DNA of 32,000 bases from Betaproteobacteria bacterium UKL13-2 (GCA_001602455.1 CP012157.1:25733-57732), one strand, 5' to 3'; counted from the stretch's first letter, positions 1 through 32,000 are shown. The notes: generated by a model not told the origin, from the letters alone. Made by a program: numbers and translations.

Positions 1-84
1 GGCGTAGGCAATCTGGCGAATCGCCTCAATATCGGCTGCAATACCCCCCGCTTCTGCGGCTTGCGGACGGATGATGACCGACAT
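1..84 (-). CDS. 5' end of an unidentified CDS running off the left edge (visible peptide MSVIIRPQAAEAGGIAADIEAIRQIAYA)
   Basis: ATG at 84 on the minus strand, 6 nt downstream of the pyk stop, and open to position 1. Only 28 codons are visible and there is no clear SD, so the product is not assignable. Confidence 0.25.
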   Translation of the reverse strand, partial: MSVIIRPQAAEAGGIAADIEAIRQIAYA

Positions 85-90
85 CGCGAC

Positions 91-1530
91 TCAGGCGCTA
101 CGGTGCTCGCCGATGCGAAGAATCTTCATGGTGTTGGTACCACCCGATTGACCAATGGGCTCGCCCATCGTCAGCACCACGAGGTCGCCCAACTCAACGA
201 CTTTGTTGATCAACAGTGCTTTTTCAGCCTCGATCATCAACCGCTCTCGGTCCTGCCCCTCGTAGGCCAGCGCAAACGGGCGCACATCGCGCATCAACGC
301 GCACTTGGTATGCGTGGCGGGCTCCGGGGTCAGCGCATAAATGGGCACGCCAGAATTCAAGCGGGACATCCACAGCGCGGTTGAGCCCGACTGTGTGAGC
401 GAGGCAATACACTTCACCTTGAGATGGTGCGCCGTGAACAAAGCTGCCATCGCAATGGATTGATCAACACGGGTGAACACACGGTTCAAAAACTCTCGAT
501 CGAGTTTGACTTCCGCACTCTTCTCCGCTTCACGACAAATCCGCACCATCGCTTCGACCGTTTCCACCGGAAATTGGCCGGCCGCCGACTCCGCCGAGAG
601 CATCACAGCATCGGTGCCGTCGAGCACCGCGTTGGCGACGTCGGAAACTTCTGCGCGGGTTGGGATCGGCGAGGACACCATCGACTCCATCATTTGCGTG
701 GCGGTGATGGTCAGCTTGTTCATCTCGCGTGCCATGCGAATCATGCGCTTTTGCAGTGCCGGTACCGCCGCATCACCGACTTCAACCGCAAGATCGCCAC
801 GGGCGACCATAATGCCGTCGCACGCCTTCATGATGTCTTCTAGGGCCGCGTTGGTCACGGCTTCGGTTCGCTCAATCTTGGCGATGAGCAGTGCATTGCC
901 GCCGGCGGCGCGCATCAACTCGCGCGCCATATACATGTCTGCCCCACTTTTCGGAAATGAAACCGCGAGGAAATCCGCATTCAGTTTCGACGCGATTTTG
1001 ATGTCCTCCATATCCTTGCCAGTGAGCGGTGGCGCGGTGAGTCCCCCACCTTTGCGATTGATGCCTTTGTTGTTCGACAACACACCACCTTGGCGGACGG
1101 CACAATGAATTTCGCTGCCACGAACCGACGTCACTTCAAACACTAACAGCCCGTCATTGAGCAACAACATATCACCCGACTTCACATCGCGCGGCAACTC
1201 TTTGTAGTCAATACCAACGCGCTCTTGGTTGCCCAGCTCGCAGTTAGCATCCAGAATAAATTTGTCACCGGTCTTCAAGGTGATTTTGTTCTCGGCGAAT
1301 TTACCCACGCGGATTTTTGGCCCCTGCAAGTCGGCGAGAATGCCGACCGGGCGATTGTGTTTGGCAGACAGTTGGCGAACCAGCGCGGCCCGATTGATAT
1401 GGTCTTCTGCGGTGCCGTGGGAAAAATTCATCCGCACCACATCGACACCGGCGACGATGAGGCGCTCCAGCACTTCCGCAGACGAGGAGGCAGGACCGAG
1501 TGTGGCAACAATTTTGGTAGCTCTAGGCAT
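91..1530 (-). CDS. pyk: pyruvate kinase
   Basis: 479-aa ORF starting MPRATKIVATLGPASSS...VDVVRMNFSHG, with family motifs throughout. ATG is preceded by AAGGAA. It sits in a gap-pgk-pyk operon. Confidence 0.95.
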   Translation of the reverse strand: MPRATKIVATLGPASSSAEVLERLIVAGVDVVRMNFSHGTAEDHINRAALVRQLSAKHNRPVGILADLQGPKIRVGKFAENKITLKTGDKFILDANCELGNQERVGIDYKELPRDVKSGDMLLLNDGLLVFEVTSVRGSEIHCAVRQGGVLSNNKGINRKGGGLTAPPLTGKDMEDIKIASKLNADFLAVSFPKSGADMYMARELMRAAGGNALLIAKIERTEAVTNAALEDIMKACDGIMVARGDLAVEVGDAAVPALQKRMIRMAREMNKLTITATQMMESMVSSPIPTRAEVSDVANAVLDGTDAVMLSAESAAGQFPVETVEAMVRICREAEKSAEVKLDREFLNRVFTRVDQSIAMAALFTAHHLKVKCIASLTQSGSTALWMSRLNSGVPIYALTPEPATHTKCALMRDVRPFALAYEGQDRERLMIEAEKALLINKVVELGDLVVLTMGEPIGQSGGTNTMKILRIGEHRSA

Positions 1531-1592
1531 TAGGTTTCCTTATGCAGCACACGACGGGCGCTGCGAATGATGCAAATTAGCGCACGCGATTA

Positions 1593-2792
1593 CTATTCAA
1601 TGGCACGCTGGTGAAGAATTTCCACGGCAGGTAGCGACTTCCCCTCAAGAAACTCTAGGAATGCCCCTCCACCTGTTGAGATGTAACTCACTTTGTCGGT
1701 GATACCGTATTTTGCAATCGCGGCTAAGGTATCGCCCCCACCCGCAATTGAGAATGCGTTTGATGCTGCAACGGCTTCAGCGAGCGTCTTGGTTCCGCCA
1801 CCGAACTGATCAAACTCAAACACACCGACCGGCCCGTTCCAAACAATAGTGCCCGCTTGTTGCATGATTGTGGCAAGCGCGGCTGCCGTGTTTGGCCCGA
1901 TATCAAAAATCATGTCGTCAGCCGTGACATCAGCAACTGTCTTGGTGACCGCAGGCTCACTCGCCGAGAAAGCTTTGCCGCATACAACATCGGTTGGGAT
2001 CGGCACCGAAGCGCCACGCGCCGCCATCATGTTGATGATCTCTTTTGCATTGGCGACCAGATCGGGCTCGGCAAGCGACTTGCCAATCGGCAAACCCTGC
2101 GCGAGCAAGAATGTATTGGCAATACCGCCCCCCACCACCAACTGATCGACCTTCGCCGCCAGCGACTTCAAGATGGTCAGTTTGGTCGATACCTTAGACC
2201 CCGCAACAATCGCCACCATTGGCCGTTTTGGGTTGGCAAGCGCAGCGCCAAGTGCATCGAGCTCTGCGGCGAGCAGTGGGCCAGCACAGGACAGCTTGGC
2301 GTATTTGGCGATGCCGTGGGTTGTCGCCTCCGCTCGGTGCGCGGTACCAAACGCATCGTTGACGTAGATATCGCACAACGCGGCCATCTTCTGCGCCAGT
2401 TCGTCGCTGTTCTTTTTCTCACCTTTATTGCCGCGACAGTTTTCGAGTAGCACCACTTGCCCCGCTGCGACAACAACGCCGTTTACCCAGTCGGTTTTTA
2501 GCGATATTTCACGCTGCATGAGTGAGGCCAAACGCTCGGCGATTGGTGCCAACGAATCCTCTGGCGTTAACTCACCTTCGGTTGGCCGGCCGAGGTGCGA
2601 TGTGACCATCACAGCCGCACCAGCATTTAGCGCAAGCGCAATCGCGGGGATCGAGGCGCGAATGCGTGTGTCGTCAGTGATATTGCCCGCTTCATCCTGC
2701 GGCACATTTAAGTCAGCGCGAATGAATACGCGTTTGCCGTGGAGTTGTCCGCTTGCGGCTAAATCGGCCAGACGTATAAACGAGGTCGTCAT
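1593..2792 (-). CDS. pgk: phosphoglycerate kinase
   Basis: Family-typical sequence ([12 protein letters not shown]..., GGGDT... C-terminus). The first M in the track is a TTG at 2795, so I prefer the ATG at 2792. Confidence 0.95.
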
Positions 2793-2838
2793 CAATGGCG
2801 CTTTTCGTTCACGGCGCGTTTCATGGTCAGCTTCATGA

Positions 2839-3864
2839 TCACTTAGCCGACATCAAGGCGACCGTGGTGTCCAACATACGATTCGAAAAGCCCCATTCGT
2901 TGTCATACCAGCTTGAGACTTTGACGAGGTTGCCGGACACTTTCGTTAACGTCGAATCAAAAGTGGAGGAGTAGCTGTCGTGGTTGAAATCGACCGATAC
3001 CAAGGGCGCGGTGTTATAGGCAAGAATACCTTTCATGCCGGGTGACGAGGCCGCCTCTTTCATGATTGCATTCACTTCGTCTACCGTCGTGTCGCGCTTT
3101 GCGATAAACGACAAATCGACCAACGACACATTGATGGTCGGTACACGAATCGCGTAACCATCGAGCTTGCCATTTAACGCCGGCAACACCAGCCCCACAG
3201 CGGCGGCGGCACCGGTTTTGGTCGGAATCATCGACATGGTGGCCGAACGTGCGCGACGCAAATCCTCGTGCATCACATCGGTCAATACTTGGTCGTTGGT
3301 GTAAGCGTGTACGGTGGTCATCAAGCCGGTGACCACGCCCAACTTGTCATTTAGCGGCTTTACCAATGGCGCCAGGCAGTTGGTGGTGCAAGAAGCATTC
3401 GAGATGACCGTCATCGCGGCAGTCAAGACATTGTGGTTGACGCCATAAACCACCGTCGCATCCACATCTTTGCCGCCAGGGGCGGAAATGATGACTTTCT
3501 TGGCACCACCTTTGATGTGCGCGGCCGCCTTTTCTTTGCTGGTGAAAAAGCCCGTACATTCGAGCACCACATCTACCCCCAGCTCGCCCCATGGAATTTG
3601 CGCCGGGTCACGCTGGGCGAACACTTTGATCTTGTCGCTGCTGTTGCCAAACCCGACGACAAGAAACTCACCCTCAACGGTGACGGTGCCGGGAAATTTG
3701 CCATGCGCTGTGTCGTAGCGCGTCAAGTGGGCATTGGTTTCAACTGGGCCCAAATCGTTGATCGCGACAATCTGAATATCATGCGTCTTACCAGACTCGT
3801 AATGAGCACGGAGGATGTTGCGGCCGATTCGGCCATAACCGTTAATTGCGACTTTGATCGTCAT
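2839..3864 (-). CDS. gap: glyceraldehyde-3-phosphate dehydrogenase
   Basis: [17 protein letters not shown]-terminus, active-site SNASCTTNC and [10 protein letters not shown]-terminal motif. The ORF extends to 3924, but the conserved N-terminus begins at the ATG at 3864. Confidence 0.93.
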
Positions 3865-3995
3865 GATGGAGCTTTCCCAGAGGCTGATGGATATGAGGAT
3901 ATGAAGGTTCCAGCGCCCGGCCATTTTAGCGTAAGCAATCCATCGACAGTCGCCGCAATGCGGGTAAGAGCGCCCTTCGACGTAGAATGCCCCCC

Positions 3996-4610
3996 ATGAA
4001 AAAAATTGTCATCGCCTCCAACAACGTCGGCAAGTTGCGCGAGTTCGCCATTCTGCTGGCACCATTCGCCTTCGAAGCCATTCCTCAGTCGGCATTGGGT
4101 ATCAGTGAAGCCGACGAGCCTCACGCCACATTTATCGAGAATGCGCTCGCCAAAGCGCGCCATGCTTCCCGTGCGGCGGGATTGCCAGCGCTTGCGGACG
4201 ATTCCGGCATTTGTGTGCCGGTTTTGGGTGGTGCGCCGGGCGTTTGGTCGGCACGCTACGCCAACAACGGCACAGGCGAACCCAAGAGCGATACACGCAA
4301 CAACGAGAAACTCATCCGCGAACTGGCTCACAAAGAGGACAGACGCGCCTTCTACTACTGCTCATTGGTGTTGGTGATGCACGCCGACGACCCGCACCCG
4401 CTGATCGCCGATGGTGAGTGCTGGGGCGAAATTGTTGACTCGCCAGTTGGCAGTGGCGGCTTCGGTTACGACCCGTATTTTTACTTGCCCGCATTCGGCA
4501 AAACCGCCGCCGAGCTGACCAACGAGGAGAAAAATCGCATCAGCCATCGCGGACTCGCCATGCAAGCGCTTGCCGCCAAACTCAAAGCGCAGCGGGCGTT
4601 TTCAGACTAA
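3996..4610 (+). CDS. rdgB: RdgB/HAM1 non-canonical purine NTP pyrophosphatase
   Basis: [17 protein letters not shown]..., GFGYDPYF and SHRG motifs. An alternative ATG lies at 3987. Shows the classic rdgB-hemW adjacency. Confidence 0.9.
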
Positions 4611-5933
4611 ATGCCTTCAAAACCACCGTCAATGCTAGGGTTTGGCAAGTCTGCTAATACCTCGCTACTCGCTACGCTGCCGCCGCTATCGCTCTACATC
4701 CATATTCCGTGGTGTATTCGCAAGTGCCCGTACTGCGATTTCAATTCGCATGAGGCGAAGAGCGCTGATGCGTCCACCACCAAAGCGCGGGCGGGGGTGC
4801 CGAAGTTGCACCCGCTTGCGGCTCCTCGGCCCACTGCGGGAGAAGAGTTGGGGAAAGGGGGAAACACGCTCCGCACCGAAGACGAGCAACGCTACATCGA
4901 CGCCCTCATCGCCGATCTTGATGTCACCTTGCCAAAGGTTTGGGGCCGCCGCGTTCACACCGTCTTTTTTGGCGGCGGCACACCCAGCCTATTTTCAGCC
5001 GCAGGAATCGACACCATCCTGGCCGCAGTGCGGGCGCGCCTAGCGGTCGAAGCCGACGCCGAAATCACACTCGAAGCCAACCCCGGCACATTTGAGGCAG
5101 AAAAATTCAAGGGTTATCGCGATGCAGGTGTGAATCGACTCTCGATTGGTATTCAAAGTTTCAACGCCAAACACCTTACGGCGCTCGGTCGCGTGCACAA
5201 CGACACTGAAGCCAAACGCGCCATTGAGATCGCTCAAGCGAATTTCGACAACATCAACCTCGACCTGATGTTTGCGCTACCGTCACAAACACTCGCCGAG
5301 TGTGCGAAAGATGTTGAGACAGCGCTATCGTTCGGCACTAACCATCTCTCGATTTACCATCTCACGCTCGAGCCCAACACACTCTTCCATCGTTTCCCGC
5401 CTGCGTTGCCCGATGACGAACTCGCCGCCGACATGCACGAGATGATTTTCGACAGGCTCGCAGCGGCGGGATACCAGCACTATGAGACTTCTGCTTACGC
5501 CAAGCCCGGCCAACAGTCCCGGCACAACCTCAACTACTGGCGCTTTGGCGACTACATCGGCATCGGTGCCGGCGCACACGGCAAGATTTCTTTCCCGGAC
5601 CGAATCACCCGCGAAGCGCGATACAAACAACCCAACGCATTTATGCAACAGGCAATGCTGGGTGACGCGATCCAAGACGCATCAAGCATTGGCCCCACCG
5701 ACTTGCCATTTGAATTCATGCTCAACGCACTCCGGCTAACGATGGGTTTTCCTGTCGCACTTTTTACCGAGCGCACTGGCTTGCCGATTACTGCAATCTC
5801 ACGCGAACTCGATGCGGCTGAAACGAAAGGGCTGATCACACGCGATCATTTACACATCAGCCCAACGCCGAAAGGTCGGCTGTTCTTAAACGATTTGTTG
5901 GAGATGTTTTTGCCTACGGCGCAAGCGCGTTAG
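4611..5933 (+). CDS. hemW: radical SAM heme chaperone / HemN-like protein (HemW/YggW family)
   Basis: LSLYIHIPWCIRKCPYCDFNS radical-SAM CxxxCxxC motif and GGGTPS. The start abuts the rdgB stop (TAAATG). It carries an extra low-complexity insert after the Cys motif. Confidence 0.85.
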   Translation: MPSKPPSMLGFGKSANTSLLATLPPLSLYIHIPWCIRKCPYCDFNSHEAKSADASTTKARAGVPKLHPLAAPRPTAGEELGKGGNTLRTEDEQRYIDALIADLDVTLPKVWGRRVHTVFFGGGTPSLFSAAGIDTILAAVRARLAVEADAEITLEANPGTFEAEKFKGYRDAGVNRLSIGIQSFNAKHLTALGRVHNDTEAKRAIEIAQANFDNINLDLMFALPSQTLAECAKDVETALSFGTNHLSIYHLTLEPNTLFHRFPPALPDDELAADMHEMIFDRLAAAGYQHYETSAYAKPGQQSRHNLNYWRFGDYIGIGAGAHGKISFPDRITREARYKQPNAFMQQAMLGDAIQDASSIGPTDLPFEFMLNALRLTMGFPVALFTERTGLPITAISRELDAAETKGLITRDHLHISPTPKGRLFLNDLLEMFLPTAQAR

Positions 5934-8900
5934 GGGAAGGATCAAAGGTGGAGAGCGCAATCGACGGCAAGCGACTGGTCGTGGTTGCGGTCAACGACGA
6001 GCCTGATGTAAAGAGCTTTTTTGCTGGTGTGAAGGCAAGTCAAGCGCAATACGGCTTGGTTGCCGCCGGCAGACCGCGGGGTAAGGAAATCCGATGAGTA
6101 CGCCGTCTGCGGGCGAGCATTTCATTCAACAATAACACCTTGGCTGAGAAGCTTGCCGGAAGCATCGCCGTTCGCTGCCCTCGTTTTGCGACACGCGGCA
6201 TTGGCACGGAACGGCCATCCTCGAAATAGAATTCGAGCGTAGTTGAGGGGTCTCATGCAATGCCGTTCGGAATGACAGTGATTTTTTAGGTCGTTACCTC
6301 TCAAATTGTCATCCCGAGCGCAGTCGAGGGGTCTCACAAAATACCGTTCGGAATGACAGTGATTTTTTAGGGCACCATCTCTCAAGTTGTCATCCCGAGC
6401 GCAGTCGAGGGATCTCATCCGGTTGCGTCTGGAAGAAGGTATTTTTCGATTCAGTTAGCGCAACGTTTTTCCCCCCAGCGTAACAAGCAATAGCTTCGTG
6501 CTTCGTTGTTTTACGCGATGAGATTCCTCACGAACTGCCGTTCGGAATGACAGTGATTTTTTAGGGCACCATCTCTCAAATTGTCATCCCGAGCGTAGTC
6601 GAGGGATCTCATCCGGTTGCGTCGGGAAGAAGGTATTTTTCGATTCAGTTAGCGCAACGCTTCACCCCAAAGAACGACGCGCAATCGCCTAGTGCTTCGT
6701 CGTTTTACGGGATGAGATTCCTCACGAACTGCCGTTCGGAATGACAGTGATTTTTTAGGGCACCATCTCTCAAGTTGTCATCGCGAGCGCAGTCGGCGAA
6801 TCTCACGAACTGCCGTTCGGAATGACAGTGATTTTTTAGGGCACCATCTCTCAAGTTGTCATCCCGAGCGCAGTCGAGGGATCTCATCCGGTTGCGTCTG
6901 GAAGAAGGTATTTTTCGATTCAGTTAGCGCAACGTTTTTCCCCAAGCGTAACAATCAATAGCTCACTGCTTCGTTGTTTTACGCGATGGGATTCCTCACG
7001 AACTGCCGTTCGGAATGACAGTGATTTTTTAGGGCACCATCTCTCAAATTGTCATCCCGAGCGTAGCCGAGGGATCTCTTCCGGTTGCATCGGGAAGAAG
7101 GCGTTTTTCGATTCAGTTAGCGCAACGTTTTTCCCCAAGCGTAACAATCAATAGCTCACTGCTTCGTTGTTTTACGCGATGGGATTCCTCACGAACTGCC
7201 GTTCGGAATGATAGTGATTTTTTAGGGCACCATCTCTCAAATTGTCATCCCGAGCGTAGCCGAGGGATCTCATCCGGTTGCATCGGGAAGAAGGTATTTT
7301 TCGATTCAGTTAGCGCAACGCTTCACCCCAAAGAACGACGCGCAATCGCTTAGTGCTTCGTTGTTTTACGCGATGAGATTCCTCACGAACTGCCGTTCGG
7401 AATGACAGTGATTTTTTAGGGCACCATCTCTCAAGTTGTCATCCCGAGCGTAGCCGAGGGATCTCATCCGGTTGCATCGGGAAGAAGGTATTTTTCGATT
7501 CAGTTAGCGCAACGCTTCACCCCAAAGAACGACGCGCAATCGCTTAGTGCTTCGTTGTTTTACGCGATGAGATTCCTCACGAACTGCCGTTCGGAATAAC
7601 AGTGATTTTTTAAGGCACCACCTCTCAAATTGTCATCCCGAGCGTAGTCGAGGGATCTCACGAACTGCCGTTCGGAATGACAGTGATTTTTTAGGGCACC
7701 ATCTCTCAAGTTGTCATCCCGAGCGCAGTCGAGGGATCTCATCCGGTTGCATCGGGAAGAAGGTATTTTTCGATTCAGTTAGCGCAACGCTTTTCCCCCC
7801 AGCGTAACAAGCAATAGCTTAGTGCTTCGTTGTTTTACGCGATGAGATTCCTCACGAACTGCCGTTCGGAATGACAGTGATTTTTTAGGGCACCATCTCT
7901 CAAATTGTCATCCCGAGCGTAGCCGAGGGATCTCATCCGGTTGCGTCGGGAAGAAGGCGTTTTTCAATTCAGTTGGCACAATGTTTTTCCCCAAGCGTAA
8001 CAATCAATAGCTCACTGCTTCGTTGTTTTACGGGATGAGATTCCTCACGAACTGCCGTTCGGAATGACAGTGATTTTTTAGGTCGTTACCTCTCAAGTTG
8101 TCATCCCGAGCGTAGTCGAGGGATCTCATCCGGTTGCATCGGGAAGAAGACGTTTTTCAATTCAGTTGGCGCAACGTTTTTCCCCCCAGCGTAACAAGCA
8201 ATAGCTTAGTGCTTCGTTGTTTTACGCGATGAGATTCCTCACGAACTGCCGTTCGGAATGACAGTGATTTTTTAGGGCACCATCTCTGAAGTTGTCATCC
8301 CGAGCGTAGTCGAGGGATCTCACGAAATACCGCACGGAATGACAGTAGTTTTTTAGGGCACCATCTCTCAAGTTGTCATCCCGAGCGTAGTCGAGGGATC
8401 TCTTCCGGTTGCATCGGGAAGAAGGCGTTTTTCGATTCAGTTGGCGCAACGTTTTTCCCCCCGGCGTAACAAGCAATCGCCTAGTGCTTCGTCGTTTTAC
8501 GGGATGAGATTCCTCACGAACTGCCGTTCGGAATGAAAGTGATTTTTTAGGGCACCACCTCTCAAGTTGTCATCGCGAGCGCAGTCGGCGAATCTCACGA
8601 ACTGCCGTTCGGAATGACAGTGATCTTTTTAAGGCACCATCTCTCAAATTGTCATCCCGAGCGTAGTCGAGGGATCTCATCCGGTTGCATCGGGAAGAAG
8701 GCGTTTTTCGATTCAGTTGACGCAATGTTTTTTCCCCCAGCGTAACAAGCAATCGCTTCGTGCTTCGTTGTTTTACGCGATGAGATTCCTCACAAAATAC
8801 CGTTCGGAATGACAGTGATTTTTTAAGGGCACAGCCTCTTAAATTGTCATCCCGAGCGTAGCCGAGGGGTCTCACGAAATACCGTTCGGAATGACAGTGA

Positions 8901-9242
8901 TATTTTAGGGCACCATCTCTCAAGTTGTCATCCCGAGCGTAGTCGAGGGATCTCTTCCGGTTGCATCGGGAAGAAGGCGTTTTTCGATTCAGTTGACGCA
9001 ATGTTTTTTCCCCAAGCGTAACAATCAATAGCTCACTGCTTCGTTGTTTTACGCGATGGGATTCCTCACGAACTGCCGTTCGGAATGACAGTAGTTTTTT
9101 AAGGCACCATCTTTCAAGTTGTCATCCCGAGCGTAGTCGAGGGATCTCTTCCGGTTGCATCGGGAAGAAGGCGTTTTTCGATTCAGTTGACGCAATGTTT
9201 TTTCCCCAAGCGTAACAATCAATAGCTCACTGCTTCGTTGTT

Positions 9243-10067
9243 TTACGCGATGGGATTCCTCACGAACTGCCGTTCGGAATGACAGTGATTTTTTTGGGCA
9301 CCATCTCTCAAGTTGTCATCGCGAGCGTAGCCGAGGGGTCTCACGAAATACCGTTCGGAATGACAGTGATTTTTTAGGGCACCATCTCTCAAGTTGTCAT
9401 CCCGAGCGTAGTCGAGGGATCTCTTCCGGTTGCATCGGGAAGAAGGCGTTTTTCGATTCAGTTGACGCAATGTTTTTTCCCCAAGCGTAACAAGCAATAG
9501 CTTAGTGCTTCGTTGTTTTACGCGATGAGATTCCTCACGAACTGCCGTTCGGAATGACAGTGATTTTTTAGGGCACCACCTCTCAAGTTGTCATCGCGAG
9601 CGTAGCCGAGGGGTCTCATGCAATGCCGTTCGGAATGACAGTGATTTTTTAGGGCACCATCTCTCAAGTTGTCATCCCGAGCGTAGTCGAGGGATCTCTT
9701 CCGGTTGCATCGGGAAGAAGGCGTTTTTCGATTCAGTTGACGCAATGTTTTTTCCCCAAGCGTAACAATCAATAGCTCACTGCTTCGTTGTTTTACGCGA
9801 TGGGATTCCTCACGAACTGCCGTTCGGAATGACAGTGATTTTTTTGGGCACCATCTCTCAAGTTGTCATCGCGAGCGTAGCCGAGGGGTCTCACGAAATA
9901 CCGTTCGGAATGACAGTGATTTTTTAGGGCACCATCTCTCAAGTTGTCATCCCGAGCGTAGTCGAGGGATCTCATCCGGTTGCATCGGGAAGAAGGCGTT
10001 TTTCGATTCAGTTGACGCAATGTTTTTTCCCCAAGCGTAACAATCAATAGCTCACTGCTTCGTTGTT
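9243..10067. repeat. three consecutive near-identical 275-bp units (B+A+A) of the array
   Basis: ORF-track artefact ORFs at 9243, 9518 and 9793 are offset by exactly 275 bp. Their translations differ at only a few residues (2 between the first and third units), which implies roughly 98-99% nucleotide identity. Confidence 0.9.
9352..9408. repeat. example of the module-A hairpin: 14-bp imperfect inverted repeat CGTTCGGAATGACA / TGTCATCCCGAGCG around a 29-nt loop
   Basis: Read directly. The arms pair at 12 Watson-Crick positions plus one wobble and one mismatch on either strand. The loop contains a T6 run. Confidence 0.8.
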
Positions 10068-10309
10068 TTACGCGATGGGATTCCTCACGAACTGCCGTTC
10101 GGAATGACAGTAGTTTTTTAGGGCATCACCTCTCAAAATGCCATCGCGAGCGCAGTCGGCGAATCTCACGAACTGCCGTTCGGAATGACAGTAGTTTTTT
10201 AGGGCACCATCTCTCAAAATGCCATCGCGAGCGCAGTCGGGGGATCTCATGCAATGCCGTTCGGAATGACAGTGGTTTTAAAAGAGGAACAAGCCAAATT
10301 GGTTATCCA

Positions 10310-10367
10310 CTCATTCAGCGGCAACGTCCCTCGACGCCGTAGGCGACCCATGAAATAGTCAGGCTAG
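10310..10367 (-). repeat. REP-like element (L-type arm, reverse orientation) at the right flank of the tandem array
   Basis: The reverse complement reads CTAGCCTGACTATTTCATGGGTCGCCTACGGCGTCGAGGGACGTTGCCGCTGAATGA. This matches the copies at 15610, 16337, 30369 and 30666. Confidence 0.8.
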
Positions 10368-10506
10368 TGTACCGTCGGGCACAGCGGGGCGGCCTAAATT
10401 GGTCTATGCTACCGGGATGCTCCAACAGAAGTCTTGGCGATCACCATGTGTTTATGTTCGCAGAGCAGTATCAGGCGCGAGCGGCTTGTTGTCCAAAGGA
10501 GTTCCC

Positions 10507-11586
10507 ATGAATGAAACACGCCCACCTACTGCCGCATCCGCCGTTGATGCCTTTGGCGAGCTTGCGCGTGAGGCGGTGCGGGTGTCCGACCTCGCCCGCG
10601 AAACCATACGCCGATCTGAACTTCGGTATCGTCGATTGTTTGAAGCCGCGCAAGATGGCATCTTGCTGATCAACGCGGAGACGGGCCAGATCGACGATGT
10701 CAACCCGTTTTTGATGAAGCTGCTCGACTACTCGTATGACGAATTTTTAGGAAAAAAACTCTGGGAAGTTGGTTCGTTCAAAGACATCCAACAGACCAAA
10801 GACATGTTCGAGATACTACAAGATTCCGGGTATGTCAGGTACGACGATTTGCCGCTTAAAACCCGTGCCGGCGTGACCATCGACGTTGAATTTGTAAGCA
10901 ACCTATATGAAGTCGCTGGCGTAAAAGTCATCCAGTGCAACATCCGAGACATTAGCGATCGCAAGCGGCTGGAGGTGGCTTTGCTGAAGCACCATGAGCA
11001 ACTAAAGATCGCCTTAACCAATACCGTCCAGGTGGTCACGATGATCACTGCGTTGTCCGATCCGTACACCTCTGGGCATGAGCGACGAGTGGCACAGCTC
11101 GCAGTCGCTATTGGCAAAGAACTAAGATTTAGCGATCCACGGCTTGAGGGCCTGAAAGTGGCCGGGCATCTTCACGATGTGGGCAAGGTGGCGTGTCCTA
11201 CACAAATACTGACCAAGCCAGGGAAAATTAGCCCGATCGAGTACCAGTTGATCCAGGCGCATGCCCAGGCCGGTTATGACATTTTGCACACGATGGAATG
11301 GCCTTGGCCGGTCGCAGAAGTGGCATTACAGCATCACGAGCGTATGGATGGAACGGGCTACCCGAACGGATTAAAGGGCGATGAAATTTTGCTTGAGGCG
11401 CGCATCGTTGCCGTGGCGGATGTTGTCGAAGCCATGGCTTCGCACCGCCCCTATCGGGTAGGACTCGGCCTCGAAAAAGCGCTTGCCGAAATTTTGCAAG
11501 GACGCGGTACGAAGTACGATGCGGCGGTGGTTGACGCTTGTCTAAAATTGTTTAACGAGCAAGGATTTCAACTCTTGCCGTCGTGA
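10507..11586 (+). CDS. PAS domain-containing HD-GYP c-di-GMP phosphodiesterase
   Basis: PAS region (YRRLFEAAQDGILLINAETGQIDDVNPF...). HD-GYP motifs are HLHDVGK and HHERMDGTGYPNGL. The ATG at 10507 is preceded by AAGGAG. The track ORF starts upstream at 10399. Confidence 0.9.
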   Translation: MNETRPPTAASAVDAFGELAREAVRVSDLARETIRRSELRYRRLFEAAQDGILLINAETGQIDDVNPFLMKLLDYSYDEFLGKKLWEVGSFKDIQQTKDMFEILQDSGYVRYDDLPLKTRAGVTIDVEFVSNLYEVAGVKVIQCNIRDISDRKRLEVALLKHHEQLKIALTNTVQVVTMITALSDPYTSGHERRVAQLAVAIGKELRFSDPRLEGLKVAGHLHDVGKVACPTQILTKPGKISPIEYQLIQAHAQAGYDILHTMEWPWPVAEVALQHHERMDGTGYPNGLKGDEILLEARIVAVADVVEAMASHRPYRVGLGLEKALAEILQGRGTKYDAAVVDACLKLFNEQGFQLLPS

Positions 11587-11660
11587 CCGTCGTGGTCGTC
11601 GTGCCGTCGCCTGAATTCATGGCGGCGATCCCTCACCCGCCACCTAAGGAGAAATTGCAT

Positions 11661-12782
11661 ATGCAAACGCTGAACACGGCAAACGCGGTCACCACCAACC
11701 CACCCCACCGTCGGCTCGGCCGTCTGCTGCTTGATGGCGAGTTTGTGTCCGGCGGCGATTTCGCGCACGCGCTGGACGCGCAACAGCGGTCAACCAGTGT
11801 GCAACTCGGGCAAATCTTGGTCGAATTGGGTCGCCTTGATCCGGCGTATCTTAAAGCGGTATTGGCCATTCAGCAACACACGGGGCGGCTAGACGACGCC
11901 CTGAAGCTTGCCGGAGGCGTTCGCCAGCGGCTGGGGGAATTGCTGCTCGCTGCCCGCCGAATCACGCCGGCTCAGCTCAAAAGCGCACTGGAAGCGCAAC
12001 CGCAAAGTGGCAAACGCTTAGGTGAAATTCTCATTGAGCAGCGTATCTTAAAGCCAGGCGAACTCGACGCCTTGCTCAAATTCCAGCACAACCAAACCAA
12101 TGCGGCACAAGCGGTTAACCCATTGCAACTCGGCGAAATCCTCGTGGGAATGGGTGAGATCACTCGCCAACAGCTCGACGATGCGCTGGCACAGCAGGTA
12201 CACACACGTCGCAAGCTCGGTGAACTGCTCATTGAAGCGGGCCACCTTTTACATGCGGGCCTCAGTAAGGCCTTACGTTTGCAGCAAAAATTATTGGTTG
12301 CAGTGCTGATCGCAGTGCTTGCGCTCGGCTCGGTATCGCCTCCGGCAAGTGCCCTCGTGGGTGTCGCCCCGCCTCAGGCAGGCCAGAGTTTGCAGGTCTC
12401 AGTGACGGTGTTGGAGGTGCTCAGGCTGAGTGTTCTGCACCAAACACATACGATCACAGTGAAGGCCGAGGATGTGCAAAGGGGCTATGTTGATATCGTT
12501 GCTGGCACGAATTTGGAAATCCTGTCCAATGCCCTATCTGGCTTTAAGATGCAGTTCCAACTTCAAGACTCCGCATTCAAGGAAGTTGAGGTGAGCGGCC
12601 TGCACAAAAATATTGTGCTCGGTGGGAATGGTGCAAGCGGTGCAAGCCTGACCAGCGCCGCCCACTTTGAGCGTCAGGCGTTTCGGACAAACTACGAGCT
12701 CAGTTATCGATTTAAGGTGCCCGCAAATATGTCGGCGGGCGTCTATTCGTTTCCGGTGCAAATATCTCTGGCGAACCTGTAG
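11661..12782 (+). CDS. membrane-anchored protein with three tandem MshEN (T2SSE_N-like) c-di-GMP-binding modules and a C-terminal beta-rich extracytoplasmic domain
   Basis: Six 24-aa motifs of the form (R/Q/K)LGxxLLxxGxLxxxxLxxxLxxQ lie at nt 11712-12284, paired with 5-aa spacers. A single TM segment (LLVAVLIAVLALGSV) follows. The ATG at 11661 is preceded by AAGGAG. Confidence 0.8.
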   Translation: MQTLNTANAVTTNPPHRRLGRLLLDGEFVSGGDFAHALDAQQRSTSVQLGQILVELGRLDPAYLKAVLAIQQHTGRLDDALKLAGGVRQRLGELLLAARRITPAQLKSALEAQPQSGKRLGEILIEQRILKPGELDALLKFQHNQTNAAQAVNPLQLGEILVGMGEITRQQLDDALAQQVHTRRKLGELLIEAGHLLHAGLSKALRLQQKLLVAVLIAVLALGSVSPPASALVGVAPPQAGQSLQVSVTVLEVLRLSVLHQTHTITVKAEDVQRGYVDIVAGTNLEILSNALSGFKMQFQLQDSAFKEVEVSGLHKNIVLGGNGASGASLTSAAHFERQAFRTNYELSYRFKVPANMSAGVYSFPVQISLANL

Positions 12783-12905
12783 CCGTCGCCTGAATGCGCA
12801 CGCGCGATTGATGGCGGGATGATTGTCTCTGCCGACGATGTCAACTATTTGAAACACTGCCGCGACATAAAAAATGTTTTGTGCGGCGAAGGTTGGTTGG
12901 TGAAC

Positions 12906-12923
12906 TGATTGCAAAACTGTCAT
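12906..12923 (+). promoter_or_regulatory. possible Pho box (one perfect CTGTCAT half-site, weak upstream half-site) ahead of phoD
   Basis: TGATTGCAAAACTGTCAT, followed 12 nt later by TAATAA and about 38 nt before the phoD ATG. Only one half-site matches the consensus. Confidence 0.25.
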
Positions 12924-12961
12924 ATCCAGAGTTCGTAATAAGGGCTTTTTGGAGTAGCCCA

Positions 12962-14755
12962 ATGACCACACCTTCCGACAATAGTCGCCGCAAATTCATG
13001 ATCAACACCACGGCAACGGCAGCCGCTGCGGTGACGGTTTCATTGGCTGGCTGCTCGAGTAGCAGTTCGAGTGCAGGCCCAGCGCCAAAGTTTGCATTCG
13101 GGGTTGCCAGTGGTGACCCCTTGGCTGACCGCGTTATTCTGTGGACACACGCGAAGGCAACGGACAGCAATGCGACTATTCCGCTCACCTGGCAAGTTGC
13201 AACCGACGCCGCATTCATCAACATTGTTGCGAGCGGTCGCGTTGATGCGACGGAGTCGAATGGCTTTACCGCGAAGGTAGACGCGACCGGGTTGAACGCT
13301 GGGACGGACTATTTCTATCGGTTCATTGGCGATCAAAACACCTTCTCGCCAGCAGGCATTACGCGCACCTTGCCCGCCGCAAGTGCGACATCGGTGAAGT
13401 TTGCCGTGTTCTCGTGTTCGCTCTATTCAGAAGGATTCTTCAACGCCTACGACGCGGCCGCAAAATCAGATGCGCAATTCGCGCTCCACCTCGGTGATTA
13501 CATCTACGAGTACGGTGCTGGCCTCAATCAATACGGTAACGCCAACGCCGCGGCCTTAGGTCGTGTGGTTGTACCGGCGACCGATATCGTCTCACTTGCC
13601 GACTATCGAGCACGCTACGCGCTGTACCGCTCGGACCCGAACCTGCAAGCGGTTCACGCCAAAATGCCTTTCATTACCGTTTGGGATGATCATGAGTTCG
13701 CCAACGACGCATATGTTGGCGGTGCAGAGAATCATAAGGCCGCAACACAAGGCGACTGGAATCAGCGCAAAGCAATCGCATCCAAGGCGTATCACGAGTG
13801 GCTACCGATCCGTACACCAGATCCAGCGAATCTGTTAAAAATCTACCGTTCGTTCGACTTCGGCAATCTCTTTTCTCTCCATATGTTGGATACCCGAATC
13901 GAAGGTCGCGACCAGCAGTACGATAGCTTCGGGGATGCCGATGGTGGCATTGGCCGCTACATCACTGCAATTACGCCAAACGCCGGTGGTGTAACGACTG
14001 ACAGCGCACGAAAAATGATTAGCAGCACACAACAAGCATGGTTAGCGTCTCAAATGAACGCCTCACGCGCAACCTGGCAGATTCTCGGTAATCAAGACAT
14101 CATGGCCAAGATGTGGATTCCGTTTTCCGTCGCACAGTATTTCGGCGGCGCGACCGCGAATCCAACATTGGGAGCGGCGGCGATTCAAACTTACTTGGCG
14201 GCTAAGGCAAAACGTGCGGCGGCGGGTGCAGCCACGCTTAACGCGAATGAAGCGGCGCTACTCAATCCTTCACAGAATCCGCGCCTACCATTCAACCTCG
14301 ACTCATGGGATGGATACCCGTCTCAACGTGAGGCCATTCTGCAAACGGTTAAAGCGCAGGGTAAGAAGCTGGTGGTTCTCTCCGGTGATTCTCACAACGG
14401 CTGGTTTACCAGTCTTACAACACTTAGTGGCGAACGAGTCGGCTTTGAGTACGCTGGCGCTTCGGTCACCTCTACTGGTTTCGAAAGCGCTGGCCTCGGT
14501 GGCCTCGCGAGCTCGCTTGACGGCAGCGCGCTCGTGCCCCAACTTGGCAACGCTGCAATTGGTGCAGGACTCGGCCTCATCGACGACCTGAACTACTCAG
14601 ACACGATTCGTCGCGGTTATCTCATCATGACGGTCACACCCACAGCGGTGAAAGGCGAGTACGTTTATGTCAGCACCGTCAAGGCGACAGCCTACACAAC
14701 CTTAGTCGGTCGTACGATCACCGTCAACGCGACGGGCGGTGTGACGTACGCTTAA
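12962..14755 (+). CDS. phoD: alkaline phosphatase D family (PhoD), Tat-exported lipoprotein
   Basis: Twin-arginine signal SRRKFM plus lipobox LAGC. PhoD-type metallophosphatase motifs are GDYIYEY, WDDHE and SGDSHN. GGAG lies 8 nt upstream of the ATG at 12962. Confidence 0.9.
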   Translation: MTTPSDNSRRKFMINTTATAAAAVTVSLAGCSSSSSSAGPAPKFAFGVASGDPLADRVILWTHAKATDSNATIPLTWQVATDAAFINIVASGRVDATESNGFTAKVDATGLNAGTDYFYRFIGDQNTFSPAGITRTLPAASATSVKFAVFSCSLYSEGFFNAYDAAAKSDAQFALHLGDYIYEYGAGLNQYGNANAAALGRVVVPATDIVSLADYRARYALYRSDPNLQAVHAKMPFITVWDDHEFANDAYVGGAENHKAATQGDWNQRKAIASKAYHEWLPIRTPDPANLLKIYRSFDFGNLFSLHMLDTRIEGRDQQYDSFGDADGGIGRYITAITPNAGGVTTDSARKMISSTQQAWLASQMNASRATWQILGNQDIMAKMWIPFSVAQYFGGATANPTLGAAAIQTYLAAKAKRAAAGAATLNANEAALLNPSQNPRLPFNLDSWDGYPSQREAILQTVKAQGKKLVVLSGDSHNGWFTSLTTLSGERVGFEYAGASVTSTGFESAGLGGLASSLDGSALVPQLGNAAIGAGLGLIDDLNYSDTIRRGYLIMTVTPTAVKGEYVYVSTVKATAYTTLVGRTITVNATGGVTYA

Positions 14756-14820
14756 CCTAAATGCTTCATGGGTCGCCCACTCACCCGCTTTCGAATGCGC
14801 CCCCATGAAATGTTCAGACG
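14756..14820. repeat. REPIN-like hairpin element directly after the phoD stop
   Basis: CCTAAATGCTTCATGGG...CCCCCATGAAATGTTCAG terminal inverted repeat. The inner arm TCGCCCACTCACCCGCTTTCGAATGCGC matches the right arm of the 30369-30565 element. Confidence 0.8.
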
Positions 14821-14866
14821 AGCCTCAAGAATGAAGGTGCCCGCCATGACCGCTGCAAGAAAGCGG

Positions 14867-14977
14867 TCATTGGCGCTTGCGCTCTTCTTTCTTGAGCTTC
14901 TTCGCTTCTTTCTTTTCCTTCGGGGTTTTGGTCGCGGCTTTTTTGGTGTCTTTTTTGGTGTCTTTGGCTTTACTCAT
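14867..14977 (-). CDS. possible 36-aa lysine-rich small protein (MSKAKDTKKDTKKAATKTPKEKKEAKKLKKEERKRQ)
   Basis: The ATG is preceded by AAGGAG at 7 nt. A 9-bp perfect-stem hairpin (ATGACCGCT N7 AGCGGTCAT, 14845-14869) overlaps the stop. The ORF is below the track cutoff. Confidence 0.4.
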   Translation of the reverse strand: MSKAKDTKKDTKKAATKTPKEKKEAKKLKKEERKRQ

Positions 14978-15009
14978 GTTGTTGCTCCTTGGTGGGTACG
15001 ACGGTTACT

Positions 15010-15291
15010 CTAACGCACGTTGCTGCGGCTCATTGCTGGCAACGCGGCAGAGTCAGCGCTCTTTTCACTATCGATGGCCAACGTGATGGCATTCAATAAC
15101 GCATCCCGCACTGCGCTTTCCTTTCACCCCGTCGCAGCAGTCCACGCGCTGTTCACCACGACAACCAATTTTCGCGCAGGATCAAGGTTGATGAGTTGCC
15201 CGTAAATGCCTTCTGCCGCAAAGCTGCCGTTGTCACGCGTCCACCATTGTTCCAACGCCTCACGCACCGCACACAACAACACCGGCAAGAC
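15010..15291 (-). pseudogene. remnant of the C-terminus of a beta-lactamase-family serine hydrolase (no start codon, one frameshift)
   Basis: One frame reads ...EALEQWWTRDNGSFAAEGIYGQLINLDPARKLVVVVNSAWTAATG*. It continues in another frame as AVRDALLNAITLAIDSEK.... The pattern resembles the conserved C-terminal region of this family. An in-frame stop lies upstream at 15292-15294. Confidence 0.3.
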
Positions 15292-15422
15292 TCAAAAAAG
15301 TGGCAATTCGCATATCGATTAAGGCGGATCTGTTGGTGGCGACCCGCCTATTATTACGCAGGCCAACTGATGAATCTGCGTAATTTGCTTGCTTTTCTCC
15401 ATCAGTGCGCCCATGATAGGGC

Positions 15423-15590
15423 ATGACTACTTCTACAACTCCCAAAAAGCCGCGCGCCAAAAAGGCCGTTGCCGCCGCCGCCGAGCCGGCAACGCCGCAA
15501 ATCCTGCCTCGTGGCAGCGTTGCGCCCGTTGCTGCGGCGCCATTCACGCCACCGACGCCGTTTGTCAAAAAGAAGCCAACTTGGGCTTAG
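15423..15590 (+). CDS. possible 55-aa basic Pro/Ala-rich small protein (MTTSTTPKKPRAKKAVAAAAEP...)
   Basis: ATG-initiated ORF below the track cutoff with no convincing SD. Composition alone is weak evidence. Confidence 0.2.
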   Translation: MTTSTTPKKPRAKKAVAAAAEPATPQILPRGSVAPVAAAPFTPPTPFVKKKPTWA

Positions 15591-15609
15591 TGTTTTGCGC
15601 AAACACTCG

Positions 15610-15672
15610 CTATGAATATTTCATGGGTCGCCTGCTGCGCCGAGGGACGTTGCCCCTGAAACATTCAGGCTA
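15610..15672. repeat. REPIN-like element (minimal form)
   Basis: CTATGAATATTTCATGGGTCGCCTGCTGCGCCGAGGGACGTTGCCCCTGAAACATTCAGGCTA, with inverted termini TGAATATTTCA / TGAAACATTCA. Confidence 0.8.
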
Positions 15673-15680
15673 AGTTTGGC

Positions 15681-16232
15681 TCACGCCACGGCAACACGTT
15701 CGACGTAGGCCAAGAAGGCCGTAAGCGGCATTCCCGGCGCACCCACTGTTTTCGCCGCCTCATCAATGCGTCGAAGTGCAACCGCACTTGAAAAGGCGCT
15801 GGAACTGCGAAACGTCTGCGATTCCGCTTCGGTCATCGGGCCGCCTTGCCGCTTGAGCGAATCAATCGACCCTTGGGACAACAGCGCCTCGTAGGCGGCG
15901 TCATTCGCCACGAGATAGCGCTTGGCTTCTACGTGCAGGCGCACCGTCTCGACCACCGCACTGGTGAGGAACGGCGACAAAAATTCCGCGCCGATGTGTT
16001 CGTGATTGTCGCCGCCGTCGGTGTAGCGCCGACCTTCCGCCAGCACCACCATGTGGCCGATGTCGTGAAGGCCCGCCGCAACAATCAAGGCATCGTCCGC
16101 GCCGGCTGCCTGCGCTAATTGCGCACACTGCATGCTGTGATGCATCAACGTCACTGGCTCGGGGCCGTAGTGAACCGCCCCGTGGCGGGTAAACAACTGC
16201 GTGATTTTTTCGAGAAACTTATCTTTATCCAT
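15681..16232 (-). CDS. HD-domain protein of the phosphonate-degradation (PhnZ-like) oxygenase family
   Basis: 183 aa with HSMQCAQLAQAAGADDALIVAAGLHDIGH, HEHIGAEFL, HVEAKRYLV and RQGGPMTEAE. This matches the PhnZ/Phn-HD family pattern as I recall it. It sits in a phosphorus-acquisition context. Confidence 0.75.
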   Translation of the reverse strand: MDKDKFLEKITQLFTRHGAVHYGPEPVTLMHHSMQCAQLAQAAGADDALIVAAGLHDIGHMVVLAEGRRYTDGGDNHEHIGAEFLSPFLTSAVVETVRLHVEAKRYLVANDAAYEALLSQGSIDSLKRQGGPMTEAESQTFRSSSAFSSAVALRRIDEAAKTVGAPGMPLTAFLAYVERVAVA

Positions 16233-16336
16233 GAGCGGCGTACCTTTGAAATTCTGACCGCAGACCTACGCCAGTTAGGCATCGAGCGCGGCATCGATAT
16301 TGTGGCGTTCTTGGGCGTTGAGGACATCTGCCACTC

Positions 16337-16451
16337 GCCTGAATATTACACGGGTCGCCCGCTGCATCCAAGGACGTTGCCTCTAGGCGATTGGGAAGCC
16401 ATTTTGGCTCGTTCGGCTTTCGAACGTGCCCCCATGAAATGCTCAGGCTAG
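16337..16451. mobile_element. MITE-like element of the same REP family (L arm + spacer + R arm) between ptxD and the HD gene
   Basis: Left arm is GCCTGAATATTACACGGGTCGCCCGCTGCATCCAAGGACGTTGCCTCTAGGCG. Right arm is GCTTTCGAACGTGCCCCCATGAAATGCTCAGGCTAG. No coding capacity. Confidence 0.75.
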
Positions 16452-16613
16452 GCCAAGAGCGAAGGAGGTAAGGAAGAGTCAGGTTTTGGCGAGTACACGA
16501 CGCATGGGGAGTCCTCTATTGAGTTGTAAAGTTAGTGATGATATTAAATGTGAGCGGCACTCGCGGCGCCCATGCAACACACAGGCAGCGCTCATCCAAC
16601 GCACAGGCAGCGC

Positions 16614-17639
16614 TCATATGGCACTTTTCTCACGGAAATCACGGAGATCGCTGCGATCACGCGGCTCGTCGGGACGATTGATCGTATCCATTGGTGCGCG
16701 TCCTTGCAGCGCGGCAATTATGTTGTCCGTTGCACGGTGCTCGATCGCCAATCTCACTTTACGCACTGCTGAGCCAAGATGCGGCGTAAATACGGTGTTG
16801 TGGTGCGCCAACAATTTTGCGTCAATCTGCGCTGGTCGGTCCGACAGCGACCAATCCTCACACGCAAATACGTCGGCCGCGTAGCCACCGAGCTGACCGT
16901 CGTCAAGCGCCTGCAAGACTGCCGACTCATCCACGACAGAGCCGCGCCCGACATTAATCAATAGCTGTCCGGTCTTAGCGGTGGCGATCTGCGGCGCACC
17001 GATCAGGCTAAGTGAATCAGCCGTCAGTGGCACGGCAACGAAGACAAAATCGGCGCGCGCCATGGCTTCTGCGAGTGAACACGGTGTGACGTTGGCGTGT
17101 TGCCCGTGTGGGTCAACACCGAGAATTTGCGCGCAGCCAAATCCGCCGAGTTGATCCGCAATCGCGCATCCCACCTGTCCAAGGCCGATGATGGCGATGG
17201 TTGAGCCGCGCAAGCCGGTACCAAAGTAATGCGAGCGCCACCCGTCAAATTTGCCGGAGCGCACATACGCGTCACCCTGACGCAGGTGGCGGCCAAGTGC
17301 GATGGCGAGGCCAATCGCAAGCTCGGCGGTGGGCTCAGTGAGCAAGTCCGGAACAATAGTCAACCAGACACCGGCCGACGTACACGCCTCGACGTCATAA
17401 CTATCGAACCCTTTGAGCGCAGCGGCGACAATTTGCAAATGCGGCGCGCCAGCGATTGTCTCGGCGTCCACGCAATCGGTCATAAAACCCATCATGGCGG
17501 TGGCATCAGCCAAGTGCGACATGAGCTCGCTGCGCGTCCAAGGTGTATTGGATGAATTCACCACCACTTCACCGATCTGCGCGAGGCGATCCCTCACCTC
17601 CGTGTGTATCGGATTGGTAACGACAATTTTATGTGTCAC
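16614..17639 (-). CDS. ptxD: NAD-dependent phosphite dehydrogenase (D-2-hydroxyacid dehydrogenase family)
   Basis: Long collinear resemblance to Pseudomonas stutzeri PtxD as I remember it. Matching stretches include ALKGFD..DV.ACT..GVWLT.VPDLLT.PTAELAIGLA..LGRHLR..DA.VRSG.F.GW, GGYAADVF..EDW...DRP..ID..LLAH.NT.FTPH.GSAVR.VRL.IE. GTG start preceded by GGGAAG. Lies downstream of a phosphonate-type ABC transporter. Confidence 0.88.
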   Translation of the reverse strand: MTHKIVVTNPIHTEVRDRLAQIGEVVVNSSNTPWTRSELMSHLADATAMMGFMTDCVDAETIAGAPHLQIVAAALKGFDSYDVEACTSAGVWLTIVPDLLTEPTAELAIGLAIALGRHLRQGDAYVRSGKFDGWRSHYFGTGLRGSTIAIIGLGQVGCAIADQLGGFGCAQILGVDPHGQHANVTPCSLAEAMARADFVFVAVPLTADSLSLIGAPQIATAKTGQLLINVGRGSVVDESAVLQALDDGQLGGYAADVFACEDWSLSDRPAQIDAKLLAHHNTVFTPHLGSAVRKVRLAIEHRATDNIIAALQGRAPMDTINRPDEPRDRSDLRDFREKSAI

Positions 17640-17665
17640 GTTCTTCCCTATTTGAGTTGCTTGCG

Positions 17666-18472
17666 TTACTTCAGTTGCTTGCGCAACGTCGCACCGATGG
17701 CATCAACCACCACGACACAGGCGAGAATGGTGAGCAAGATTGCAGAAACTTCGTCGTACTTGATGAGGCGCAATGCGGCCATCAATTCAAAACCGATCCC
17801 GCCTGCGCCGACGATGCCCAGTACGGTTGAGGCGCGAAAGTGATACTCCCAGCGGTAGATTGTGATGTCTGCGAGTTGGGGAAGCACTTGCGGCAATACC
17901 GCATGGGAAATGACTTGGAATCGGCTGCTACCCGCAGCAACGGCGGCTTCGAGTGGTTTGGGGTCAACATGTTCAATGGCTTCGGCATAGAACTTCGCCA
18001 CCATACCCACTGAATGCAGCGCCAGCGCCAAGACCCCCGGTAAGGCGCCGAACCCGACGGCCGCAACAAACAGGATACCGAGAATAATTTCGGGTACGCA
18101 TCGAAACGCGGCGAGCACAATGCGCGAGACTCGGTACAGCACTGGGTGCGGCGTGGTGTTTGACGCGGCAAGAAGTGATAGCGGCCACGAAATCAACACC
18201 GCAAGCGCCGTACCGGCAATCGACATGGCAAGCGTGTCGAGCAATGGTCTGAGCCAGCTTTTCCAGCGTGCAAAGTTAGGCGGCGTCATTTCGGTGGCGA
18301 GCTGCCAAATGGCGGGCGCACCCTCGACAAATCGAGCGGCGTCGAAGAAGCCGCTAATCCAAAGCGCCGCGATACAGACGGCGACGACAACTGCCACCAG
18401 CCGTAGTTGGCGCCAGCGCAGTTTCTGATCTTGCGCGAGGATTTCGCCAAATTGTGCTGGTTGGCTGCTCAT
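17666..18472 (-). CDS. ptxC: phosphite/phosphonate ABC transporter permease (PhnE family)
   Basis: 268-aa polytopic protein with a PhnE-like pattern. The ATG overlaps the ptxB stop (TAATG). Confidence 0.85.
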   Translation of the reverse strand: MSSQPAQFGEILAQDQKLRWRQLRLVAVVVAVCIAALWISGFFDAARFVEGAPAIWQLATEMTPPNFARWKSWLRPLLDTLAMSIAGTALAVLISWPLSLLAASNTTPHPVLYRVSRIVLAAFRCVPEIILGILFVAAVGFGALPGVLALALHSVGMVAKFYAEAIEHVDPKPLEAAVAAGSSRFQVISHAVLPQVLPQLADITIYRWEYHFRASTVLGIVGAGGIGFELMAALRLIKYDEVSAILLTILACVVVVDAIGATLRKQLK

Positions 18473-19347
18473 TACTTCATCTTTGCCAAGTCGAGTTTCA
18501 AGACTTTTGCCGTGTCACGCAACACGTCGTATGCCTTGTCATCGGTTGGGGCAAAGGACTCCACGCGGAAAGACTTCAACACTTCTTTGTCCTTCATGTC
18601 CAAGAATGCCGACCGAATTGCCTGCTTGAGCGCCGGGGCAAGATTGCCTTGCATCACGATCGGATAATTCGGAATCGCGGGCGAGAGGTCGAGCTGCACC
18701 ACCTTTGCGGCGTCGATGGTTCCACGGGTCACCAAATTGTCGAAGATCGGTTTGGACAGCGCACCTGCTGGCACTTGCCCTGCCTGCACCGCCCGAGCAA
18801 CCGCATCGTGGGTGCCGAGGTGAACCGGTTTGTAATCTTTATCACCATCGAGACCAGCTTTATTCAGCAGGTGAGCACGCGGCGCGAGATGGCTGGAGGT
18901 CGACGCCTGATCACCAAAGCCGAACGGCTTACCGCGCACATCGGCCAGCGTCTTTACCGATCCGTTTGCGGTGGCAATCAGAATTGAGTTGTAGAACGGC
19001 GCACCGCGCTCAACCCCCACTGCGAAAGGCTCGATATCAGGCGCCCGTGATTTCGCCAGCACGTATGAGAACGGACCAAAGTACGCGACTTCGATACGAC
19101 CAAAGCGCATCGCTTCGATCATTGAAGAGTAGTCGGTCGTGACGACCAGCTCGATTTCTTTTTTCAGCGTCTTTTCTAGATACGCCTTGAGTGGCTGTGC
19201 ATTTTGAATAAGGGTGCTGGCGTTTTCATCGGGTAGAAGTGCCACTCGGAGCTTTGCTGGATCGCGCGACTGTGCGACCGCTGACAAACTCAGCGTGGCG
19301 AAGAGTGTGGCAAGTGCCAAGACGAAAGTACGACGAAAGACATTCAT
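18472..19347 (-). CDS. ptxB: phosphite/phosphonate ABC transporter periplasmic binding protein (PhnD family)
   Basis: Signal peptide MNVFRRTFVLALATLFATLSLSAVA. PhnD-like motifs are TDYSSMIEAMRFGRIEVAYFGP and FGDQASTSSHL. AGGAGA SD. Confidence 0.87.
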   Translation of the reverse strand: MNVFRRTFVLALATLFATLSLSAVAQSRDPAKLRVALLPDENASTLIQNAQPLKAYLEKTLKKEIELVVTTDYSSMIEAMRFGRIEVAYFGPFSYVLAKSRAPDIEPFAVGVERGAPFYNSILIATANGSVKTLADVRGKPFGFGDQASTSSHLAPRAHLLNKAGLDGDKDYKPVHLGTHDAVARAVQAGQVPAGALSKPIFDNLVTRGTIDAAKVVQLDLSPAIPNYPIVMQGNLAPALKQAIRSAFLDMKDKEVLKSFRVESFAPTDDKAYDVLRDTAKVLKLDLAKMK

Positions 19348-19361
19348 GATTTCTCCTGAAA

Positions 19362-20243
19362 TTAGACAACTGAAAATTCGTTTGTTTGGGTACTGGCCGC
19401 CGGTCGCACCTGCGCATCTATCTGCATTGGGCGCTGGCTTGTGGGTTCATAAATTTGCTGCACCGCCGCCTGGGTAAGCGCAGCCGGTACACCGTCGAAC
19501 ACCACCTGGCCACCGTGCAATCCAACGATGCGGTCGGCGAACTGTTTGGCAAATTCGACTTGATGCAGGCTGATGACAGCCGTGAGTCCGTCGGTTTTGC
19601 AGATGTCACGCAACAAACCAAGCAGCCGCTCTGCGGTGGCCGGATCTAGGCTCGCGACCGGCTCATCCGCGAGTAGCAAGGTGGGCTCTTGCACCAGCGC
19701 ACGGGCAACACCGACCCGCTGTTGTTGTCCGCCGGAAAGTTGGTCTGCTCGGTGAAGCGCACGGTCCAGTAAGCCCACGCGATCAAGCGCCCGCAATGCC
19801 AAATGTTTATCGCTCGTCGCCCACGGCATGAGTGAGCCGAGGCTGCTGCAATAACCGAGCCTTCCCATCAACACATTTGCCAGCACCGATTGGCGGCCGA
19901 TGAGGTGGTGCTGCTGAAACACCATCCCAGTACGTCGCCGATGGGCGCGTAGGCTGGCCTTTTGGCGGATATCGCCATGCTCGACAGAAACGATCTTGCC
20001 TGCGGTCGGCGTGACTAAACCATTCAGACAACGTAATAGCGTGGATTTGCCTGCGCCTGAGGGACCAAGCAACACCACAAACTCACCGCCGATAAAAGAC
20101 AGTGTGGTGGGACGAAGTGCCGCAACACCATTGCCATACGTTACTGCACAATCTAACGCTCGGAGTACCGGCTCGCGGAGGAATGGTGGTTTGGAAGGCG
20201 TGTGATCTTGCAATTTGGTCAACCAGTGAGCTTTATCGCCCAA
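19362..20243 (-). CDS. ptxA: phosphite/phosphonate ABC transporter ATP-binding protein (PhnC family)
   Basis: Walker A GPSGAGKST, signature LSGGQQQR and Walker B LLLADEP. The start in the track is a TTG and no in-frame ATG occurs in the N-terminal region, so the exact start is uncertain. Confidence 0.85.
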   Translation of the reverse strand: MGDKAHWLTKLQDHTPSKPPFLREPVLRALDCAVTYGNGVAALRPTTLSFIGGEFVVLLGPSGAGKSTLLRCLNGLVTPTAGKIVSVEHGDIRQKASLRAHRRRTGMVFQQHHLIGRQSVLANVLMGRLGYCSSLGSLMPWATSDKHLALRALDRVGLLDRALHRADQLSGGQQQRVGVARALVQEPTLLLADEPVASLDPATAERLLGLLRDICKTDGLTAVISLHQVEFAKQFADRIVGLHGGQVVFDGVPAALTQAAVQQIYEPTSQRPMQIDAQVRPAASTQTNEFSVV

Positions 20244-20333
20244 ACATGGGGCACGGCCTCACTCTGAACGCCAAGCATGACAAGCGAGTTAATAAAACCG
20301 TCATATCAGACGATTAACCTATAGATCAAAACT

Positions 20334-21239
20334 ATGGATACATCTTCTTCCGCTGAATTACGTGCGTTCGACGCCACTTTCCGTACCGGCAGTATGTCGG
20401 CGGCGGCCAACCTTCTCGGCATTCGCCAGCCGACTGTTTCTGCACACATCGCCAACCTCGAACGGCAATTTGGCTCAGACCTATTTGTACGGCATGGACG
20501 CGGGCTACAACCAACCGAGATGGCGCGACGCCTTGCCGAGATAACCAGCCGCATCTCCCGCGCAGAGGACGACGCCGCACTGCTGTTGGCGAGCGTTCGT
20601 AGCCAATACGAGGGCACGCTGCGCGTCTGCGCGATCGGCCCCTACAACGTCATGCCTATCATTGCCGCATTTCGCGCCAAGTATCCGCGCATCCGCATCG
20701 CAATGACGGTCGGTGATTCGCGCAGTGTCGTGCGCTCGGTCACCGATCATCAGCAAGATGTCGGGCTGATCTTGCACGCGGTCGAAGACACAGCGATCCA
20801 TTGTGTGCCCTTCAGGCGACAGCCGCTGGTTGTATTTGCCGAGAAACATCATCCTCTCGCCACTCGCGGCTCAGTCGATTTACAGTTGCTCGACGGCCAA
20901 GAATTTGTGCTGCGTGAAGAGGGCTCGCAAACACGCAAGGTGTTTGAAGCGGGAATGCGCGATGCCGGGATTCGGATTCGCTGCGCGATTGAAGTGGGCA
21001 GCCGAGAGTCAGTACGCGAAGCCGTCGCACAACGGCTAGGGCTCGGTATCGTGGCCAAAACAGCGTTTGTGCCTGACCCAAGGCTGGTCGCACTGGATGT
21101 TCGCGGGCTCACGCTTGCTACCCATGTCCATCTCATCTGTCTAGCCGAACGAAAATCTGACGCGCTTGTTGAGCGCTTTTTACAAACTGCGGAATTACTC
21201 AAACCCGATACTCAACCAGACACCAACAAACACCGGTAA
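20334..21239 (+). CDS. LysR-family transcriptional regulator, divergent from ptxA (PtxE-like by context)
   Basis: N-terminal wHTH LRAFDATFRTGSMSAAANLLGIRQPTVSAHIANLE plus a LysR substrate-binding domain. Confidence 0.87.
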   Translation: MDTSSSAELRAFDATFRTGSMSAAANLLGIRQPTVSAHIANLERQFGSDLFVRHGRGLQPTEMARRLAEITSRISRAEDDAALLLASVRSQYEGTLRVCAIGPYNVMPIIAAFRAKYPRIRIAMTVGDSRSVVRSVTDHQQDVGLILHAVEDTAIHCVPFRRQPLVVFAEKHHPLATRGSVDLQLLDGQEFVLREEGSQTRKVFEAGMRDAGIRIRCAIEVGSRESVREAVAQRLGLGIVAKTAFVPDPRLVALDVRGLTLATHVHLICLAERKSDALVERFLQTAELLKPDTQPDTNKHR

Positions 21240-21479
21240 AGACGGCTATTTCCGAGCGATTGCGCCGACTTGCCATATGCGGCGGGCGTCTGTGAACCGC
21301 CCCTGTATGCACTGATCGACGCAATGGGCTCATTCTAAAACTCCTTTGGATGTCGCGAAGTCAGAAACTGCGGTCCCCGGCCGCTGTGCATTGTGGCCCG
21401 CCGAACCAACCTTTGGCGCGAAGATTGCTAGACTTGGACATATCGTTTCCCGAAACATCAAGGCATCATCCGTCTTAAC

Positions 21480-22229
21480 ATGGTCGTTCAACTCATCAAG
21501 CCGGTACTCGCGCCGATGCTCATCGCACAGGCAAAACGCCTGCGCCGTATCGCACTCGAATTGCCCGAACCATCTGGCGAGCGGCATGGCGTGGCTAGGG
21601 CACCCGATGCAGTTAGAGGGTTACCTGCACTTTCAATACTGATCGCCGGTGATTCATCCGCCGCAGGCGTCGGTGCGGCGACGCAGGCCGAGGCCTTGGC
21701 CCCGCAACTGGCCGCCGCACTGGCGCAACGAATCGGGCGCGATGTCCGCTGGCACCTATTTGCACAAACAGGCTTAACGTCGGCGGGCGTACTCACATTG
21801 TTACGCACAAAGTCGCTGCCGTCGGCCGACGCGGCGGTCGTTATTGTCGGGGTAAATGACATCACCAACAATGTTGCCATCGGTCATGCGCTACGCGCGC
21901 GCAATCGAATTTTGCGTCTGTTGCAGGAGCGCACGGGCCTCCGGCACGTGTTGTTTCCGGGCCTGCCTGCGGTAGAGCGTTTTCCGTTGTTGCCTCAACC
22001 GCTCGCTTGGTATGGTGGTGCGGAAGCGCGACGCAGCAATAGCATGCAAGCCCGTTGGGCGGCCCATCCACGCCGTGCCTCGCTGGTCTCGCATCTGCCG
22101 ATGGACGGGTTCACACATCCCCAACTGATGGCAGAAGATGGTTTCCATCCCTCATCGGTATTGTATTCAATGGTGGCAGCACACTTTGCCGAACACCTTG
22201 CGTTAAGAGTTGAATCGCTGCCGCGTTGA
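21480..22229 (+). CDS. SGNH/GDSL-family hydrolase
   Basis: Block I IAGDSSAAGVG, block III VGVNDI and block V DGFHPS. Confidence 0.8.
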   Translation: MVVQLIKPVLAPMLIAQAKRLRRIALELPEPSGERHGVARAPDAVRGLPALSILIAGDSSAAGVGAATQAEALAPQLAAALAQRIGRDVRWHLFAQTGLTSAGVLTLLRTKSLPSADAAVVIVGVNDITNNVAIGHALRARNRILRLLQERTGLRHVLFPGLPAVERFPLLPQPLAWYGGAEARRSNSMQARWAAHPRRASLVSHLPMDGFTHPQLMAEDGFHPSSVLYSMVAAHFAEHLALRVESLPR

Positions 22230-22233
22230 CCTG

Positions 22234-22286
22234 GCCTGAATGCTTCACCGGCAGCCCGCCGCTTCGGAGGCGCGTTGACTACGCGG
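22234..22286 (+). repeat. diverged REP-like element 45 bp upstream of the RAYT-like gene
   Basis: GCCTGAATGCTTCACCGGCAGCCCGCCGCTTCGGAGGCGCGTTGACTACGCGG aligns with the L-type arm, at roughly 70% identity by eye. Confidence 0.55.
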
Positions 22287-22331
22287 AATTAAAGGGGTCA
22301 CCCATAATAATCGCTGGGCTATTATGCCCAA

Positions 22332-23045
22332 ATGCCCCGTCGCCCTCGCATCCAACTCGATAACGTCCCGCTCCACATCGTGCAGCGCGGCCACAACCGC
22401 GAGGCGTGCTTCTCGGGCGTTGAAGACTACCAAAGCTACTTGTACTGGCTAGAAGAAGCGCTCCACAACCATGATTGCAAGCTGCACGCCTACGTGCTCA
22501 TGACAAACCATGTTCACCTCTTGCTCACCCCCAAGAAGGCTAATCTCGTTCCACGCTTGATCATGTCCATCGGTCGCCGCTATGTCCAATACATCAACCG
22601 AACCTACGGCCGCACCGGCGCACTGTGGGATAGCCGCTATAAGTCTTCTGTGGTGCATGCGGATAGCTACCTGTTGACCTGCCAGCGCTATATCGAACTG
22701 AACCCCGTCCGTGCGGCGATGGTGGACGACGCCGCACACTACCGTTGGAGCAGCTACCGCCACAACGCACTCGGGCAACCCGACTCTCGTCTGTCGCCGC
22801 ATCCGGTCTATACCGCCATGGCGGCGAGCGACAAAGCGCGGCAAGCAGCCTATCGTGCCCTGTTTCGAGCCGAACTCGATTCGGATGCGATTGACGACAT
22901 CAGGCTGGCGCTGAATCAAAATCAACCAATCGGCAGTAACCGATTTCATACGCAGATTGCGAAGAAACTGGGCGAGCGGCGCGAAGCGCGACCGCGTGGC
23001 CGACCTCGGCTAAAATCGAATGCCGAAGAAGTGCTGCCGGGGTAA
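22332..23045 (+). CDS. REP-associated tyrosine transposase-like protein (IS200/IS605 Y1 HUH family, COG1943 type)
   Basis: PRRPRI...HIVQRGHNREACF N-terminus, HUH motif NHVHLLL and catalytic-Tyr region CQRYIELNPVRA. No adjacent tnpB and no IS ends were seen. Confidence 0.85.
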   Translation: MPRRPRIQLDNVPLHIVQRGHNREACFSGVEDYQSYLYWLEEALHNHDCKLHAYVLMTNHVHLLLTPKKANLVPRLIMSIGRRYVQYINRTYGRTGALWDSRYKSSVVHADSYLLTCQRYIELNPVRAAMVDDAAHYRWSSYRHNALGQPDSRLSPHPVYTAMAASDKARQAAYRALFRAELDSDAIDDIRLALNQNQPIGSNRFHTQIAKKLGERREARPRGRPRLKSNAEEVLPG

Positions 23046-23251
23046 GGCAGGCGCTATTGCAGTGAGAATAGTTGTCGCTGACTCGTTTGATCCCGGCTTT
23101 GATTCTGCTCTTCAGCAAGTCAAGACACCGCAACAGGTTCTCTCAGCGGTTGACTCTCCGCGGGGCATGCCAACGGCGGGTATCGGCAGATCTATTCGGC
23201 GTCGCCTGCCAACGTTTCTTTCCTGTTTCTCTATCAATCACTGACAAGCAC

Positions 23252-24035
23252 ATGCGCACCATCAACGTCGTCTCAAAATCTGTCGCGGTGGCTGCGCGCA
23301 AGCGTCTGCTGACGATGCATTTTGAAAGTGGAGTTGGTCACATCGGGGAAATCTATCGGCGCTTGATGCGCTGCTTGTAGTGTGGCATGAATTTATTACT
23401 GGTCAGGGCCGTTTCATACTTTCGAAGGGCCATGCGGCAGGCGCGCTCTACGTTGCCTTGTGGAGTGCGGGTAGGCTGACTGACCTTGACCTAAAAACGT
23501 TCCACCAAGACAACACGCTCCTCGCCGGCCATCCGCCGACGACTGGAATGCCGATATTCCGTTTGCGACGGGTAGTCTCGGCCACGGCCTGTCGTTAGCG
23601 GCGGGCACCGCGTTGGCCATGAAGTTGCGCGGACAGTCCGACCGCGTGTTTTGCATGACATCAGACGGCGAGTGGCAGGAAGGGTCCACTTGGGAAGCAT
23701 TAATCTTCGCCTGTCATCACAAACTCACTAATTTGACGGTACTCGTTGACCACAATGGACTACAAGGTTTTGGCACGACCGCGTCGGTTGCGTCGATGTC
23801 ACCGCTGCACGAAAAGCTCCTCGGTTTTGATGTCAAAGTAACCAGCGTCAACGGCCACGACTTGTCGAGCATCCGTGACGCGCTGAGTGCGTCTCCACTT
23901 AAGTTACACATCATTGTGTTGGAGACCATCAAAGGGCATGGTGTCCGCTTTATGGAGAACAGGCTTGAGTGGCACTATTTGCCACTCAGCCCCGAACAAT
24001 TCCACGCTGCTATCGAAGATATTGGGCGGATATGA
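23252..24035 (+). pseudogene. transketolase N-terminal (TPP-binding) subunit, interrupted by two 1-nt frameshifts
   Basis: Three frames join into one product: MRTINV...ESGVGHIG | (G)NLSALDALLVVWHEFITGQGRFILSKGHAAGALY...LAGHPPTTGMP | (D)IPFATGSLGHGLSLAAGTALAMKL...SDGEWQEGSTWEA...VDHNGLQ...GHG. The shifts lie at about 23343-23352 (G4A3 run) and about 23551-23556. Confidence 0.75.
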
Positions 24036-24940
24036 GAAAACAGCTTTGCGACGCCTTAATGCTGCGTGCGCCCAACCCTAACACCGTATGCTTGACTGGC
24101 GACCTCGGGTTTATGGCGCTTGAACCGCTGCAAAACGCGATGGGCCCACGATTCATCAACGCGGGCGTTGCAGAACAAAACATGGTTTCGGTCGCCGCTG
24201 GCCTTGCGCGGCATCAATTTGAAGTGTGGCTTTACAGCATTGCGCCATTTTGCTACGCGCGCCCATTCGAACAGATTCGCAATGACGTCGCCTTTCATCA
24301 TTTGCCGGTAAAGCTCATCGGCAATGGTGGCGGCTACGCCTACGGCGTAATGGGTCCGACGCACCACGCAATCGAAGACTACGGCGTGCTGCTTTGTTTG
24401 CCCAATATGCGGGTCTTCGTGCCGGCCTTCGACGAGGATGTCGGTGAAAGCATCGCGCGCGCCGCGACGCTGGAGACACCGTCCTACACTAGGCTTGGCC
24501 GAGGCGAACCACCACCGGGGTACACTGTGCCCACCTATGCGCCGTGGCGTCAACTTGCGCACGGTTCAGGCGGTGTATTGATTGTTGTCGGTCCGTTAGT
24601 CGGCACCTATCTAGAAGCAATCTTGCCGTTAGCAGATCAACAGCGTCCAAATCTCTGGGTGATTAGCGAATTGCCACTTAGTGCAAACCCGATGCCGCCT
24701 GCGCTGATTTCGCAGATCGTCGAGGCAACCCGGCTTCACGTCGCCGAGGAGCACGTTGCACAGGGCGGGTTCGCTTCTGCACTACTGCTCTATCTCGCGC
24801 AGCACGGCATTCGTGTGCCAGAGTTCCACTATCTCCATGCGCGGGCACATCATTTCAAACGCTACGGGTCGCAGCGCTTCTTGCGCGAACAATCGATGCT
24901 GGACGCACCCGCGCTACTCGCTTTACTGCAGAAAAAATAG
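24032..24940 (+). CDS. transketolase C-terminal (pyrimidine-binding) subunit
   Basis: MRKQLCDAL...TGDLGF...FINAGVAEQNMVSVAAGLA...PFCYARPFEQIRNDV. ATGA overlap with the stop of the N-subunit. Confidence 0.85.
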   Translation: MRKQLCDALMLRAPNPNTVCLTGDLGFMALEPLQNAMGPRFINAGVAEQNMVSVAAGLARHQFEVWLYSIAPFCYARPFEQIRNDVAFHHLPVKLIGNGGGYAYGVMGPTHHAIEDYGVLLCLPNMRVFVPAFDEDVGESIARAATLETPSYTRLGRGEPPPGYTVPTYAPWRQLAHGSGGVLIVVGPLVGTYLEAILPLADQQRPNLWVISELPLSANPMPPALISQIVEATRLHVAEEHVAQGGFASALLLYLAQHGIRVPEFHYLHARAHHFKRYGSQRFLREQSMLDAPALLALLQKK

Positions 24941-24973
24941 CTTAAGTGGCGCAACCTACTCGTCCCAAATAAT

Positions 24974-26947
24974 ATGCCCAACGTCTCGGACTATCTCAAA
25001 GCTCTACGCGGCCCAATTTTGGTTACAGGCGCCTCCGGATTTGTCGGCGCTAACTTGTATCACCTGATCGCAGCATCGAGAGACGATGTTTACGCGGTCG
25101 TCCAAAGCGAAAAAAACTGGCGTCTCGCCGACGCCAACTCGGAGAGAGTGCTTGCAGCCGATCTTAATGACTCGGCGGCCACCAAGAACTTAATCCAGAA
25201 CATCATGCCGCAAACAATCTTCGATTGTGTTGCTTACGGCGCATATCCTTTCGAAGATGATCCAAGTCTGATCTACCAGACTAATTTTCATGCGCTGGTC
25301 AATCTAGTCGGGCTGCTCGCCGCGCGTCCGATTAGCGCATACATCCATGCTGGTAGCTCTTCAGAATATGGGATCAACTGCACTGCCCCGATCGAAGGCA
25401 GCCCGTGCCTGCCCGACAGTCACTACGCCACCTCAAAAGTCGCGGCGTCTACATATCTTCATTTCATGGGTACGCAACGGCGGTTCCCGTGTGTTAATTT
25501 GCGGCTCTACTCGGTCTATGGCCCGCTGGAGGACACCTCTAGGCTGGTGCCTACGCTACTGCGTTCGGCGCTTGCTGGGCGCTTGCCCGCATTCGTCGAC
25601 GCGAGAACATCGAGAGATTTTGTCCACGTCGACGATGTTTGCGCAGCTTTCGTGATGGCCGCGGCCAGAATTCACCCCGGCCTATACGGTGGCGACTTCA
25701 ATATTGGCAGTGGCGTTAAAACAACCATTGCCGATTTGGCAGCGATTGCAAAAACCGTATTTGGTATCGACGAGGTGCCTCGCTTTAACGCGATGGAGGG
25801 ACGCACATGGGATCAACCAGATTGGTATGCCAACCCGAATAAGGCATTGGAATCGTTCGGCTGGAAGAGTGAGATCGGCCTGATTGAAGGACTCAAGACA
25901 ACAGTGAATTGGGTAGCCGAACTGAGCGCAGCCGAATTCGACTCCATCACCAAGAAAAACGCCAATCAACGCAAGCGCAGTGTATCGGCAATCGTTGCTT
26001 GTTATAAGGATGCTGAGGCAATTCCGATCATGCATCGGCGTCTGACCGATACCTTGACCCGCTTGAGTGTCGATTACGAAATCATTTTCGTCAACGACTG
26101 TAGCCCGGATGGGTCGGCCGAAATCATCCGCTCGATCAGCGACGCTGACACTCGCGTTATTGGCATTTCTCACTCACGAAATTTTGGTTCGCAGATGGCG
26201 TTTCGTAGCGGTATGGAACTTGCGTCTAAAGAAAGTGTTGTCCTGCTTGATGGTGACCTGCAAGATCCGCCCGAGTTGATTGCCGCATTCCATGAAAAGT
26301 GGCATCAAGGCTTTGACGTCGTCTATGGGCGACGCGTGAGCCGAGAGATGTCTTGGTTTTGGCGGAAGATGTACAAGCTTTTTTACCGGATCTTCGCGCG
26401 TTTTAGCTACGTGCAGGTTCCGCTCGATGCGGGAGATTTTTCACTCATGGATCGGCGCGTGGTCGGCTGGCTACTAAATTGCCCTGAGCGAGACCTGTTT
26501 ATGCGCGGCTTACGGGCTTATGTTGGCTTCAATCAAACTGGTGTCGACTACATCAGGCCCGCACGCATGTTTGGGGAATCGACCAATAGCATCCTCAACA
26601 ATCTGGACTGGGCTAAGAAAGGAATATTTTCATTTAGCAACACGCCGTTAACCGTGCTCACCACCGTCGGCGTGGTCTCACTTGCCGTGTCAACGCTAGC
26701 CGCATTAGTGGTTGCGCTTCTTCGCCTTTTTGTGCCGGATATCGCGCCACGCGGCGTAACAACGCTGCTCATTACGATCATCATGTTCGGCTCCCTCAAT
26801 TTGTTCGCGGCGGGACTCATTGGCGAATACATTGCAAAAATCATGTTCGAGGTAAAAGGTCGGCCTCGTCTCATTCGTTCGGCGCTTATCCGCAATGGCA
26901 AGACTACGGAGCTGCTGCCGGACGGCAAGCCACGAACATGGAGTTAA
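24974..26947 (+). CDS. fusion protein: N-terminal NAD-dependent epimerase/dehydratase (extended SDR) + C-terminal GT2 polyprenyl-phosphate glycosyltransferase (ArnC/GtrB/DPM1-like) with 2 C-terminal TM helices
   Basis: SDR part: VTGASGFVGANL Rossmann motif and YATSK catalytic motif (aa 1 to about 325). GT2 part: VSAIVACYKD, FVNDCSPDGS, LDGDLQDPPE, then two hydrophobic helices and GEYIAKI (aa about 335-657). Confidence 0.85.
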   Translation: MPNVSDYLKALRGPILVTGASGFVGANLYHLIAASRDDVYAVVQSEKNWRLADANSERVLAADLNDSAATKNLIQNIMPQTIFDCVAYGAYPFEDDPSLIYQTNFHALVNLVGLLAARPISAYIHAGSSSEYGINCTAPIEGSPCLPDSHYATSKVAASTYLHFMGTQRRFPCVNLRLYSVYGPLEDTSRLVPTLLRSALAGRLPAFVDARTSRDFVHVDDVCAAFVMAAARIHPGLYGGDFNIGSGVKTTIADLAAIAKTVFGIDEVPRFNAMEGRTWDQPDWYANPNKALESFGWKSEIGLIEGLKTTVNWVAELSAAEFDSITKKNANQRKRSVSAIVACYKDAEAIPIMHRRLTDTLTRLSVDYEIIFVNDCSPDGSAEIIRSISDADTRVIGISHSRNFGSQMAFRSGMELASKESVVLLDGDLQDPPELIAAFHEKWHQGFDVVYGRRVSREMSWFWRKMYKLFYRIFARFSYVQVPLDAGDFSLMDRRVVGWLLNCPERDLFMRGLRAYVGFNQTGVDYIRPARMFGESTNSILNNLDWAKKGIFSFSNTPLTVLTTVGVVSLAVSTLAALVVALLRLFVPDIAPRGVTTLLITIIMFGSLNLFAAGLIGEYIAKIMFEVKGRPRLIRSALIRNGKTTELLPDGKPRTWS

Positions 26948-27092
26948 ATTTTGGAATACAAACCAAGACCTCATGAATCGGGCATTTCTTATGTGTGGTG
27001 AGCGCAGTCGAATTGACGCTATTGATGCGGCACGGCGGTGGGGAAAATTATGCCGACATTTTGCGACGGAGTTTTGCGATGGATAATCTTTG

Positions 27093-28016
27093 ATGATGAC
27101 CCAGCGGATTGCAGTTGCCAGCCGAGACTGCCCAGTGTGCGAAACGCCGAGCGCTTCGGCGCAAATCTTCATGGAAAAAAACGTAGACCCTAGAAATCTT
27201 TCTGCGGCAAGCTATGCGTCGCGCAAAGAGCCGGAGTTCATGTGCCACCGACTTGTCAGATGCGAGACCTGCGATTTAGTGTACGTTGATCAGCCGCCAT
27301 CAGCCAGTACATTAGCAACCGCGTACCACGACGCCAGCTACGATAGCGAAGATGAGGCGGCTGACGCGGCTGAGATCTACTTTCAATCCATGCGATCGAC
27401 GCTCATGCGGCTTCGGCAACGTGAAGATGCGCTAGAAATTGGCGCCGGTTCAGGTGCATTCTTGAAGCAGCTCGCAGATAGTGGCTTTACTCGCGTCACG
27501 GGTATCGAGCCGTCGGTCGCGGCGATTTCAGCGGCACCAGCGGCAGTACGGCCGTGGCTGCGCCAAGGCATATTCATTGAAGCCGATTACCCGCCAGCCT
27601 CGTTTGATTTGATTTGTTGTTTCATGACGCTAGAGCATGTTCCAGATCCAAAGATAATCGCCAGCGCCTGTTGCGCTCTGCTACGGCCAGGTGGGGTATT
27701 TGTTACTGTGACGCATGACTATCGAAGCGTGGTCAATCGCATTCTCGGCCGCCGATCGCCCATTATCGATATCGAGCACATGCAGTTGTTTTCAGGCCGC
27801 AGCATACGGGAACTTTTTGAGCGCACTGGCTTTAGCAACGTCACAGTGGCGCCGTTCGCGAACCGCTATGCGCTAAAGTACTGGCTGCGGCTGACCCCGC
27901 TACCTCGGGCACTGAAGCAATCCGTCGCCGCCTTGCTTGCCGCGCTCGGCCTTGATCGTAAAAAGTTGGCCGTGAACGTCGGCAATGTTATCGCGACTGG
28001 GATCAAGCCGGGTTGA
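27093..28016 (+). CDS. class I SAM-dependent methyltransferase with N-terminal Cys4 zinc-ribbon
   Basis: CPVCE...CETCD, then SAM motif I LEIGAGSGAF. The track start at 27090 is a TTG, so I prefer the ATG at 27093. Confidence 0.8.
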   Translation: MMTQRIAVASRDCPVCETPSASAQIFMEKNVDPRNLSAASYASRKEPEFMCHRLVRCETCDLVYVDQPPSASTLATAYHDASYDSEDEAADAAEIYFQSMRSTLMRLRQREDALEIGAGSGAFLKQLADSGFTRVTGIEPSVAAISAAPAAVRPWLRQGIFIEADYPPASFDLICCFMTLEHVPDPKIIASACCALLRPGGVFVTVTHDYRSVVNRILGRRSPIIDIEHMQLFSGRSIRELFERTGFSNVTVAPFANRYALKYWLRLTPLPRALKQSVAALLAALGLDRKKLAVNVGNVIATGIKPG

Positions 28017-28280
28017 CCCCCTTGGTTATGGCGTGATTGCGCGTAAACCGTAAGCCGTCAATTTGTAACGAATATCGTTGGAAAAAATGGCTGGATTTTT
28101 TTGCGTCAGTGGATCCGAACAAAGCTGCCAGAAAAGCAGCAGACTCTTTGTCGTTTGCGTGCGTAGCATTGCCTTTCAAGGCCGTATCGGCATGGTTCGC
28201 TTTCACGCGACCGATTGAGCGACGCACGGCATCACCCTAAGCCGCAGACCATGTGACCCTTTGTATCGAAAAGACAGCTA

Positions 28281-30341
28281 ATGAAAGCAGCACGCGATAC
28301 TACGCTTCTAATTGAGCGGCTGGTGCCGACGATAATTGTCGCTGGTGCTCTAGCGGGTTGGAATGGCCTCGCCGTTGGCCAGATTTCCGTCGCCGGGTCT
28401 TTATTTTTTCTGGCGCTGGCCACGTTGAGCGTTGTGGTTGGCGGCGTGTTTGTCCGTCGTGTGCTCGGGCCTTCGCCAAAGTTCGCGAGTTATTCAATTC
28501 GACTTGTGATCGGCTTCCTAGCCCTAAACACGGTACTCTACGTGACGGTGTTGATCCTGCCGCTGCCAATCTCAGCATCCGCACTAATCGTATTAGTCGG
28601 TGGCATCGTACTTTGGTGGGCGCTCCGAGGCAATCTCGCGCTCGCGGACCAATTCAAGGCACCGCGCAGTGAATCATGGTTTTTACTGTTCTGTGTAATC
28701 GCCACAACGTTCTGGTGCCAAGACAGCTTCAGATTGCTGCTTGATGGCGCCAGTGAATCAACCCTCCAAGGATGGCCAGATACTTTTTTCCATCTCCGCC
28801 AGATCAGCGCATTTGCAGCGGCGCAGGGTTCGCAATCCCTGTCCGATATTCAAATGGCCGGCGCACCAACGCACCCGTACCATTTTGCAAGCTATATGCT
28901 GCCGGCGACGCTGTTATCGCTCACCTCGCAATCTTCGGTCCAAGTCTACGGTGGCACCTACCTCCCTTTCGGCCTGCTGCTGTTAGCGCTGGCGGCGTTT
29001 TCACTGCTCGCCAGCGTGTTTGGCAATCGGGCGGCGATGGCCGGTGCCGCCGCACTACTGTGTACGCCAGACGCCTCCCAACAAGGTTTTGGCAACAGCT
29101 TTCTCAGCTACCATTGGCTCCAGAATATCGCCCCTGCGGGCGTGTACTGCATTTCGATCTTGGCCGTGGCTTGGCTAACCATGTTCGAAGCGTGCCGTGA
29201 ACGGCGTCTGCTATTGGTCGGCGTTGCCTACGCCATCGCCGCCTGCGCGCTCGTTTTTAAAGCGCAATTTTTTGTTGCCGCAGCGTATCTGCTACTGGTG
29301 TTCCCAGCATTTTTTATGGTCGGAATCTCAACTAATGCGCGGCGACTTCACTTCTACGGTATGACGGCTATATTTGTGCTTACCGTCTATATCAGCCAGT
29401 TCGCGTCGAGCGTTCCCGTGTTACGCCTAGATGGCAGCGGAATCTCAGGCTATGGTTTCTCCCTGCTATCGGCCCAACGCGAGGGGATTTTCAGCAGCGC
29501 AGTCGCCTATGTGTTCGAAGTCGCAACTGGTGGCACTTTTGTCCTCGCTACCGCAGCAGTTCTGCTTTTCGGCACCTTCGGCGTATGGATCATCGTCTAC
29601 CCGCTCTTGTTCAATCGCGTACGGACGCGTTTTTCGCTCATGGCTGCGCTGTTCCCAGTGCTCATTGTGCTCAATTATTTAGTGATGTCGCAAGGTTTGG
29701 CGCTAGATTCTCGTGCGATAGGGCGTCCAGAAGAGCTACTACACCGACCGTTCGTCTGGGCTTACTTCATTTTCGTGATTTGGTCTGCCGCCGCTGTCTA
29801 TGCGATGCTACTGCCCGAGGAGAGCGCGGGCTCCGAGTCAGCATGGGGTGCACAGCAAGACCGCTTTGCCCCGGCTTTGGTGGCGTTCGTCGCAACGCTC
29901 GCGTTAGCGGTTCCGGCTTTCCTGGGGCGCGGCATCCATTCGTTAGTACTTTGGTATCCGGACGTTCGGGGCGTCGCAATTCCGTCATGCGTCGTTAAAT
30001 CGGCAAACTACATCCGCACTAACAGTAAGGCGTTAGATGTGGTGCAGGCCTCGGATAATGACCCTCATTTTGTGGTGAGCGCGCTAACAGAACGCCAATT
30101 ATTCGTCGCGGCAGTAGGCGGCGTTCGTACTCCTGAGGGCGTCTATCGACGACTCAGTCAAGTTAACTACCGACTCAACCGAATGACAGGTTCTGACGAG
30201 GTGGCCGCGTTTTTTAACCAGAACGGGATAGCTTGGTACTTGCGGCGCGCTGACGCCACGCTTACGTGGTCAGAAGTGACTGACAAATTCGTTGTGTTCC
30301 GCTGCGAGTCGGTTCGGGTCTACCATTTTCCGCCAAGCTGA
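28281..30341 (+). CDS. large polytopic membrane protein (13 or more predicted TM helices plus a ~130-aa C-terminal soluble domain), GT-C-like architecture, function unknown
   Basis: 686-aa ORF with many hydrophobic segments. It sits after the GT2 and methyltransferase genes. I recognised no diagnostic motif. Confidence 0.7.
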   Translation: MKAARDTTLLIERLVPTIIVAGALAGWNGLAVGQISVAGSLFFLALATLSVVVGGVFVRRVLGPSPKFASYSIRLVIGFLALNTVLYVTVLILPLPISASALIVLVGGIVLWWALRGNLALADQFKAPRSESWFLLFCVIATTFWCQDSFRLLLDGASESTLQGWPDTFFHLRQISAFAAAQGSQSLSDIQMAGAPTHPYHFASYMLPATLLSLTSQSSVQVYGGTYLPFGLLLLALAAFSLLASVFGNRAAMAGAAALLCTPDASQQGFGNSFLSYHWLQNIAPAGVYCISILAVAWLTMFEACRERRLLLVGVAYAIAACALVFKAQFFVAAAYLLLVFPAFFMVGISTNARRLHFYGMTAIFVLTVYISQFASSVPVLRLDGSGISGYGFSLLSAQREGIFSSAVAYVFEVATGGTFVLATAAVLLFGTFGVWIIVYPLLFNRVRTRFSLMAALFPVLIVLNYLVMSQGLALDSRAIGRPEELLHRPFVWAYFIFVIWSAAAVYAMLLPEESAGSESAWGAQQDRFAPALVAFVATLALAVPAFLGRGIHSLVLWYPDVRGVAIPSCVVKSANYIRTNSKALDVVQASDNDPHFVVSALTERQLFVAAVGGVRTPEGVYRRLSQVNYRLNRMTGSDEVAAFFNQNGIAWYLRRADATLTWSEVTDKFVVFRCESVRVYHFPPS

Positions 30342-30368
30342 TGGCCGTCTTTGGGGCATAGGCCACCC

Positions 30369-30565
30369 TAGCCTGAATGTTTCATTGGTCGCCCGCTGTG
30401 TCGAAGGGGGTTGCCTCTGAACGAGCGAATAACCAATTTGGATCGCTCCTCCTTCACCGTGGATGCAGGCTGCACGGTCGCTCTCGGGCGATTGGTCGGC
30501 CAAGCGAAAAATCGCTCGCCCACTCACCCACTTTCAAACGCACCCCCATGAAATATTCAGGCTAG
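30369..30565. mobile_element. 197-bp MITE-like element of the REP family (L arm, about 95-bp core, R arm)
   Basis: The termini TAGCCTGAATGTTTCATTGGTCGCCCGCTG... and ...TCGCCCACTCACCCACTTTCAAACGCACCCCCATGAAATATTCAGGCTAG are inverted repeats. No ORF. Confidence 0.8.
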
Positions 30566-30665
30566 CCCTTCGCCCCTGATAGGGTAGGCAATCGCTGGCT
30601 TAGCGTGCCAAGCGTTTGCTGCTGCGCCGGGGAGACACTGTTTATGTTGCTGGTTTGCCAACCAC

Positions 30666-30715
30666 TCAGAGGCAACGCCCTTCGACGCGGTGAGCGACCC
30701 ATGAAATACTCAGCC
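30666..30715 (-). repeat. REP-like element (L-type arm, reverse orientation)
   Basis: The reverse complement reads GGCTGAGTATTTCATGGGTCGCTCACCGCGTCGAAGGGCGTTGCCTCTGA. Confidence 0.8.
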
Positions 30716-30748
30716 TTATCCCCTTTCACGCTTGGCCCCGCGATGATG

Positions 30749-31993
30749 CTACCCCCGTACCGCCACCGGTCCGCAGGCCAGTGCGATGACGCGCATGGCG
30801 ACCGCATCGATCGGTTCGGTGCTGATCAGTTCTTCCACTAGGTCGGCACCATGGGGATTGTGAGTTACCTTGCTTGTGCGCACGATCTGTTGCATCCGCC
30901 CGGGCCCTGTCAGTTCGGCGATCACGCGCAATTCGAGGCCGGGCAGGTAGCGGCGCAAGACGCTGGTCAAGACACTACGTACCGCCTCACGCAGGGCTGG
31001 TTCGAAGGTGCCGTAGCAGGGGACGCCGTTCGCTCGGAAAGCGATGTCGACGTCGTCGCCGTTGTAGTCCCAGCCGCACAGATTCGAGCTAACGGTGGTC
31101 TGGATCACTAGGCCGACCTGGCTACGCCAATTCTGAACTTCGAAGCGCTCTGGCGATAGTGTTCTGACGATCTCGCCCCAACGGTCATCGGCCATCTGCG
31201 TCAACTCTTCTTCTCGTACCCGCGCGGCCTCAAGCTCGCCGCGTTGCTGCTCGTCAAATGCGCGCAGGACGGCGCGGACGCGATCTTGCAAGGCGGTAAG
31301 GGCTGGTGAGCCGGTGAGTATCTTAGGCAGATAGTGCTCAGCGAAAAGCATGAGCCGGTTGCGGCTTTCGTCATCCAACGTGTGGGCCTCGATCTCGGCG
31401 ACCAGCCGCGTGGCGGTCTGCTCCAGGCGATTGCGTAGGTCATTCTGCAAGGTTCTTACCGACTCGTAGACCTCAGCGATCGGCTTCTGGCTTCGGCCCT
31501 GAACCCAGTCTTGGTTTTTTTCGAAATTCTCCAGCCAATCGGCGCTGCGCAGCACTGCAGACCAGGTCTCAGGCATGCCAAGCTGCTGGTGTCCATCGAC
31601 CGCCCCAGCCAGCATCTCCGCCAGCGTCATCGAGTCGGTTTCGTCCTTCCAGTCTTCAATTTGGTGGTCGAGGGAAGTGCGGGACCTCGTGATGTCCTCA
31701 AGCAGTTCGGCGAGCCGGCTGCGGGCATAGGCTTCGCCAAAGGTCTTCATGCCGGAGTCGACTTCCTTCACCAGGCTCGCCGCTTCGGCGTCGCCACCTG
31801 CCTCTGCGGCGCTGCGCCGAATCCGGCCACTGACGTGATGAAGATTACTGACGATGAATCGGCTATCACCAGGGCTGCGGCCCTCTGTGACCAACATGGC
31901 GTCCTTGAGGTAGGTCCGGAACTCATCCATTGCATTCTTGGCCTCGTTCAACGCCTCGGTCGCGGCATGGCGATCCGACATTTTTCGCAGCAC
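30749..31993 (-). CDS. hypothetical protein, helical/coiled-coil-looking N-terminal two thirds and distinct C-terminal domain
   Basis: 414-aa ORF with coding-like composition and no family recognised. The track start at 31993 is a GTG and the frame stays open to the window edge. The first ATG is at 31981, so the N-terminus may be incomplete. Confidence 0.6.
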   Translation of the reverse strand: MLRKMSDRHAATEALNEAKNAMDEFRTYLKDAMLVTEGRSPGDSRFIVSNLHHVSGRIRRSAAEAGGDAEAASLVKEVDSGMKTFGEAYARSRLAELLEDITRSRTSLDHQIEDWKDETDSMTLAEMLAGAVDGHQQLGMPETWSAVLRSADWLENFEKNQDWVQGRSQKPIAEVYESVRTLQNDLRNRLEQTATRLVAEIEAHTLDDESRNRLMLFAEHYLPKILTGSPALTALQDRVRAVLRAFDEQQRGELEAARVREEELTQMADDRWGEIVRTLSPERFEVQNWRSQVGLVIQTTVSSNLCGWDYNGDDVDIAFRANGVPCYGTFEPALREAVRSVLTSVLRRYLPGLELRVIAELTGPGRMQQIVRTSKVTHNPHGADLVEELISTEPIDAVAMRVIALACGPVAVRG

Positions 31994-32000
31994 CGCAAGC

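What the first reader, a model, noticed from the sequence alone, without database searches (positions are those of the whole stretch)
6232..10279. 4.05-kb non-coding higher-order tandem array (81-bp hairpin module x28, 113-bp module x16) between hemW and a c-di-GMP gene pair
**What the sequence shows**
- About 13% of the window is a satellite-like array with strict architecture.
- Module A is 81 bp and module B is 113 bp. Only B+A (194 bp) and B+A+A (275 bp) units occur.
- The order is AA-B-A-B-AA-B-A-B-A-B-A-B-AA-B-A-B-A-B-AA-B-AA-B-AA-B-A-B-AA-B-AA-B-AA-B-AAa.
- Copies are more than 90% identical by eye. The last three 275-bp units (9243-10067) are about 99% identical.
- Both ends of the array carry the same A variant (TCTCATGCAATGCCGTTCGG at 6251 and 10247). 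The left edge starts inside an A tail and the right edge stops inside an A head.

**What it is not**
- There is no convincing protein-coding potential, no rRNA or tRNA, and no unique spacers.
- Kilobase-scale non-coding tandem arrays are rare in bacterial chromosomes. I cannot assign this one to a named family.
- The GTCATCCCGAGCG...CGAGGGATCTC motif resembles palindromic repeats that produce recurrent junk ORFs (CHSER.../...ARDDN...) in many genomes.

**Open hypotheses**
- (i) Local amplification of a REPIN/MITE-like element by unequal crossing-over.
- (ii) A multi-copy structured ncRNA locus.
- (iii) A multivalent protein-binding platform.
Basis: seen in the sequence. Interest (0 to 1): 0.8.

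Follow-up and report, generated by a model that had tools for sequence, protein, structure and literature searches.

The report
Giant hairpin-repeat mosaic array (NIME-like)
The 4-kb block is a real, non-coding, strain-variable array of about 55 short hairpin motifs in alternating orientation. These motifs are of the same class that Ssn single-strand DNA nucleases recognise and that forms the "NIME" repeat arrays of Neisseria, so it is a striking but essentially known kind of bacterial repeat cluster.

Summary
Window 6232-10279 holds 27 full and 1 truncated 81-bp A modules and 16 B modules of 112-113 bp, in exactly the order reported. It has no coding potential, tRNA, Rfam hit, or recurrent promoter or terminator.

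Re-phasing shows the real unit: a 26-30-nt motif, GTCAT-YCC-GA-(N6-14)-GA-GGR-ATC. It occurs 31 times exactly (0 expected by chance), and about 55 times counting degenerate copies, in strictly alternating orientation.
- Module A is two inverted motifs around an AT-rich spacer.
- Module B is a 113-bp insert between tail-to-tail motifs.

The motif has the GTC-palindrome-C layout of the Neisseria NTS/SRM repeats, which the GIY-YIG ssDNA nuclease SsnA cuts. The identical 30-mer occurs in unrelated low-GC organisms and in 17 viral contigs. The same motif variant flanks GIY-YIG genes in metagenomic loci. The architecture mirrors Neisseria NIME arrays and E. coli BIME-2.

Independent assemblies of the same freshwater betaproteobacterial species confirm the array:
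- They break inside it.
- They show different module orders.
- One carries an apparent array-less allele.
- One places an array at a second locus.

Best reading: a recombinationally amplified SRM-type hairpin cluster. No ssn gene lies in the window, so Ssn targeting is inferred, not shown.

The parts
6232..10279 (.). Whole mosaic array: 27 full and 1 truncated A modules (81 bp) and 16 B modules (112-113 bp)
9340..9420 (+). Representative module A. It consists of an inverted motif copy (arm-, 9340-9366), a 28-nt AT-rich spacer (38% GC) and a forward motif copy (arm+, 9395-9420 plus CTC)
9421..9533 (+). Representative module B (an RS-like insert between tail-to-tail motifs). It has a conserved 5' 50 nt with its own small hairpin, a variable ~35-nt centre in 3-4 variants, and a conserved 3' end. 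In the majority variant, with the two bases before it, it shows an 8-bp terminal inverted repeat ATCTCATC...GATGAGAT
9396..9421 (+). Forward hairpin motif (arm+): GTC|ATCCC-GA-GCGTAGTC-GA-GGGAT|C. There are 17 exact-pattern copies on the + strand of the array
9529..9558 (-). Reverse hairpin motif (arm-): GTC|ATTCC-GA-ACGGCAGTTCGT-GA-GGAAT|C on the minus strand. There are 14 exact-pattern copies. Copies at A-A junctions are fused or truncated
6234..6280 (+). Left terminal junction (CGAGCGTAGTTGAGGGGT + CTCATGCAATGCCGTTCGGAATGACAGTG). This 47-nt piece is all that remains in the array-less allele of contig L173
10246..10279 (+). Right terminal truncated A head. It shares the 30-nt TCTCATGCAATGCCGTTCGGAATGACAGTG with the left end, so it is the likely recombination substrate for pop-out
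4632..5933 (+). hemW (433 aa with the start used in other assemblies), the left neighbour
10507..11586 (+). PAS/HD-GYP c-di-GMP phosphodiesterase-type gene (359 aa, 99% identical to P0001), the right neighbour
10281..10370 (.). Copy of a second, unrelated dispersed repeat family that abuts the right edge of the array. It is context, not part of the array

Best explanation
**What it is.** The region is a NIME/BIME-like mosaic array built from one short hairpin motif of the NTS/SRM class. This is the class of repeat that Ssn GIY-YIG nucleases bind and cut as single-stranded DNA.

**Shown here.**
- About 55 copies of GTCAT-YCC-GA-(N6-14)-GA-GGR-ATC alternate in orientation.
- Head-to-head pairs enclose a 28-31-nt AT-rich spacer. 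This is module A.
- Tail-to-tail pairs are either fused (the A-A junction) or separated by a 113-bp insert (module B).
- The array is non-coding and has no recurrent promoter or terminator.
- It differs in length and module order between strains.
- It occurs at a second locus or more in the lineage.
- It has an apparent array-less allele that retains one 47-nt junction.

**Inferred.**
- A doublet of the motif landed between hemW and the HD-GYP operon.
- It was then amplified, and keeps being reshuffled, by unequal homologous recombination or replication slippage in the 81-, 194- and 275-bp registers.
- Recombination between the identical 30-nt terminal variants can excise the whole array.
- In single-stranded DNA (during replication, transformation or repair) each motif folds into a hairpin: a 5-bp closing stem, a tandem G.A pair and a short inner stem.
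- Neighbouring inverted copies can also pair with each other.
- If the host encodes an Ssn homologue, both strands would present many cleavage or binding sites. The locus would then be a recombination-prone, ssDNA-restricted hotspot, as proposed for NTS clusters in Neisseria.
- No selected effect on the neighbouring genes is implied.
For: **Architecture and significance.** The pattern GTCATYCCGAN{6,14}GAGGRATC hits 31 times in the window, all inside the array, 17 on the + strand and 14 on the - strand. Shuffles give 0 hits.

**Layout matches NTS.** NTS is CGTC|ATTCCCGCGMAVGCGGGAAT|CYRG. The GTC upstream governs cleavage and the C downstream governs binding (PMC11893778).

**Cross-taxon conservation.**
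- The identical 30-mer occurs in L130, a 43%-GC contig whose tetranucleotide composition is unrelated to the window (r=0.05).
- The motif occurs exactly in 17 viral contigs of 45-66% GC.

**Gene association.**
- Nine metagenome loci recovered with the doublet pattern have a 93-110-aa GIY-YIG ORF next to the motif, by regex. These are seven distinct ORF sequences, each confirmed as Pfam PF01541.
- In L085 the gene is flanked on both sides by A-like doublets of the same GA-type motif. L148 has the motif at the gene start.

**NIME-like properties.**
- Hairpins alternate with 28-113-bp repeat elements.
- GC follows a wave: arms 53-61%, spacer 38%, B 47%.
- Syntenic arrays differ in repeat number. 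Both the GC wave and this variation were described for NIMEs (PMC1797815).

**Dynamics.**
- Contigs of the same species (HD-GYP protein 98-99% identical) all break in the array.
- L173 joins the left and right flanks through one 47-nt junction.
- L183 carries an array beside Fer2/MoCoBD genes.
Against: - The published degenerate SRM search pattern gives 0 exact hits in the window. Arms match only with 1-2 mismatches, a level also reached in background sequence at 1.6 hits per kb.
- The dRS3 pattern is absent.
- Individual arms are predicted to be weak hairpins. With DNA parameters, arm+ folds at -2.4 kcal/mol (z = -0.2) and arm- at about -6 (z = -2.5 to -2.9), against -9 (z = -5.5) for NTS. 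The tandem G.A stabilisation is my inference and is not in the energy model.
- A motif scan found no GIY-YIG gene in the 32-kb window. None was noted in the partial flanks held for this lineage, which were not scanned in full. Whether the genome encodes Ssn is unknown.
- No copy of A or B lies elsewhere in the window. Dispersal is shown only by one second locus.
- The array-less allele could be an assembler shortcut. However, the shared segment is 30 nt and the contig name indicates k=141.
Confidence: 0.7

Rival explanations
1. REP/BIME cluster mobilised by the RAYT-like Y1 (IS200-type) transposase encoded 12 kb away. On this reading the arms are that enzyme's REP sequences and the array is a giant BIME.
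For: - The window encodes a 237-aa Y1_Tnp protein at 22332-23045 (Pfam E = 5.6e-14). Its best NCBIfam hit is REP-associated tyrosine transposase.
- Inverted hairpins alternating with two linker types is the BIME-2 layout (from my own knowledge of Gilson and Bachellier's work; the analogy is also drawn in PMC11893778).
Against: - The RAYT score of 63.9 bits is below the family cut-off of 80.
- The gene is not flanked by A or B sequences.
- A different dispersed repeat family (core GCGACCCATGAAAT) has a copy directly upstream of the gene. That family is the better candidate for its REP.
- The arms carry GTCAT rather than the GTAG-type 5' tetranucleotide of REPs.
Confidence: 0.07
2. A multi-copy locus of structured small RNAs, with each A or B+A unit acting as a gene, comparable to tandem sRNA arrays such as cyanobacterial NsiR1.
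For: - Module A folds as RNA at -24 kcal/mol (z = -2.3) on the + strand.
- The units are co-oriented with both flanking genes.
Against: - No Rfam family matches, even at E<=10.
- Promoter-like sites number 2 against 3.3 expected, and terminator-like sites 2 against 6.1 expected. Neither recurs per unit.
- Across 72 distinct A copies, no base pair shows a two-sided compensatory change. Variation breaks pairs or gives wobble pairs.
- The array at the second locus is inverted relative to its downstream gene.
- SsnA-type recognition is specific to DNA.
Confidence: 0.05
3. A multivalent binding platform for a host DNA-binding protein, such as a nucleoid protein, gyrase or IHF as reported for BIMEs, or a site-specific recombinase as proposed for dRS3. 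On this reading it is selected for chromosome structure or for regulating the c-di-GMP operon.
For: - The 5' half of each arm is nearly invariant: CCGTTCGGAATGACAGT and TGTCATC[C/G]CGAGCG across 72 distinct copies.
- The units are regularly spaced.
- Precedents exist in the BIME and NIME literature.
Against: - An array-less allele apparently exists in the same species with the same flanking genes.
- Array length and order vary freely.
- A second array sits beside unrelated genes.
- Together these points argue against a locus-specific selected role.
Confidence: 0.1
4. Assembly artefact: a collapsed, expanded or chimeric repeat.
For: Repeats of this kind are often mis-assembled. Most short-read contigs stop inside this one.
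Against: - The same left edge (L188) and right edge (L174-L182, L184) appear in many independent samples.
- All-array contigs reach 3.66 kb.
- Unit variants are ordered non-randomly.
Confidence: 0.02

Closest known systems
Neisseria intergenic mosaic elements (NIME arrays: dRS3/NTS hairpins alternating with RS elements)
   Same: - Hairpin motifs alternate with 19-214-bp repeat elements in long intergenic arrays.
- GC content follows a wave: hairpins GC-rich, spacers AT-rich.
- Some RS elements have short terminal inverted repeats.
- Syntenic arrays differ in number and length between strains.
- The host is a betaproteobacterium (PMC1797815).
   Different: - There is no dRS3 (ATTCCC-N8-GGGAAT) match.
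- The hairpin is longer and imperfect, with a conserved tandem GA.
- Only two spacer families (the 28-nt spacer and B) are used, against more than 100 RS families, which gives a satellite-like higher-order periodicity.
- Copies alternate strictly in orientation.
- At 4 kb it is four times the one NIME array whose size I read (~1 kb).
- The host is a freshwater, uncultured lineage whose HemW is only 70% identical to the nearest genome in the collection.
NTS / Ssn-related motifs (SRM) and the SsnA GIY-YIG ssDNA nuclease (Chenal et al. 2025, PMC11893778)
   Same: - The oriented layout is GTC + palindrome + C.
- The motif class is spread across phyla.
- The same motif variant flanks small single-domain GIY-YIG genes on both sides, the NTS-ssnA-NTS arrangement.
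   Different: - It fails the published SRM regular expression.
- The predicted hairpin is weak.
- No ssn gene lies in the window.
- Cleavage has not been tested.
E. coli BIME-2 / REP clusters and REPINs with RAYT transposases
   Same: - Inverted palindromic units occur in alternating orientation.
- There are distinct head-to-head and tail-to-tail linkers, the latter in short and long forms.
- Units are locally amplified in tandem.
- Doublets form larger hairpins. (All from my own knowledge; the analogy is noted.)
   Different: - The motif sequence is different and has no GTAG.
- The RAYT-like gene present is linked to another repeat family.
- The array is several-fold larger than I recall for BIMEs.

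Membership tests
NTS/SRM (Ssn-related motif) repeats | Matches the published degenerate SRM pattern HGTCWY-N(0-2)-YYVSBRH-N(0-5)-WNVSBRG-N(0-2)-RNCYNB | tested here: not met
   There are 0 exact matches on either strand of the window. With up to 2 substitutions there are 19 hits in the array (4.7 per kb) against 1.6 per kb in the rest of the window. The failing positions are the conserved GA/GA.
NTS/SRM (Ssn-related motif) repeats | Oriented layout: conserved GTC(A) immediately 5' of a palindrome and a C immediately 3' of it | tested here: met
   The arms read TGTC|ATCCC...GGGAT|CTCA and TGTC|ATTCC...GGAAT|CTCA. There are 31 exact pattern matches against 0 expected. The determinants are described in PMC11893778.
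NTS/SRM (Ssn-related motif) repeats | The core forms a stable ssDNA hairpin | tested here: inconclusive
   DNA folding gives arm+ -2.4 kcal/mol (z = -0.2), arm- about -6 (z = -2.5 to -2.9) and NTS -9 (z = -5.5). A 5-bp closing stem, a tandem G.A and 1-4 further pairs can be drawn by hand, but the energy model does not credit them.
NTS/SRM (Ssn-related motif) repeats | Spatial association of the motif with a cd10448-type single-domain GIY-YIG (ssn) gene | tested here: met
   This holds for the motif class and the GA-type variant in other organisms. A 93-110-aa GIY-YIG ORF lies beside the motif in 9 metagenome loci (7 distinct sequences, each PF01541-positive). L085 is flanked on both sides and L148 has the motif at the gene start. 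CDD cd10448 membership itself was not tested.
NTS/SRM (Ssn-related motif) repeats | The host genome encodes an Ssn homologue that cuts the motif as ssDNA | not testable with these tools
   A motif scan found no GIY-YIG ORF in the 32-kb window. The rest of the genome is not available and there is no biochemistry.
NIME arrays | 20-bp dRS3 inverted repeat ATTCCC-N8-GGGAAT as the flanking unit | tested here: not met
   There are 0 matches even with 1 mismatch. The arms are ATTCC-N16-GGAAT and ATCCC-N12-GGGAT.
NIME arrays | Arrays of hairpin repeats separated by 19-214-bp RS elements, with a GC wave and inter-strain variation in number and length | tested here: met
   GC 53-61% in arms, 38% in the spacer, 47% in B; different module orders, a short-B form, A-A-A runs. 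The definition is in PMC1797815.
REP/BIME with RAYT | REP units flank, and are recognised by, a RAYT (Y1 transposase) gene | tested here: not met
   The RAYT-like gene at 22332-23045 has no A or B sequence nearby. A different repeat family lies directly upstream of it.
Rfam RNA families / tandem sRNA genes | Covariance-model match, or a promoter and terminator per unit, with compensatory base changes | tested here: not met
   no hit; no recurrent sites; no two-sided changes in 72 distinct copies.

The most novel reading that the evidence does not exclude
The GA-type motif (GTCAT-YCC-GA...GA-GGR-ATC) may define a separate, cross-phylum specificity class of Ssn nucleases that the published SRM pattern misses. 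Kilobase arrays like this one may be made and maintained by that enzyme. One route would be nicking of hairpins on both strands, priming template switching or break-induced amplification. Under this reading the array would be an active, enzyme-driven recombination and ssDNA-restriction hotspot (or a nuclease sponge), not a passive product of unequal crossing-over.
Probability: 0.15. Interest if true: 0.7.

Novelty: new variant of a known kind. Interest (0 to 1): 0.5.

Why it matters
NIME arrays were described in 2007 as peculiar to Neisseria. The Ssn/NTS system was characterised only in 2025, mainly in Neisseria and Wolbachia.

This locus shows an uncultured freshwater betaproteobacterium that has built a far more regular, satellite-like array from the same class of oriented hairpin. 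The array holds about 55 hairpins over 4 kb, and natural alleles appear to range from zero to several kilobases.

That makes it a clean natural system for three questions:
- Do Ssn nucleases act on, or create, such arrays?
- How do hairpin clusters expand and collapse?
- Does the widespread 'GTCATCCCGAGCG...CGAGGGATC' palindrome, the source of many spurious ORFs in databases, belong to the Ssn world even though it escapes the published search motif?

In practical terms, it also explains recurrent contig breaks and junk 'hypothetical proteins' (...ARDDN..., ...CHSER...) in metagenome assemblies.

Tried and rejected
- **RNA gene searches.** Rfam at gathering threshold over the whole window and at E<=10 over 9000-10400 found nothing. 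ARAGORN found no tRNA or tmRNA.
- **Promoter and terminator scan.** No per-unit sites, and fewer than in shuffles.
- **Plasmids and phages.** BLASTN ('distant' mode) of a 275-bp unit found no match in either collection.
- **Exact 33-mer of A in one genome per GTDB species.** No match.
- **Synteny.** Eighty hemW loci of other Betaproteobacteria (best 70% identity) hold no A or B copy. The closest, L001, has no tandem repeats.
- **Rest of the window.** No A or B copy outside the array.
- **ssn gene in the window.** No GIY-YIG motif in any of the six frames.
- **Published patterns.** The strict SRM pattern and the dRS3 pattern each give 0 hits.
- **Covariation in the A hairpin and the closing stems.** No two-sided changes. 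For the C/G closing-pair variants all four haplotype combinations occur, which points to recombination and not to selection for pairing.
- **RAYT link.** Rejected because the gene is not flanked by the array's repeats.
- **Literature searches.** Four 13-mers of the GTCATCCCGAGCG type, and peptide strings recalled from junk ORFs of related repeats, found nothing. The 11-mer GTCATTCCCGC led to the Ssn paper. Its supplementary tables are not held.
- **Viral contigs.** The lineage-specific arm- variant and a B segment are both absent.


Full report
**1.

Tandem Repeats Finder reports nested periodicities of 81, 194, 275 and 469 bp from 6234 to 10279. Anchored matching recovers 27 full A modules, one truncated A head at the right edge, and 16 B modules.

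- A copies average 91% pairwise identity and B copies 89%.
- The last three 275-bp units are 96.7-98.5% identical.
- All six frames carry 49-66 stop codons.
- There is no tRNA or tmRNA and no Rfam match, even at E<=10.
- Promoter-like and terminator-like sites are no more frequent than in shuffles and do not recur per unit.

The neighbours are as stated. On the left lie rdgB (Ham1) and hemW. On the right lie a PAS/HD-GYP gene and a gene with an MshEN-type c-di-GMP-binding motif. HemW is at best 70% identical to any genome representative in the collection, all of them Betaproteobacteria.

**2. It is not an assembly artefact, and it is dynamic**

The HD-GYP protein has a 99%-identical cluster (P0001) seen on 22 contigs, and a 98%-identical protein in an NCBI MAG.

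- Nine of these contigs start inside the array and share the window's right edge.
- A contig that encodes a HemW identical to the window's reproduces the left edge and then stops inside the array.
- Junk ORFs translated from the array retrieved four further contigs made wholly of A and B modules. One is 3.66 kb and includes the right edge.
- Module order differs among all of these. A-A-A runs and a ~60-bp internally deleted B also occur.

Contig L173 (36 kb) runs from hemW straight into the HD-GYP gene. Between the flanks it has only CGAGCGTAGTTGAGGGGT + CTCATGCAATGCCGTTCGGAATGACAGTG. That is one hybrid of the window's left-end and right-end junctions, and several flank SNPs show it comes from another strain. 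The two ends of the array share only 30 identical nucleotides, while the contig name indicates k=141. I therefore read this as a genuine pop-out allele, though an assembler shortcut is not excluded.

Contig L183 (101 kb) ends in an array of at least 0.8 kb beside Fer2/MoCoBD genes. Its GC is 55.7% and its tetranucleotide composition correlates with the window at r=0.94. That array is inverted relative to its downstream gene, so the lineage has at least a second locus.

**3. Re-phasing reveals the true unit**

The end of A and the start of the next A (or of A after B) are inverted copies of one motif:

- arm+: TGTC|ATCCC-GA-GCGTAGTC-GA-GGGAT|CTCA
- arm- (reverse complement): TGTC|ATTCC-GA-ACGGCAGTTCGT-GA-GGAAT|CTCA

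The pattern GTCATYCCGA-N(6-14)-GAGGRATC occurs 31 times in the window. All hits are in the array, 17 on the + strand and 14 on the - strand, against 0 in 100 shuffles. Counting the fused, degenerate copies at A-A junctions, there are about 55 motif copies in strict alternation.

- Module A is therefore an inverted doublet around a 28-nt spacer of 38% GC.
- Module B is an insert between tail-to-tail motifs. In its majority form it carries 8-bp terminal inverted repeats that extend the pairing of the arms. The 171-nt arm+/B/arm- segment folds at -27 kcal/mol (z = -2.3).
- The 5' half of each arm is nearly invariant across 72 distinct A copies. The loops, spacer and 3' halves vary.
- No base pair shows a compensatory double change, and closing-pair variants occur in all four combinations.

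The data therefore neither require nor exclude selection for structure.

**4. The motif belongs to a described class**

A literature search for related 11-mers led to Chenal et al. 2025 (PMC11893778). That paper makes four points relevant here:

- The Neisseria NTS, CGTC|ATTCCCGCGMAVGCGGGAAT|CYRG, extends the dRS3 palindrome.
- It is bound and cut, only as ssDNA and only in one orientation, by the 94-aa GIY-YIG nuclease SsnA.
- The three bases 5' of the palindrome govern cleavage, and the C just 3' of it governs binding.
- Related 'SRM' motifs flank ssn homologues across phyla.

The arms in this window have the same GTC-palindrome-C layout.

My metagenome scan for the doublet geometry returned many loci. 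By eye, roughly half carry the architecture GATTCC-stem-loop-stem-GGAATGACAG / spacer / TGTCATCC-stem-loop-stem-GGGATC.

- Nine of these loci have a 93-110-aa ORF with the GIY-YIG signature next to the motif. These represent seven distinct ORF sequences, each confirmed as Pfam PF01541.
- In L085 the gene is bracketed on both sides by A-like doublets of the same GA-type motif, and L148 has the motif at the gene start.
- The exact 30-mer GTCATCCCGAGCGTAGCCGAGGGATCTCAT of the array also occurs in L130, a 43%-GC contig of unrelated composition.
- GTCATCCCGAGCGNAGNCGAGGGATC occurs in 17 viral contigs of 45-66% GC. I estimate that far fewer than one such match would arise by chance for 24 fixed bases.
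- The arm- variant and module B are lineage-specific.

**5. The architecture is that of known mosaic elements**

NIMEs are dRS3 hairpins flanking RS elements of 19-214 bp, often in long arrays. They show a GC wave, and their number and length differ between strains. They were said in 2007 not to occur outside Neisseria (PMC1797815).

The present array shares all of these properties. It also recalls E. coli BIME-2, which has alternating REP orientation, one head-to-head linker, and short or long tail-to-tail linkers. That comparison rests on my own knowledge.

It differs from NIMEs in four ways: no dRS3, only two spacer families, a strict higher-order periodicity, and its size.

**6. Membership caveats**

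- The published degenerate SRM expression does not match (0 hits; 1-2 mismatches are needed, a level also common in background sequence).
- The arms fold weakly in the standard DNA energy model. I can draw 5 Watson-Crick pairs, a tandem G.A/A.G and 1-4 further pairs. Tandem sheared G.A pairs are known to stabilise helices, but that is inference.
- No GIY-YIG gene was found in the window, and the rest of the genome is out of reach.

I therefore file the array as working like an NTS/SRM cluster in a NIME-like arrangement. I do not file it as a proven Ssn target.

**7. Rivals**

- **RAYT/REP.** A RAYT-like Y1 transposase sits at 22332-23045. It is not flanked by the array's repeats. A different dispersed family (core GCGACCCATGAAAT, at least 7 copies in 22 kb, one abutting the array at 10281-10370) has a copy just upstream of it.
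- **ncRNA locus.** This reading lacks any support.
- **Selected protein-binding platform.** This is hard to square with an array-less allele and free variation in length.

**8. Verdict**

This is a genuine, striking, strain-variable hairpin-repeat array. Its core motif and architecture fall within known kinds (NTS/SRM; NIME/BIME). It was most likely built by recombinational amplification of an inverted doublet.

It is a new variant in four respects: the GA-type motif that escapes the published pattern, the satellite-like regularity, the size, and the host. It is not a new category.

Noticed in passing
window 10281-10370, 14753-14824, 15613-15681, 16334-16453, 30365-30455, 30511-30567, 30651-30716; diverged copy ~22229-22285: A second, unrelated dispersed intergenic repeat family of ~50-90 nt occurs in both orientations (core GGCGACCCATGAAATA[G/T]TCAGGCTAG). 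One copy directly abuts the right edge of the array. Another lies immediately upstream of the RAYT-like gene, so this family is the likely REP/REPIN partner of that gene.
   Followed up: partly
window 22332-23045 (+): A 237-aa IS200-like Y1 transposase (Pfam Y1_Tnp, E = 5.6e-14). Its best NCBIfam hit is REP-associated tyrosine transposase at 63.9 bits, below the cut-off of 80. In contig L173 of the same species the gene after the LysR regulator is a beta-lactamase-family gene, whereas the window has a GDSL-lipase gene followed by this RAYT-like gene. This segment is therefore variable between strains.
   Followed up: partly
contig without DNA (18.5 kb, ENA+JGI): The same HD-GYP operon lies behind FtsK-LolA-SurE-PCMT-LysM/M23-ManC, with a 786-bp gap, instead of behind hemW. 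This is either a rearrangement with a breakpoint at the array site, or a chimeric join through arrays at two loci. The latter would imply a third array locus.
   Followed up: no
L185 and L187 (all-array contigs); L184 391-553: Sister arrays contain a ~60-bp internally deleted form of B (B positions 76-113 joined to 1-24) and runs of three A modules. Neither occurs in the window.
   Followed up: partly
L190-L206 (IMG/VR viral contigs): Exact copies of GTCATCCCGAGCGNAGNCGAGGGATC occur in 17 viral contigs of 45-66% GC. By eye most are solo, and some sit at gene boundaries. A few have an inverted partner of the ...CTCGAAATGAC type. A regex scan found no adjacent GIY-YIG ORF in the held flanks.
   Followed up: partly
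window 28281-30341 (+) and 30749-31993 (-): Two long ORFs (686 aa and 414 aa) have no NCBIfam match, and the 686-aa ORF also has no Pfam match. The 29-30 kb stretch has a strong AT skew of -0.29.
   Followed up: no
window 6122-6418, 8222-8476, 8570-9028, 9243-9497, 9518-9772, 9793-10047 (all on the minus strand): The array generates spurious ORFs of 84-152 aa (...RSLDYARDDNLRDGALKNHCHSER...). Nine such 'hypothetical proteins' are already in public protein collections. They are useful as a handle for finding more arrays and as candidates for spurious-ORF filters.
   Followed up: yes
window 8120-8152 (-) and the 5' part of every B module: The start of B carries its own small hairpin (CTTCC(G)G-TTGCAT-CGGGAAG). 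In one copy this, read on the minus strand, comes within 2 mismatches of the SRM pattern (CGTCTTCTTCCCGATGCAACCGGATGAGATCCC). It may be a third, decayed motif copy or a chance match.
   Followed up: no
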